59,294 nucleotides of DNA, taken from assembly GCA_045576795.1 (NCBI GenBank), contig JAZNHE010000109.1, positions 1 through 59,294 of the forward strand, read 5' to 3'. Made by a program: the position numbers and the translations under genes. The notes beneath the pieces were generated by a model. That model searched no databases. It was given only the letters and a program-made list of their open reading frames with translations, and had not been told where the DNA came from. This document shows positions 1 through 59,294 of the stretch, one piece after another (the first letter of the stretch is position 1; the number at the start of each line of letters is the position of its first letter). The DNA is from Eubacteriales bacterium (GTDB taxonomy: Bacteria; Bacillota; Clostridia; Oscillospirales; CAG-272).

Positions 1-486
1 TCGGGTGGCACGTCTTCCGGTGGCAATTCCGAAACAACGGAATATTTCATCGGTAATACCGAAACTAAGGTGTTCCATCTTCCTACGTGCAGTAATTTGC
101 CCGCGGCGTCCAAGCAGAACACGATGTATAACTATTGGTGGATAATTAACATTGCAGGTTATACCCCCTGTGGACGTTGCTTGAAGAATTACAGTGGTGG
201 CAGTAGTAGTGGAGTTACGTATATCGCTAACAAGGAGAGCAAGGTATATCATTTGTCTACTTGTAGTTATCTTCCTGCGGCATCCAAGCAGGAGGTTATC
301 ACAAATACTACCGGCTATACGCCTTGTGGACATTGCTTAAAGAGCACGTCTACCACCTATATTGCTAACAAGGAGAGCAAGGTGTATCACTTATCTACTT
401 GCAGCTATCTTCCTGCGGCATCCAAGCAGGAGGTTATCACAGATACTACCGGCTATACGCCTTGCGGACACTGCTTAAAAGGTTAA
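1..486 (+). CDS. C-terminal part (5'-truncated by window edge) of a protein ending in three tandem Ada-like metal-binding repeats
   Basis: Frame is open from base 1 (SGGTSSGGNSETTEYFIGNTETKVFHLPTC...). There are three copies of Y/F-I-x-N-x-E-S/T-K-V-F/Y-H-L-x-T-C...GYTPCGxC, resembling Ada_Zn_binding-like tails, joined by Ser/Gly/Thr linkers. Confidence 0.8.
   Translation, partial: SGGTSSGGNSETTEYFIGNTETKVFHLPTCSNLPAASKQNTMYNYWWIINIAGYTPCGRCLKNYSGGSSSGVTYIANKESKVYHLSTCSYLPAASKQEVITNTTGYTPCGHCLKSTSTTYIANKESKVYHLSTCSYLPAASKQEVITDTTGYTPCGHCLKG
220..480 (+). repeat. Intragenic direct repeat, two ~123-bp copies (220-342 and 358-480)
   Basis: Near-identical DNA TATATYGCTAACAAGGAGAGCAAGGT...GGACAYTGCTTAAA with a 138-bp period; differences are mostly at third codon positions. 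Confidence 0.9.
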
Positions 487-565
487 ATGTGTAAAAAAAT
501 ACAAAAGGGCGCACACGGGGTGCTTGCGGTAGAGCAATATAAAATTGAATATACCTACCGACAGG

Positions 566-604
566 AAAAGGACGAGAAATTGCTAAAATTTCTCGTCCTT
601 TTTT
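566..604 (+). terminator. Intrinsic terminator after the Ada-repeat gene
   Basis: AAAAGGACGAGAAATT / AATTTCTCGTCCTTTT perfect stem followed by a T-tract. Confidence 0.85.
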
Positions 605-617
605 CTTGTCAAGCACT

Positions 618-858
618 GCTTCTGTGTCCACAGAAGCTATTTTGATTTTGTCGATATGCCGTCGCTTTGTTCGGCTCGATATATTGCCTTGCGGCAAATT
701 CGATATGTTTTCGCTTCGCTCAAACTCGATATGATATAAATCCCGCTCACGAAGTGAGCATATCGAGTGCGGCAGCACATATCGAACGCGTTTGCGTATA
801 TCGAAAATCCGCATTAGCGGATTTATATCGATGCGTGCCTGCTCTATGGCAGGTACGC
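618..858. repeat. Chain of mini-hairpins separated by 4x TCGATAT then 4x ATATCGA (REP-like structured element, unidentified)
   Basis: TCGATAT at 651, 676, 700, 726 and ATATCGA at 760, 779, 798, 825. Every spacer contains a small stem-loop, and extra hairpins flank the array at 618-637 and 833-858. Confidence 0.8.
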
Positions 859-885
859 TACGTTGCGCCCTTTTTGTTATAAAAG

Positions 886-917
886 AAAAGCACTCTGCTA
901 AATTGGCAGAGTGCTTT
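886..917 (-). terminator. Terminator (probably bidirectional) downstream of the MBL hydrolase
   Basis: AAAGCACTCTGC-TAAATTG-GCAGAGTGCTTT with A/T tracts on both sides. Confidence 0.8.
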
Positions 918-961
918 ATAGAAATATCCTGATATCTTTGTACGCTAAGTAAATTAGGCGG

Positions 962-1768
962 TTAGAACTCAACCGCGCAACCGTCATAAGAGACGCACAT
1001 ATCGTATTTTTCCGATATATTTTCGATCAGATGATGTATCGGGTTGCCATTGTGTGAAAAATGATTGGCATATTTCAGCGTTTTTTCATTGACGGCACCT
1101 ATATCGGTGAGGCGCTTTATACAACGCAAAATATTCGGGAATCCCATATGACATTCCTCGTCTGGAATAGTGATATTCACGTAAGTGCAATCCAGGCTGA
1201 TGAGGTCGAATGTAATCTTATTTTTCTCGATATATGAGAACACCTCATCATAGAGATATCCTGTGTCGTGGGCGTAGAGAATAGTCTTATCACCTTGTAT
1301 TATATAGATGAAGGCCTCGCTCTCAAGCATATGTTTTGCAGGGAGCGGTGTGACACGGTATTTTCCTATAGTCACACTCTCAAATGCACGAAGAGGAGAG
1401 AGGTGAATGTTTTCATAGCACGGGATACTCTCCAGTGTTTTAGATGAACCGTACACTGTGAGCGTTGGTGTTTGCATATCGTGTGCATATACACTGTTAC
1501 GAAAAGCCAGCTCTGTGGGATATAGATGGTCAGGATGCGCATGCGTGAGGATAACGTGTGGGATTTTATCGCCCTCGATGCCATTGCTTAGAAAATGCGA
1601 ATAGGTATCTGCAGGTAAGTCAATGAGCAGGTCATCGTTTACAATTGCTTGTGATCTTGTTCTTATGTTTTTACCGCCAAGTCTACGTGCTTCATTACAA
1701 TATGCGCAATGACAGAATACGGCGGGGAATCCTTCAGCGGCTGCAGTGCCAAGATATGTAAGTTTCAT
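962..1768 (-). CDS. MBL-fold metallo-hydrolase, PhnP-like
   Basis: N-terminal LGTAAAEGFPAVFCHCAYC Zn motif, RTRSQ, THAHPDH (HxHxDH), HDTG and NHFSH; GAGAGG RBS. Confidence 0.85.
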   Translation of the reverse strand: MKLTYLGTAAAEGFPAVFCHCAYCNEARRLGGKNIRTRSQAIVNDDLLIDLPADTYSHFLSNGIEGDKIPHVILTHAHPDHLYPTELAFRNSVYAHDMQTPTLTVYGSSKTLESIPCYENIHLSPLRAFESVTIGKYRVTPLPAKHMLESEAFIYIIQGDKTILYAHDTGYLYDEVFSYIEKNKITFDLISLDCTYVNITIPDEECHMGFPNILRCIKRLTDIGAVNEKTLKYANHFSHNGNPIHHLIENISEKYDMCVSYDGCAVEF

Positions 1769-1856
1769 AGGTTTACCTCTCTTTGTATTGGTAATTTAAT
1801 AGTTTATTATGGAAGTCAGACATCTTCACCCTTAGTTGAGTAGATGTCACGTTGTA

Positions 1857-2142
1857 TCACTTCATACCGCCCATAATGCTCATATCCTGAAAGACGAGAT
1901 CAAGGCCGTACTTCTCGCAGGCATCGACCGCTGCCCACGCGCCCTCATAACACGCCCGGCCAAGCTCGGTCATATTAAAGCCTGCTTATTTAAGATAGCG
2001 GATATTTCGGTCAAGCACATCTTTTGGGGTCGCAGTCCACCCTCGGCCCGATAGCCACAAAAGTCGAAAGGGTAAAATCCCTCTGCCGCCAATCGAACCT
2101 CTTGTTGCCGAGAGGGAATCTCTTATATATCGTGTGATTCAT
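1857..2142 (-). pseudogene. Degraded 5' fragment of a GH-like TIM-barrel gene
   Basis: GGAGG RBS and ATG at 2142 (MNHTIYKRFPLGN...DPK). After a one-base frameshift it reads DVLDRNIRYLK*AGFNMTELGRACYEGAWAAVDACEKYGLDLVFQDMSIMGGMK*, with an in-frame TAA where GAA would be expected. Confidence 0.6.
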
Positions 2143-2289
2143 ACTGATCCTCCTTGAAGGATGTCGATTATTTTATCACCGACTATATTATAGCACCGCT
2201 TTTCCGCTTGTTCAATAGAAACTAAAAAAATACTTCAATGAAAAAAGCACTATGCTCAAAAATAACAGAGTGCTTTTGCGTTGTGTCAG

Positions 2290-2425
2290 CAAAACAAAAA
2301 GACACCCTGCATTCTACAGAGTGTCTTATTGTTTTTAATTTATTTCCCTATAGTCATAAGACGTCGTCCGAGGTCAAAAGCTTTTTTTCTTTATCATAAT
2401 TATGCACGTGCGGACTATTATGTAT
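2290..2425 (-). repeat. Copy A of a ~130-bp structured element plus terminator
   Basis: Shares CAGAGTGTCTTWTTGTTTTTAAT, TTTCCCT and GAGGTCAAAAG blocks, in the same order and spacing, with 4245-4378. Confidence 0.7.
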
Positions 2426-2521
2426 TGTAAATATTGAAAGACCTCTTGATAAAACTATTTCATTATGTTAGAATTAAAGTGTAAAATTGCTTTTGCATCA
2501 TTTGCCAAAAGGAGAACTGTT

Positions 2522-3775
2522 ATGCCGTTTGAAATTTTTCCATGGGGTGGTATGCGCCGCCGACACGGTGAGCGCGATGTGGAGACATCACTGCGTGGCA
2601 TCAAGGAATGCGGATTTACGGCATCCTGCTTTATCGAGCCGAAGGATATTCAGCTTTGCCGTGAACTTGGCCTTGATCCCATCGTATTTATCTATACCGA
2701 ACGCGAGGCTCCTGCCGGCACGCACAAGTTTTGGGAGTCAAGCGACGGTAAGCTTAATGCCACCGTCCTGATCCGCGACCGTGATATCACGAAGCAACAG
2801 CTTCAGTCCGAGGTTAAAACCGCACTTTCCGCCCTCGATGACGGACATTGCAAGGTCTATATTGTTGACGAGCCAGGTGCCGCATCCTTTGAACGCATCC
2901 GTTGGTATGCCGATGCTATCAAGGAGGTGCGTCAGGACGTAGAGGCATACGTCAACCTTTTTCCGAACTATGCCATCTGCGGTCAGCCCGATATGTCACA
3001 GCTGGAGGCGGAAACCTATGAGGAGTATCTCGATCGCTATTGCCGCATCCTGCCCGATATCCCTCTTTCTGTTGACAATTATCAGATTATTATGGGTATG
3101 GATAACCAAAAGGAAGAGCATCAGTACGGCTATTACCTCAACCTTATCCAGTGCCGTGAGGCTTGCGACAGGTACGGTGTTGAACTTCACTATGTTCTCA
3201 ACTCCAATCAGCTGCGAAAGTATCTAACCCCCCCTACAATGGAGAATCTGATGCTTCAGGCATTTACCGCCCTTGCGGCGGGATCTCGCTCTATCTCTTG
3301 GTTTACCTATTTCGCGTGGGGTTATTGCTACGCCCCCGTGGATGATAACGGCGAGTGCGATTTGCGTACACCTATATGGTATCTTTTGCGAGAGGTAAAC
3401 CGCCGTGCGCTTTCTATGGGTAATGAGCTGTACCGTATGCAATATCAAGGTATGTATTTTACGGATACACTTGGTATCGCCCGTGCAAAGAACGTTGACT
3501 TCTGTGACAAAATCTCTTCCTTCTCCTCCGATCTGCCGTGTATGATCGGTATGTACGAGGATGATGGCGAGCCGGTTGCCCTTGTTGTCAATATGAGCCT
3601 TGAACACTCCAACCGCATCTCTATTTCCTTCGGTGACGGACAAAATACCGTATGGAATACAGAGTATAATGAATATATTGCACCGATTCTCAATCCCGGT
3701 GATAATTCTGCCGAGTTCAGCCCGCTGTGGCTCGCCCCGGGCGATGCCGTCATCATCTGCCCCAAGAAGGCATAA
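2522..3775 (+). CDS. Hypothetical glycoside-hydrolase-like TIM-barrel protein
   Basis: AGGAGA RBS before ATG 2522. Motifs IKECGF, IVDEP, AYVNLFPNYA, LSVDNY and LAAGSRSISWFTY, plus a beta-rich C-terminal domain. C-ending codons look more frequent than in the core genes. Confidence 0.65.
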   Translation: MPFEIFPWGGMRRRHGERDVETSLRGIKECGFTASCFIEPKDIQLCRELGLDPIVFIYTEREAPAGTHKFWESSDGKLNATVLIRDRDITKQQLQSEVKTALSALDDGHCKVYIVDEPGAASFERIRWYADAIKEVRQDVEAYVNLFPNYAICGQPDMSQLEAETYEEYLDRYCRILPDIPLSVDNYQIIMGMDNQKEEHQYGYYLNLIQCREACDRYGVELHYVLNSNQLRKYLTPPTMENLMLQAFTALAAGSRSISWFTYFAWGYCYAPVDDNGECDLRTPIWYLLREVNRRALSMGNELYRMQYQGMYFTDTLGIARAKNVDFCDKISSFSSDLPCMIGMYEDDGEPVALVVNMSLEHSNRISISFGDGQNTVWNTEYNEYIAPILNPGDNSAEFSPLWLAPGDAVIICPKKA

Positions 3776-3793
3776 CTTCTACAAAAAGGCAAG

Positions 3794-3826
3794 AAAACCC
3801 CGCCCGATTCGTCAGGAGGGGTTTTT
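3794..3826 (+). terminator. Terminator after the GH-like gene
   Basis: AAAACCCC...GGGGTTTTT stem-loop. Confidence 0.7.
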
Positions 3827-4244
3827 AGTTATTTCTCATATTTCTCCCTTTTTTCCTTAAAGCCTTGATTTCGTTTTCCTTTTTGAGGGCAAATTTTCTT
3901 ATTTTGCGTTGAAATCTTCTTTTTTTTGCGGCGAAATCTTCTTTATTCGAATATTTAGAGCAAAACAATATGTTAAACGACAGACCGAATTTCTTCCAAA
4001 ATGACAAAAACTTTTGTCCTCGTTATTGGGCATAGGGGGGCAGGGCAAGGAAGACTTTCGACGGCGTATTTCTACCTATCTATTATATAGTGGGCAGAAG
4101 GCAGAAGAGGTCTTGGGAGTGTGGTCAGTCTTTCTTCCGTCGGTCGTTGGTCTTAAAGGTTCAAAAAGCTAGAGTTTTCAAGGCTTTTCTGGCTTTCGGT
4201 CGGGGCTTCCAGAGGTCTTCGGGCGGCGTCTTCAGGTCCAAAAA

Positions 4245-4378
4245 GCATACAAAAAAGGCACTCTGTCAACGCAGAGTGTCTTTTTGTTTTTAATGTGTTT
4301 TCCCTTGTTATAATACCGCCCTTAGAGGTCAAAAGATTTTGTCTTTTTCGTTCAGAATGCGGCTGTCTTATAACAATA
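4245..4378 (-). repeat. Copy B of the ~130-bp structured element, in the rpsR 3' region and ending in the operon terminator (4251-4285)
   Basis: TTGTTATAA/TTATAACAA closing stem, GAGGTCAAAAG core and GGCACTCTG/CAGAGTGTC terminator with a T-tract on the minus strand. Confidence 0.7.
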
Positions 4379-4386
4379 ATTTATAA

Positions 4387-4638
4387 TTAGTTGGATACGT
4401 AGGGAAGGAGCGCCATCTCACGAGCTCTCTTGATAGCTACGTTGAGCTGTCTCTGATGGAGAGCGCAGGTTCCGGATACGCGTCTGGGAAGGATCTTAGC
4501 TCTCTCGGAAATGAACTTTCTGAGCTTAGCTACGTCCTTGTAATCTATATCATTCACCTTGTCCTGGCAGAAGATACAAACCTTCTTTCTTCTGTGGGTA
4601 GGACGGAAGGAAGAACGAGTGGTTTCGTTTTTTTCCAT
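4387..4638 (-). CDS. rpsR: 30S ribosomal protein S18 (Zn-binding C+ type)
   Basis: RRKKVCIFC...IDYKD...[18 protein letters not shown]...AIKRAR...LLPY. Start moved to ATG 4638, after the GAAAGG RBS. Confidence 0.97.
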
Positions 4639-4717
4639 TTGTGTCACAAACCTTTCTAACTCACGATTTCTATATTGCATTCGTCACAGTGAGTCGCGTA
4701 ACGAACGGACAACGCCA

Positions 4718-5173
4718 TCAGAAGGGAAGGCTGTCGTCGTTGGGGATTTCCTCAAAACTAGCGCTTGAATCGCTGTTAAAGGAAGGGGTAGAATAAGCCT
4801 CGGGTGTATAAGTGCTTCCACCGGGTACGCCTGCGCCGTTAGTAGCAGGGCCAACGAATGATACTTCATCGGCAATAACCTCGGTAGCGTAGCGCTTCTG
4901 ACCCTGGTTATCTGTCCAGGTTCTTGTCTGCAGCTGTCCGCAAACAAGAATGGGATTACCCTTTTTAAAATAGCGGCTGACAAATTCAGCGCTCTGTCTC
5001 CATGTAACGATGTTAATGAAGTCTACGGTCTGCTGACCTTGTTCAGCACCTCTGCTGAAACGACGATTAACAGCGATAGAGAAAGAACATACTGACGTGC
5101 CGGTTGTTGTCTGTTTAAGCTCAGGATCAGCAGTCATGTTACCAACAAGGATAACCTTATTAAAACTTGCCAT
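4718..5173 (-). CDS. ssb: Single-stranded DNA-binding protein
   Basis: NKVILVGN..DPEL, FSIAVNR, acidic C-terminal DDSLPF; lies between rpsF and rpsR. Confidence 0.97.
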   Translation of the reverse strand: MASFNKVILVGNMTADPELKQTTTGTSVCSFSIAVNRRFSRGAEQGQQTVDFINIVTWRQSAEFVSRYFKKGNPILVCGQLQTRTWTDNQGQKRYATEVIADEVSFVGPATNGAGVPGGSTYTPEAYSTPSFNSDSSASFEEIPNDDSLPF

Positions 5174-5199
5174 ATCTCCGCCTCCAAATTCTATAGTAA

Positions 5200-5565
5200 T
5201 TACGCCTCGGTTGCTTCAACCTCAACGGACTCCTCAACTGCTATCTCTACAGCAGCCTCGGACTTAACTTCCTTCTCAACCTTAGCGAGAGTCATGTTAC
5301 GGATTACACCTTCGGTGATACCGAATACACGAGTAAGCTCGTGAGGGAAGTCGGGTTCGCTCTTAAAGGTAAGAAGTACGTAGTATCCTTCGGTGATGTA
5401 GTTGATAGGATATGCGAGTCTTCTCTTACCCCACTCGTTAACAGTAACATCGGTAGCGTTTTCGTTAACAAGGTTTACAAACTTCTCCTTAACAGCAGTG
5501 TACTCTTCTTCAGTGAAGTTACCGCTGATAGCAAAGAGAGTCTCGTAAGAACAAATCTTTTCCAT
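5200..5565 (-). CDS. rpsF: 30S ribosomal protein S6
   Basis: YETLF...EWGKRRLAYPI...EGYY motif; GGAGG RBS; rpsF-ssb-rpsR synteny. Confidence 0.96.
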   Translation of the reverse strand: MEKICSYETLFAISGNFTEEEYTAVKEKFVNLVNENATDVTVNEWGKRRLAYPINYITEGYYVLLTFKSEPDFPHELTRVFGITEGVIRNMTLAKVEKEVKSEAAVEIAVEESVEVEATEA

Positions 5566-5574
5566 CTGATTTAT

Positions 5575-5617
5575 ACCTCCTTCTGGTCATTAGGCCACCC
5601 CAAATGGTGGCAAGGAG
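5575..5617 (-). promoter_or_regulatory. S6:S18 ribosomal-protein leader (autoregulatory RNA)
   Basis: The minus strand reads CUCCUU-GCCACC-AUUUG-GGGUGGC-CUAAUGA-CCA-G-AAGGAG. The stem sequesters the rpsF SD and a CCR motif sits just before it, as in the known S6:S18 leader. Confidence 0.7.
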
Positions 5618-5645
5618 TCGGGCCCATTGCCCGAACTACCGTGGT

Positions 5646-5674
5646 ATTTTACCATAACTTTGGCAAAATGTCAA
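5646..5674 (-). promoter_or_regulatory. Sigma-A promoter of rpsF-ssb-rpsR
   Basis: TTGACA-17-TAAAAT with extended TG. Confidence 0.8.
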
Positions 5675-5709
5675 GTATTTTAGCGAAAAAAACATAAAAT
5701 ATCTTTGTA

Positions 5710-5738
5710 TTGACTTTATAAAGGTAATGTGTTAGAAT
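5710..5738 (+). promoter_or_regulatory. Sigma-A promoter of ispE (divergent from rpsF)
   Basis: TTGACT-17-TAGAAT with extended TG. Confidence 0.7.
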
Positions 5739-5786
5739 ATAGAAGTGCAAATTTAGGTTTACCGAGTAGAAAAAAAGGGGGGGCTT

Positions 5787-6668
5787 ATGACATCTGTAAA
5801 AGAACTTGCATACGCCAAGATAAATTTATACCTTGACGTTTTGTCAAAGCGTGATGACGGATTTCACGATATTAGGACTGTGATGCATACAGTCTCTCTT
5901 GCAGACGAGGTTACTGTGGATGTTGCACCCTCGGCAAGGCCATCGGTGAAAATAGTAAATTTCAGCAATGTAAAGCTTCCTGTGGATAATCGTAATCTTG
6001 CATACAGAGCTGCAGAGCTTTTTCTTGAGCGCACGATGATACAGGCGACTGTTACTATAACCCTGAAGAAGCATATACCCGTTGCAGGCGGACTCGCAGG
6101 CGGATCGTCGGATGCAGCGGCTACGCTGCGCGCTCTCAACCGTGCTTTTAAGAAGCCCGTTACGGATAAATACCTTTTATCTCTTGCGGCAGAGCTTGGC
6201 AGTGACGTGCCTTATTGTTTGCTTGGCGGTACAGCGCTGTGTGAGGGCAGAGGTGAGCTCATCACCCGCATTTCCACCGCGGTGTCGCTTCATCTTGTCA
6301 TAGTGGCACTTGACGAGCACGTTTCAACCCCTATGGCGTATAGTGCGCTCGATGAGGAATATTCGAATTTCAAATCGCCTCGTAACGATTCTTCAGGTGA
6401 GGCATTCGAGAATTTAATGCAATCGCTAAATAGCCGAAGTATGCCTAAAGGAGAATTGTTTAATATATTTGAAAACGTGATTTTCAAGACTTGTAATAAG
6501 GCAGAAATAGTGAAAAGCAGATTGCTTGAGCTTGGCGCAACCCACGCGCTTATGAGCGGAAGCGGCCCGACGGTATTTGGGATTTTTGAGAGTGACAGTC
6601 AAGCTAAGATGGCGGCTTCAGCACTTACAGCAGATGGAGCGACGGCATATTACGTCCATTCAATATAA
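5787..6668 (+). CDS. ispE: 4-diphosphocytidyl-2-C-methyl-D-erythritol kinase
   Basis: AYAKINLYL, KRDDGFH, IPVAGGLAGGSSDAA, LGSDVP, MSGSGPTVFG. Confidence 0.96.
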   Translation: MTSVKELAYAKINLYLDVLSKRDDGFHDIRTVMHTVSLADEVTVDVAPSARPSVKIVNFSNVKLPVDNRNLAYRAAELFLERTMIQATVTITLKKHIPVAGGLAGGSSDAAATLRALNRAFKKPVTDKYLLSLAAELGSDVPYCLLGGTALCEGRGELITRISTAVSLHLVIVALDEHVSTPMAYSALDEEYSNFKSPRNDSSGEAFENLMQSLNSRSMPKGELFNIFENVIFKTCNKAEIVKSRLLELGATHALMSGSGPTVFGIFESDSQAKMAASALTADGATAYYVHSI

Positions 6669-6683
6669 CTTCAGTGAGGGAAA

Positions 6684-7658
6684 ATGAGTAAGAAAACAGA
6701 TTTGACAAAATTCTTTACAAGCCCGATAATTGTTATTCTCGGTGCTATGTTGTGCTGTGCGCTTTGGGGCAGTGCAACACCGTTTATAAAGATGGGCTAC
6801 AAGGTGATGTTTGAGAATGCAAAGCCTGATGTACCGTCTACAATTCTCTTTGCAGGCATACGCTTCGCACTTGCAGGATTTATCACGATTGCTATTTACA
6901 GTATTGCACGCCGCAAGCTTCTTTTACCCAAGCGTTCAAGCTGTGGCAAGATTGCAATAGTAGCCGCATTCCAGACGGTAATACAGTATTTCTTCTTCTA
7001 CATAGGACTTGCCAACACATCGGGAGCAAAGGGCACTATTATTAGCGGTTCATCATCATTCTTCGCAATCTTCATATCCAGCCTTATATTCAGACAGGAG
7101 AAGCTAACTGTCAAGAAGGTGGTTGCATGTGTAGTAGGATTTGCAGGAATTATTGCAGTTAATCTTAACGGACTTGATTTCAATATGAATCTTCTCGGTG
7201 ACGGATTTGTTTTGTTTTCCGCGATGTCGCTGGCTTTCTCATCGGTGCTGATAAAGAAGTTTTCAAAGGATGAGGACCCTGTTGTTATAAGTGGTTATCA
7301 GTTCATACTCGGCGGATTGGTTATGGTGATAGTCGGACTTATTGCCGGTGGCAAAATAGACTACGTTGATGCAAAGGGCATAGCAATTCTCGTGTATCTT
7401 TCATTCCTGTCTGCGATTGCATACGCGCTTTGGGGTATGCTGCTTAAATTCAATCCCGTGTCTAAGGTTACGATATTCAGCTTTATGACACCGGTATTCG
7501 GCGTTATACTCACCAAGCTTATGCTTCCCGAGGAAAGCACGGTAAAGCTTATCAATCTTCTCATATCGCTCATATTGGTCTGTCTTGGAGTATTTATGCT
7601 TAACTATAATAAGCAACCCAAGACCCCCGAGCTGCCGAATGATAAAGAAAGTAAATAG
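6684..7658 (+). CDS. DMT/EamA-family transporter
   Basis: About 10 hydrophobic helices in two EamA repeats (LWGS, RF.LAG, E..T.KK, PVFG). Confidence 0.88.
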   Translation: MSKKTDLTKFFTSPIIVILGAMLCCALWGSATPFIKMGYKVMFENAKPDVPSTILFAGIRFALAGFITIAIYSIARRKLLLPKRSSCGKIAIVAAFQTVIQYFFFYIGLANTSGAKGTIISGSSSFFAIFISSLIFRQEKLTVKKVVACVVGFAGIIAVNLNGLDFNMNLLGDGFVLFSAMSLAFSSVLIKKFSKDEDPVVISGYQFILGGLVMVIVGLIAGGKIDYVDAKGIAILVYLSFLSAIAYALWGMLLKFNPVSKVTIFSFMTPVFGVILTKLMLPEESTVKLINLLISLILVCLGVFMLNYNKQPKTPELPNDKESK

Positions 7659-7684
7659 AGTCGGTTTGTAGTTTTATATTAAAA

Positions 7685-7737
7685 GAGAGCAGATTTACAG
7701 GATGCATTTCTTGTAAGACTGCTCTCCTTATCTTTTT
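7685..7737 (+). terminator. Probable terminator after the DMT gene
   Basis: GAGAGCAG...CTGCTCTC stem with a T-rich tail. Confidence 0.55.
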
Positions 7738-7789
7738 GGATGTATTAAATGCATTTGTGCGTGCTCGCAATATTTTCTCGCGTATTTAA

Positions 7790-7818
7790 TTGACAAACAA
7801 CGATAAATGTGGTATAAT
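7790..7818 (+). promoter_or_regulatory. Consensus sigma-A promoter for the TerB-N/ATPase/helicase operon
   Basis: TTGACA-17-TATAAT, a perfect consensus, with extended TG. Confidence 0.85.
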
Positions 7819-7917
7819 ATCTCGTTAAGAGAAGAAGTGACGGATGGCGTGATTTTTACTAACGCCTTTTCGTCGTTAAATTTCGTTTTTACTTTGTCGG
7901 AGGGGGGCGGTATAAGT

Positions 7918-9561
7918 ATGGATAATAATAAATCCGAGCGAGACGATTTTTGGAATATCGATAAGCTCGTACCTAAAAAAACATCTAAATTATCGCCGTT
8001 TGCAACTCGCCCCGCGGTAAGAGATTATACGGTTTCAGAGCCGGAAAAACGTGGGCCTCAGAACAATGTTGATAATAACGAGGGAAAACTGACGTTTTCC
8101 GATATGAAGGGATTTTCCAATAGTGAGGACGTCACGTATTATCCCGAGAATACTCTTATAAAGAGTATAACCGTTAAAAGATACAAAGAAAAATACGATT
8201 TTTATGACAGCTTTCGCAGAGCGGCATTGATGTATTTTGAGTGTATCGGCAGCAAGTGCGAATTTGCACAGTACTATTCGTATGTGCCGCAGTATTCACA
8301 GCTTACAAAGCCGCAGAGAGATTACTATTTTTATTGGCGCACAGAGCTTCGCTCGGGGAGATATATAAAGACAGATTACTCATATCTGTACCTTTACGTA
8401 TATGAGATAATAAATCTTCCGGACAAGCTGCCGCCCGAGGAGGGAATACGTCTTCTATGCAGAGTCTGGCGAGCATACCGTAAGGACTTGCCGAGGATAG
8501 ATTTGTACTTCTCTTCATGGGTTAGAGATTATTGCCTTGTTCACAATCTCCCATGCCCGTATGACGCGCTGCGCGACTTTCTGTTTGACATTATTCGCAT
8601 CTCAGATTTCAAGGAATATTATTTTACCGAAATAGGCACGGACAGTCGTAACGGCGTATGGACCTTACTCGCATATTTTTCTGATTATGATTGGCAATCA
8701 GGACTCCTTTCCGTTATGAAGAAGTATAACGGTACTGAGGAGCTTGATGAGAAACGAGAAATATACAAAAATATTCTCGAGGGAGCAATGCGAACTATTT
8801 TGCCCACCGTTTGGAAATACTGTCTTTCATATAGGACGGAAGAGAATCTCGCTATTATCTCGCGCAATGCTTTCCGTAACTCTCTATGCACCCATAGTGT
8901 TAAATCGCACCTTGAGATTAAGTATTATCCGTTAGATAAGGTCGCGGATTTGCGCTTAGGAATTACCGCCGCGGTAAGGTATACAGAGAACAAGCTGAGG
9001 GCAGTATTCGGTGTCAAGAGCAGATTATCCGTCAAGGATATTCCGACGCCATACAGAGAGCTTATAGATTGTTATTTTGATGCCTTGATTGAGAAGAACA
9101 AGCGTATAGCCGCAAAGAAGAATCAGCCGGAGTACGAAAGACTTTACGATGCTCCGAGCGAGGAACTATCCTTTATCGGTGCAGATGAGATAGAGCGCAT
9201 TTCCTGGGATACCACTGCGCGCCTTTGCGAAAACAATGAAGATATTGAAAGTGAAAGTATAAACTCGGTAGATGCTGAAAATTATTCTGCCGCAGAATAT
9301 TTACAAGAAAATCCAAATACCGATTGCGCCGTTTCGAATATCAACTACGGTCTTGATAAAGAGGAGCTCATTTTCATCGCATCACTGCTTGAGGGTGTTA
9401 AGACAAGCGATATTTCCTCTGTCGGTATGGTTGAGCATATCAATGAGGCGTTTGCAGATGGCTTTGGTGACGTTGTAATAGAAGAAACAGACAAAGGATT
9501 TGAGATTATTGAAGATTATGTGGAGGATGTTACAGAATGGCTCAAGAAACTAATGAAATAA
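7918..9561 (+). CDS. TerB N-terminal/TerB C-terminal domain protein (Shango SngA-like)
   Basis: FAQYYSYVPQYSQLT..QRDYYFYWR...DYSYLYLYVYEIIN is typical of TerB_N, and C-terminal VEHINEAF.D.FGDVVIE...EIIEDY is typical of TerB_C. Start set at ATG 7918, after GGAGG. Confidence 0.8.
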   Translation: MDNNKSERDDFWNIDKLVPKKTSKLSPFATRPAVRDYTVSEPEKRGPQNNVDNNEGKLTFSDMKGFSNSEDVTYYPENTLIKSITVKRYKEKYDFYDSFRRAALMYFECIGSKCEFAQYYSYVPQYSQLTKPQRDYYFYWRTELRSGRYIKTDYSYLYLYVYEIINLPDKLPPEEGIRLLCRVWRAYRKDLPRIDLYFSSWVRDYCLVHNLPCPYDALRDFLFDIIRISDFKEYYFTEIGTDSRNGVWTLLAYFSDYDWQSGLLSVMKKYNGTEELDEKREIYKNILEGAMRTILPTVWKYCLSYRTEENLAIISRNAFRNSLCTHSVKSHLEIKYYPLDKVADLRLGITAAVRYTENKLRAVFGVKSRLSVKDIPTPYRELIDCYFDALIEKNKRIAAKKNQPEYERLYDAPSEELSFIGADEIERISWDTTARLCENNEDIESESINSVDAENYSAAEYLQENPNTDCAVSNINYGLDKEELIFIASLLEGVKTSDISSVGMVEHINEAFADGFGDVVIEETDKGFEIIEDYVEDVTEWLKKLMK

Positions 9562-10922
9562 AAGTACCTAAGAGAATATTAAACACACTACTGTCATCCT
9601 TGACCGCCGGTGTTGTGCCGCGTATAGGCGCACCGTATATCGCTATAGGCAGACGTGAGGAGATTGCATCCTTGCTCGATAATCTTGATGACGTAAGAGA
9701 TGGCGGAGCCGCGTGCAGATTTCTTATAGGAAGATACGGAAGTGGTAAGAGCTTTTTGATCCAGCTTATACGCGGTTATGCTCTCGATCGCGGATTTATT
9801 TCCGCTGATGCCGATCTTTCACCGGAGCGTAGATTGACGGGCGGCAACGGTGCCGGACTTGCTACGTACAGAGAATTAATGACAAATATGGCAACTAAAG
9901 CCAATCCCGACGGCGGTGCCTTACCCACCATTTTGTCGAGGCACTTTACAGCACTGAGTACAGAGCTTATTTCCGAAGGAATTATGCCTGATGACGCGCG
10001 CTTTACAACCGAGCTTAAGAAAAAGGTATTTATGACGCTCTCCGAGCTTGAGGGGGATGTTGGCGGATTCGACTTTGCCCGTGTGCTTACGGAATATTAC
10101 CTTGCCTCGATAGAGGACGACAGCGATAAAAAGAGCAGTTGCTTACGGTGGCTAAGAGGAGAGTTTTCCACTAAGACGGAGGCAAAGAATGCCCTCGGAT
10201 TTTCGGTAAGCTGCATAATAGACGATGATAACTGGTACAACTTCATCAAGCTGTTTTCGTCGCTATCCGTTACACTCGGATACTCGGGACTCGTTTTGTT
10301 TATTGATGAATGTGTAAATCTATACAAGATTCCCAACAGAATATCGCGAGAGGCGAATTATGAAAAGCTACTTGCAATATTTAATGACACGTTGCAGGGC
10401 AAGGCGAAAAATCTTGCGGTTATATTCGGTGGCACTCCGCAATTTCTTGAGGATACCAGGCGCGGACTTTTCAGCTATGATGCCTTGCGTAGCAGACTTG
10501 CCGATTCCAAGTATTCGGATATGGGGTACAAGAATTTGTCATCTCCTGTTATCAGGCTGCCTCGTCTTTCCGATAATGAACTGCTCGCTCTCGTAAAACG
10601 ATTGACCAAGCTTTATCAACAGCGTGAGGGCACAGCTCTGCCTCCTGTGACGGATGAGCAGATAGAGAAATTTGTTAGACTCGCATTGTCAAAGGCGGGA
10701 GCGGAAGAGCTTATAACTCCTCGAGAGATTATAAGAGATTTCCTAACTCTACTCAATATATTACGTGATAACGAGTCTGCCAACTTCGATGAGCTGATTG
10801 GGGACGTAGCCTTTACCTCCGAGCAAGGTGCGATTGACGCGCATTCGGATGAATCACTCGGTAATGCAAAACAAGGGGCACAGTTGTCCAAAAAAGTAAC
10901 TTTATTCGATATTGATATATAA
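9537..10922 (+). CDS. DUF2791/BrxD-like P-loop ATPase (Shango SngB-like)
   Basis: LSSL.AGVVPRIG..YIAIGR..EI, Walker A GRYGSGKS, ADLSPERRL, Walker B LFIDE, RRGLFSYDALRSRL, TPREIIRDF; overlaps the upstream gene. Confidence 0.88.
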   Translation: MAQETNEIKVPKRILNTLLSSLTAGVVPRIGAPYIAIGRREEIASLLDNLDDVRDGGAACRFLIGRYGSGKSFLIQLIRGYALDRGFISADADLSPERRLTGGNGAGLATYRELMTNMATKANPDGGALPTILSRHFTALSTELISEGIMPDDARFTTELKKKVFMTLSELEGDVGGFDFARVLTEYYLASIEDDSDKKSSCLRWLRGEFSTKTEAKNALGFSVSCIIDDDNWYNFIKLFSSLSVTLGYSGLVLFIDECVNLYKIPNRISREANYEKLLAIFNDTLQGKAKNLAVIFGGTPQFLEDTRRGLFSYDALRSRLADSKYSDMGYKNLSSPVIRLPRLSDNELLALVKRLTKLYQQREGTALPPVTDEQIEKFVRLALSKAGAEELITPREIIRDFLTLLNILRDNESANFDELIGDVAFTSEQGAIDAHSDESLGNAKQGAQLSKKVTLFDIDI

Positions 10923-10936
10923 AATTAAGCAGAACT

Positions 10937-13171
10937 ATGACAAAAGCTGATAGAATTTTTTCAAGATTTCCTGATTTTATCAAGGAATTTATATACCGAA
11001 ACGGTTGGACGGAACTGCGAGAGATACAGCTTGAGGCGGCACGCGTAATATTTGAAACGGATGCAAATCTGCTTCTGTCTTCGTCCACCGCTTCGGGAAA
11101 AACAGAAGCGGCATTCTTTCCCATCATAACCGATGTTATTGAAAACCAAGATATATCCTCATCTGTTTCAGTGCTGTATATAGCTCCATTGAAGTCACTT
11201 ATAAACGATCAGTTTTCAAGACTTGATGAGCTGCTTGACATGACGGGAATACGCGTTACCCATTGGCATGGCGACGTTTCGGCATCGCAGAAGAGTAAGC
11301 TGTTAAAGAATCCGGAGGGAATTCTGCAGATAACCCCCGAATCGCTTGAAGCGATGCTTATGAACAGAGCGAATGACATACCTCGTATATTCGGCAATCT
11401 TAAATATGTGGTAATTGACGAGATACATTCGCTTATATGCCAGGACAGAGGCAACCAGGTCATTTGCCAGCTTTCAAGAATTGCTTCTCTGATAGGTCAC
11501 TCTCCTCGAAGGGTGGGACTGAGTGCGACAATAGGTGATATAGATATAGCTAAACAGTGGCTCGGTGCCGGAAGTGGTAGGGAAACAATAGCGCCCCCAT
11601 CTCCTAAGCAGCAGCTTAAGTGGCGACTTGGGCTTGAGCATTTTTACATACAGAATCCCAATGAACAGCAGACACATATTGAAGACGGAAGGGTAGCCCC
11701 GGACGCCGATAAAGGAGGTCTTGCGGCCCTTGATCCCGGATACGAATATCTCTACGACGCTCTCTACGGTCAGAAGGCATTGGTATTCTCCAACTCCCGT
11801 GAGGAAACGGAATACGTTACCGCAACTTTGCGACAAATATCAAAAGCAAGAGGGGATAAGGACGTATTTCTCATTCACCATGGTAATCTTTCCGCATCGC
11901 TCCGCGAGGATGCAGAGCGTACTATGAAGGATGATGATGTCAGACAGGCTGTTACCTGTGCTACGGTAACTCTTGAGCTTGGTATTGATATAGGCAGACT
12001 TGATCGAGTGGGACAGATGGGCGCACCCACCACTGTCAGTGGATTTTTACAAAGACTCGGTCGCTCGGGTAGAAGAGGAAATCCCCCCGAGATGATAATG
12101 GTTTACAGAGAGGAGACTCCGCTTCCAAACGCGCCCTTGCATGAGATAATACCGTGGGAGCTTTTGCGCGGAATAGGAATAATAGAGCTTTATTCGTCGG
12201 AGCGGTTTATAGAGCCACCAAAGGTGAAAAAGATGCCTCTCAGCCTCGCCTTTCATCAGACCTTGAGTATTTTGTTCTCTCAGGGCGAGCTTACGCCTCG
12301 CGTTCTCGCAGAGAAGGTGCTGTCGCTTCCGCCGTTATCACTGTTAGGTAAGGAGGCGTACCGTTCACTGCTCGTTTCAATGATAAATAGTGAGTATATT
12401 GAAATGATAGAGGGCGGAGGGCTTATAGTTGGACTAAAGGGAGAGCGCCTGTTGAATTCATACAAGTTTTACGCTGTTTTTAAGGATAGCGAGGACTATA
12501 CCGTGAGATGTGACTCGGAAGAAATCGGAACTATCACAACACCCCCTCCCGTAGGCGACAGATTTGCTCTTGCGGGCAGAGTGTGGGAGGTCAAGGAGGT
12601 CGATATTCCTTCACGCCTGATATTTGTCAGAGCGGTTGAGGGAAAGATGGAAATATCCTGGCCCGGTGACAGTGGCGAAATTCACACCAAGCTTCTTCTT
12701 GCTATGCGCGACGTATTGTTCAACGGGAAGGATTATGCATTCCTCGGTGCGAATGCACGCGAAAGACTGAACAACGCTCGCAGAGTGGCGCGTAACGCGA
12801 GAATGGATGCGGAAATGCTTGTATTCCTTGGAGGACAGAGCTACGTTCTGTTCCCGTGGCTTGGCACAAGACCATTTAGAACACTGCGTAGGTTTTTACA
12901 GAAGCATTCCGCACAGCTCGGCATTGCGGACGTCCAGAGTGAAGGTTGTTGTTATATTACCTTTAAGGCAAAACAGGACGCAGGCAAAAATCTCCTATTT
13001 AATATCAGGCAGATTATTGCCAACGAGGGGATAGATACCTATTCGCTTGTAAAAGACGGTGAGTGCCCGGTATTCGATAAGTTTGACGAATACATACCTC
13101 CCGAGCTTTTGCGAGAGGCGTATGCAAAGGATAGATTGTCCTGCGAAGAGGTTATTGAACGCTTTGAATAA
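10937..13171 (+). CDS. Lhr-like DEAD/DEAH-box helicase (Shango SngC-like)
   Basis: GWTELREIQ, TASGKTEAA, PLKSLINDQ, DEIH, GLSATIG, HHGNLS, TLELGIDIG, QRLGRSGRRG. Confidence 0.9.
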   Translation: MTKADRIFSRFPDFIKEFIYRNGWTELREIQLEAARVIFETDANLLLSSSTASGKTEAAFFPIITDVIENQDISSSVSVLYIAPLKSLINDQFSRLDELLDMTGIRVTHWHGDVSASQKSKLLKNPEGILQITPESLEAMLMNRANDIPRIFGNLKYVVIDEIHSLICQDRGNQVICQLSRIASLIGHSPRRVGLSATIGDIDIAKQWLGAGSGRETIAPPSPKQQLKWRLGLEHFYIQNPNEQQTHIEDGRVAPDADKGGLAALDPGYEYLYDALYGQKALVFSNSREETEYVTATLRQISKARGDKDVFLIHHGNLSASLREDAERTMKDDDVRQAVTCATVTLELGIDIGRLDRVGQMGAPTTVSGFLQRLGRSGRRGNPPEMIMVYREETPLPNAPLHEIIPWELLRGIGIIELYSSERFIEPPKVKKMPLSLAFHQTLSILFSQGELTPRVLAEKVLSLPPLSLLGKEAYRSLLVSMINSEYIEMIEGGGLIVGLKGERLLNSYKFYAVFKDSEDYTVRCDSEEIGTITTPPPVGDRFALAGRVWEVKEVDIPSRLIFVRAVEGKMEISWPGDSGEIHTKLLLAMRDVLFNGKDYAFLGANARERLNNARRVARNARMDAEMLVFLGGQSYVLFPWLGTRPFRTLRRFLQKHSAQLGIADVQSEGCCYITFKAKQDAGKNLLFNIRQIIANEGIDTYSLVKDGECPVFDKFDEYIPPELLREAYAKDRLSCEEVIERFE

Positions 13172-13185
13172 TTCAGGAGTTTATT

Positions 13186-13947
13186 ATGATTTACGACTTA
13201 TTAGCGCCCATTTATGATGCGGTTAACGGCGATGTCGATTATTCCGCATGGGCAGATTTTATAGAGAATATAGTCAATAAGGATGGAGGGGATCTTCGTC
13301 CGGAGCTTGTTCTTGACCTCGGATGTGGTACAGGCAGTATGACGCTCGAGCTTGCAAGGCGCGGATATGACATGACAGGAATAGATTATTCGGTCGAGAT
13401 GCTCGACATCGCAAGAGCTCGTGCGGAGGATGAGGGACTTTCCGATAAGATGCTTTGGCTTTGCCAGGATATGCGCGAGTTTGAGCTTTACGGAACGGTC
13501 GACCTTGCAGTTTCTTGCCTTGATACCGTTAATCATCTTACGTCGGTGCAGGATCTTTCAAAATTTCTTGCCTTGGTTCACAACTACCTTGTTCCAAACG
13601 GACTGTTTATATTTGACGTTAATGGCAAATATAAATTTGAGAATGTTTACGGAAATCAATCTTACGTTATGGAATGTGACGATAGCTTTTGTGTCTGGCA
13701 GAATTTTTACAACTGCAAGAACCATCTGTGTGATTTTTATATAACCTTATTCTCCCAAAATCCCGATGGTTCGTATGAACGTTACGATGAAGAGCAGAGA
13801 GAGCGTATGTACACTGTACGCTCACTTAAAAAACAGCTTTTAGGCAATGGTTTTGAATTTTTAGGAGCTTACAGCGACTTTGAATTTTCCGAGGGCAACG
13901 ACGATAGTGAAAGAATTTACGTTGTTGCAAGATGTATAAAGAATTGA
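13186..13947 (+). CDS. Class I SAM-dependent methyltransferase (YqeM-like)
   Basis: VLDLGCGTG, GIDYSVEML, QDMREF, GLFIFD. Confidence 0.9.
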   Translation: MIYDLLAPIYDAVNGDVDYSAWADFIENIVNKDGGDLRPELVLDLGCGTGSMTLELARRGYDMTGIDYSVEMLDIARARAEDEGLSDKMLWLCQDMREFELYGTVDLAVSCLDTVNHLTSVQDLSKFLALVHNYLVPNGLFIFDVNGKYKFENVYGNQSYVMECDDSFCVWQNFYNCKNHLCDFYITLFSQNPDGSYERYDEEQRERMYTVRSLKKQLLGNGFEFLGAYSDFEFSEGNDDSERIYVVARCIKN

Positions 13948-13964
13948 GATTGGAGAATTAAGAT

Positions 13965-14852
13965 ATGGAAAGTAAAAAATCTACAATTTTAAGAGGTATG
14001 ACACAGGACGGCTCAGCCAGACTCGTAGTTATCAACTCCACCGCTATGGTTAACAGTATGCGAGAGGCACATCAAACCACGCCGACTGCAACTGCCGCAC
14101 TCGGCAGAACCATAACTGCGGCGTCTATGATAGGAACTCTTCTGCCGGATGACGGAGATACAGTAACTATTACGTTTTCTGGCAACGGAGATGCAGGAAA
14201 GCTCATTGCTGTTGGTGATTATTTCGGCAACGTAAAGGGATATATAGAAAATCCGCTTGCCAATCCGCCTAAAAGGCCTGACGGTAAGCTTGATGTCGGT
14301 GCGGCGATAGGAAAGGGAACGCTCTCGTTTGTAAAGTCAATAGGTGATAGTGAGCCTCAGACGGGCATGATAGAGCTTGTAAGCGGAGAGGTTGCCGAGG
14401 ATATAGCAACGTATTTCGCTATGAGTGAGCAGGTGCCGACTCTTTTATCGCTCGGTGTTCTTGTGGACAAGGATTATTCCTGTCTTGCCGCTGGAGGCGT
14501 TCTTATTCAGCTTCTTCCGTTTCCGGATGAAAAGACTGTTGATCTGATAGAGCGCAACGCAGTTGCACTGAATAATATATCCAACTGCTTCAGAATGGGA
14601 CTCACCAACGAGCAAATACTTGATATAGCAATGAAGGACATACCGTACGACGTATTCGACAGACTTGAGGTAGAATACAAATGCGATTGCTCCTACGACA
14701 GAATGAAGAAGAAAATTTTAAGCCTTGGTAAAACCGAGGTGAAGAATCTTCTTGATGAGCAGGAAAGTGAGGGTAAGCCACGCGAGCTTACCGCTATATG
14801 TCGTTTCTGCAATCACGAGTACACATATTCAGAAAAGGACCTGCTCGGTTAA
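13965..14852 (+). CDS. hslO: Hsp33 redox-regulated chaperone
   Basis: TAALGRTIT, GKLDVGAAIG, LVSGEVAEDIATYF..SEQVP, AGG.LIQLLP, CDCS...CRFC Zn motif. Confidence 0.95.
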   Translation: MESKKSTILRGMTQDGSARLVVINSTAMVNSMREAHQTTPTATAALGRTITAASMIGTLLPDDGDTVTITFSGNGDAGKLIAVGDYFGNVKGYIENPLANPPKRPDGKLDVGAAIGKGTLSFVKSIGDSEPQTGMIELVSGEVAEDIATYFAMSEQVPTLLSLGVLVDKDYSCLAAGGVLIQLLPFPDEKTVDLIERNAVALNNISNCFRMGLTNEQILDIAMKDIPYDVFDRLEVEYKCDCSYDRMKKKILSLGKTEVKNLLDEQESEGKPRELTAICRFCNHEYTYSEKDLLG

Positions 14853-14923
14853 TTCTGCCGTATAATTATTAACGAAAAGCAATCTTCCGCATATAATACA
14901 CAAGAATGATATTTGAGGTGTGT

Positions 14924-15466
14924 ATGACGGATTTTTTAAGCGATATGAGCATTGCTCAGCACAAGGATTACGTAAGAAATATGAGACTGAAATATTCAAT
15001 ACTTGAAAAGAGTATTCCTAATCTTGCAGGTAAGGACATATCGGATATTCGACGTATGCGCATCCCTTTTTCCGAAAGAGAATACGCGATTTCCTTGCTT
15101 GCCGATATCAGGCTTCATGATATATTCTTTTCGTCATTTTCTCCGACGCCTTATCGACGACTATCTTATGTACAGAGAGGGTATCTTTCAGAGGCATCGC
15201 TTCTTGATGAAATATACAAAAAGGCTACGGGTGTAAGAGGCGGATTTCTCACCGTGGGGATAAAGAGAGGGAAGACGGAGGTCTCTGTTTCGGATGACTG
15301 TGCTTCGCTTTTTGAGAATAAAGCGCCCATTCTTGCAATTGATCTGTGTGAGCACGCATATTTTCTCGATTACGCCTTTTCGAATGAAAAATACGTGGAG
15401 TCGGCCTTGCCTTATCTTGACTTGTCAAGGCTGACAGGAAAAACAAATGAAAATTACGGAGGTTAA
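14924..15466 (+). CDS. Degenerate Fe/Mn superoxide dismutase-family protein
   Basis: IRLHDIFF and PILAIDLCEHAYFLDY match the SOD D-x-W-E-H-A-Y motif with W changed to C; the N-terminus is shortened; GAGGTG RBS. Confidence 0.7.
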   Translation: MTDFLSDMSIAQHKDYVRNMRLKYSILEKSIPNLAGKDISDIRRMRIPFSEREYAISLLADIRLHDIFFSSFSPTPYRRLSYVQRGYLSEASLLDEIYKKATGVRGGFLTVGIKRGKTEVSVSDDCASLFENKAPILAIDLCEHAYFLDYAFSNEKYVESALPYLDLSRLTGKTNENYGG

Positions 15467-15467
15467 A

Positions 15468-16706
15468 ATGTCAATTTTGTATGGAAACGCCGTTGTAGGA
15501 CAGTCCGGTGGACCTACCGCCGCTATCAATGCGACTCTGTCCGGAGTAATACGTGGCGCACTTGATGCACACCGCGATGGAGTGATAGATAAGCTTTTTG
15601 GTATGCGTAACGGAATAGAGGGATTTTTGCGCGAGGATTTTGTGGATCTTTTTTCCGTCTTCAGTGATGAGAAGGATTTAAAAACACTTGAGGCAACACC
15701 TGCCGCCGCGCTCGGCTCATGCCGCAGAAAGATGAAGTCACACGTTGAGGACGCGCCTACTTATGCAAAGCTTCTTGAAATATTCAAAAAGTACAACATC
15801 AGATATTTCTTCTACATAGGCGGAAATGATTCTATGGACACCGTTCTCAAGCTCTCACAGTATGCGAGTGCACACGACTATGAGATGCGCGTAGTAGGTG
15901 TGCCCAAAACGATTGATAACGACCTTATGGCTACCGACCATACTCCCGGCTTTGGCAGTGCGGCAAAATTCGTTGCTACGACTGTGAAGGAGATATTAAG
16001 GGATATAAACGTGTATACGATGAAGGCGGTCACTATAGTTGAAATAATGGGCAGAGATGCCGGATGGCTTACAGCATCATCCGCGCTCGCCTCAACGAGC
16101 GGAGGCGTCGGCCCTGATCTTGTATATCTCCCCGAGAGAGTATTTGACAGAGAAAGATTTATCAATGATGTCAATAAGTGCTTGGAGAAGCATCCGGCGG
16201 TTCTTGTTGCGGTTTCCGAGGGAGTAAGATTTGAGGACGGAACCTATGTCGGAGAGGGAACACAATCCGGTGCAGTTGATGTTTTCGGACACAAATATCT
16301 CGCAGGAACAGGCAAGGTTCTTGAACAGATGGTCAAGGATAGCATTGGATGCAAGGTGAGGTCTATCGAATTAAGCCTTACCCAGAGATGCGCATCTCAT
16401 ATGGCATCGCTCACCGATATAACCGAATCTGTAGAGATAGGAAAGGGAGCTGTAAAATCAGCGATAAAAGGCAGTACGGCGGTTATGATTACTGTTGACA
16501 GAGCTGACAGTGATGAGTATTCCGTTACGGTAGGAGCAGCTGATATAGCAGGCATCGCCAATGCGATCAAGACGGTGCCTGACGACTATATAAATGCGGA
16601 CGGCAACGGAATAACCGATGAAGGAATTGCATATCTTTATCCTCTCATAGTCGGGGAATTGCCTATTGAATATGAGAATGGGTTGCCAAAGCATTTTGTT
16701 ATTTAA
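15468..16706 (+). CDS. pfp: Phosphofructokinase, PPi-dependent type
   Basis: GQSGGPTA.IN, IGGNDSMD (Asp signature), PKTIDND (Lys signature), EIMGRDAGWL. Start set at ATG 15468, after GGAGG. Confidence 0.9.
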   Translation: MSILYGNAVVGQSGGPTAAINATLSGVIRGALDAHRDGVIDKLFGMRNGIEGFLREDFVDLFSVFSDEKDLKTLEATPAAALGSCRRKMKSHVEDAPTYAKLLEIFKKYNIRYFFYIGGNDSMDTVLKLSQYASAHDYEMRVVGVPKTIDNDLMATDHTPGFGSAAKFVATTVKEILRDINVYTMKAVTIVEIMGRDAGWLTASSALASTSGGVGPDLVYLPERVFDRERFINDVNKCLEKHPAVLVAVSEGVRFEDGTYVGEGTQSGAVDVFGHKYLAGTGKVLEQMVKDSIGCKVRSIELSLTQRCASHMASLTDITESVEIGKGAVKSAIKGSTAVMITVDRADSDEYSVTVGAADIAGIANAIKTVPDDYINADGNGITDEGIAYLYPLIVGELPIEYENGLPKHFVI

Positions 16707-16709
16707 TTG

Positions 16710-16747
16710 ATACAGGGCGGACAAATCAGATGTCCGCCCTGTATTTT
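16710..16747 (+). terminator. Terminator after PFK
   Basis: 14-bp perfect stem ATACAGGGCGGACA/TGTCCGCCCTGTAT followed by Ts. Confidence 0.8.
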
Positions 16748-16768
16748 GTCATTTTTTTAGAAAAACAC

Positions 16769-16797
16769 TTGATTTTTTATCTTGTATATGATATAAT
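16769..16797 (+). promoter_or_regulatory. Sigma-A promoter of the metK leader
   Basis: TTGATT-17-TATAAT with extended TG. Confidence 0.75.
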
Positions 16798-16818
16798 CAA
16801 TGAGCAAATTAAATAATG

Positions 16819-16899
16819 CTTATCAAGAGCGGTGGAGGGACTGGCCCTATGAAGCCCGGCAACCTGTATAATACAAGGTGCTAATTCCTGACAGATGAG
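16819..16899 (+). ncRNA. SAM-I (S-box) riboswitch aptamer
   Basis: CTTATCAAGAGCGGTGGAGGGACTGGCCCTATGAAGCCCGGCAACC...GGTGCTAATTCC...GATGAG matches the SAM-I consensus and lies upstream of metK. Confidence 0.95.
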
Positions 16900-16913
16900 T
16901 TTGTATCTGATGT

Positions 16914-16945
16914 CGGGGGTTGCATACTGCAATTTCCGTTTTTTT
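16914..16945 (+). terminator. Riboswitch expression-platform terminator
   Basis: CGGGGGTTGCA-TAC-TGCAATTTCCG followed by T7. Confidence 0.8.
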
Positions 16946-16969
16946 ATTGATAAGCCAGGAGGTTTTATA

Positions 16970-18154
16970 ATGAAAAAAGTACTTTTTACGTCTGAGTCTG
17001 TTACAGAGGGACATCCCGACAAAATATGTGACAAGATATCAGACGCGATTCTCGACGAGATTTTGTCGCAGGATCCTATGAGCCGCGTAGCTTGTGAAAC
17101 GTTTGCTACAACGGGTATAATCACCGTTATGGGTGAGATTACCACTAATGCAAAGTACGACGTACAGAAGATAGTAAGAGATACTGTTACCGAGATTGGA
17201 TACGATAGAGCTAAATACGGATTCGATGCATCAACTTGCGCAGTTTTGACATCTATTCATGAGCAGAGTGCTGATATCGCTCTCGGCGTTGACAAGTGCC
17301 TCGAAGCTAAAGAGGGCACTGCAACCGATGATCTCAACACAGGTGCAGGAGATCAGGGACTTATGTTTGGATATGCTTGTGACGAGACAGAGGAGCTTAT
17401 GCCACTTCCTATTTCACTTGCTCATAAGCTTGCAAAGAAGCTCACTGAGGTTAGAAAGAGCGGTAAGCTTAATTATCTTCGTCCTGATGGAAAAACACAG
17501 GTTACCGTTGAATATGTTGACGGTGTTCCCACGCGTATTGATACAATCGTTATTTCATCTCAGCATAGCCCCGAGATAGATGCCGCAACAATTCGTAAGG
17601 ATATTATCGAGAGCGTAATTCTTCCCATCGTTCCGACGTCACTCATGGACGGAAAGGTGAATATTTACGTCAATCCTACCGGTAGATTTGTTATTGGCGG
17701 CCCACAGGGTGATACAGGATTGACCGGCAGAAAGATCATTGTTGATACATACGGCGGTTATTCAAGACACGGAGGCGGTGCATTCTCCGGTAAGGATCCT
17801 ACCAAGGTTGATAGAAGTGCATCATATGCCGCAAGATACGTTGCGAAGAATGTTGTTAAAGCAGGCCTTGCCAAAAAGTGTGAGGTGCAGATTGCTTATG
17901 CTATAGGAATTGCACAGCCTGTATCTGTTATGATAGATACCTTTGGCACAGCGATTTGTGATGAAAGTAAGATTTCTGATGCAGTAAGACAGCTTGTTGA
18001 TCTCCGTCCTGCTGCAATAATCAATAAATTTGATTTGAGAAAGCCAATATACAAGCAGCTTGCCGCATACGGACATATGGGCAGAGAAGAGCTTGGAGTA
18101 AAATGGGAGGAGTGCGATATCGCGGACGAGCTTAAAAAGCTTTGTCTTGGCTGA
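16970..18154 (+). CDS. metK: S-adenosylmethionine synthetase
   Basis: [33 protein letters not shown]; GGAGG RBS before ATG 16970. Confidence 0.98.
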
Positions 18155-18174
18155 TATAGTATTCTGAATAATAT

Positions 18175-18226
18175 AAAGCGCCCGGAGTAAACGATTAGCT
18201 TCGCTACCTCGGGTGCTTTGTCTTTT
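18175..18226 (+). terminator. Probable metK terminator
   Basis: AAAGCGCCCG...CGGGTGCTTT stem with a T-rich tail. Confidence 0.6.
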
Positions 18227-18279
18227 CAGGCGTTGTTTTTAATAAAAGAACAACATCTTCTTTTTTATTTTCTAACTAC

Positions 18280-18308
18280 TTGAAAAATCTATATGCGCGT
18301 GTTATAAT
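18280..18308 (+). promoter_or_regulatory. Sigma-A promoter of recD2
   Basis: TTGAAA-17-TATAAT with extended TG. Confidence 0.7.
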
Positions 18309-18340
18309 ATATAGTGCGTAAAAAGAAAAAGGAGGTATCC

Positions 18341-20548
18341 ATGGAGGAGCTAAAGCTTTTGGAAACTGTTAGCGGCGTGGTGGAAAACATTGTCTATCAC
18401 AACGAAAATAACGATTACACAGTTTTTGAATTGATAGATAAAGCGGATTGTTTGATTACTGCCGTGGGTATCATTCCTTCATTGGCAGAAGGCGAGTGTG
18501 TCGAACTTCAAGGACAGTGGGTATTTCATAAGGATTTCGGCAAGCAGTTTTCGTTTGTCAGCTATGATAAGACCTTGCCAAAGGAGATAGACGGCATTAT
18601 ACAGTATCTGTCGAGCAGAACTATAAAAGGTATAGGCCCTATAACTGCAACAAAAATAGTTGATGCCTTTGGACTCGATACGTTTGACGTTATAGAGAAC
18701 CATCCGGAGTGGTTAGCTGATATTCCGGGAATAACTTATAAGAAGGCCGCAACCATCTCCGAGTCCTTTAAGGCACAGACAGAGCTGCGCGGAGTTATGA
18801 TGTTTTTCAAGGATTACATCGGCTCATCAGAGATTACCAAGGTGTACAAAAAGCTCGGAGCATCCGCGACGGGAATAGTACGAGATAATCCGTATATGCT
18901 TTGTGACGGGGAATTTGGAATTCCATTCGAAAAGGTTGATGCCATGGCGGCGTCATTCGGCTTCAAATCTGATTCGGAGCTTAGAATTTTTGGAGGAATA
19001 AAGTATATACTCAAATATAATTCCGATGTCAACGGACACACCTGTCTACCTAAAGAAAAGCTTGTGGCTGCCACGGCAAGCTTGCTCGACGTTTCCGAGA
19101 CAACGGTATTTGATAGCCTCGACTTATTTATCAAGCGCGAGGAGCTGTGCGAGTATTTGACCGATGATAATGTCTATGTGATGACAGATGACGTTTCAGA
19201 GGCTGAAAAATGTATAGTAAAGCGCTTGAATTCACTTAAAAACGAAATGATATACATTGGTGCATCAGATATAGCCACACTGATTGAAAAAGTGGAAACA
19301 AAGCTTGGAATTACGTATGCATCACTTCAGCGCGAAGCTATATTCAGATGTCTTAACGGAGGGGTAACCATTATAACGGGAGGTCCCGGAACGGGAAAAA
19401 CCACAGTTGTAAAGGGAATTATATCAATATTTAACGAGCTTGGACTGAAAACTGTATTGGCTGCACCAACCGGCAGAGCGGCAAAGAGAATGAGTGAGGC
19501 GACAAGCCAAGAGGCAAAGACGGTGCATCGACTTCTCGAAATGGAGAGAGGTGCGACCGACGATGTCAGGTTTAACAGAAATGCAAGATATCCTCTTGAT
19601 GAGAGGGTGGTCATTATAGATGAGGCATCTATGATGGATCTCTCCCTTATGCATGCGCTTGTGCGCGCACTCGCGAGAGGGACAAGGCTGATACTTATCG
19701 GTGATGCTGATCAGCTCCCAAGCGTCGGCGCAGGAAATATACTTTCGGATCTTATTGATTCCGGTGCGGTTGCTACTGTAAGGCTCACGGAGATATTCCG
19801 TCAGTCTGAGGAGAGCCTCATAGTCACAAATGCGCATAATATAAACAGAGGCGAGCCACCTGTTCTTTCATCAACAAGTGGAGATTTCTTCTTCGTGAGG
19901 CGTGAAAGTGAATCCGAAATAGCAAATACGGTTGCGGAGCTTATTACTCAAAGGTTGCCGCGAGCTTACGGAGATTCCATAAGAGATGAGATACAGGTTA
20001 TTACACCGTCGAAAAAAGGTGCCGGAGGCGTTGAAATACTTAATAGAGAGCTTCAGGCGCGCATAAATCCGGCAAAGCAGCTTAAGAAAGAAAAAAGCGC
20101 ACATGGAGTTGTCTTCCGGGAGGGAGACAGAGTAATGCAGGTTGTTAATAACTATGAGCTTGAATGGGAAAGAAACGGTATATCAGGCTTTGGTATATTC
20201 AACGGAGATATTGGCATAATTGATAGCATAGACTTAAAGGCAGAGATCTTGAATATCTGGTTTGACGACAGACTTGTCAGATATCCGTTTTCAGGCTTGG
20301 ATGAGCTTGAGCTTTCTTATGCTATAACAGTACATAAGAGCCAAGGCAGTGAATATTCGGTGGTTATTCTTCCGATGTATTACTGTCCTCCGATGCTAAT
20401 GACGAGAAATCTATTTTACACAGCAGTAACCAGAGCTCGAAGAATGGTTATTTTGGTTGGAAAAAGCGATATTCCATATCGGATGGTGCGCAACAACAGA
20501 GAGGTGCTGAGATATACAACTTTATCCATGCGCCTGAAAGAAAAATAA
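18341..20548 (+). CDS. recD2: ATP-dependent RecD2 (RecD-like SF1B) DNA helicase
   Basis: N-terminal OB and HhH (IKGIGP), TGGPGTGKT, APTGRAAKR, DEASM, GDADQLPSVG, YAITVHKSQGSE, YTAVTRA; GGAGG RBS. Confidence 0.95.
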   Translation: MEELKLLETVSGVVENIVYHNENNDYTVFELIDKADCLITAVGIIPSLAEGECVELQGQWVFHKDFGKQFSFVSYDKTLPKEIDGIIQYLSSRTIKGIGPITATKIVDAFGLDTFDVIENHPEWLADIPGITYKKAATISESFKAQTELRGVMMFFKDYIGSSEITKVYKKLGASATGIVRDNPYMLCDGEFGIPFEKVDAMAASFGFKSDSELRIFGGIKYILKYNSDVNGHTCLPKEKLVAATASLLDVSETTVFDSLDLFIKREELCEYLTDDNVYVMTDDVSEAEKCIVKRLNSLKNEMIYIGASDIATLIEKVETKLGITYASLQREAIFRCLNGGVTIITGGPGTGKTTVVKGIISIFNELGLKTVLAAPTGRAAKRMSEATSQEAKTVHRLLEMERGATDDVRFNRNARYPLDERVVIIDEASMMDLSLMHALVRALARGTRLILIGDADQLPSVGAGNILSDLIDSGAVATVRLTEIFRQSEESLIVTNAHNINRGEPPVLSSTSGDFFFVRRESESEIANTVAELITQRLPRAYGDSIRDEIQVITPSKKGAGGVEILNRELQARINPAKQLKKEKSAHGVVFREGDRVMQVVNNYELEWERNGISGFGIFNGDIGIIDSIDLKAEILNIWFDDRLVRYPFSGLDELELSYAITVHKSQGSEYSVVILPMYYCPPMLMTRNLFYTAVTRARRMVILVGKSDIPYRMVRNNREVLRYTTLSMRLKEK

Positions 20549-20575
20549 AATTCTTATAATATTTTAATATTTCAC

Positions 20576-20622
20576 TTGAAATTCACAAATAAATGTGTTA
20601 CAATTTATGTGTTATTGTGTTA
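20576..20622 (+). promoter_or_regulatory. Promoter of the mreB-like gene, with three overlapping or downstream TGTGTTA repeats
   Basis: TTGAAA-17-TACAAT; TGTGTTA at 20594, 20608 and 20616. Confidence 0.55.
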
Positions 20623-20705
20623 TTATATCGAAAAACTGCCTATAACAGCCCAATAAGGTGCAGATATGACATTTTTACTGATAAATTCAACGAAAGGAGT
20701 ACGGC

Positions 20706-21749
20706 ATGGTAACTAAGATTGGTCTTGACCTTGGATATGCGAATATTACACTTAGTGACGTTATGGCTGAAATATACAGAGAACCTTCTGTTGCTTTGAT
20801 ATATAAGAATCCTCGTCCCGATTCACGCCGTATTATTTCTGTTGGAAGTGAAGCGGTTAATTCTGACGGAGAAGCGATAGGCGGAGCTGACGGTATTTTG
20901 ATAAGACCGTTCAAGAACGGTATGCTTTTCGATCAGCAGCTCTCACAGGAGATAATTGATAATGCAATTAAGGCGGTAAAGCCGGCTGAAAAGATTAGAT
21001 GTATAGTTGGTATTCCGTCCGACTTTTTACCTAAGCAGGAGAGAGAGCTTTTCTCTATGCTCAGGGCGTCGGGAGTTGATAGCTCTTACGCGGTTGTGAG
21101 ATCAATCGCTGCTCTTATCGGAGCAGGATATTCTCCCACAATGAGTGCCATATCCGTTAACGTAGGTGCGCTGAGCACGGAGATTGCCGTTACACACAAG
21201 GGCGAGATAATTCATATGTCAAGATCTATGATCGGCGGTGAGGATTTTGACCAGGTTGTAAGGCAGTACATATTGGAGCAGGGCGATGTCAACGTATCCT
21301 TACAGGTGGCACGCGCTATTAAGGAAAAGCTCGGTGCTGTGTGGAAAGGTAGACCTAACGACAGCGTTGATATTGAGGGCACACTCTCTCTTACAGGCAA
21401 CAGGCTTAAAATGAGTGTTTCCACAGAAGATATAGTCGGGGTGTTTGAAGCACCTCTCAAGGAGCTTATAAGCGTTATTATCGAGGCGGTAAAGAAGATA
21501 CCTACAGATATGTATGCTGATATAATTGAAAACGGTATTATCCTCACAGGAGGCGGAGCAGAGCTGTTCGGTATGGATCAGCTTCTCTCTAAGGTTCTCG
21601 GTATTCCCGTTACCAAGCCGACAGATGCTATTGACTGCGTTGCAAAGGGACTTTCGAGAATAAACGGATTTTTACCTCTTAAGATGCGTTTTGATGATAA
21701 GAATATAACCGATCAGATTTCTAAGCTCTATGAAAGCAGTAAAAAATAA
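20706..21749 (+). CDS. Divergent MreB/Mbl-family actin-like protein
   Basis: IGLDLG..N, EPSVA, RPFKNG, AALIGAG, IGGEDFD, A..IK, GIILTGGGA, CVAKG; several catalytic positions are altered. Confidence 0.85.
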   Translation: MVTKIGLDLGYANITLSDVMAEIYREPSVALIYKNPRPDSRRIISVGSEAVNSDGEAIGGADGILIRPFKNGMLFDQQLSQEIIDNAIKAVKPAEKIRCIVGIPSDFLPKQERELFSMLRASGVDSSYAVVRSIAALIGAGYSPTMSAISVNVGALSTEIAVTHKGEIIHMSRSMIGGEDFDQVVRQYILEQGDVNVSLQVARAIKEKLGAVWKGRPNDSVDIEGTLSLTGNRLKMSVSTEDIVGVFEAPLKELISVIIEAVKKIPTDMYADIIENGIILTGGGAELFGMDQLLSKVLGIPVTKPTDAIDCVAKGLSRINGFLPLKMRFDDKNITDQISKLYESSKK

Positions 21750-21766
21750 GTTGTGAGGAAAGTATA

Positions 21767-21865
21767 ATGAAAAAGACGAAAATGAGTGCAAGAATTTTGG
21801 CGGGCGTCATAGTAGCAATTATGTTCTTTGGCGTTCTTGCAGGCTTACTTGTATACTTACTTTAA
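21767..21865 (+). CDS. Small single-pass membrane peptide, 32 aa (MKKTKMSARILAGVIVAIMFFGVLAGLLVYLL)
   Basis: GAGG RBS 17 bp after the mreB-like stop; basic N-terminus plus a hydrophobic helix; immediately followed by a terminator. It is below the ORF-track cutoff. Confidence 0.7.
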   Translation: MKKTKMSARILAGVIVAIMFFGVLAGLLVYLL

Positions 21866-21870
21866 TTGAT

Positions 21871-21902
21871 AAGGCGAGGGCAGAGCAGCCCTCGCTTTTT
21901 TT
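21871..21902 (+). terminator. Terminator of the mreB-like/small-peptide operon
   Basis: GCGAGGGC-AGAGCA-GCCCTCGC followed by T7. Confidence 0.9.
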
Positions 21903-22201
21903 GTATTTTGGAATCAGATTTGCGGCACCACAAAAAAACGGTGCCGTTTTTTTGCTCAGTGTTTTTTATGATATCTGTCTGAAACAGATTGATGGTTTGC
22001 TCCGTGTTTTTTTTGCGGTTATGAGGTGGAGGTTATACTGCTTTTTTGAAAGAGCAGGGGATTTTGAAAAAAATGAAATTAGCATTATTTTTGCGGAGAA
22101 TTATAAATGCATTTTTACCTCATTGTTTTTTTGTATTATTTTTTGGAATACAATTTTGGCTGAAAAACAAAAATACACTTTTCCGATAACCTCCAAATTA
22201 A

Positions 22202-22818
22202 TGTTGATACGTGTGGAAAAAAGGTGGAAAAGTGTTTTGTGCCGAGTGGATTTTGTGGAAAACTTTCAATACAAAAACTACACAATTCCGTTATTTTGGG
22301 GTAAAAAAGCATAAAAATGGCAAAATATCTCGAAAAACGCCTTTAAAACCCACAACGGAAAAATGTATTTTTACTTTTTTGTCAACATTGATGTTGAAAC
22401 CGAAAAAAGTGAGATTTCGGAATTGTGTATTTGATATTCGGGAAAAGTATATTTCTTCTAAGCTTGTTGAAAACTATCTGCACCGGCTTTATGCTTTAAT
22501 TAATATTTACACAATTTTGATTTTGGATTTTATTGATTTTTATTCATTTATTATTGTAAGACCGGAATTACCTTTTACATTTGTAGGGAATATTTTCGTC
22601 TGATTCATATCAGATATTTTTCGCGTTTTCTTTGCTCTTTGCCTATTTACTTTATCACGAACTTAATTAGTATTTTTACCTGCTTTGTGCAGGAAATAAT
22701 GCCTTATTTTCTATGCGAGAAAACGCTTGTTTCATGCATAAATACCATGTCTTTGAGAAATGCAAAAAACGCGCTTATTCGTGCTATTTTTTGAGTATTA
22801 AGGATAAACTGTTGATAA
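22202..22818. promoter_or_regulatory. Cluster of DnaA-box-like 9-mers in a gene-free AT-rich region
   Basis: TGTGGAAAA (22212, 22254), TGTTGATAA (22810), TGTTGAAAA (22465), TGTTGATAC (22202), GGTGGAAAA (22223), TTGTCAACA (22379), TGTTGAAAC (22392), compared with consensus TGTGGATAA. Confidence 0.5.
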
Positions 22819-22922
22819 CTGTAGCGGCATTAAAAAAAGGCACGCAAGAAGCTTTTCTGCGCGCCTTTGATATTCCTCTAATTTGTATGTTGTATTAAGC
22901 CGATTGCAACGTTATTGGCAAT

Positions 22923-22968
22923 AATAACAAGTCCCCGAAAGCACCGGGCATCGGGGACTTGTTATTTT
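22923..22968 (-). terminator. ftsZ terminator (long perfect inverted repeat)
   Basis: 16-bp stem AATAACAAGTCCCCGA/TCGGGGACTTGTTATT. Confidence 0.75.
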
Positions 22969-23055
22969 ACTTAACGTCGGATTTTAATAGCAATTTTTGT
23001 GCTTGTATAGAGCACGTAAATTCGCGTGATTACCAACGCTTTTTCTCTGAATTAA

Positions 23056-24315
23056 TTATTTCTTGGACTTCTTGATGAAGATGAAGTCGTTATCATACTG
23101 ATCCATGAAGGAGAGCATATCATCAGCCTTCTTGAGATCGTCCTTGAGAGCGTTTGCTGCAGGAGCTGCTTCCTTCTTGGGCTCTGCCACAGGCTCAACT
23201 ACAGGTGCGGGAGCGGGTGCGGGAGCAGGAGCTGCTTCCTTCTTAGCCTCAACTACGGGCTCTGCCGCGGGAGCGGGTGCGGGAGTGAACTTCTTGGGAG
23301 CGGGTGCTGCCTGAGACTTCTTGCTCTCGCAGTTGTCCTGACCTGCATTATCGATAAAGCCGGTAGCGATGATAGTTACCTTGATCTCATCAACAAGAGT
23401 AGGATCGAATGCTGCACCCCAAATGATGGTAGCATCGGGATGAGCCTCCTCGTGAATCATCTGAGAAGCAACCTCAACCTCATCGAGCTGTATATCCTCA
23501 GAAGCGGTAATGCTTACAAGAACGCCTGTAGCACCTGCGATGCTGGTCTCGAGAAGGGGAGAGGAGATAGCCGCCATAGCTGCGAGCTGAGCCTTATCAG
23601 TGCCCTTAGCTCTACCAACACCCATGTGAGCGTATCCTGCATTCTTCATAATTGTTGTAACGTCGGCAAAGTCAAGGTTAACAAAGCCGGGAACGTTGAT
23701 AAGCTCGGAAACGGACTGAACACCGCGACGAAGAACGTCGTCAGCGGTTTCAAACGCATTAGCGAGAGTTATATTGGTATCCTCAACCTGCTTAAGTCTT
23801 TCGTTGGGGATAACTATGAGAGAGTCTACATATTTAGACAGCTCTGCGATGCCGGCTTCAGCCTGGATCATTCTCTTTGCACCCTCAAACTTGAAGGGCT
23901 TGGTAACGATGCCAACTGTGAGTATACCGAGTTCCTTTGCAGCCTTAGCAACTACGGGAGCCGCACCTGTACCGGTTCCGCCACCCATACCTGCGGTGAT
24001 GAATACCATGTGAGAGCCCTCAAGCATGCTGCGGATCTCTTCGATAGACTCCTCAGCGCTTCTCTTACCAACGTCGGGATTTGCGCCTGCGCCCTTACCT
24101 CTGGTTATCTTGTCACCTATTACGATTTTCTTTGCTGCACATGAGGTGTCGAGAACCTGGCTATCTGTGTTGATAGCAACAAACTCTACGCCTCTGATGT
24201 TAGTGGAAATCATACGGTTAACTGCATTGTTACCGCCTCCACCTACACCTATTACCTTTATGGAAACTCCACTATCGTATACCTGCTCAAAATCGAATTC
24301 CATCTTGCCGTCCAT
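23056..24315 (-). CDS. ftsZ: Cell division protein FtsZ
   Basis: [42 protein letters not shown]; Pro/Ala-rich linker. Confidence 0.98.
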
Positions 24316-24394
24316 TGTATAAAACCTCCGTTGTTATTCTGATATATGGTTTGCGGATTATACCGCTCTTTTATCTTAAATATTTACAAGTAAA

Positions 24395-24423
24395 ATTATA
24401 TCATTTTAAAATATATATTGCAA
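24395..24423 (-). promoter_or_regulatory. Dedicated sigma-A promoter of ftsZ
   Basis: TTGCAA-17-TATAAT with extended TG on the minus strand. Confidence 0.7.
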
Positions 24424-24523
24424 GGGTTTTTTTTATTTAGTATTAATATTTACAAATGATTTTATTTTAAATATTTATTTTGTGTCAGAATGTTAATCAA
24501 CGTAGGCATTTTGACATATTTTG

Positions 24524-25627
24524 TTACATTATGGCACTTTTTATCGCATCTATTATCTTTTTCTCAGTATCAACCTTGGCGAGCTTGGATAGATTGACAG
24601 ACATTTCTTTTCTTCTTTCCGGGTCCTCAAGTAAAGCACGCACGTGCGTTATCAGCGTATCTGTATTAAGCTCACATTCTTCGATCATGACTGCACCGCC
24701 AACCTCACATGCGAATTTTGCATTTTCATATTGGTGATTTGCAACGACGTTTGGCGAAGGGATTAATATTGAGGGGGTCTTTGCATATGCGAGCTCTGAC
24801 AGTGTCATCGCTCCGCTCCTTGTTATCGCTATATCCGCCGCCCTCATAAGTATTGGCATATTCTCAATGTACGACACTATTCGGCATCCGTTTAATCCTT
24901 TGGAAAGACGCGGATGTGCCTTTTCAATTTCGTTATAGTGACTTTGTCCGGTAGCGTGAATATGACGTATGCGGTTATCGTGGGTGGAAAACTTATACAT
25001 CATTGCGATAATAGTGTTGTTTATCACCTCTGCGCCAAGACTTCCGCCGAATGATACGATGAGAACCTCCTTATCCGATATTCCGATAGCCTTTCTTGCT
25101 GCCTCCCTCGTTACATTTTTGAAGTCCATTCTCAAAGGATTTCCAACGACCTTTACGTTATCCTTTCTCTTTAGATTTTTGCACGCACCCTCGAAATTCA
25201 AGAGGACTGACGTACATCCGGAACCAAGCATGCGTGTTACAAGGCCGGGATATGCATTGGATTCGTGAATAATTGTCGGTATACCCATTTTTTGACCTTG
25301 CCTGATTATAGGGAAGCATACGTATCCACCGGTTCCGATTATGAGGTCGGGGTTGAATTCTCGTATTATCTTTACGGAATCAGATTTTGACCTGATCAGC
25401 TTGAAGATAGCGGCAATGTTTTTCAGTGACAGTGAACGGGATAGTCCTTGAATATCTATCGTGTATAGCTTATATCCGGAATTAACGATCGTCTTGTTTT
25501 CATTTCCGTTTTGCCTACCGACAAACGCAACTTGGGTATCGCGTATGTTTTTAATAGCCATCTCACACATGGCAATTTCGGGCATTACGTGTCCGGCTGT
25601 TCCTCCGCCGCAGAAGAGTATTCTCAT
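24524..25627 (-). CDS. murG: Undecaprenyl-PP-MurNAc-pentapeptide GlcNAc transferase
   Basis: GGGTAGH, GTGGY, HESNA.PG, GNPLR, GGSLGA, RSGA.T..E, HQYENA. Confidence 0.95.
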   Translation of the reverse strand: MRILFCGGGTAGHVMPEIAMCEMAIKNIRDTQVAFVGRQNGNENKTIVNSGYKLYTIDIQGLSRSLSLKNIAAIFKLIRSKSDSVKIIREFNPDLIIGTGGYVCFPIIRQGQKMGIPTIIHESNAYPGLVTRMLGSGCTSVLLNFEGACKNLKRKDNVKVVGNPLRMDFKNVTREAARKAIGISDKEVLIVSFGGSLGAEVINNTIIAMMYKFSTHDNRIRHIHATGQSHYNEIEKAHPRLSKGLNGCRIVSYIENMPILMRAADIAITRSGAMTLSELAYAKTPSILIPSPNVVANHQYENAKFACEVGGAVMIEECELNTDTLITHVRALLEDPERRKEMSVNLSKLAKVDTEKKIIDAIKSAIM

Positions 25628-25637
25628 TCGTTATCTC

Positions 25638-26807
25638 CTATTTCTGTATAGCGCTTTTTCGCGATGCTGACAGTATTATACCCATTTCTAAAAAAATCAT
25701 TATCAGCGATGATCCGCCGTAGCTGAAAAACGGAAGTGATATTCCGGTGTTTGGTATAGTATTGGTTACAACTGCTACGTTTAAGATTAGCTGAACTGCT
25801 ATTTTTACACAAATACCTATGCAAAGGAGTCTTGAGTATCCGTCGTTGTTACACACCGCGATTTTGAAGCCTCTGTAAATGAGAATACCAAAAATAACAA
25901 TCGCAACGGAGGCGCCAATCAAACCAAGCTCTTCGCAGAGAATTGCAAATATCATATCGTTGGCAGGCTCGGAGACGTAGCAGTATTTCAGCTCGCTTTT
26001 GCCAAGTCCTTTTCCGAAAACACCTCCGGAGCCTATGGCCATAAGTCCTTGAAGCGTTTGCCAACCGCCTGTCAGCTTATAGCTTTCCGGATCGCGCCAT
26101 ACTGTTATTCTGTCCTTGGTGTAATCGGTAAACAACGCTATATAGGTAACTCCTATTACTCCGACTCCCATGAAGCCGCCGATATATCTCAAATTAACTC
26201 CTGCCATTATTATGGTCAGCAAGCCTATAACCCCGAGTATGATGATACAGGACAAATGATGCTGCAGCATAACGAGAAAAATAGGTATCGCCATGATAAT
26301 ACAGGGGATCATAGTACCGAAAATAAAAATGCTTTTTTTATCCTTGTCAAAACAGGCTCTGTGTTCGTTTTTTGAAAAATAATCAGCCAGCATCATCGTC
26401 ATGGTAAGCTTGGCAATTTCCGACGGCTGTATAGTTATAGGTCCGATTGCTATCCATCTCTGCGCACCGTTGCCGACAAAACCGATTAACAGTGTAAGCA
26501 CAAGTAATAGGAGAGTAACAACGTACGCCGGTAGAGTAAGACGCTGTAAAACTTCCAGGTCGATGTTTGATATGAGCAGCATCACGGCTATTCCAAGTAC
26601 AAGCCATATGCTTTGTCTTTTTATGAAGTGAAGCGGGTCACCGTATCTTACCTCAGCAAAGGCGTATCCTGCGCTGAATACCATTACAGTGCCATAGGCC
26701 GATAATACAAGCACCGTAAAAAGAAAAAGCTTATCAGCGCTATTTTTTTGACGGGTAACACCTATGAGATCTTTTATACACCATTTCTTATTCAGATGTA
26801 TTTTCAC
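25638..26807 (-). CDS. ftsW: SEDS-family protein FtsW/SpoVE
   Basis: NGAQRWI, QPSEIAK, AIGSGG.FGKG, DMIFA..CEELG, PNTGISLPFFSYGGSS. Start is probably the GTG overlapping the mraY stop. Confidence 0.92.
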   Translation of the reverse strand: MKIHLNKKWCIKDLIGVTRQKNSADKLFLFTVLVLSAYGTVMVFSAGYAFAEVRYGDPLHFIKRQSIWLVLGIAVMLLISNIDLEVLQRLTLPAYVVTLLLLVLTLLIGFVGNGAQRWIAIGPITIQPSEIAKLTMTMMLADYFSKNEHRACFDKDKKSIFIFGTMIPCIIMAIPIFLVMLQHHLSCIIILGVIGLLTIIMAGVNLRYIGGFMGVGVIGVTYIALFTDYTKDRITVWRDPESYKLTGGWQTLQGLMAIGSGGVFGKGLGKSELKYCYVSEPANDMIFAILCEELGLIGASVAIVIFGILIYRGFKIAVCNNDGYSRLLCIGICVKIAVQLILNVAVVTNTIPNTGISLPFFSYGGSSLIMIFLEMGIILSASRKSAIQK

Positions 26808-27790
26808 GGTAAATAGAATGCGTAAATCGGTATGGAGGCAATCAACGTTACGATAATTGCTACAATGCATATGCGGTTTTCACTCCATCCGCATTTTTCA
26901 AGGTGATGATGTATGGGGGCCATTTTGAATACGCGTTTTTTCGTCAGCTTGTATACCAGCACCTGTAGTGTTACCGAGAGTCCCTCAATAACGTATACCG
27001 CACCGAGAAATAGAATTATCAAGGGATTGTTAAGTGTTACCGCACATGCCGCGAGTAAAGCACCGAGATACAGTGAACCGGTATCTCCCATGAATATTTT
27101 AGCAGGATGAAGATTAAATATGAGAAAGCCTGCCATTGCACCTATGAGGGAGGCTGATACATAGCTTATTTCGTCGGATAGCGCACATGAAATATAGAAT
27201 AGCGATACAGATATCGTTAGCGCAACACCGCTTGCCAATCCGTCTATTCCGTCGGTTAGGTTAGCAAAATTTGTTATACCTACCAGTATGATTGCCGTTA
27301 TCGGATAATACCAAATGCCGATGTCGATTTTTCCAAAGGAAAATGATAATACCGAAGCATCATCTATCAGTACATATCGAGCAGCAAGAAATAATACGGT
27401 TATCAAGAATTGGAGTATCAGTTTTTCTTTTGGCTTTAGACCTGCATTTTCCTTGTTTTTCAGTTTGGTAGCATCGTCAATTATGCCGACAACCGAATTG
27501 AGAATCGCATATATGCTTGCGGATATAAGTGACAGTCCTTGTTCTGTTTTATCCTCAATAAAGAGAATGGCAGATGCAATCAATGTTAACGTACTTACCG
27601 ACAATAAAAACGATAGACCGCCCATAGTAGGCGTTCCGGCCTTTGATATATGCCATTGAGGGCCACCTTCATATATAGGTTGCTCGGCTCTTGCTTTAAG
27701 TATTGGAATTATTATTTTCCCTATGACAACAGTAATAGCCAAAGATATAATGAATGCGACTACATAGAGAGGGAATTTGTTATCTGTCAT
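26804..27790 (-). CDS. mraY: Phospho-MurNAc-pentapeptide transferase
   Basis: KAGTPTMGG, IDD, NLTDGIDGLA, PAKIFMGDTGS, MAPIHHHLE. Confidence 0.96.
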   Translation of the reverse strand: MTDNKFPLYVVAFIISLAITVVIGKIIIPILKARAEQPIYEGGPQWHISKAGTPTMGGLSFLLSVSTLTLIASAILFIEDKTEQGLSLISASIYAILNSVVGIIDDATKLKNKENAGLKPKEKLILQFLITVLFLAARYVLIDDASVLSFSFGKIDIGIWYYPITAIILVGITNFANLTDGIDGLASGVALTISVSLFYISCALSDEISYVSASLIGAMAGFLIFNLHPAKIFMGDTGSLYLGALLAACAVTLNNPLIILFLGAVYVIEGLSVTLQVLVYKLTKKRVFKMAPIHHHLEKCGWSENRICIVAIIVTLIASIPIYAFYLP

Positions 27791-29156
27791 TTTTGATCCT
27801 TTCCTCCCGAGCCATTGTATCTGCTATTGCATCAAGTCGTAGCTTTCGGGATGCTTTGAATAGTATCATCTCACCCTTTATGTGCGAGGATTTTATTTGC
27901 TGAATAGATAATCCAATGTTGGTAATATCCGTATTTACATATAGATTGTCGGGATTAAAGCCGTTACCCAGAGCACCTTCTGCGACGTATTCAGCATATG
28001 TCCCGTAGCAGTAAAGGTGTAATATATTTGACTCCGCAACCATTTTTCCTATCTTTCTGTGTATGCGCTTGCTATGCTCTCCAAGCTCAAGCACGTCGCC
28101 CAGGAATACGCCTTTAGGCGCATCGGTGATAGAATGCATATATTCTATATCGGCCTTTATTGAATCGTAGGACGCATTATACGAGTCATCGAGTATTGTG
28201 TAATCTAACATCTGTATAAATCTTTGACGTAAATCGGACTCGGTAATCATACCTATGCCGTTTAATATGCTCTCATTGTCTATACCGCAAGCTTGTGCGG
28301 CAGCAATAGCGAATGCCAGATTGGAAAGGTTATGAAATCCTGAAAGCTCTGTCACAATATTATCCATAGAGCCGTAAGGAGAAATAAAACTATATGGTTT
28401 TGAGTCGCACAACAGACAGAAATCAGCGTGCTTAGATTTTGATGAAACAGTCAGCATATTTACATTATGAGAGGGGAATGATTCGTTATACGGGACCAAC
28501 AAATAACCGTCTGTCATCCCGTCTGTTATTTCGAGCTTGGCTTTTTTTATTTCCTCTCGCGAGCCAAGATTTCCGATATGGGATTCTGATATTGAAGTTA
28601 TTACAGACAGGTTTGGCGAAGCCGTTTTTGACAAAGAGGATATTTCTCCCTTGTGGTTCATTCCGACTTCAAGAATAAGCATTTCCGTATCCTTGGGTGC
28701 GCGGAGAATGGTTGCGGGTAATCCGATGTGGTTGTTGAGGTTTCCATCTGTTGCATGCGTTGAGAGGGAAGAGCCTGCTATTTTGTTTAAGAAGTTTTTT
28801 GTAGTGGTTTTTCCGAGGCTTCCCGTAATAGCGACCGTGCTTTTCAGATTTTTCAATCGTGATTTATAGTAGTGAGCTACTTTTGCCAAAAGATTGTCAT
28901 CCGCCGAAATAAGATGTGCTTGCGAATTTTTTTCTGAAATGACGATACACCCCTTTTGAACAGCTTCATCCACAAACATCTCCGTGTCATAAGCTTCGCC
29001 TTTTACGGGAATGAAAAGGTCGCCCTCTTCACAATCGCGTGTATCGGTGGTTATGAAGCTTATTTTTTTCTTGTAAAGGGAAGGATAAGAGAGACGCATA
29101 TTTGTATTTGCCGCAAGGTCGTATAGGGCAATTGGTATATCAAGATTTATTCTCAT
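27780..29156 (-). CDS. murF: UDP-MurNAc-tripeptide D-Ala-D-Ala ligase
   Basis: ITGSLGKTTTK, NNHIGLP.T, E.GMNHKGEI, DDSYNAS, GDVLELG, FKASR. Confidence 0.92.
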   Translation of the reverse strand: MRINLDIPIALYDLAANTNMRLSYPSLYKKKISFITTDTRDCEEGDLFIPVKGEAYDTEMFVDEAVQKGCIVISEKNSQAHLISADDNLLAKVAHYYKSRLKNLKSTVAITGSLGKTTTKNFLNKIAGSSLSTHATDGNLNNHIGLPATILRAPKDTEMLILEVGMNHKGEISSLSKTASPNLSVITSISESHIGNLGSREEIKKAKLEITDGMTDGYLLVPYNESFPSHNVNMLTVSSKSKHADFCLLCDSKPYSFISPYGSMDNIVTELSGFHNLSNLAFAIAAAQACGIDNESILNGIGMITESDLRQRFIQMLDYTILDDSYNASYDSIKADIEYMHSITDAPKGVFLGDVLELGEHSKRIHRKIGKMVAESNILHLYCYGTYAEYVAEGALGNGFNPDNLYVNTDITNIGLSIQQIKSSHIKGEMILFKASRKLRLDAIADTMAREERIKNDR

Positions 29157-30624
29157 AATTCAACTTTCGCTTTTTAAGTGCTTCTTTAACTATTTCGGAA
29201 TCAGAAGAGCGTAGCGCTTCCTTGCCTGAATTTATGTACAGTTCAGAGCCTTTTCCTATCACGGCGACAATGTCGCCCGACTTGGCATTTTCGATAGCAT
29301 GGTGTATCGCGAAATTGCGACACTTGATAATTTTGTGATTTACGTTTGATATTCCTTCGCTTATATCAGCGGCTATATTCTCAAACGCCTCGCCTCTGTT
29401 GTTGTCCGATGTGATAATGACAAAATCAGAATATAGGCTCGATATCTCTCCCATTGGTTTTCTCTTGCTTTTATCTCTATCGCCTCCGCATCCAAACACG
29501 GTAATGATATTCTGCTTTTGTTTTTTTATTGAAAATAAGAAATTTAAGCAATTGTATAGGGCGAAAGGTGTATGAGCATAGTCGATAATAACGGTAATAT
29601 CATCATAATAAGTCTGCATTCTGCCTGATATGTGTGATATGTTCTCAATTATGCCTTTTGATATACACGGTTTGATGCCCAGCTCCTTTGTGCACCGTAT
29701 AGCCATTATTACGTTATATATATTAAATGCGCCCGGAAGCTGTGTTCTGACCTTGCATATTAGATCCTTTTCTCTATAGAAAAACTCCGTTCCATGTAGT
29801 CCGGACATCTTTATCTCGGTTGCATATACAGGTGCTGAATTTATTATTCCTATCGCGCTTTTGGTACATTCCGCATTTTCATATGCTAATGCCGAGTATT
29901 TGTCATCCAGGTTGAATAGTGCCGATTTTGTCTGTTGAAACAGACGCATTTTTGTTGAAAAATAGTTATCAATGGTTTTGTGAAAATCAAGATGCTCCGC
30001 AGAAAGATTAGTGAAAATTCCATACTCAAATTTAATTGCCGCTACCTTTTCGAGTGCTATACTGTGACTCGAAACCTCCATCACTACATATTCGCATTTT
30101 GCCTTTTGCATTTTATATAGAGCTTCGTAGAGGAGAGTTGGATCCGGGGTTGTCATTGAGTATTCCTCGGAGCTTTCAATATTACCGTTTATTATTATTT
30201 TTCCTGTGCCAATAAACCCGGTATTATATCCTGCCCTCGATAATATTTCATATATCAGCGTTGCTGTGGTAGTTTTACCGTTTGAGCCTGTTATTCCTAT
30301 TATTTTCATTTTTTCATAGTCGATGCCATACATGTTTGAGCAAGCGTGAGCAAATGCACATCTTGTTGATTCAACTCGTATTACCGTTGAAGTGCCATTC
30401 TTTATTATTTGCCCGTTTTCTACTACTATCGCGTAAGGCATCGAAGAAAATGAAGAGCAATCTACCTCGGTCATTGGCTTATTTACCTTGTTGATTATGT
30501 ATAGCAATCCGCCCTCATAGCTGTCGCTTTCCATTAGAAGAGGTGTGCAAAGCTTATCGTTATCAATATCGCCCTCTATAGAGCATATATTTACGTTATT
30601 TAACAGTTTTCTGATTTCAATCAT
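29140..30624 (-). CDS. murE: UDP-MurNAc-dipeptide diaminopimelate ligase
   Basis: ITGSNGKTT, MTTPD, MEVSSH, EHLDFH, IDYAHTP, VFGCGGDRDKSKR, DNNR. Start set at ATG 30624 with a GGAGA RBS. Confidence 0.93.
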   Translation of the reverse strand: MIEIRKLLNNVNICSIEGDIDNDKLCTPLLMESDSYEGGLLYIINKVNKPMTEVDCSSFSSMPYAIVVENGQIIKNGTSTVIRVESTRCAFAHACSNMYGIDYEKMKIIGITGSNGKTTTATLIYEILSRAGYNTGFIGTGKIIINGNIESSEEYSMTTPDPTLLYEALYKMQKAKCEYVVMEVSSHSIALEKVAAIKFEYGIFTNLSAEHLDFHKTIDNYFSTKMRLFQQTKSALFNLDDKYSALAYENAECTKSAIGIINSAPVYATEIKMSGLHGTEFFYREKDLICKVRTQLPGAFNIYNVIMAIRCTKELGIKPCISKGIIENISHISGRMQTYYDDITVIIDYAHTPFALYNCLNFLFSIKKQKQNIITVFGCGGDRDKSKRKPMGEISSLYSDFVIITSDNNRGEAFENIAADISEGISNVNHKIIKCRNFAIHHAIENAKSGDIVAVIGKGSELYINSGKEALRSSDSEIVKEALKKRKLNYENKS

Positions 30625-30635
30625 ATAATTTTCTC

Positions 30636-32888
30636 CTAATCTTCGAAGTCCAGTCCCAACAGCGTCAAATTTATCACAGTTCCACGTTTCACCCGTGCTC
30701 CGACAGGGATACTTTGAGAAACGACGGTGAGTGTTGTGCATCTTGATGAAATAGATCCTTCAATACTGAGATTTAGTCCGGCATTTGACAGAACTATATT
30801 CGCATCCTTTATGCTCAGGCCAACAAGTGATGGAACAATTATATAATCTTCATCACGTTTTTCGGTGTACAGGTAAATTGTTGAGGATGGAATTATGATA
30901 TCAGTATTAGCTGCAGGAACTTGCGACAGAATTACGTCGCCACTTCCGATTACAGTATATTTTATTCCCGAGGAATCAAGTGATTTAGATATTGCATCCA
31001 CATCGCCTCCTACGTAATTACCAACCGAGAATGTGTTGGAGTCCTTACTTGACTTGTACTCCAGATAGGGAAGAATTTCGGTAAGCAAGGATGAAACATA
31101 CGGAGCGGCTACTACAGAGCCATACTTAACTGTGCTTTGTGGTTCGTCTACTACTATTATTACTGCAATCCCTTTTGCATTGGACGGAGCAAAAGCAACG
31201 GTAGAGCCGATTCGCAGGTAGGAATTGCCGTTTTCATCGAGTATATCGAACTTTTGGGATGTGCCCGTTTTTGCCGCTACCATATAACCGTCTACGTATG
31301 CATTTTTTGCTCCACCGTCACCGCTTACACCTTCTTCCAGCACTGCAGCAACGGTTTTTGCAACATCCTCCGAGATAACTCTGTGTTTTACTACGGTGTC
31401 GTGCGAGTATAAAATATTTCCGTCTGCATCTACGGCCTTTTCGACTACGTAGGGCTCTACGAGATTTCCTCCGTTTGCAACGACTGCAATTGCGGTAAGC
31501 TGATTGATTATTGTAACCTTGAATCTTTGACCGAATGATGCTGTTGCAAGTTCAGTTGGACCGATATTTTCAGCTGCGTGAAATATAGTCGATGCTTCGC
31601 CCGGAAGGTCGATTCCGGTTTTTTCAAAATACCCGAATTTTTCAACGTATTCGTAGAAATTATCAGCGCCGATTCTTTCCGCAAGTGTCATCATAGTTGG
31701 GTTGCAGGACATTTGCAGACCGTAGGCAAGAGTAAATCCGCTTCCGTGTCCCGTCGTCTTATGACACTTTATACGCCACCCACCTACGGTGTGATATCCG
31801 TGACATGAGAATCTGTCATTCATATCCGCAACGCCGAGGTCGAGTGCCGCTGATACGGTAACTATTTTGAATGTGGAACCGGGCTCATAGGTTTCGGTTA
31901 TTGCTTTATTTGCCCACATTCTTTGCATTAATTCGGATTTTAGCGCGTTATATTCTTGACTGCCTACAATTAAATTGCTGTTTTTAAGTTTTTCGCTTGA
32001 TTTTGCATCCAATAAAAATGGTGAATTGGGATTAAACGGTGAAGATGTTGCCATTGCGAGTATAGCGCCGCTCTCAGTATCCATCACTATTCCCGTAACT
32101 CTGTTGGTAACATCATGATTGTTTTCTATGAGCTCGAGTTGTGTTTCAAGCTGTTTCTGTATATACGAATCAATGGTCGTTACTATGCTACAGCCGTCCT
32201 CAGCAGGGGTAGTGGTTATGTATTCACCGGGCATTGCGTTTCCACCGGCATCCTTAGCATATAGATAATATCCGTCTTTGCCTGCGAGAACGCTATTGTA
32301 TTGATATTCAAGACCGTATAAGCCTTGACCGTCAGTGCCTGTGAATCCTATCACATGGGCGGCGAGTGTTTCCTCTGGGTAGTAACGTGATGTCTGTGCT
32401 TCCGTAAATACCAGGTCATCAAGTGCATTTTTTAGTGTGAATTTTATGACAGAACGATATTCTTCCTCGGTCGCGGCCTTCTTGATAGTAACATCCAATT
32501 GTTTTGTTTCTGTTATTTTTTTATGTATTTCTTCGGCATTAACTGATAGAATTTCTGACAATCCGTCGGCAATAATTTTTGCATAATCTACCTTATCCTT
32601 TTTCGTCCTTTTTTTGATTTCTTTTGTTGATATGAATATTCTCCATGAGGTTTTTGACGTTGCCAACTCGTTCATATTACGATCGTATATGATACCGCGC
32701 TCCGCTTTTAATTTAGAAGATGTAGTAATTTGATCAAATGTCTTTTCTTTATAATATTCGTACAAGAAATAGTCAATACGAAAAATATTAATTAAAAGGA
32801 TAACTGCTATCAATAGAAATGTTAATAGTACAATACCGGCTCTCTTTGCGGTTTTTTGCTTATTTAGAGAAATTTTGCTTTTTAGCAT
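30636..32888 (-). CDS. spoVD: Class B penicillin-binding protein (SpoVD/FtsI type) with two PASTA domains
   Basis: N-terminal TM, RG.IYDRN, R.YP, GLYGLE, EPGSTFK (SxxK), SCN, KTGT, C-terminal PASTA repeats; dcw position. Confidence 0.9.
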   Translation of the reverse strand: MLKSKISLNKQKTAKRAGIVLLTFLLIAVILLINIFRIDYFLYEYYKEKTFDQITTSSKLKAERGIIYDRNMNELATSKTSWRIFISTKEIKKRTKKDKVDYAKIIADGLSEILSVNAEEIHKKITETKQLDVTIKKAATEEEYRSVIKFTLKNALDDLVFTEAQTSRYYPEETLAAHVIGFTGTDGQGLYGLEYQYNSVLAGKDGYYLYAKDAGGNAMPGEYITTTPAEDGCSIVTTIDSYIQKQLETQLELIENNHDVTNRVTGIVMDTESGAILAMATSSPFNPNSPFLLDAKSSEKLKNSNLIVGSQEYNALKSELMQRMWANKAITETYEPGSTFKIVTVSAALDLGVADMNDRFSCHGYHTVGGWRIKCHKTTGHGSGFTLAYGLQMSCNPTMMTLAERIGADNFYEYVEKFGYFEKTGIDLPGEASTIFHAAENIGPTELATASFGQRFKVTIINQLTAIAVVANGGNLVEPYVVEKAVDADGNILYSHDTVVKHRVISEDVAKTVAAVLEEGVSGDGGAKNAYVDGYMVAAKTGTSQKFDILDENGNSYLRIGSTVAFAPSNAKGIAVIIVVDEPQSTVKYGSVVAAPYVSSLLTEILPYLEYKSSKDSNTFSVGNYVGGDVDAISKSLDSSGIKYTVIGSGDVILSQVPAANTDIIIPSSTIYLYTEKRDEDYIIVPSLVGLSIKDANIVLSNAGLNLSIEGSISSRCTTLTVVSQSIPVGARVKRGTVINLTLLGLDFED

Positions 32889-32909
32889 TTTCTTTTCCTT
32901 TAGTAAAAT

Positions 32910-32950
32910 AAAAAAATATAGCGACGGCAGTAGTGCCATCGCTATATTTT
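32910..32950 (-). terminator. Terminator-like hairpin between the rsmH-downstream ORF and the PBP gene
   Basis: The minus strand reads ATATAGCGATGGCA-CTAC-TGCCGTCGCTATAT followed by a T-run. Confidence 0.65.
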
Positions 32951-32982
32951 ATGTATATATATAATATAATATGTAGGAAAAA

Positions 32983-33435
32983 TTAATTATCCTGGTTTTC
33001 AACCTCGTATTCTACAGCTTCTTCATCAACCTCGGGAGTTACGGTTTCAACGTAATCTGTTCCTTCTGCTTCAGCGGTATAGGGAAGAGCGGTCTTGCCG
33101 TTCAATGCGAATACTCCGCAAGAGAATATAAGTGCGCAAGCTGCAGTTGCTGAGAGAATAGCGGACAAAGAGGTACGGAAGGGGAAGTTTCTGATAGTCT
33201 TATCCTTGATGGGAGCCTGCTTAACTGTAAGCTTGTCGTTTATGTATTCAACTACTGTTGCAAGTGATGTATTTCTTGCTGTTGTGGTAGCGATAGGAAG
33301 GGCAGTTTCCGCTCTCTTATTAGCCTTCATTCTCATAAAGTCGCCTACTGTACATTCCTGACCGTTGTGTATTACTGTAAACTGCTGTCTTAAGTTAGTG
33401 TATAAAGCATCATATGCATTCATCGTTGTAGTCAT
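32983..33435 (-). CDS. Hypothetical membrane protein at the ftsL position
   Basis: AGGAGA RBS; one hydrophobic stretch (LSAILSATAACALIFSCGVFAL) and an acidic tail; codon usage resembles highly expressed genes. Confidence 0.75.
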   Translation of the reverse strand: MTTTMNAYDALYTNLRQQFTVIHNGQECTVGDFMRMKANKRAETALPIATTTARNTSLATVVEYINDKLTVKQAPIKDKTIRNFPFRTSLSAILSATAACALIFSCGVFALNGKTALPYTAEAEGTDYVETVTPEVDEEAVEYEVENQDN

Positions 33436-33454
33436 TGTCGTATCTCCTTGTTTT

Positions 33455-34399
33455 TCAAATCTTTTCCGCTACTCTGAGCTTTGCGCTTCGTGAGCGAGGG
33501 TTATTGTTTAATTCTTCTTCTGATGGAAGGATTGGTTTTTTTGAAATTTCTTTTATTATAGGCTTGTTACCGCACACGCAGACAGGGAAATCTCGCGGAC
33601 AGGTACATCCTTTGGATAATTCTTTATAACTTTGTTTAACAATTCTATCTTCCAAAGAATGGAACGATATGATTGCTATTCTTCCGCCCTCAACCATATT
33701 CGATGCTGCGGCAGTGATTACGGGGTTTATAGAGTCTAATTCACCGTTTACCTCAATCCTGATGGCTTGAAACGTTCGCTTTGCCGGGTGAGGTCCGTCA
33801 ACTCTTGCAGCTGCCGGTATTGCTTGTTTGATAACATCTACAAGCTCCGCGGTGGTTTCAATCGGTGAATCGTTTCTTCTTTTACATATTGCAGAAGCTA
33901 TCCTCGGAGCAAAACGCTCCTCTCCGTAATCGTATATAATTCTTTTTAGTTCATTTTCTGAATATTCGTTTACGACCTTGTAAGCCGATAGGGGAGAGTC
34001 TGTGTCCATCCTCATATCCAGTTTAGCATCGTGCATATAACTGAATCCTCTTTCGGGGACGTCAAATTGATGTGAACTGCATCCGAGATCGGCAAGCACG
34101 CCGCCAAGATTATCAACCTTTAATTCCTTCAGCACGTTGCCGAGGGAAGAGAAGTTATCATTAATAAATATAATTCTATCTAAATAATCTTTTAAGCGTT
34201 CTGTTGCAGCGGCTATGGCGTTTTTATCTCTGTCAAAGCAAATCAACCTGGAATTTTTACCCATCCGCTTTGCTATTTCGAGTGAGTGACCGCCGCCACC
34301 GGTTGTACAGTCTACGTAAGTGTAACCGTCGCGGATATTCAACGCTTCAATGCATTCAAAAAGGAGAACCGATGTGTGCGAAAAATTCATATTTGACAT
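33455..34399 (-). CDS. rsmH: 16S rRNA m4C1402 methyltransferase
   Basis: HTSVLL.E, DCT.GGGGHS, DLGCSS.Q, RGFSY..D..LDMRM, FQAIRIEVN, SFHSLEDR, NPRSRSAKLR. Confidence 0.97.
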   Translation of the reverse strand: MSNMNFSHTSVLLFECIEALNIRDGYTYVDCTTGGGGHSLEIAKRMGKNSRLICFDRDKNAIAAATERLKDYLDRIIFINDNFSSLGNVLKELKVDNLGGVLADLGCSSHQFDVPERGFSYMHDAKLDMRMDTDSPLSAYKVVNEYSENELKRIIYDYGEERFAPRIASAICKRRNDSPIETTAELVDVIKQAIPAAARVDGPHPAKRTFQAIRIEVNGELDSINPVITAAASNMVEGGRIAIISFHSLEDRIVKQSYKELSKGCTCPRDFPVCVCGNKPIIKEISKKPILPSEEELNNNPRSRSAKLRVAEKI

Positions 34400-34418
34400 A
34401 GTGGTTTCCTCTTGTACA

Positions 34419-34841
34419 TCATAAGCCGTATGAGTTCATAATCTGGCGTATCTTGTCGAGGTCTCTGTTTTGCTCTCTCTGATCCCAGATTTCTTCAGCC
34501 CAAATTCTTATCTGTCTGCCGTTACCAACGAATACGATGTTCTTTTTTATGCCGGCGTGTGCGGCAAGTCTTTCGTCGAGGATTATTCTTCCGTTTGAAT
34601 CGGGTACGCATTTCTGTGCTATACCGAGAAGGAAATCCTGCACCTCAAGAGCTTCTGTTTCGGGGAGCTTCTGGATTTTATCAACGTATTCTTCCCAGTC
34701 CTCAGCGGTGTATATGGAGAGATATGTATCGAATTTTCTCGTTATGTAGAATTCTTCACCAAGCTCTTCGCGGAACTTAGCAGGTATGAAGACTCTGTTC
34801 TTTGCATCGAGCGAATGCTTGAATGAGCTTACGAATGACAT
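34419..34841 (-). CDS. mraZ: Transcriptional regulator MraZ
   Basis: HSLDAKNR..IPAKFR and PDSNGRI repeats; first gene of the dcw cluster. Confidence 0.95.
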   Translation of the reverse strand: MSFVSSFKHSLDAKNRVFIPAKFREELGEEFYITRKFDTYLSIYTAEDWEEYVDKIQKLPETEALEVQDFLLGIAQKCVPDSNGRIILDERLAAHAGIKKNIVFVGNGRQIRIWAEEIWDQREQNRDLDKIRQIMNSYGL

Positions 34842-34905
34842 TTCTTTCTCCTTTCTACCGTTTTTGGATGTTTGTAGGGAATTCGCTGTTAAAAGTAGGA
34901 AAAAT

Positions 34906-34970
34906 CAATCACTTTAACCCACTTTGCCCCACTTTGATACTATTATAATACATATATAGAAAAAAATCAA
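34906..34970 (-). promoter_or_regulatory. mraZ promoter with three MraZ-box direct repeats
   Basis: TTGATT-17-TATAAT (34970-34942), followed by AAAGTGGGGC-AAAGTGGGTT-AAAGTGATTG at a 10-bp period, as for known MraZ GTGG boxes. Confidence 0.8.
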
Positions 34971-35104
34971 TAGTTTTTTGAAAAAAAGTTCAAAAAAAAT
35001 TTAAAAATATTTTTCGCTAAATAAAACTTTGAAAAAACTCTTCCATTATAGAGATATTTGTGGTAAAATAGTAGTAAATAAATCAAATTCAATGGTAGGG
35101 CTTT

Positions 35105-35443
35105 ATGTCGCTTTTTAAGAGAATTTTTGGCATTGGAAAAAATCCGGACAGCTTTGAATACAAGCTTAATAGGGCACGTGAGCTTCACGGGCAGGCTGTT
35201 AAATATGTCACAGAGCGAATAGACGGTAATGAGGAGATTATAGGCAGAGGCGGATCCCTCGCCATACATGAAGACAAATTTATTATAGATTCGTCCGGGG
35301 AACGTCTGTTGGTTACCGAAATCAAGAATCTTGAGGTAAGTTGGCTAATGAGCGGAAACGGAGCGGTTATAAAAGCTCCTAATCTTCTTGAAAATGGCAG
35401 ACTGCGTGTTGTTACCGTTCATTTTGTATATTATCGCAAATAA
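35105..35443 (+). CDS. Hypothetical protein (112 aa, beta-rich)
   Basis: Clean ORF with host-like codons, first in the run ahead of ispD. Confidence 0.75.
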   Translation: MSLFKRIFGIGKNPDSFEYKLNRARELHGQAVKYVTERIDGNEEIIGRGGSLAIHEDKFIIDSSGERLLVTEIKNLEVSWLMSGNGAVIKAPNLLENGRLRVVTVHFVYYRK

Positions 35444-35463
35444 ATTTTCGGGTGGAATTTCTA

Positions 35464-36153
35464 ATGAAGAAATATAGTGTTACAGGTATTATACTTGCAG
35501 GCGGTATAGGCAGTAGAATGTCTTCTGATATTACCAAACAGCTTATGCAACTCGGAGGGAAAACAATATTGCTCCGATGCGCAGAGGCGTATGACAATTG
35601 CAAAGATATAGACAGGATTATTATAGTAGTGCGAAAAGAGGAGCTCGAATCTATAACAGCAGATTTGGAGAGTCACATCAATAAACCGTTTTCGATAGTA
35701 ATTGGCGGAAAAACAAGGGCAGAGTCTGCAATCAATGGATTTAATGCAGATAACTCCGAATCCGAATATATAGCCATACACGACGCAGCTCGCTGTCTTA
35801 TAACGCCTGATGATATATCAAAAGTAGTGTGTGCGGCAAAGGAATTTGGCGCGGCGACCGCCGCCTGTGCGGTAACCGACACCTTGAAGGTTGTCGATGA
35901 TATGTATATTTCTTATACGCTCTCAAGATCAAAGGTTTATCGCGCACAGACTCCTCAGGTCTTTAGGAACGATGATTATTCTCGTGCAGTATCATCATTC
36001 CGTGGTGAGTTATCCGATGTTACCGATGACAATATGCTTGTTGAGGCATTGGGTATAAAAATTCGCTGTGTTGATATTGGATCGTCGAATATTAAAATAA
36101 CTACAATGGAAGACATCTTTGTTGCTGATTCCATTCTTAAGAAAAGGGGTTAA
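35464..36153 (+). CDS. ispD: 2-C-methyl-D-erythritol 4-phosphate cytidylyltransferase
   Basis: [44 protein letters not shown]. Confidence 0.95.
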
Positions 36154-36158
36154 TCCTT

Positions 36159-36641
36159 ATGTGCAATTACAGAGTAGGTCATGGATATGATGTTCATAGG
36201 CTTGTAGAAGAAAGAAAGCTTATTCTCGGTGGGGTCGATATACCGTATAGCAAGGGGTTGCTCGGCCATTCCGATGCAGACGTTCTTACACATGCCGTTA
36301 TGGATGCTTTACTCGGTGCTGCCGGACTCGGAGATATAGGTCGACATTTTCCCGACACTAATGATGAGTATCTCGGCATATCGAGCATAACACTTTTGAT
36401 GAAGGTAAGGGAGCTTTTGAGCACTAAAGGGTTCTCCGCTGTGAATATTGATGCCACAGTTGTTTTGCAAAAGCCCAAGCTTTTGCCTTATATCGAAAAA
36501 ATGGTTTCGAATATTTCGTTTGCCTTAAATCTTGCGCAGGACTGCATTAATATAAAGGCTACTACTGAAGAAAAACTCGGATTCACAGGAAGTGAAGAAG
36601 GGATTGCCGCACATGCTGTGGCACTTATAGAAAAACAATAA
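36159..36641 (+). CDS. ispF: 2-C-methyl-D-erythritol 2,4-cyclodiphosphate synthase
   Basis: [39 protein letters not shown]. Confidence 0.97.
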
Positions 36642-36778
36642 AAAGGCTGCCGCAATTTAGCGGCAACCCATATGGGAAAGCGTGTCACAGACGTAATATT
36701 CGTTCACGTCTTGCATTTTTATGTCGGCGTCTGTGATGTGGCGCGTTGTTTCCCTTAAACAGTTTATGTATACATAAA
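36640..36778. other. Intergenic structured region: terminator-like hairpin, ~80-nt long hairpin and 16-bp perfect palindrome
   Basis: GGCTGCCGC/GCGGCAACC with an A-tract on its left; GGGAAA..TCACAGACG/CGTCTGTGA..TTTCCC; TTTATGTATACATAAA at 36763-36778. Confidence 0.55.
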
Positions 36779-36805
36779 TAATTTGCTACGAAATGAGAGA
36801 GAATT

Positions 36806-37447
36806 ATGATCAAAGTATCACCATCGATTTTAGCTGCGGATTTTTCAAAACTTGCAGATGAGTTGAAAAGCATAGAAAATGCCGGTGCGGATATGGTTCA
36901 TCTTGATGTAATGGATGGAAATTTTGTTTCAAATATTTCGTTTGGAATACCGGTTATAGAATCTATCAGAAAAATAACTGATATGGTTTTTGACGTTCAT
37001 TTAATGATAGATAAGCCCGAGCGATATGTAGAGCGATTTGCATCCGTGGGTGCTGATATTATAACTTTTCACATAGAGGCTACAGAGGATCCTAAAACAA
37101 CGGTAGATTTAATACATAAATGTGGAAAAAAAGCCGGAATATCGATTAGGCCCAACACTCCTGTTGAGGTGATATATCCATATCTTACAAGCTGTGAAAT
37201 GGTATTGATAATGACAGTGGAGCCCGGATATGGAGGGCAGAGCTTAATACCCGAAACGATTTCTAAAATAGCTGCGCTGAGAGATGAGATTTCATGCAAA
37301 GGCCTTGATATAGACGTTCAAGTTGACGGTGGAATTAATTCTGAAAACGTCGGTGAAGTGGTTGCGGCAGGGGCAAATATTATTGTTGCCGGAAGCTCTG
37401 TTTTTAAGTATGAGGATAGGGCGGAAGCAATAAGAAAATTAAGATAA
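36806..37447 (+). CDS. rpe: Ribulose-phosphate 3-epimerase
   Basis: PSILAADF, HLDVMDG.FV.N, DVHLM, MTVEPGYGGQ, VDGG, VAGS. Confidence 0.97.
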   Translation: MIKVSPSILAADFSKLADELKSIENAGADMVHLDVMDGNFVSNISFGIPVIESIRKITDMVFDVHLMIDKPERYVERFASVGADIITFHIEATEDPKTTVDLIHKCGKKAGISIRPNTPVEVIYPYLTSCEMVLIMTVEPGYGGQSLIPETISKIAALRDEISCKGLDIDVQVDGGINSENVGEVVAAGANIIVAGSSVFKYEDRAEAIRKLR

Positions 37448-37483
37448 AAAACAAATTAGCGTATTAATTGTTTGGCAGAAAAT

Positions 37484-37526
37484 AAAAAAACAGTCTGTGC
37501 AAGATCTTGCTCAGACTGTTTTTTTT
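37484..37526. terminator. Bidirectional terminator between convergent rpe and ruvB
   Basis: A7-CAGTCTG...CAGACTG-T8. Confidence 0.85.
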
Positions 37527-37532
37527 GTTTAT

Positions 37533-38609
37533 TTAGTTATCGAGATCAAGAGAGGATTGCCCAGCTACTTGATTTGTAGGTGATGATGAAAACGGTATGC
37601 CGAGGTGGTCGTATGCAAGCTTTGTTGCACATCTTCCGCGAGGCGTTCTTGCGAGGAATCCTATCTGCATAAGATACGGCTCGTACACGTCCTCAATGGT
37701 AATTGGCTCTTCACCGATAGTCGCGGCGAGTGTGTCAAGGCCGACGGGACCGCCTGCATAATACCTTATGATAGCATCAAGCATTCTCCTGTCCGTATTG
37801 TCAAGTCCGAGCTCGTCGATCTCAAGCGCGGTGAGTGCGATTTTCGCTATCTCGTTTGTTATTGTTCCATTCCCCTTAACAAGGGCAAAATCCCTTACTC
37901 GCTTTAGCAATCTGTTTGCAATTCTCGGAGTTCCACGTGATCTCAGTGCTACTTCCTTGGCTCCATCGTCTGTGATTGGTATTTCGAGAATGTTTGCCGA
38001 TCTTTTTACAATTGTTGCAAGCTCATCTGTAGTATAGAGATCGAGCTTTAATAAAACTCCGAATCTGTCGCGAAGAGGTGAGGTGAGCTGTCCGGCTCTG
38101 GTAGTTGCTCCGATAAGGGTAAATTTTGGTATAGGCAATCTGATAGATCTTGCACTCGGTCCTTTACCGATGATTATGTCTATCGCGTAGTCTTCCATGG
38201 CGGGGTAGAGTATTTCCTCCACCGCGCGCGAAAGTCTGTGTATCTCATCGATAAAAAGCACGTCCCCTTCTGCAAGGTTGGTGAGTATTGCTGCCAGGTC
38301 GCCCTGCTTTTCAATAGCAGGACCCGAAGTGGTTCTTATGCTGACTCCCATTTCGTTTGCTATTATCGATGACAGGGTAGTTTTTCCAAGACCGGGAGGA
38401 CCGTACAGAAGAACATGGTCAAGCGGCTCTCCTCTGCGCTTGGCACTCTCGATGTAAACGGAAAGATTTGATTTTGCCTTTTCCTGTCCTATATATTCTA
38501 CAAGTGTTTTAGGTCTTAAATCATTTTCGACCTCAGCATCCTGCATAGAATCGTATTCGTTTGAAACAATTCTGTTTTCAAAGTCGAATTCATTTATTTC
38601 TTCAAGCAT
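37533..38609 (-). CDS. ruvB: Holliday junction branch-migration ATPase
   Basis: LRP....[44 protein letters not shown]. Confidence 0.98.
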
Positions 38610-38631
38610 TTGTGAGTCCTTTCGCCATTAC

Positions 38632-39243
38632 TTACCTGGCAAGCTTTTTAAGAGCTGCTTTGATTATAGCTCCCACATCAAGTGAGGGATCGATTCCTGC
38701 AAGAGCTTTTACTACGGATGCTTTGTCGTATCCGAGTACCATCAGAGCTTCGGTAGCCTCGGAGAGATTTCCGGATGATGCAACGTGAGCAACGTTTCCT
38801 GCGTCACCAAGCCCCTTTGAGGAGGTATGCATCATATCCTTTGCAACCTTATCCTTAAGCTCGAGAACTATTCTCGCAGCGGTTTTTGAACCTATGTTCT
38901 GCGCTTTTGAAATGGCTTTTATATCTTCTGTGCATACTGCCATTGCAAGGCGGTCGGGGGACATTACAGAGAGTATGTTGATTGCGGCTTTAGGACCAAC
39001 TCCGCTTACACCGATCAGCATATTAAAGGCGTTTCTTTCTTCACTCGATCCAAATCCGAATAGCTCAACCCCATCCTCGCGCACTGCAAGATAGGTGTAA
39101 AGCTTTACCTTTTGTCCCATTTTAGAGGATAATGATTCGGACGTTATCATACTGATGGTAAGACCGTAACCGACGCCACCGCAATCAATTACGCACATAT
39201 TAGCGTCTCGGTGAGCGAGCTCGCCGTTAAGATAGTAGAACAT
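38632..39243 (-). CDS. ruvA: Holliday junction DNA-binding protein
   Basis: GVGY, VRED..LFGF, VSGVGPK.A, IG.KTA.RI.LELK, EAL..LGY. Confidence 0.97.
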   Translation of the reverse strand: MFYYLNGELAHRDANMCVIDCGGVGYGLTISMITSESLSSKMGQKVKLYTYLAVREDGVELFGFGSSEERNAFNMLIGVSGVGPKAAINILSVMSPDRLAMAVCTEDIKAISKAQNIGSKTAARIVLELKDKVAKDMMHTSSKGLGDAGNVAHVASSGNLSEATEALMVLGYDKASVVKALAGIDPSLDVGAIIKAALKKLAR

Positions 39244-39251
39244 AGATTACC

Positions 39252-39455
39252 TCATTCTTGTTTATTCGTATTACTGATGACTCTCTTTATCATTTTTTCG
39301 AGCGCCAGTCTTTCTATAGTTAGGTCACGTGAGCAACCGTCGCATATAATTCTTACGTCCGTACCGCCACGCACAACCGTAAAGGTATCAGAACCGCAGG
39401 GGTGCTTCTTTTTTAGACAAATTTTGTCTTTAAGATCAAAGCGTACAATAGCCAT
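39252..39455 (-). CDS. DUF951-family small protein
   Basis: LKKKHPCGS..F.V.R.G.D..I.C.GC motif; GAGG RBS before ATG 39455. Confidence 0.85.
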   Translation of the reverse strand: MAIVRFDLKDKICLKKKHPCGSDTFTVVRGGTDVRIICDGCSRDLTIERLALEKMIKRVISNTNKQE

Positions 39456-39485
39456 ATTACCTCGCATGACAATATAAATTCAAGC

Positions 39486-39974
39486 TTATTTTTCAGTATC
39501 AGCTTTGTATAAGGGCTTGTAGGGTTCCTTTGCTTTTTTTGATTTTTTTGCTGCGTTCTCATTTTTTGCTGCTTTCTTCTCGACAATATCATCAGCTGTG
39601 CTTACGGTTTTTTTGATAAGCGTGACGATAAGTAAAAGAACAAAATAAAGCACTGTAAATACGAAAATCGCTATAAAAATCGAGGCAGCCTTATCTCCCG
39701 CAATGTTTCCGGAAACAAGAAATACCACGCAAAACATTATGAGAAGCACAAAATAATGTATGATCGCTTTTAGTATTTTTTTGACATTCAAAATATCGTA
39801 TAGCATGTCCGCACATGAAATTATCATTCCAAATGCGAGTATAAGGAAGAAGTTCTTAGGCAATATTGCCGGAGAAGCGAATTTACTTATAGCCGCAAAC
39901 AAATAGAATAAGGCGAGTATCAATACTGTGTATCCACAGCCGCAGAGAAATAGCTTTTCTAATCTTCTCATCAT
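39486..39974 (-). CDS. Hypothetical four-TM membrane protein
   Basis: Four hydrophobic segments and a Lys-rich tail; AGGAG RBS; upstream TTGAAA-17-TATAAT promoter (40032-40004). Confidence 0.8.
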   Translation of the reverse strand: MMRRLEKLFLCGCGYTVLILALFYLFAAISKFASPAILPKNFFLILAFGMIISCADMLYDILNVKKILKAIIHYFVLLIMFCVVFLVSGNIAGDKAASIFIAIFVFTVLYFVLLLIVTLIKKTVSTADDIVEKKAAKNENAAKKSKKAKEPYKPLYKADTEK

Positions 39975-40141
39975 TTACTCCTTGTTTAAGTCAATACAAA
40001 ATCATTATAGCATATTGCATATTTTTTTTCAAGTATAAAACTCAAATCTACAAAAAATAAGTTAATTTGTCGGAAAAATGCGTATAAATACGAATTGATG
40101 GATAAAAATTCAAAAAAACACAAAGTTGATCGGCAAAACTG

Positions 40142-40170
40142 TTGACAAAAAAGCATTATAAAGGTATAAT
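40142..40170 (+). promoter_or_regulatory. Consensus sigma-A promoter of the nusB operon
   Basis: TTGACA-17-TATAAT. Confidence 0.85.
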
Positions 40171-40201
40171 ATAATAAATATATTATGCGCGAGGATTTGC
40201 T

Positions 40202-40606
40202 ATGAATAGAAAAATTGCGAGAGAAAATACATTTATGCTTTTGTTCGAGACAGCTATCAAGACTGATGAGACCTTCGAAGAAATCTTCGTGAAGGCTACT
40301 GATGAAAGAGAGCTTGAATATGACGATTACGTAAAGAGTGTATTCTTCGGATGCTTTGAAAACAAGCACGTAATAGATACTAAAATTGAGGAGTGTCTTC
40401 TCGGTTGGAAAAAGGAGCGTGTGTCCTATGTCAGCCGCGCAATTCTCAATCTTGCAACCTATGAATTGATGTTTATGGAGGATATACCCGTTAAGGTTTC
40501 CATTAACGAAGCAATCGAGCTTGCAAAGAAATATGACGACGATAAGGCGTACATCTTTGTAAACGGAGTACTTAACAAGGTTGCAGAGAGCCTCGGAAGA
40601 AAATGA
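40202..40606 (+). CDS. nusB: Transcription antitermination factor NusB
   Basis: NRKIARE, W..ER, IL.LA.YE, P.KVSINEAIELAKKY, FVNGVL. Confidence 0.95.
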   Translation: MNRKIARENTFMLLFETAIKTDETFEEIFVKATDERELEYDDYVKSVFFGCFENKHVIDTKIEECLLGWKKERVSYVSRAILNLATYELMFMEDIPVKVSINEAIELAKKYDDDKAYIFVNGVLNKVAESLGRK

Positions 40607-41550
40607 AAGAAAAAATTGTAGTTGGTATAGACACCAGTAATTACACCACGTCTATTGCAATCGTAAATACAGACGGGGAGCTTATTGCCAATATTAAAAG
40701 GCCGCTTCCGGTAAAGCCGGGAGAATGCGGTCTCAGACAATCCGATGCGGTTTTTTCACATGTGAAAAACATTCCGTCTTTGATGGATGAGGCTGAACCC
40801 TTTATGGCCGGTAGGCAGATTGTTGCTATTGGAGTCAGCAGTAAACCAAGAAACGTCGATGGCTCGTATATGCCATGCTTTCTTTCGGGATTGGCTGCAG
40901 CAAAAACTCTTGCGGCTGCAACAAATGCGCCACTATTTTTGTTCTCTCATCAGTGCGGACACATTATGGCGGCACTGTATTCATCGGGGCAGCTCTCTTT
41001 GTACGGCAGTGAGTTCGCTGCATTTCACGTTTCCGGTGGAACAACGGAGCTTCTGCACGTCAGAGGAAATAATGACGGATTTGAAACAGATATAGTCGGC
41101 GGAACGCTCGATGCTAACGCCGGACAAATAATAGACCGCATAGGAGTTCATCTCGGTATGCCTTTTCCGGCAGGACCGCATATTGAGAAGGCGGCTCTTG
41201 AATTCAAAGGCAAAATTCCGCGTAGAAAACCGTCTGTCAGGGGCACATATATCAATCTATCCGGACTTGAGAATATGGCAAAGAAAATCCATTCGGAATT
41301 CAATGATCCGAGTATGACAACGGCATTTTTACTCGACTATATAGGCAATTCAATATCCACTGCATGCAATGCATATATATCCGAATACGGAGATATGCCG
41401 TTCATTTTTGCCGGTGGAGTAATGTGTAATACTATTATCAGAAAAAAACTCGAAAATGAGTTCCAAGCATTTTTTGCAGAGCCGTTGTTATCTGCGGATA
41501 ATGCCGTTGGTATAGCAGTCTTGGCACTGAATTCATTTTTGAAAAAATGA
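40603..41550 (+). CDS. TsaD/Kae1 (glycoprotease) family paralog
   Basis: GIDTSNYTTS, GLRQSDAVF.H, HQCGH, VSGGTTE, AGQ.IDR.G..LG..FPAG, GGV, DNA.GIA. Confidence 0.85.
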   Translation: MKEKIVVGIDTSNYTTSIAIVNTDGELIANIKRPLPVKPGECGLRQSDAVFSHVKNIPSLMDEAEPFMAGRQIVAIGVSSKPRNVDGSYMPCFLSGLAAAKTLAAATNAPLFLFSHQCGHIMAALYSSGQLSLYGSEFAAFHVSGGTTELLHVRGNNDGFETDIVGGTLDANAGQIIDRIGVHLGMPFPAGPHIEKAALEFKGKIPRRKPSVRGTYINLSGLENMAKKIHSEFNDPSMTTAFLLDYIGNSISTACNAYISEYGDMPFIFAGGVMCNTIIRKKLENEFQAFFAEPLLSADNAVGIAVLALNSFLKK

Positions 41551-41569
41551 ACGGAAAGGGAAAGGTGAT

Positions 41570-42796
41570 ATGGACATTTCAGCGTTACGAGAAAGAAATG
41601 ACAATGCTATGACGGTGTCAGAGCTTAATCTGTATATCAAGGCACTGTTTGACTCCGATCGCCTGCTTAATTCCGTATGTGTAAAGGGCGAAATATCTAA
41701 TTTTGTCAATCACGGAACCGGGCATCTGTACTTTTCTCTTAAGGATGCAGATGCAGACGTGCGCGCGGTAATGTTTAGAGCATCTGCCGCAAAACTTAAA
41801 TTTGTACCTGAAAACGGTATGAAGGTTACCATCTACGGTTCTGTTACCGTATACCCAAAAAACGGATCATATCAGATATACGTTAATTCGATGCAGCCCG
41901 ATGGCATAGGTGCACTTTATGTAGCGTATGAGCAATTAAAGGCCCGACTTGCCTACGAAGGACTTTTTGATGAGAGTCATAAAAAGCCAATACCTCGTTT
42001 CCCGGAAAGAATAGGTGTAGTTACTTCGTCCACAGGAGCCGCAATACGCGACATTATCAACGTTCTTGGGCGTAGGTACCCGCGCGCCTCCGTATACGTG
42101 TATCCCGCGCTTGTTCAAGGTGAGGGGGCGGCAAAGACGCTTATCGACGGTATCGATTATTTTGATAGATCAGGTCTCGTGGATACTGTCATCATCGGAA
42201 GAGGCGGCGGATCAATCGAGGATTTGTGGGCATTTAACGATGAGGGACTTGCGAGGCGTATATACGAATGTCGTGTTCCGGTAATATCTGCCGTCGGACA
42301 TGAAACCGATTATACAATATGTGATTTCGTTTCCGATTTGAGAGCACCGACTCCGTCGGCTGCGGCAGAGCTTTCCGTACCCGATGCCAGAGAGTTGATG
42401 CTTCGTCTTGATATACTTTCCGATAGGAGTGAGAGAGCACTCTTACGCACCGTGGAAAAAAAGCGTGAGAGGCTTGAAAATCTGATTTCAAAAAGGGTTT
42501 TGACTAATCCGCAAGACGTAATAATCGTTCTTGGTGAAAGGGTTACGGCACTTTCGGCGGAACTTAACAATGCATATTCATTATGCATATCTGATCGTAG
42601 ACACAGTCTTGTAACGGTGGCGGCAAAGCTTGAGGCGTTAAGTCCTCTGAGTATCTTGACCAGAGGCTACTCTGTTGTCTTGAAGAATGGGAAAACGGTA
42701 TCAAGCGTTGATTCTGTCGAGAAGGGCGATGCCTTACATCTTCGTTTACGCGACGGTGATGCAGACGTCCTGGTGCTTGATAAAAGAACTTTGTAA
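41570..42796 (+). CDS. xseA: Exodeoxyribonuclease VII large subunit
   Basis: GEISN, GHLYFSLKD, GAAIRD, RGGGSIEDLWAFN, SAVGHETD, RAPTPSAAAE, L.RGY. Confidence 0.97.
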   Translation: MDISALRERNDNAMTVSELNLYIKALFDSDRLLNSVCVKGEISNFVNHGTGHLYFSLKDADADVRAVMFRASAAKLKFVPENGMKVTIYGSVTVYPKNGSYQIYVNSMQPDGIGALYVAYEQLKARLAYEGLFDESHKKPIPRFPERIGVVTSSTGAAIRDIINVLGRRYPRASVYVYPALVQGEGAAKTLIDGIDYFDRSGLVDTVIIGRGGGSIEDLWAFNDEGLARRIYECRVPVISAVGHETDYTICDFVSDLRAPTPSAAAELSVPDARELMLRLDILSDRSERALLRTVEKKRERLENLISKRVLTNPQDVIIVLGERVTALSAELNNAYSLCISDRRHSLVTVAAKLEALSPLSILTRGYSVVLKNGKTVSSVDSVEKGDALHLRLRDGDADVLVLDKRTL

Positions 42797-42809
42797 AGGA
42801 TGAATTGTA

Positions 42810-43043
42810 ATGCAAAAAAATATAAAGTTTGAAGAAGCGATACAACTTCTTGAGGAAGCAGTACGGGAGCTGGAATCGGGAGCACTTTCTCTTGATGAAA
42901 GCATCGAAAAATATGAGAAGGCAATAGAATATGTGAAAATATGCAATCAGAAGCTTGAGGATGCCGAGCAGAGAGTAAGACTTCTTGCAGAGGGCAAGGA
43001 TGGAAGCATATCGGATTATCCGTTTATAAGCGATGAGAATTGA
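42810..43043 (+). CDS. xseB: Exodeoxyribonuclease VII small subunit
   Basis: FEEA...LE.....LE.G.LSLDES...YE.....C...L..AE. Confidence 0.95.
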   Translation: MQKNIKFEEAIQLLEEAVRELESGALSLDESIEKYEKAIEYVKICNQKLEDAEQRVRLLAEGKDGSISDYPFISDEN

Positions 43044-43767
43044 TGTATATCTTGCCGAAAGCGGCATTGTATCGAGCCGCACAGAAGCAAAAAGCTTCAT
43101 AACAGAGGGCGCTGTATCAGTCGATGGCAAAATTATAAGCAAGCCCTCATTTGACGTGAGTGGTAAAGAGGATAAAGTATTTGTTGATCTTTCCGTCAAA
43201 AAATACGTGAGTCGTGGTGGGCTGAAGCTTAAGGGGGCATTGACAGAGTTCTGTGTCGAGGTCGAAGGTAAGCTTTGTCTTGATATAGGAGCATCAAGCG
43301 GTGGATTTACCGACTGCTTGCTGAAAGAAGGCGCGCAGCACGTTATTGCGGTTGACTCGGGAGTCGATCAGATTGTAGCCTCATTGCGTGCTGATGATAG
43401 AGTGACGGTTATAGAAAATTACAATGCACGATATATGCAGCCGAAAGATTTTGAATACATTCCTCAAATAGCGGTAATGGATGTTTCCTTCATTTCGGCA
43501 ACACTCATTATACCGTCTCTTTACAATGTGCTGGCAGAAGGCGGAGATTTTATCTGCCTTATCAAACCACAGTTTGAGGTTGGACGCAGTGGAGTAGGCA
43601 AGGGCGGAATTGTAAAAGACGCTAAAATAAGAGCTAAAGCTGTGGATAACGTAATTGATTTTGCAAGGGCAAATGGCTTTATACTGAAATCTATTATAGA
43701 ATCTCCGATTAAGGGCGGAGATGGAAATACAGAATTCTTAGCTCATTTCATTAAAACGAAAGGATAG
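43033..43767 (+). CDS. tlyA: TlyA-family rRNA methyltransferase
   Basis: S4 domain, YVSRGGLKL, DIGASSGGFTD, DVSFIS, LIKPQFE, SPI.G.DGN.EF. Confidence 0.94.
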   Translation: MRIDVYLAESGIVSSRTEAKSFITEGAVSVDGKIISKPSFDVSGKEDKVFVDLSVKKYVSRGGLKLKGALTEFCVEVEGKLCLDIGASSGGFTDCLLKEGAQHVIAVDSGVDQIVASLRADDRVTVIENYNARYMQPKDFEYIPQIAVMDVSFISATLIIPSLYNVLAEGGDFICLIKPQFEVGRSGVGKGGIVKDAKIRAKAVDNVIDFARANGFILKSIIESPIKGGDGNTEFLAHFIKTKG

Positions 43768-43771
43768 CGCG

Positions 43772-44638
43772 ATGAAAAGAATAGTAATTATTCCAAATGC
43801 CATAAAGGATGAAAACCTTTCGATTACAAATATGGTAGTTGAAAAAATAAACTGCCTTGGTTTAACAGCGTATATTCAAGAAAAGTATTCTTCAAAAGTT
43901 GGCGGTGCTGTCGCTTACACAACTTTTCCCGATGAAGCTGAGCTTATAATAGTTATCGGAGGTGATGGGTCGGTAATCGATGCCTCTGAATATGCGATAG
44001 AATACGATATTCCCATTCTCGGAGTTAATATTGGCAGAGTAGGTTATCTTGCCGAGGTTGAGCCGAGTGACTTGGAAGTGCTTGATAAGCTTATTAGCGG
44101 AGATTATACAATCGAAGAGAAGATGCTCTTGGCGGTAAAAGATGCAGACGGAAAATACTTGGTTAACAGATATGCGGTAAATGACGTTGTAGTTTCTCAC
44201 GATGCTTATTTTGGTATAGCGGATATGAGAATTGAGGATCATTGCGGCAACGTCCTTGACTACCGTGCCGATGGATTAATATTGGCAACTCCGCAAGGAT
44301 CAACAGCATATTCACTCTCCTCGGGAGGTCCTATAGTTGCACACGACGTTGACGGAATACTTCTGACCGCTGTAAGCCCTCATTCATTCTTTAACAGATC
44401 CGTGATGTTTAACTCCTCCGATGTGATAAAGATTACAAATCTTGGAATGGACCCCATACATATCAGTATTGACGGAAGATGTCGGGGAAACCTTGATACA
44501 AACGAATATTGCACAGTTTTTAAGTCGGAGAAAAAAATTAAGATGCTTGCATTTGAGAAAAATGCTATGTTTTCAAAACTTTTCAAAAAAATGAGAATTC
44601 TGGAGGATAAACGCGATGAAAAACGCCAGACAAACTAA
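43772..44638 (+). CDS. nadK: NAD kinase
   Basis: GGDG, GVN.GRVGYL, ND, ADG...ATP.GSTAYSLS.GGP. Confidence 0.94.
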   Translation: MKRIVIIPNAIKDENLSITNMVVEKINCLGLTAYIQEKYSSKVGGAVAYTTFPDEAELIIVIGGDGSVIDASEYAIEYDIPILGVNIGRVGYLAEVEPSDLEVLDKLISGDYTIEEKMLLAVKDADGKYLVNRYAVNDVVVSHDAYFGIADMRIEDHCGNVLDYRADGLILATPQGSTAYSLSSGGPIVAHDVDGILLTAVSPHSFFNRSVMFNSSDVIKITNLGMDPIHISIDGRCRGNLDTNEYCTVFKSEKKIKMLAFEKNAMFSKLFKKMRILEDKRDEKRQTN

Positions 44639-45071
44639 AATACTTGAGCTCATAGAAAAATACGAGATCAGCACTCAAGAGGCCTTGATACAAAAGCTTG
44701 CGGAGTGCGGTGTTGAATCGACGCAGACAACAATCTCCCGAGATATAAGGCAGTTAAGGCTGATAAAAGGACCGACAGGAAGAGGTACATATAAATATGT
44801 AAGTCCTGATGTCAGACAGGGAAACGACGCCGTAGGACATAATTCGGCACTGATCGATTCTGTCATTTCTATTGACAGCGCTCAGAATATCGTTGTTGTC
44901 AAGACCTTATCGGGTATGGCAAATGCTATAGCAGTATGTATAGATTCGCTGAAGATCGCGGAAATAGTAGGCTCTGTTGCTGGTGATGATACTATACTTA
45001 TCGTTGTTCGTGACAACGGCAAGGCGGAGCTTGTAAAAGGCGAGTTAAAAAAAGCATTTGGACATCAGTAA
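44616..45071 (+). CDS. argR: Arginine repressor
   Basis: RQ..I, TQ, TQ.TISRDI, KT.SG.A, GSVAGDDT. Confidence 0.95.
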   Translation: MKNARQTKILELIEKYEISTQEALIQKLAECGVESTQTTISRDIRQLRLIKGPTGRGTYKYVSPDVRQGNDAVGHNSALIDSVISIDSAQNIVVVKTLSGMANAIAVCIDSLKIAEIVGSVAGDDTILIVVRDNGKAELVKGELKKAFGHQ

Positions 45072-45086
45072 GAAAGGATAACGATT

Positions 45087-46778
45087 ATGCTTCATTCGTT
45101 GCATATCGAAAATATAGCCGTTATAAAATCTGTTGATTTGGATTTTTCATCGGGATTTATGGTTTTGAGCGGTGAGACGGGTGCAGGTAAGTCTATAATC
45201 ATAGATAGCATCAATCTCTTGCTTGGCGCAAAGGCCGACAAGGAATTGATACGTCACGGTGAGAGCTCGGCAATGGTAAGTGCTCTTTTTACCGATCTTT
45301 CTCTGCTGACAGAGCGACAGTGTGCAAGCGTTGGTATAGATATCGGCGATGACGGAGAACTGCTTGTGCAGAGAGTTATCAGCACAGACGGACGCTCACA
45401 AGTGCGCATAAACGGTCGAGCAATGAGCCTTTCCGTTCTTAAATCCATTGCACCGAGCCTTGTCAGTATTCACGGACAGAGTGATACGGGTGAGCTGATG
45501 GATGCAGAGCGTCATATTAAAATAGTGGATCTTTATGCTTCCAACGGAGAACTGCTTGAGGAATACAGATGTGCATATTCCGCTCTTGAAAAAACTCGTC
45601 GAGATATTCAAGAAATAACTAAAAGAGAAGCGGAGCGCGAGAGACTCAAAGAGATATTGGAGTATCAGATTAAGGATATTGATGTGCTTAAGCTTCATGA
45701 CGGTGAGGAAGAAGAGCTCTTAGATAAAAAAGTCAAGATTAAAAACAGCGAGAAGATCACCAAGAATTCAGAATACGTTTATAAGGCATTACGCGGAGCA
45801 GAAAAGAGCAGTGTTGCATATCTTCTTGATAAGAGCACAAGTGCACTTATGCAGTTATCTGGGGTAATTCCCGAATATTCATCATATGCGGATAGCTTGC
45901 GCGAGGCGTTATCGATTGTAGAGGACGTTGCAGAGGATGTATATGCCGTGCTTGAACAGGAGGATGAGGATCCCACCGCTCTTTTAAACAGTATTGAGTC
46001 AAGGCTTGATAAAATAACGAGAATCAAGCGCAAATACGGTCTTACCGTTAAAGACGTTCTTGCTTTCAGAGATAATGCGCAAGAGGAGCTTGATATTCTT
46101 GAAAATTCAGAGGAATTACTGAGCACTCTCAAGCAAAAGGAGAGAGAACAGTACTCCGATGCCCTGAATATAGCAGAGCGTCTGCACAAATCAAGAGTTC
46201 TATATGCCGACACGCTCAAAGAGAAGGTATGTGAGATACTTGAATTCCTTGATATGCCAAATACCGTATTTTATGCAAAAATGACGACGGAAAGCAAGGA
46301 CGGCATGCTTGAGCTTAACAATGACGGATACGATAAGCTTGAATTTTATATAAGCGCAAACAAGGGTGCTGATGCTCAGTCATTGTCAAAGATAGCGTCG
46401 GGCGGAGAGCTCGCGAGAGTTATGCTCGCGCTTAAAAGCATTATAGCCGATAAGGACGGCGTATCTACGGTGGTGTTTGACGAAATAGATGCAGGAGTAT
46501 CCGGAAAGACTGCGAGAAAGATAGGATTCAAGATGCTTGATATGGCATCACAATTGCAGATTTTCTGTGTTACGCACAGCGCACAGATCGCATCACTTGC
46601 AGATATACATTTCCTCATAGAAAAGCATGAGGTAAATGCCGCTACCGAAACAACGGTGGAGGCTCTTGACTATAACGGTCGTGTAAAGGAGCTTTCGCGT
46701 ATTCTCGGTGGAATAAGCGTTACAGAGGCTCAAAGAGCCGCTGCTTTGGATATGCTTAATAAAAAGGAGCTTGCATAG
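45087..46778 (+). CDS. recN: DNA repair protein RecN
   Basis: GETGAGKS, IHGQ, coiled coil, ASGGEL.R.ML, FDEIDAG.SG, THSAQIA. Confidence 0.97.
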   Translation: MLHSLHIENIAVIKSVDLDFSSGFMVLSGETGAGKSIIIDSINLLLGAKADKELIRHGESSAMVSALFTDLSLLTERQCASVGIDIGDDGELLVQRVISTDGRSQVRINGRAMSLSVLKSIAPSLVSIHGQSDTGELMDAERHIKIVDLYASNGELLEEYRCAYSALEKTRRDIQEITKREAERERLKEILEYQIKDIDVLKLHDGEEEELLDKKVKIKNSEKITKNSEYVYKALRGAEKSSVAYLLDKSTSALMQLSGVIPEYSSYADSLREALSIVEDVAEDVYAVLEQEDEDPTALLNSIESRLDKITRIKRKYGLTVKDVLAFRDNAQEELDILENSEELLSTLKQKEREQYSDALNIAERLHKSRVLYADTLKEKVCEILEFLDMPNTVFYAKMTTESKDGMLELNNDGYDKLEFYISANKGADAQSLSKIASGGELARVMLALKSIIADKDGVSTVVFDEIDAGVSGKTARKIGFKMLDMASQLQIFCVTHSAQIASLADIHFLIEKHEVNAATETTVEALDYNGRVKELSRILGGISVTEAQRAAALDMLNKKELA

Positions 46779-46783
46779 GGTAA

Positions 46784-47683
46784 GTGACTATTAACCGTTT
46801 TTTGAAATTGATTAAAAAAACGGGATGTGAGTTTGAGGAAAACAAATCAATAATTAATTTGACAAGTATTAAAATCAATACTGTAGCCAAGGCGATTTTG
46901 TTTCCCGATAGCTTGGAAAAGTTGATAAGTTCGTTAAATATTTTATGTGACATGCAAATACCGTTTGTGGTAGTTGGCAGAATGTCAAACGTTCTCTTCA
47001 GTGATCGGACATACAACGGTGTGATTGTTGTAACCACTAAATTAAGGGGATATAGTTTAGCAGAAAACAAGGTTGATGTGCTTTGCGGCGAGTGCCCCGG
47101 TAAAATGGCACTTGGAATAGCTAAGTCAAATCTCGGCGGATTTGAAGGTATAGTCGGTATACCGGGTACTCTTGGCGGAATGCTGAGGAGCAATGCGGGG
47201 GCATACGGATCGGAAATTTCCGACAGATTTTTTGCGGCGTGTATATACGATCTCAAAGCTCGAGAGGTGCATATATATTCCAAAGCGGATATGCAGTTTT
47301 CTTATAGGACGAGTATTCTCAAGGACCGCGCATACGTGTTGCTTTCGGCAGTATTTGAACCGGTGGAAAAATCTTATAATGAGATAATCTCAACGGTATC
47401 GTACAACAGTGAGCAAAGGAAACGTTCACAGCCGACTCTCTTACCGTCCCTTGGATCCGTTTTTAAGAAGTGTAACGGTGTGAGTGCAGGCTATTATATA
47501 GACCGACTTGGCTTGAAGGGATATAGCATCGGTGATGCGCAGATTTCGGAAAAGCATGCAGGATTTATAATAAATCGCGGAAATGCGACTGCAGCCGATA
47601 TTATCAGTCTTGTTGAATTTATAAAAACTCGTGTTAACGATGCATTTGGTATTGAACTCGAGGAAGAAATTGAAATTATTTGA
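46784..47683 (+). CDS. murB: UDP-N-acetylmuramate dehydrogenase
   Basis: G..SNVL, G.E...GIPGT.GG....NAGAYG, FSYR.S, QP...PS.GSVFK, SEKHAGFI.N, LE.E. Confidence 0.93.
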   Translation: MTINRFLKLIKKTGCEFEENKSIINLTSIKINTVAKAILFPDSLEKLISSLNILCDMQIPFVVVGRMSNVLFSDRTYNGVIVVTTKLRGYSLAENKVDVLCGECPGKMALGIAKSNLGGFEGIVGIPGTLGGMLRSNAGAYGSEISDRFFAACIYDLKAREVHIYSKADMQFSYRTSILKDRAYVLLSAVFEPVEKSYNEIISTVSYNSEQRKRSQPTLLPSLGSVFKKCNGVSAGYYIDRLGLKGYSIGDAQISEKHAGFIINRGNATAADIISLVEFIKTRVNDAFGIELEEEIEII

Positions 47684-47699
47684 TTTGGAGGAGAACAAA

Positions 47700-48593
47700 G
47701 TGTCTTTTTCGCAGGAGCAGAAAAAAGATATAATCGCTCAACCGATAAAAGCGAGCTGCTGCAAAAGAGCTTTGCTTCAAGGATTATTGGCAACCAAGGG
47801 CGTTGTGGATGACGGTGTTGTCACTCTTTCACTTGACGGCGCTGAAATTGTGGAATACGTATCCGAGCTTATACCGGAGATCTACTCAAAAACGCCCGAT
47901 ATATTAACCTCAAAAAATGGTGGCAGACGAAAAATCATAAGCTTTCAGAGCAAATCAGCGGGGCAGTATATTACCTCTTTTTGTTCGGGGGATGTGACAT
48001 ACTCGGAAAAATGTCCGACATGCAGATCTAATTTTTTGAGGGGGATGTTCCTTGCATCCGGCAGAGTAAGTGATCCTGCCAAGCAATACTCACTTGAATT
48101 TTCGGTTAAAGACAGAGAAGAGAGAGTGATGCAATTGTTCAACGATCTCGGAATAGTGGTAAAGGTATCTAAGAAATCCAATGAAACCTTGATTTACGTA
48201 AGGAACTCGGAAATAATTGAAGACTTTTTTGCAATGGCAGGAATGAATAATGCCGCGTTTGATATTATGAACGCTAAAATTCAAGGAGATTTAAGGAATA
48301 CCGCAAATCGAATTGCTAATTGCGAAACGAATAATATAGACAGAGCGGTATCCGCATCAATTCCACAAATCGCATTGATAGGCGAGCTTATAGATAGGGG
48401 ATTGATATCGCTCTTACCGGAAGAGCTTGAAATGACGGCGCGATTCAGATATGAGAATGACAGTATGTCTTTATCTCAATTGGCAGGTGCTATTACACCT
48501 CCGATATCAAAATCGGGATTGTCGCATAGATTGAAGAAAATAACAGAAATGGCAGAGGTTTTGCTGAAAAAAGGCAGCATAACCGATATTTAA
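47700..48593 (+). CDS. whiA: DNA-binding protein WhiA
   Basis: SFS...K, FLRG.FLASG..SDP, NR.ANCE..N, SL..L, SKSG..HRL; GTG start after GGAGG. Confidence 0.92.
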   Translation: MSFSQEQKKDIIAQPIKASCCKRALLQGLLATKGVVDDGVVTLSLDGAEIVEYVSELIPEIYSKTPDILTSKNGGRRKIISFQSKSAGQYITSFCSGDVTYSEKCPTCRSNFLRGMFLASGRVSDPAKQYSLEFSVKDREERVMQLFNDLGIVVKVSKKSNETLIYVRNSEIIEDFFAMAGMNNAAFDIMNAKIQGDLRNTANRIANCETNNIDRAVSASIPQIALIGELIDRGLISLLPEELEMTARFRYENDSMSLSQLAGAITPPISKSGLSHRLKKITEMAEVLLKKGSITDI

Positions 48594-48617
48594 TAATTTT
48601 GAGAAAGGAAGTGCTTT

Positions 48618-51600
48618 ATGGGAAAATTTGTTCATCTTCATCTTCATACCGAATATAGCTTGCTTGATGGCGCAACGAGAATTTCGACGATTGCTGATAA
48701 AGCGCTTTCCGATGGACAGACGGCTGTTGCCATTACGGATCACGGTGTAATGTACGGAGCAGTGGAATTTTACAACGCAATGAAAGAGAAGGGAATAAAG
48801 CCTATAATCGGTTGTGAACTTTACGTTGCCGCGAGAAGCCGTTTTTTGAAAGAAGGAAAAACCGATAGCTCGGGATATCATATGATTTTGTTGTGCAAAA
48901 ACGAAATCGGATATAAAAACCTTTGTTATATGGTTTCCGAGAGCTTTATAAACGGTTTTTACTCAAAGCCCCGCATAGATATGGACCTTCTTCGCGCACA
49001 TCATGACGGACTTATAGCTCTTTCCGGATGTGTGGGAGGATATATACCTCAGTTGATACTTGCAGGGAGTATGTCAGAGGCAGAGGATTATGCCGCTGAG
49101 ATGAAGAGCCTATTTGGCGATGATTTTTATCTTGAGGTGCAGAATCACGGCCTTGATGATGAGCGCAGAGTTGCATACGGACTTAAGCTCATAGGACAGA
49201 AGCTTGGAATAGAGCTTGTCGCTACCAATGATGTTCACTATCTTGAAAAAAGTGATGCGGATATACAGGCGACGTTGATGTGTGTACAGACAAACAATGT
49301 TATTACCGATGGCAGACCCTTTGGATTTGAAACCGATGAGTTTTACTTTAAGACAGCAGAGGAAATGCAGACTCTGTTTTCATCCTTTGACGGTGCTATC
49401 GAGAACACTGTGAAGATTGCGGATAAGTGCAATTTCGATTTCACGTTTAATCAGCTTCATCTTCCTGACTTTGAGCCCGAAGACGGTTCAACACACAAGG
49501 AAAAGCTACGTTCAGACACTTATCGTGGATTTGCCGCGCTTGCGGAAAAGGGTAGATTTGACTTCACTAAAAATTCAAGTGATGTCTATATTGAGAGAAT
49601 AGAGTATGAGCTGTCAATAATTGATAAAATGGGCTTCAATGCTTACTTCTTAATTGTGAGTGACTTCGTTTCATTTGCAAAAAAGAGAGATATACCCGTA
49701 GGCCCCGGAAGAGGCTCCGGCGCAGGAAGCTTAGTAGCATTTTGCATAGGAATTACAGACGTTGATCCTATAGCATTTGATTTGCTGTTTGAGAGATTCC
49801 TTAATCCAGAAAGAGTATCAATGCCGGACTTTGATATAGATTTTTGTTACAACAGGCGTGAAGAAGTTATCGAGTACGTCAAGCGTAAATATGGTGAAGA
49901 CAAGGTTGCTCAAATAGTTACCTTTGGAACTCTGGCACCGCGTATGGCTGTACGTGATGTTGGACGTGCACTCGGAATGCCGTATAACAAGGTGGATACC
50001 ATCGCCAAGATGATATCCTTCGATGCTTCGAGCATAGATGATGCTCTGAAAAATAAGGATCTGCGTAAAGAGTATATTGAGGACAGTGAGGTAAGAAATC
50101 TTATTGACGTCAGCAGAGGTGTTGAGGGAATGCCTCGACATGCATCAACTCATGCCGCGGGCGTAGTTATTACCAAGGCTCCAACCTGGGAATATGTTCC
50201 GCTCTCCTACAGTGGTACAGGTGTTGTTACACAATTTGATATGAATACCGATGCCGCTCTCGGACTTGTAAAGTTTGATTTCCTGGGATTGAGATATATC
50301 ACTGTGCTTCATGATGCAGAGATGCTCATAAGAAAGCGAGAGCCGGATTTTGATCTATCCCGTGTTCCGTTTGATGACAAGAAGACCTTTAAGCTTTTAA
50401 GCGATGCAAAGACTGACGGAGTATTTCAACTTGAGTCGGGCGGTATGAAGGCTGTTCTTTCAAGACTTGAGCCCTCCTGCTTTGAGGATATAATAGCATG
50501 TATTGCATTGTTCAGACCGGGTCCTATGGATTCAATAGACAAGTTTATTGCCAGAAAGAATGGCAAAGAGGATATTGAATACGAAATTCCCGAGCTTGCC
50601 GAGATTCTTGACGTAACCTACGGTTGTATCGTTTATCAAGAACAGGTAATGCAGATTTGTCGCAAGCTTGCCGGATATTCTTATGCAAGAGCGGATATAG
50701 TTCGGAGAGCTATGTCAAAGAAGAAGGTTTCTGCTATGCAGGCGGAAAGAGAAGCGTTTATCAACGGATGCGTTGGTAATGGCGTTTCGGAGGCGGCCGC
50801 ATCGAATATATTTGATGAGATGCTCGGATTTGCAAAATACGCGTTCAATAAGAGCCACGCAACCGTATATGGCGTTACTTCGTATAGAACTGCTTACCTG
50901 AAGGCGCATTATCCGGCAGAATACTTCTCCGCGTTGCTTTCAAGCGTTCTTGATAATTCAAAGAAGCTTAAGGAATATATAGCCGATGCGCAAAAGTTCG
51001 GTGTAAGCGTTCTTCCGCCGGATATTAATTTGAGCGAAAGTGATTTTACCGTAAGCGACGGAAATATCAGGTTTGGATTGCTTGCTATCAAAAATGTGGG
51101 CAAGATTTTTGCAAATACCGTAGTTTCCACAAGGGAAAGCGGCAAATTCGAGTCCTTTGACAACTTTGTTACCCGTATGCCCGCTCATGAGCTGAACAAG
51201 AGAACTGTTGAATCACTGATAAAATGCGGTGTATTCGATTCCCTTGGTGTCAACAGAAACTCTCTGTTAAGCGTATATGAGGGAATACTTGATTTCGAGT
51301 TAAATCTTAAGCATTCAAATATTGCCGGACAGTTTGATTTATTTTCACTCGCGGCAAATGAAATAGATGCGCCCGTATATGACTATCCGTCACTTCCGGA
51401 GTTTTCACTTAAAGAGCTTATGATTCTTGAAAAAGAAAGCTCGGGAATGTATTTCTCGGGACATATGGTAGACAATTACTCATATCATATAGCAAAGCTT
51501 GGCGTAGATAAGATATCGGATATTATTGCCGCATATGCAGATGATTCTCCCACAATTGACGAGAGATATCGCGACAGGGCTGAGGTTAAGATTGCAGGAA

Positions 51601-52088
51601 TAATATCAGCAAAAAAGACCAAGGCTACTAAGAATGGATCAACTATGGCTTTCCTTACTTTGGAGGACAGGCTTGGTGAAATTGAGGTAATAGTGTTTGC
51701 GAAGCAATACGCACTTTACTCCGAGGAGTTGTTTACTGATAATGCCGTTGCTATTGTCGGAAACGTTTCTTCTGAGGACGACGAGGACCCGAAGGTAATT
51801 CTTTCAAGAGTCGAGCCATTGTTACCAAATACCAATATCGAGCAAGGTGTTTCCAAAACAGAGAAGGCAAATAAGTATATTTATATCAGAGTGCCTGATC
51901 AGAAGGATGAGCGCATACCGCTTATTTACAGAGTTTCAGGACTAAACCGTGGACAAACCCAAATAGTTCTTTTTGATGACAGTACGAGAAAGTCACTGGC
52001 TATGAAGAATATTTGTGTAGATCCATCCGAAAAGGTTATAAATAAGCTGAAAGAGATTTTCGGAGACGGTAACGTAGTGGTTAAATGA
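48618..52088 (+). CDS. dnaE: DNA polymerase III alpha subunit
   Basis: HLHLHTEYSLLDG PHP domain, GPGRGSGAGS, FERFLNPER.SMPDFDIDF, HAAGVV, KFDFLGL, YAFNKSH. Confidence 0.98.
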   Translation: MGKFVHLHLHTEYSLLDGATRISTIADKALSDGQTAVAITDHGVMYGAVEFYNAMKEKGIKPIIGCELYVAARSRFLKEGKTDSSGYHMILLCKNEIGYKNLCYMVSESFINGFYSKPRIDMDLLRAHHDGLIALSGCVGGYIPQLILAGSMSEAEDYAAEMKSLFGDDFYLEVQNHGLDDERRVAYGLKLIGQKLGIELVATNDVHYLEKSDADIQATLMCVQTNNVITDGRPFGFETDEFYFKTAEEMQTLFSSFDGAIENTVKIADKCNFDFTFNQLHLPDFEPEDGSTHKEKLRSDTYRGFAALAEKGRFDFTKNSSDVYIERIEYELSIIDKMGFNAYFLIVSDFVSFAKKRDIPVGPGRGSGAGSLVAFCIGITDVDPIAFDLLFERFLNPERVSMPDFDIDFCYNRREEVIEYVKRKYGEDKVAQIVTFGTLAPRMAVRDVGRALGMPYNKVDTIAKMISFDASSIDDALKNKDLRKEYIEDSEVRNLIDVSRGVEGMPRHASTHAAGVVITKAPTWEYVPLSYSGTGVVTQFDMNTDAALGLVKFDFLGLRYITVLHDAEMLIRKREPDFDLSRVPFDDKKTFKLLSDAKTDGVFQLESGGMKAVLSRLEPSCFEDIIACIALFRPGPMDSIDKFIARKNGKEDIEYEIPELAEILDVTYGCIVYQEQVMQICRKLAGYSYARADIVRRAMSKKKVSAMQAEREAFINGCVGNGVSEAAASNIFDEMLGFAKYAFNKSHATVYGVTSYRTAYLKAHYPAEYFSALLSSVLDNSKKLKEYIADAQKFGVSVLPPDINLSESDFTVSDGNIRFGLLAIKNVGKIFANTVVSTRESGKFESFDNFVTRMPAHELNKRTVESLIKCGVFDSLGVNRNSLLSVYEGILDFELNLKHSNIAGQFDLFSLAANEIDAPVYDYPSLPEFSLKELMILEKESSGMYFSGHMVDNYSYHIAKLGVDKISDIIAAYADDSPTIDERYRDRAEVKIAGIISAKKTKATKNGSTMAFLTLEDRLGEIEVIVFAKQYALYSEELFTDNAVAIVGNVSSEDDEDPKVILSRVEPLLPNTNIEQGVSKTEKANKYIYIRVPDQKDERIPLIYRVSGLNRGQTQIVLFDDSTRKSLAMKNICVDPSEKVINKLKEIFGDGNVVVK

Positions 52089-52109
52089 TTTAAAAAGGAA
52101 GGTTCGTAT

Positions 52110-52808
52110 ATGTTTTTTAATATTTTGTTTGACATTGTTATATTGAGCTTTATAGTTTTAGGCGGAATATACGGTGTCAAAAAGGGATTTATAAGTGCTA
52201 TTGCAAGACCTGTTAAGAAGATTTCTTCTATAGTATTGGCTATGGTACTTGCAAACCCTATTGGAAATGCCTTGATATCTCCTATTATCGGACCGGCAAT
52301 TTCACATAAGGTTAGTGACATCCTTGTAGAAAAATATTCAAATGTTCTTGCATCGTCAGCAAATGAGTCACTGCCTACGGTTATAAGATTTGCCGCAAGC
52401 GCAGCAGGATTAAATCTTGCTGAGTCGGCAACCACAGCCGATGGGAAGATTTTGATGGAGCAGATTGCGGATTCTGTCACAGCACCGATTGTCAACATCC
52501 TTGCCGTAGCGGCTGGATTTGTTGTAGCTTTCTTTATAGTAAAAACTCTGCTCGGTATTTTGTTCGCTTTTCTTGATAAAAAGGCAAAAAAAGAAAATGG
52601 TACATTGAATAAGATGAATAAGGTATTAGGATGCATTTTTGCGGTGCTGCTTTCACTCGCTATCGCTTGGTGCTTTACCGTGTCCATAGAGTTCTTCTTC
52701 AATATTCCTATATTGGCAAAGGCAAATGTGATTGATAAGTTCACGGGTGGTCCCGTATATAAGTTATTCAAATCCATTTCGCCACTCGAATTGTTATTAA
52801 GTTTTTAG
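52110..52808 (+). CDS. CvpA-like membrane protein
   Basis: D.......G...G.KKGFI at the N-terminus, NK.LG before the last TM, several TM helices. Confidence 0.75.
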   Translation: MFFNILFDIVILSFIVLGGIYGVKKGFISAIARPVKKISSIVLAMVLANPIGNALISPIIGPAISHKVSDILVEKYSNVLASSANESLPTVIRFAASAAGLNLAESATTADGKILMEQIADSVTAPIVNILAVAAGFVVAFFIVKTLLGILFAFLDKKAKKENGTLNKMNKVLGCIFAVLLSLAIAWCFTVSIEFFFNIPILAKANVIDKFTGGPVYKLFKSISPLELLLSF

Positions 52809-52819
52809 TAGGTGTTTAG

Positions 52820-55102
52820 ATGAGATTACAAGTTTGTGCCAGATGTAAAAAAAGACCTGCAATGGTCTATATTACAAGGCTTGAAAATGATAAACAGGTT
52901 AATGAGGGGCTTTGCTTGGTATGTGCGCAAGAGCTGGGAATTAAGCCTGTTAACGATATACTCGCTCGTATGGGTATAGATGAAAATGAAATAGAAGGTA
53001 TGCTGGACGATCTCGGTAGTAATCTGCCCGAAATTATGGGTGATGAAGCTGATACTCCGGATACAAAGGTGCCAACCCTTAATCTTTCAGAGCTTTTCAA
53101 TATGGATGGCGGCAGAGATAGATCAAAGGGCGGCAGAAAGTCTGAAAAGGCATCTGCCAAAGTGCCGGAGCATAAGAATTTGGAACAGTTTTGCACAAAT
53201 CTCAATGAGAAGGCAAGAGCAGGCAAAATTGATGATCTTATAGGCAGAGACCGTGAGATAGACAGAATTATACAGATTCTCTCGCGCCGTCAAAAAAACA
53301 ATCCTTGTCTTATTGGTGAACCAGGTGTGGGCAAGACTGCAATTGCCGAGGAGCTTGCAAAACGAATTGTTGAAGGAAGAGTTCCTACGCCATTACTCGG
53401 ACTTGAGATATGGATGCTTGACTTGACGTCGCTTGTTGCCGGCACTCAATTCAGAGGACAGTTCGAATCCCGAATTCTCGGCCTTTTGAAGGAGATAAAG
53501 GCGGCAGGAAATATTATCCTCATGATCGATGAGGTCCATAATATTGCAGGTGCAGGTGAGACGTCTGACGGAAGCATGAGTGCGGCAAATCTTCTCAAGC
53601 CCGCGCTATCACGCGGAGAGATTCGCGTTATCGGTGCTACTACACTCAAGGAGTATCGTAAGCATATCGAGAAGGATTCAGCACTTGAAAGACGTTTCCA
53701 ACCCGTCAAGGTTGAGGAGCCATCAGTTGACGAGACTGTGGAGATAATCAAGGGAATTAAGAAGTATTATGAGGGCTTCCATGGATTAAATATTTCCGAT
53801 GAGGTTGCTCGTGCCGCAGCAATACTGTCAGAAAAATACATCACTGACAGATTTTTACCCGATAAAGCAATTGACCTCATTGATGAGGCTTCCGCCAAGG
53901 TTGCGCTTTCTTCAGCAGAGCTCAACGAGTATAAGCAGGTAAAAGGAAATGCCGTATCTGTTGATTCTAAGATTGCCGAGCTTGAGGCAAAGCTTGAAAA
54001 TCCCGATGGAAGAACCGAGGAAAATTACGCGGCTATTGCGGAGCTGAGAGCTGAAAAAATCAGACTTGATGCAAGAATAGAAGAGCTCGTGAGTGTCCTT
54101 AAATCACTTTGTGTTGAAATTCCCGATCTTCTTAAGGTTGTAGAAATATGGACAGGCATTCCGGCGAGTGATTTGAGCGTTGGAGATTTGGAGAATCTTT
54201 CCGGACTCGGTGAGCGTATTTCTGCTCGTATAATCGGACAGGAAGAAGCCGTTAGTGCGGTAGTAAGAGCTGTGAGAAGAAAGAGGGCGGGTGTTTCATA
54301 TAGAAACAATCCCGTATCAATGATATTTGCCGGCCCTACGGGTGTTGGAAAAACCGAGCTTGTCAAGGTTCTTGCCGCAGATCTGTTTAAGCAGCCCGAA
54401 TCTCTGATACGACTTGATATGTCCGAATTTATGGAGAAACATTCGGTATCAAGAATTATCGGATCTCCCCCCGGTTATGTCGGTTATGATGAGGCCGGAC
54501 AGCTCACCGAGAAGATCAGAAGAAGACCGTACTCGGTAGTTCTCTTTGATGAGATAGAAAAGGCGCATCCCGATGTTTTGAATGTTTTACTGCAGATACT
54601 TGATGATGGCAAAATTACAGATGCGCAAGGCAGAGAAATCAATTTTGCAAACACGATAATTATCTTGACTACCAACGCCGGTAGCGAGCGCAGTAATGCA
54701 GTTTCTGGATTTTCGACAGATAGACAGGTGCAGAATGAAGATAGAGTGGAAAAAGCACTGCAGAAATTCCTTCGTCCCGAATTCCTTAACCGTATAGATG
54801 AAGTAATTACATTCAGACACCTTGACGTATCTGATTTTGTAAAGATAGCTGGAATTATGATGCGACAGCTCTCCGATCACCTTATCGAGAAGGGCATCAA
54901 GCTTACGTATACCGATGCAGTTCTTAAGATAATTGCAGAAAAATCATATTCCGAGAAATACGGCGCACGCAATATGCGCAGATATATCGAAAAGAATGTT
55001 GAAGACAAGATTGCAAATATTATAATTGACACCTTACCCGATAAGGTTTATGCAATTGCCATGACCTCGTCAAAGGGTGAGATTAAATTTGATTCTATGT
55101 AA
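52820..55102 (+). CDS. ATP-dependent Clp protease ATPase subunit (ClpC/ClpE type, N-terminal Zn finger)
   Basis: CARC...CLVC N-terminus; two AAA+ modules ([16 protein letters not shown]); RYLPDKAID-like motif; GSPPGYVGY. Confidence 0.93.
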
Positions 55103-55116
55103 AAGGAGAAATAGTA

Positions 55117-55935
55117 ATGGGATGTTCACATGATTGCTCAAACTGCTCTGAGAAATGCTCAAAGGAATCGCTTCTTGCACCTCAGAATCAGGCGAGCAAT
55201 GTTAAACACGTTATAGGAATCGTTAGCGGAAAGGGAGGAGTAGGCAAGTCCCTTGTTACTTCAATGCTTGCGGTTACTATGAGAAGAAGAGGATATAAGA
55301 CAGCTATTCTTGATGCGGATATAACAGGTCCGTCTATTCCTAAATCCTTCGGACTTAAAACCGGAACCGTGCAGAGTAATGAGCTTGGTATGTTTCCGCC
55401 TGTAACAAAGACAGGAATTGAGGTAATGAGCCTTAATCTTCTTGTTGATGATGAAACCAAGCCTGTAGTTTGGCGCGGTCCCGTAATTGCAAATGCTGTA
55501 AAGCAATTCTGGTCTGAGGTGGTATGGAATGACGTAGATTATATGTTCGTCGATATGCCTCCCGGAACAGGTGACGTTCCTCTTACCGTCTTTCAGAGCT
55601 TGCCTCTTGACGGTATAGTCATCGTTACCAGTCCTCAGGAACTGGTTTCTATGATAGTTGAAAAAGCAGTTAATATGGCATCACTTATGGATATAGACGT
55701 TATCGGATTGATTGAGAATTACAGCTATATCGTATGTCCTGATTGCGGAAAGGTTATAAGACCTTACGGAGAAAGCCATATTAATGAGCTTGCCGATAAG
55801 TATAATACTGCGGTTCTTGCTCAGCTTCCGATTGATCCGGAACTCGCATCGTTATGCGATAAGGGTGTCATTGAATTGTTTGAAGGCGAGTATTTGGAAT
55901 CTGCCGCAGACCTTATAGAAAAGAATTTTAATTAA
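55117..55935 (+). CDS. Mrp/NBP35 Fe-S cluster carrier ATPase
   Basis: N-terminal Cys cluster, SGKGGVGKS, DADITGPS, WRGP, DMPPGTGD, CPDC. Confidence 0.93.
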   Translation: MGCSHDCSNCSEKCSKESLLAPQNQASNVKHVIGIVSGKGGVGKSLVTSMLAVTMRRRGYKTAILDADITGPSIPKSFGLKTGTVQSNELGMFPPVTKTGIEVMSLNLLVDDETKPVVWRGPVIANAVKQFWSEVVWNDVDYMFVDMPPGTGDVPLTVFQSLPLDGIVIVTSPQELVSMIVEKAVNMASLMDIDVIGLIENYSYIVCPDCGKVIRPYGESHINELADKYNTAVLAQLPIDPELASLCDKGVIELFEGEYLESAADLIEKNFN

Positions 55936-55973
55936 GAACGGATACTGCGAAGTATTCGACATAGGAGTAGGAT

Positions 55974-56480
55974 ATGGCATTTACGCTTATACCAGAATAC
56001 TACTTTAAGACGTTTGATGAGGCTGATGTCGATTTTCTTCTCGGCATTGGGGTGAGGGGCGTGGTTATGGATGTTGATAACACGCTTGAGCCGTACGAAA
56101 ACCCATTGCCCGGGGAGAATGTTTTGCGCTGGCTTGAATCTCTGCATAAGAACGGTATAATGACTGCAATTGTCTCAAACAACGATGCTGAACGTATAAA
56201 CCTCTTTAACAAGGATTTGAATATGCCGGCATATTTTAAGGCAAAAAAACCATTTAAGAAAAACATCCTCAAGGCAATGAAGGATATGGGGACAGATGCG
56301 GAGAATACCATATTTATCGGTGACCAGGTGTTTACCGATGTATGGGCAGCACACAATGCGGGGATCAGAGCTATACTTGTTCCTCCTATTAAGGATAAAA
56401 CAGATGTGCTAACAAAATTCAAACGGGTCTTAGAAAAACCAATACTCAAGAAATATTGTAAAAAACAAGCTTTAGAATAA
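55974..56480 (+). CDS. YqeG-family HAD IIIA phosphatase
   Basis: DVDNTL, VSNN, AKKP, IGDQVFTDV. Confidence 0.9.
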   Translation: MAFTLIPEYYFKTFDEADVDFLLGIGVRGVVMDVDNTLEPYENPLPGENVLRWLESLHKNGIMTAIVSNNDAERINLFNKDLNMPAYFKAKKPFKKNILKAMKDMGTDAENTIFIGDQVFTDVWAAHNAGIRAILVPPIKDKTDVLTKFKRVLEKPILKKYCKKQALE

Positions 56481-56504
56481 AGCAGAAAGCTTATGAGGGA
56501 ATAA

Positions 56505-57350
56505 ATGAACGCAAAATTTGGTCCGGGAGGCAATAGCGATGCCTTCAAAGCGGCAGGCTTCTCATCTACGGTAGATGCGCCTGCTTGGCTTTCCTCCATA
56601 GGCCTTGACGCCTATGAATACGAAGCCGGAAACGGTCTTATGGCAGGACCGTCAACCCTTGCAGCTATTGGCAGAGAAGCTGCAAAGTTTGGAATAAGCA
56701 TGTCATACCACACACCTTATTTTATATCTTTGTCGGGTGTTGTTGAAGAAAAAAGACTGAAAAGTGTGGAATATATCCGACAAAGTATTGAGGCGGCGCG
56801 TTTGATAGGAGCAAACACTATTGTAGTACATTGTGGCTCCTGTGCAAAGATAAGTCGCGATGAGGCTATGCGCCTTGCCGCAGATACGCTTGTTAAGACA
56901 ATATCAAGCGTTAATACATACGGCATCCATATAGGGCTTGAAACTATGGGCAAAATTAATCAGCTTGGAACACTTGATGAGGTTCTTGAGCTTTGCAGAA
57001 TAGACTCTTGTCTTGTTCCTGTCGTTGATTTTGGACATTTGAATGCAAGAGGACTTGGAAAGGTATTTAAAAAGCCGGATGATTATTTGAGGGTATTTGA
57101 TAAAATATCCAATTGTATTGATGCGTACGTCGCGGAAAATCTTCATTGTCATTTTTCTAAAATAGAGTACACCTCCGCCGGAGAAAAAAGACATTTAACA
57201 TTTGAGGATACGGTGTACGGCCCTCCGTATGAGCCGTTTATTGAAGCTATAATTAAAGGCGGTGTATCTCCTACGGTGATTTGTGAATCCGCAGGCACTC
57301 AGTCTATGGATGCTTTAACTATGAAAACACTCTACAGGTCAATAGTGTGA
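56505..57350 (+). CDS. nfo: Endonuclease IV-like (AP endonuclease 2) TIM-barrel protein
   Basis: H.PY.ISL, VVH.G, ETMGK..QLG, DFGH.NAR, HCHFS.IEY...GE.RH, ICES. Confidence 0.8.
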   Translation: MNAKFGPGGNSDAFKAAGFSSTVDAPAWLSSIGLDAYEYEAGNGLMAGPSTLAAIGREAAKFGISMSYHTPYFISLSGVVEEKRLKSVEYIRQSIEAARLIGANTIVVHCGSCAKISRDEAMRLAADTLVKTISSVNTYGIHIGLETMGKINQLGTLDEVLELCRIDSCLVPVVDFGHLNARGLGKVFKKPDDYLRVFDKISNCIDAYVAENLHCHFSKIEYTSAGEKRHLTFEDTVYGPPYEPFIEAIIKGGVSPTVICESAGTQSMDALTMKTLYRSIV

Positions 57351-57361
57351 AAGGGAAGATT

Positions 57362-58426
57362 ATGAGTAAACTTATAAAACTTAGAAATAAAATGAAAGAT
57401 ATGGGAGTAGATGCGGCAATTGTGCTTGATGAATTAAATCAGCACTATCTTTCCGGATTTGCTTTTACAGACGGCGTCCTTCTTATAACACATACAAAGG
57501 CATACCTTGTGACGGATTTCAGATATTACGAGATGGCTATTCTTGGCGCTGATAAGCAGTTTGAGATAGTGATGCCCGATAACAGATCTGAATTTATAGA
57601 CAAGATGCTTGGAAATGAAGACTGTCAAATAGTAGGCTTTGAGGGGGGAACCGTATCCTATGATGTTTATCGCGGATACTGCGACGCACATCCGAATTTG
57701 AAATTTGAGAATATTGGCGACGCTATTGAGGTTATCCGTCAGATAAAGGATGCTGACGAGATAGAAAAAATGCAGAAGGCACAGGATATCACTGATTTGG
57801 CATTTTCTCACGTCATTAAGATGATAAACCGCAATATGACCGAGCTTGATGTTGCTGTTGAGCTTGAATACGCTATGAGAAAGAACGGTGCATCGGCATT
57901 TGCATTTGAAACCATTTCTGTATCGGGAGATGCATCCGCACTTCCTCACGGAACGCCAAGAAACGTGAAGCTGCGTGATGGATTTCTCACTATGGATTTT
58001 GGAGCTAAATTCGAGGGATATTGTTCCGATATGACAAGAACAATCGTTATAGGAAAAGCAGATGAAGAAATTACGAAGCTTTATAATACCGTACTCAGTG
58101 CGCAAACCGCCGCGCTTGAATATCTCAGAGCTGGAGCTGATTGCGGAGAGGCGGACAAAATCGCTCGCGATATAATCAACGTAGACTATAACGGTACGTT
58201 CGGACATTCTCTTGGACATTCAGTTGGACTTTTCATTCACGAAAAGCCCGGTCTTAATTCAAGAGCATTCGGCAGAAAGCTGAGGGTAGGTGAAATACTT
58301 ACCGTAGAGCCGGGTATTTACTTGTTTGGTAAGTACGGATGTCGAATAGAGGATATGGTAGCGATTACAGAGAACGGTATTCATAATTTCACTCATTCAA
58401 CGAAAGAGCTTATTGAAATTATATAA
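57362..58426 (+). CDS. Xaa-Pro aminopeptidase (M24)
   Basis: TDFRY, IK...EI, LPHG, DFGA...GYCSD.TRT, HSLGH.VGL.IHE, TVEPGIY, RIED. Confidence 0.93.
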   Translation: MSKLIKLRNKMKDMGVDAAIVLDELNQHYLSGFAFTDGVLLITHTKAYLVTDFRYYEMAILGADKQFEIVMPDNRSEFIDKMLGNEDCQIVGFEGGTVSYDVYRGYCDAHPNLKFENIGDAIEVIRQIKDADEIEKMQKAQDITDLAFSHVIKMINRNMTELDVAVELEYAMRKNGASAFAFETISVSGDASALPHGTPRNVKLRDGFLTMDFGAKFEGYCSDMTRTIVIGKADEEITKLYNTVLSAQTAALEYLRAGADCGEADKIARDIINVDYNGTFGHSLGHSVGLFIHEKPGLNSRAFGRKLRVGEILTVEPGIYLFGKYGCRIEDMVAITENGIHNFTHSTKELIEII

Positions 58427-58503
58427 AAATGTGATTTTGGCAGTCGACTTTGCATAAAAAACAGAAAATATTCGTTATTGACAAAAAATATTTCATTTAC
58501 CTA

Positions 58504-58532
58504 TTGCAAAATCTTTATTTTTTTGCTAAAAT
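58504..58532 (+). promoter_or_regulatory. Probable sigma-A promoter of efp
   Basis: TTGCAA-17-TAAAAT with extended TG. Confidence 0.6.
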
Positions 58533-58638
58533 ACTAATGTAATTTATGGGTTAGATGCTATTTTGCATTTTACCCGGGTATGATTCTGCCGTGACGGGTA
58601 AGAATTTAATAAAAAAGTCAGTAAAGGATGAATCAAAA

Positions 58639-59196
58639 ATGATTACAGCAGGTGATTTCAAAAACGGTCTTACCTTTGAGATGGAAGGTAAAGTTTATCA
58701 GGTAATCGAGTTCCAGCACGTTAAGCCCGGTAAGGGTGCTGCGTTCGTTAGAACCAAGAACAGAGATGTTGTTACCGGTGCTACTCGTGAGGCATCGTTC
58801 AACCCCACTGCAAAGTTTGAGAACGCTGTTATAGAGCGTCGTGATCTCGAGTATCTCTACTCTGACGGTGAGCTTTATTACTTCATGGATCCCGAGTCAT
58901 ACGAGCAGATTCCTCTCAATGCGGATAAGCTTGGCGACAACTTCAAGTTCGTTAAGGAAAACACAACTTGCCGTATTTGTTCTTGGAAGGGTAATGTATT
59001 TTCAGTTGAGCCCCCTACATTCGTAGAGCTTGCAGTTGTTGAGACTGAGCCCGGTGTTCGTGGTGATACAGCTACTAACGTTACTAAGCCCGCTACTCTT
59101 GAGACCGGTGCGGTTATTAAGGTTCCGATCTTCATTAACGAGGGTGATGTTCTCAGAATAGATACAAGAACAGGCGAGTATCTTGAGCGCGCATAA
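58639..59196 (+). CDS. efp: Elongation factor P
   Basis: [28 protein letters not shown]....KPA.LETG, VP.FI..G, DTR.G.Y..R. Start set at ATG 58639. Confidence 0.98.
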
Positions 59197-59209
59197 TCAA
59201 TGTTAATTT

Positions 59210-59243
59210 ATAACTCTCTCGATATTCTCGGGAGAGTTATTTT
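59210..59243 (+). terminator. Hairpin, probable terminator after efp
   Basis: ATAACTCTCTCGA/TCGGGAGAGTTAT followed by Ts. Confidence 0.6.
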
Positions 59244-59259
59244 ATAAAAGGAGAAGAAA

Positions 59260-59294
59260 ATGGGTATTAGTGAAAACGCAGCATATCTTAAAGG
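59260..59294 (+). CDS. 5' end of a gene truncated by the window edge (MGISENAAYLK..., CD1247-N-like)
   Basis: AGGAG RBS; the AYLKG start is typical of the small protein that follows efp in Clostridia. Confidence 0.55.
   Translation, partial: MGISENAAYLK

Follow-up and report, generated by a model that had tools for sequence, protein, structure and literature searches.

The window analysed here is a stretch of DNA of 59 kb (59,294 nucleotides) from an Eubacteriales bacterium. On its plus strand, the heptamer TCGATAT occurs four times (at 651, 676, 700 and 726) and is followed by four occurrences of its reverse complement ATATCGA (at 760, 779, 798 and 825), i.e., two inverted arrays of a short (6–9 nt) unit in a 4 + 4 layout. 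An earlier note, made from the letters alone, had described this arrangement, and we confirmed all eight tags. They are not contiguous head-to-tail heptamers; they stand 19–34 bases apart, with one hairpin in each gap, and the seven spacer stem-loops written out in that note are all present, as are the two hairpins that it had seen on either side of the array, at 618–637 and 833–858 (Table 1). Counting both strands, the window contains 26 heptamers where 13.5 are expected (sd 3.4), a number reached by none of 100 shuffles, and eight of these 26 are packed into 181 bases (651–831). The 271-nt stretch 610–880 gave folding z-scores of −6.2 and −6.8 for its two strands, equalled by none of 200 shuffles.

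Two terminator-like hairpins frame the array, one at 570–605 and a second one on the minus strand at 917–887, to the right of the copy. The hairpin at 570–605 is part of the repeated unit; it is retained in the orthologous copy L166, where changes in the stem compensate each other, and the depth of metagenome contigs climbs from bin 528 on, i.e., to the left of it. Placement between convergent terminators, which had been put forward for the element, holds for the window copy and not for the family, only 8 of the 32 arrays that are flanked by ORFs left and right being located between convergent genes (19 lie between tandem and 5 between divergent genes). A promoter scan of 400–1050 returned no promoter-like site within or facing the array. 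Beside this copy there is neither a PF05635 gene nor a visible remnant of one, and we therefore call it an orphan. As to the tail, a comparable T-run is seen by eye 10–20 nt past the foot hairpin in other copies.

Table 1. Features of the window copy of the array.
Feature	Position	Strand	Remarks
Terminator-like hairpin GGACGAGAAAT...ATTTCTCGTCC	570..605	.	T-run on + strand, TTTTCC on − strand; read from sequence
Left flanking hairpin GCTTCTGTG-TC-CACAGAAGC	618..637	.	8 pairs; kept in L166
Left half: TCGATAT tags 651/676/700/726 with spacer hairpins 658–675, 683–699, 707–725	651..732	−	
Centre: GATATAAATCC (733–743), then hairpin GCTCAC-GAA-GTGAGC (745–759)	733..759	+	733–743 is the 5' strand of a long-range helix
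Right half: ATATCGA tags 760/779/798/825 with spacer hairpins 767–778, 786–797, 805–824	760..831	+	
Right foot hairpin GCGTGCCTGC-loop-GCAGGTACGC	833..858	.	consensus TGCG..CGC TA; stem covaries among copies
3' tail with C-rich T-run at its end (GCGCCCTTTTTG)	859..875	+	read by eye

The element had been proposed to be a dispersed, non-coding structured repeat, and it is indeed multi-copy and lacks an enzyme gene of its own in the vicinity. The pattern and BLASTN searches that had been suggested recovered at least six copies in the genome carrying the window (1.94 Mb in 140 contigs, 82% complete) and more in its relatives, so the array is not single-copy. A triple-tag pattern (three tags with 8–30 bases between them) gave 13 matches on 5 contigs of this genome, and the reversed control pattern gave none. 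By BLASTN, copies were found on C69, C81, C87, C89 and C52 at 69–85% identity; the C69 copy is 74% identical over 198 bases and the C52 copy is degenerate. The copies adjoin unrelated housekeeping genes. Within a single genome they are old and diverged and do not reflect recent bursts. The number of modules varies from copy to copy, the joints always falling at whole tags.

The pattern is present in 11 of the 61 genomes of relatives, the own genome included (among other species of the genus, 8 of 36; among other families sampled, 2 of 24). In an order-wide sample, it was found in 30 of 301 genomes (own included) and 11 of 30 families, against one genome for the control pattern, and the highest count was 29 overlapping triple matches in one genome. 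A scan of the genomes of 185,579 species returned at least 121 loci, and 34 true hairpin arrays (defined by three or more hairpin spacers) occur among the matches listed. These 34 all belong to gut MAGs labelled Clostridia, Oscillospiraceae, Acutalibacteraceae, Eubacteriales, Faecousia or Christensenella-like; the matches from other phyla, among those listed, are devoid of hairpins. Among 119 viral loci, three are true arrays, including one located between terminase and portal genes. In animal-gut runs, the summed depth of the assembled contigs (Logan) is 20–500 over 528–855 versus 0–5 on the flanking genes. Because the contigs pile up on this interval, we conclude that the array family is abundant in animal-gut runs and that the repeated unit includes the hairpins at 570–605 and 618–637. 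In many cases, loose contig ends at the array lead into other DNA. Look-alike arrays are numerous in DNA runs from animal guts and in two RNA libraries, and no joint that skips the window element cleanly was found among the Logan contigs. Contigs of two metatranscriptome runs also cover 528–855, these contigs saying nothing on transcription, ends or strand.

The structure of the array was examined in an alignment of 18 canonical copies, in which we tested the outer pairs of four spacer hairpins and a helix joining 733–743 with 819–829. In this alignment, 96.6% of the cells pair, and both sides change in 16 of the 26 pairs. None of 500 shuffles reached the observed covariation score, and sliding the partner by 1–3 columns lowered the pairing to 17–48%. 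The 11-bp long-range helix covaries as well, with 12 copies having T-A and 6 having G-C at one of its pairs, and in the short natural variants L186 and L185 it is realised as a plain hairpin. The stems covary and the heptamers are fixed, which bears out the earlier observation that structure is kept while spacer sequence varies. It had also been suggested that opposite tags pair to build a long trunk. RNAalifold does draw this trunk on the alignment (tag 2 with 7, 3 with 6 and 4 with 5), through pairs that are invariant and thus neither support nor refute it. Several observations speak against a strict reading of a symmetric trunk: the numbers of tags are equal for both motifs in only 22 of 48 arrays; in one lineage, TCGATAT stands opposite ATATCGC throughout, giving a T.C mismatch in every unit; and tag 8 is shared, since it also belongs to the covarying helix with the centre. 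No Rfam covariance model scored below an E-value of 0.3 inside the array (window 400–1100), and a scan at gathering thresholds of eight loci with copies gave a tRNA only, in agreement with the claim that the element matches no named family.

The repeat unit consists of a 7-base tag and a hairpin of 9–25 bases, the tag reading ATATCGA on the folding strand. We collected 232 distinct hairpin spacers, each read on the strand whose flanking tags are ATATCGA. Read in this way, 69 loops are GNA and 52 are GNNA, while TNNC is found once and TNC never, i.e., 121 loops versus 1 for the complement. The loop is closed by a C-G pair in 180 of the 232 spacers and in 114 of the 121 GNA/GNNA loops, and the first base of the stem is G (109), A (95) or T (28), and never C. 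The sequences GCGNAGC or GCGNNAGC are present in 45 spacers, against 2 for their complement. Triloops predominate, and the GNNA loops depart from GNRA in around one third of cases (GTCA, GTTA). On the ATATCGA strand, the internal mismatches are tandem G.A/A.G, and G.T wobbles exceed A.C by 7 to 2 in the left halves. When 26 canonical copies are read on the top strand, their left halves display 24 TN(N)C and no GN(N)A among 59 loops, and their right halves 24 GN(N)A and one TN(N)C among 45. Because the loop rule holds in both halves, the preferred strand is the bottom one on the left and the top one on the right, and the halves are mirror images. In the window copy, the left half (651–732) preferentially folds on the minus strand, in the ATATCGA sense, with GNA-type loops and tandem G.A (e.g., GCGAAGC in 707–725); the right half (760–831) preferentially folds on the plus strand, where 819–829 forms the 3' strand of the long-range helix. 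The units are thus strand-specific, with strand features that are mirrored between the two halves. This flip of the preferred loop strand is not what selection on one folded strand would give; the hairpins are selected on one strand per arm. The single-stranded action that had been envisaged for the array is plausible, loops, tandem G.A mismatches and G.T wobbles all preferring one strand. The order TCGATAT-then-ATATCGA is found in 37 of 48 arrays and the opposite one in 9; we also considered a divergent origin, with mini-hairpins on lagging-strand templates and a bubble opening at the centre, and dropped it on account of these 9 arrays.

DNA mini-hairpins of the types GCGNAGC and GCGNNAGC are described (PMC13037366) as extraordinarily stable, nuclease-resistant and poorly bound by SSB, and they occur at single-strand priming origins. 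The array spacers display the same loop and closing-pair signature, C-GNA-G or C-GNNA-G. These mini-hairpins are, however, a structural motif and no genetic element, and the natural sites known for them are priming origins of phages and plasmids, where they occur as single hairpins and do not form dispersed arrays (PMC13037366). The acting form of the arrays may be DNA or RNA; the loop statistics favour DNA, triloops being dominant and GTTA and GTCA being tolerated.

At least some of the arrays are transcribed, as shown by promoters read by eye and by leaders. Sigma-70-like boxes (by eye) are located just upstream of the arrays in L351 (TTGAAA-17-TATAAT), L126 (TTGCAA-17-TATAAT) and L349 (TTGCGC-17-TAGAAT), and several genes, in L349, L187 and L351, are preceded by a 5' leader in which a half array runs into GAGA, a ribosome-binding site and the ATG. 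Such an organisation would fit a structured RNA, a leader or 3'-UTR module serving as cis stabiliser, processing site or insulator and constituting a new RNA motif, and the tandem G.A mismatches and GNRA-like loops suit RNA too. The contigs of the two metatranscriptome runs over 528–855 point the same way only in so far as contigs, which cannot show transcription, can do so. We consider this explanation improbable: the strand preference flips, so that any transcript has half of its hairpins in the unfavoured sense; the RNA sense of the leaders is itself the unfavoured one and carries UNC loops; the window copy has no promoter-like site and is shielded by terminators on both sides; and there is no Rfam match.

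The genes that accompany the arrays were surveyed by an all-against-all comparison of 393 ORFs from 55 loci. Only two proteins are recurrent in this set, the PF05635 (23S_rRNA_IVP) four-helix-bundle protein at six loci and rlmD at four, where the array begins at the last codons of the gene. No transposase, nuclease or recombinase recurs among these 393 ORFs, and the copies flanking a transposase or nuclease gene that the first description had suggested looking for were thus not encountered as a recurrent arrangement at the 55 loci. PF05635 genes lie beside arrays at C89 (in the own genome), L033, L138, L148, L156 and L162 and, with L351, at 7 of about 55 loci; they are also linked to TCGATAT-type arms at L373, L368 and L366. 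At L373, four ATATCGA-hairpin units precede the gene and four TCGATAT-hairpin units follow it. At L351 (G322), a dyad is followed by a ribosome-binding site, the PF05635 gene and, finally, the first half array repeated as a 121-bp copy. We further examined the 21 PF05635 genes of five array-rich genomes with a strict count, requiring an exact 6- or 7-mer at least three times and its complement at least three times. Inverted arrays accompany 15 of these 21 genes, 10 of them being bracketed and 5 preceded by an upstream dyad; the other six fail the strict count, some of them showing degenerate repeats by eye. TCGATAT is the tag at 4 of the 21. The tags vary from gene to gene, and some arms are contiguous heptamers, others tag-plus-hairpin arrays. 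In the own genome, all three PF05635 genes lie beside arrays, of the TCGATAT type at C89, with the tag GATGAAATC and hairpins at C128, and as 4 + 4 contiguous heptamers at C19. Within the order covered by this analysis, the TCGATAT array family is linked to PF05635 genes, and also to small gene sets lying between direct copies of the array.

The ORF-bearing intervening sequence of 23S rRNA is presented in PMC4990558 as a selfish element that is excised by RNase III. The helix-45 intervening sequence of Coxiella burnetii, with its S23p ORF, is likewise a small selfish element with a gene for a PF05635-type four-helix bundle, and RNase III acts on the stem formed by its complementary arms (PMC4990558); in the array family, the PF05635 gene is found between ATATCGA/TCGATAT arms (L373, L351). 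Unlike the rRNA intervening sequences, the arrays are located outside rRNA, their arms are arrays of tags and mini-hairpins with no plain stem, and the window copy is gene-less; a likeness to the RNase III substrate would hold by analogy. A second relationship is with the intergenic heptamers of Xanthomonas (GGGAATC; Rehm et al. 2015), which mostly come in four units, with 70–75 convergent opposite-strand pairs per genome (PMC4692102). Like the window array, they are intergenic tandem 7-base units, mostly four, often with one array per strand; however, they are contiguous, G-rich and quadruplex-forming, whereas the units of the window family are each separated by a variable hairpin. That paper contains no mention of S23p or of intervening sequences.

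The arrays also resemble the tagged REPs and BIMEs (GTAG/CGTC; Di Nocera et al. 2013), which are extragenic and mosaic, carry a short unpaired tag beside a palindrome, can fold into larger structures when units are in opposite orientation, and in some classes have no dedicated transposase (PMC3733652). REP palindromes have a family consensus sequence, and conservation in the arrays is limited to the tag, loop type and closing pair; the REP tag has 4 nt (GTAG or CGTC) and the array tag 7 (ATATCGA/TCGATAT); REPs and BIMEs reach about 100 copies or more per genome, against 6 loci here and at most 29 triple matches elsewhere; and REP hosts are Proteobacteria, while the hosts of the arrays are Clostridia and the arrays have no link to a RAYT. 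Tagged REPs and BIMEs are reportedly also the subject of Nunvar et al. (2010; PMC2817692).

In a first alternative, the arrays would be an independent REP/BIME-like host repeat acting as single-stranded DNA, and four-helix-bundle cassettes and other small genes would insert at them or recombine through them. Its units would be nuclease-resistant, SSB-poor mini-hairpins on whichever strand is exposed, and the tags would merely be slippage or recombination points. We find this independent-repeat explanation rather unlikely, with some observations in its favour: the match of the loop and closing-pair signature to the DNA mini-hairpins (PMC13037366), the non-GNRA GNNA loops (about one third) and the dominance of triloops, which suit DNA over RNA, the majority of arrays that have no PF05635 gene, the variation of module number by whole tags, and the precedent of tagged palindromes without dedicated transposase, the CGTC REPs (PMC3733652). 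The hairpin sequences are nonetheless not conserved within the family, unlike those of REPs, and the copies are few (6 in the own genome, a maximum of about 29 triple matches in one genome). Moreover, the presence of inverted arrays, with many different tags, at 15 of the 21 PF05635 genes argues for a link with the gene and not for chance landing.

The earlier note had proposed instead a REPIN-like element moved by a RAYT/IS200-type HUH transposase encoded elsewhere in the genome. The usual substrate of HUH enzymes is a hairpin with a short conserved tag alongside, a form that the array unit shares, and the own genome does encode Y1 transposases. However, Y1_Tnp is encoded by 3 of 9 array-bearing genomes and by 9 of 28 that lack arrays, and it is missing from G017, which is 95% complete and has 13 triple matches. 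In addition, the IS200 ends of the own genome carry a different hairpin and no TCGATAT, no transposase recurs beside the arrays, and the copies within a genome are old and diverged. We hence regard an HUH mover of this kind as highly improbable.

PF05635 is not the only cargo associated with the arrays. In six loci, direct array copies of 82–310 bp and 93–100% identity surround small gene sets, such as an HTH gene with an orphan ORF (L184), an AAA_14/DUF4143 gene (L185), an HTH gene (L350) or an orphan ORF of 1262 residues (L189); L349 (G176) holds a run of small ORFs with about 7 junction units in 6.4 kb. These layouts bring to mind the attC sites of integrons, in which the structure is conserved and the sequence free, inverse 7-mer boxes are present, a single strand acts in a strand-specific way, and gene cassettes are bounded. 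By analogy, the folded single strand of the array could be the substrate of a site-specific recombinase moving small circular cassettes. The direct-repeat layout (D-X-D) around accessory gene sets at six loci, with the junction units of L349, would fit such a substrate. So would the 121-bp duplication of L351, which brackets a half array and the gene as a Campbell-type integration would yield, the conserved structure with free sequence and 7-mers in both orientations, and the location of one array subfamily at the 3' end of rlmD. However, an attC site is a single imperfect hairpin beside an intI platform, whereas the window array has eight tags, seven hairpins and no integrase. No recombinase gene recurs beside the arrays (55 loci), homologous recombination between dispersed repeats could produce the same layouts, and no circular junction or empty site was seen. 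We therefore hold that an attC-like site is quite improbable here. A fuller version, to which we also grant only a small chance, would be a Clostridia system with arms read as single-stranded DNA, circular cassettes (four-helix-bundle, HTH, AAA_14 ATPase or orphan ORFs) and crossover at the heptamers, driven by an unknown recombinase or by the four-helix-bundle protein itself.

Our preferred reading, of which we are about half convinced, is that the window array (651–831, with flanks from about 528 to 875) is the orphan, i.e., gene-less, arm dyad of a small selfish PF05635 cassette of uncultured gut Clostridia. At related loci, the arms bracket a PF05635 gene, or the same dyad directly precedes its ribosome-binding site, and the window copy would be the arms without the cargo. 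The arms would behave like the terminal inverted repeats of the cassette, and a strand asymmetry mirrored between the halves is the pattern expected of a mobile unit with such ends. In a single-stranded state, the hairpins would snap shut, either as DNA, while the element moves or is replicated, or as RNA, by promoter read-through. Because the tags of the two arms are complementary, a branched stem like that of the rRNA intervening sequences is possible in a single strand: the heptamers of the opposite arms would then pair, in a manner comparable to the stem cut by RNase III in the 23S rRNA intervening sequences, and this branched stem would insulate the insertion from the neighbouring genes. 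At the window locus, where the two neighbouring genes are convergent, the dyad probably does nothing beyond spacing them as a structured stretch that is shielded against transcription.

This cassette-arm reading meets several difficulties. Removing the gene from a cassette would not by itself yield the orphan dyad, because the bracketed form (ATATCGA, gene, TCGATAT) has the opposite order to 37 of the 48 arrays. The orphan dyad corresponds better to the "upstream dyad" arrangement, or to the junction within a circular or tandem form, than to a cassette after gene loss. The PF05635 gene is found at just 7 of about 55 arrays, and the arrays could be independent repeats in which cassettes land. 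We found no empty site, target duplication or circular junction, the relatives of the flanking proteins being at most 63% identical and not syntenic. More precisely, among 60 genomes of the genus, identity does not exceed 63% for orthologues of the right-hand gene and 37% for those of the AraC-type neighbour of the C69 copy, neither being syntenic, and metagenome relatives of the flanking protein reach at most 62%. As for the terminal inverted repeats of MITEs, the window arms are inverted, and no clear target-site duplication is visible by eye; T-rich stretches are alike on both sides in some copies (C87, L042), with no consistent duplicate (by eye). To our knowledge, no mobilising enzyme has been described.

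In the open-access papers searched, we found no description of this tag-hairpin element, including among the stem-loop repeats of Ruminococcaceae/Oscillospiraceae. It is known in part, through the rRNA intervening sequences, the heptamer repeat pairs and the tagged palindromes (PMC3733652). What is new is that every heptamer is interleaved with a variable mini-hairpin, and that the strand signature is strictly mirrored. We know of no function or mode of spread established over decades for PF05635 proteins and rRNA intervening sequences, and of no explanation so far for intergenic heptamer repeats. The array family joins PF05635 genes and heptamer repeats in gut Clostridia. The selection of loops on one strand, with the signature of ultra-stable DNA mini-hairpins, gives a means of asking in which form (DNA or RNA) the element works and which strand is involved, and the tags are clean markers for crossover points, circles and empty sites in metagenomes. 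Finally, the arrays are abundant in animal-gut metagenomes, where they likely break assemblies and mislead the finders of ncRNA or CRISPR-like repeats.

PF05635, the four-helix-bundle family of 23S rRNA intervening sequences (IVS), recurs beside tag arrays other than TCGATAT in the genome of the window. On contig C19, inverted contiguous heptamers, four on each side (TTGAAAR / YTTTCAA), bracket a PF05635 gene, which is itself flanked on one side by a partial copy of tRNA-Leu(CAG) (i.e., 37 bases of the 5′ half, stopping at the anticodon) and on the other side by the complete tRNA gene. This arrangement looks like an IVS-type cassette inserted into a tRNA gene. On contig C128, a dyad (i.e., two inverted half arrays together) is built on a different tag, GATGAAATC then GATTTCATC, and lies immediately upstream of a PF05635 gene broken into two frames; both come after a tRNA/tmRNA-like 3′ end, and another dyad of the same kind is found around 1.1 kb further downstream.

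In another sampled genome (locus L349), a string of small ORFs shares a common upstream layout, with the same promoter-like box, mini-hairpin and half array repeated ahead of every ORF. About seven of these junction units are present within 6.4 kb, and the locus therefore looks like a gene-cassette array.

Regarding the surroundings of the TCGATAT arrays, the gene upstream of the window array terminates in three tandem repeats, each approximately 45 residues long, that carry a Cys-rich zinc-binding motif of the Ada type (YHL.TCSYLPAASKQ...GYTPCG.CLK; Pfam Ada_Zn_binding, E 2.7e-6). The copies on C69 and C87 of the same genome share around 200 additional bases left of the array, containing three covarying hairpins and a terminator-like two-way hairpin; this stretch matched no Rfam family at gathering score.

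The IS200-type element of this genome has a left-end hairpin that is unrelated to the TCGATAT arrays. Its four Y1 transposase gene pieces are all located at contig ends, and the element is a multi-copy insertion sequence that causes assembly breaks.

Positions of the features discussed, within the named locus or contig
Feature	Location	Positions
Upstream gene, C-terminal part	window, + strand	1-486
Small-ORF run, mainly orphans (one DUF4279, one DUF7878)	L349 (G176:C100)	3480-9933
PF05635 cassette at tRNA-Leu, parts	L175 (C19:59178-61140)	1385-1421, 1449-1478, 1501-1809, 1834-1862, 1870-1954
Tag-plus-hairpin dyads	L177 (C128:18490-21669)	about 1199-1321, 2815-2926
Y1 transposase gene pieces	C122	1-900
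	C57, C82, C50	ends
Left extension	L022	7990-8178
	L023	C87:25440-25640
Third-kind arrays (tag plus short hairpins)	L185 (G038:C46)	4893-5000, 6480-6700
Variant tag combinations	L036/L184 (G038:C25)	4277-4500, 5359-5580
	L365 (G322:C113)	

Finally, arrays of a third kind, with the tag ATGAATTG, directly adjoin TCGATAT arrays in locus L185; thus, multiple tag families coexist and abut. In one lineage, the left half carries TCGATAT and the right half ATATCGC, and a separate array has GCGATAT together with ATATCGC. These combinations suggest that recombination between the arms of sister tag families is possible.
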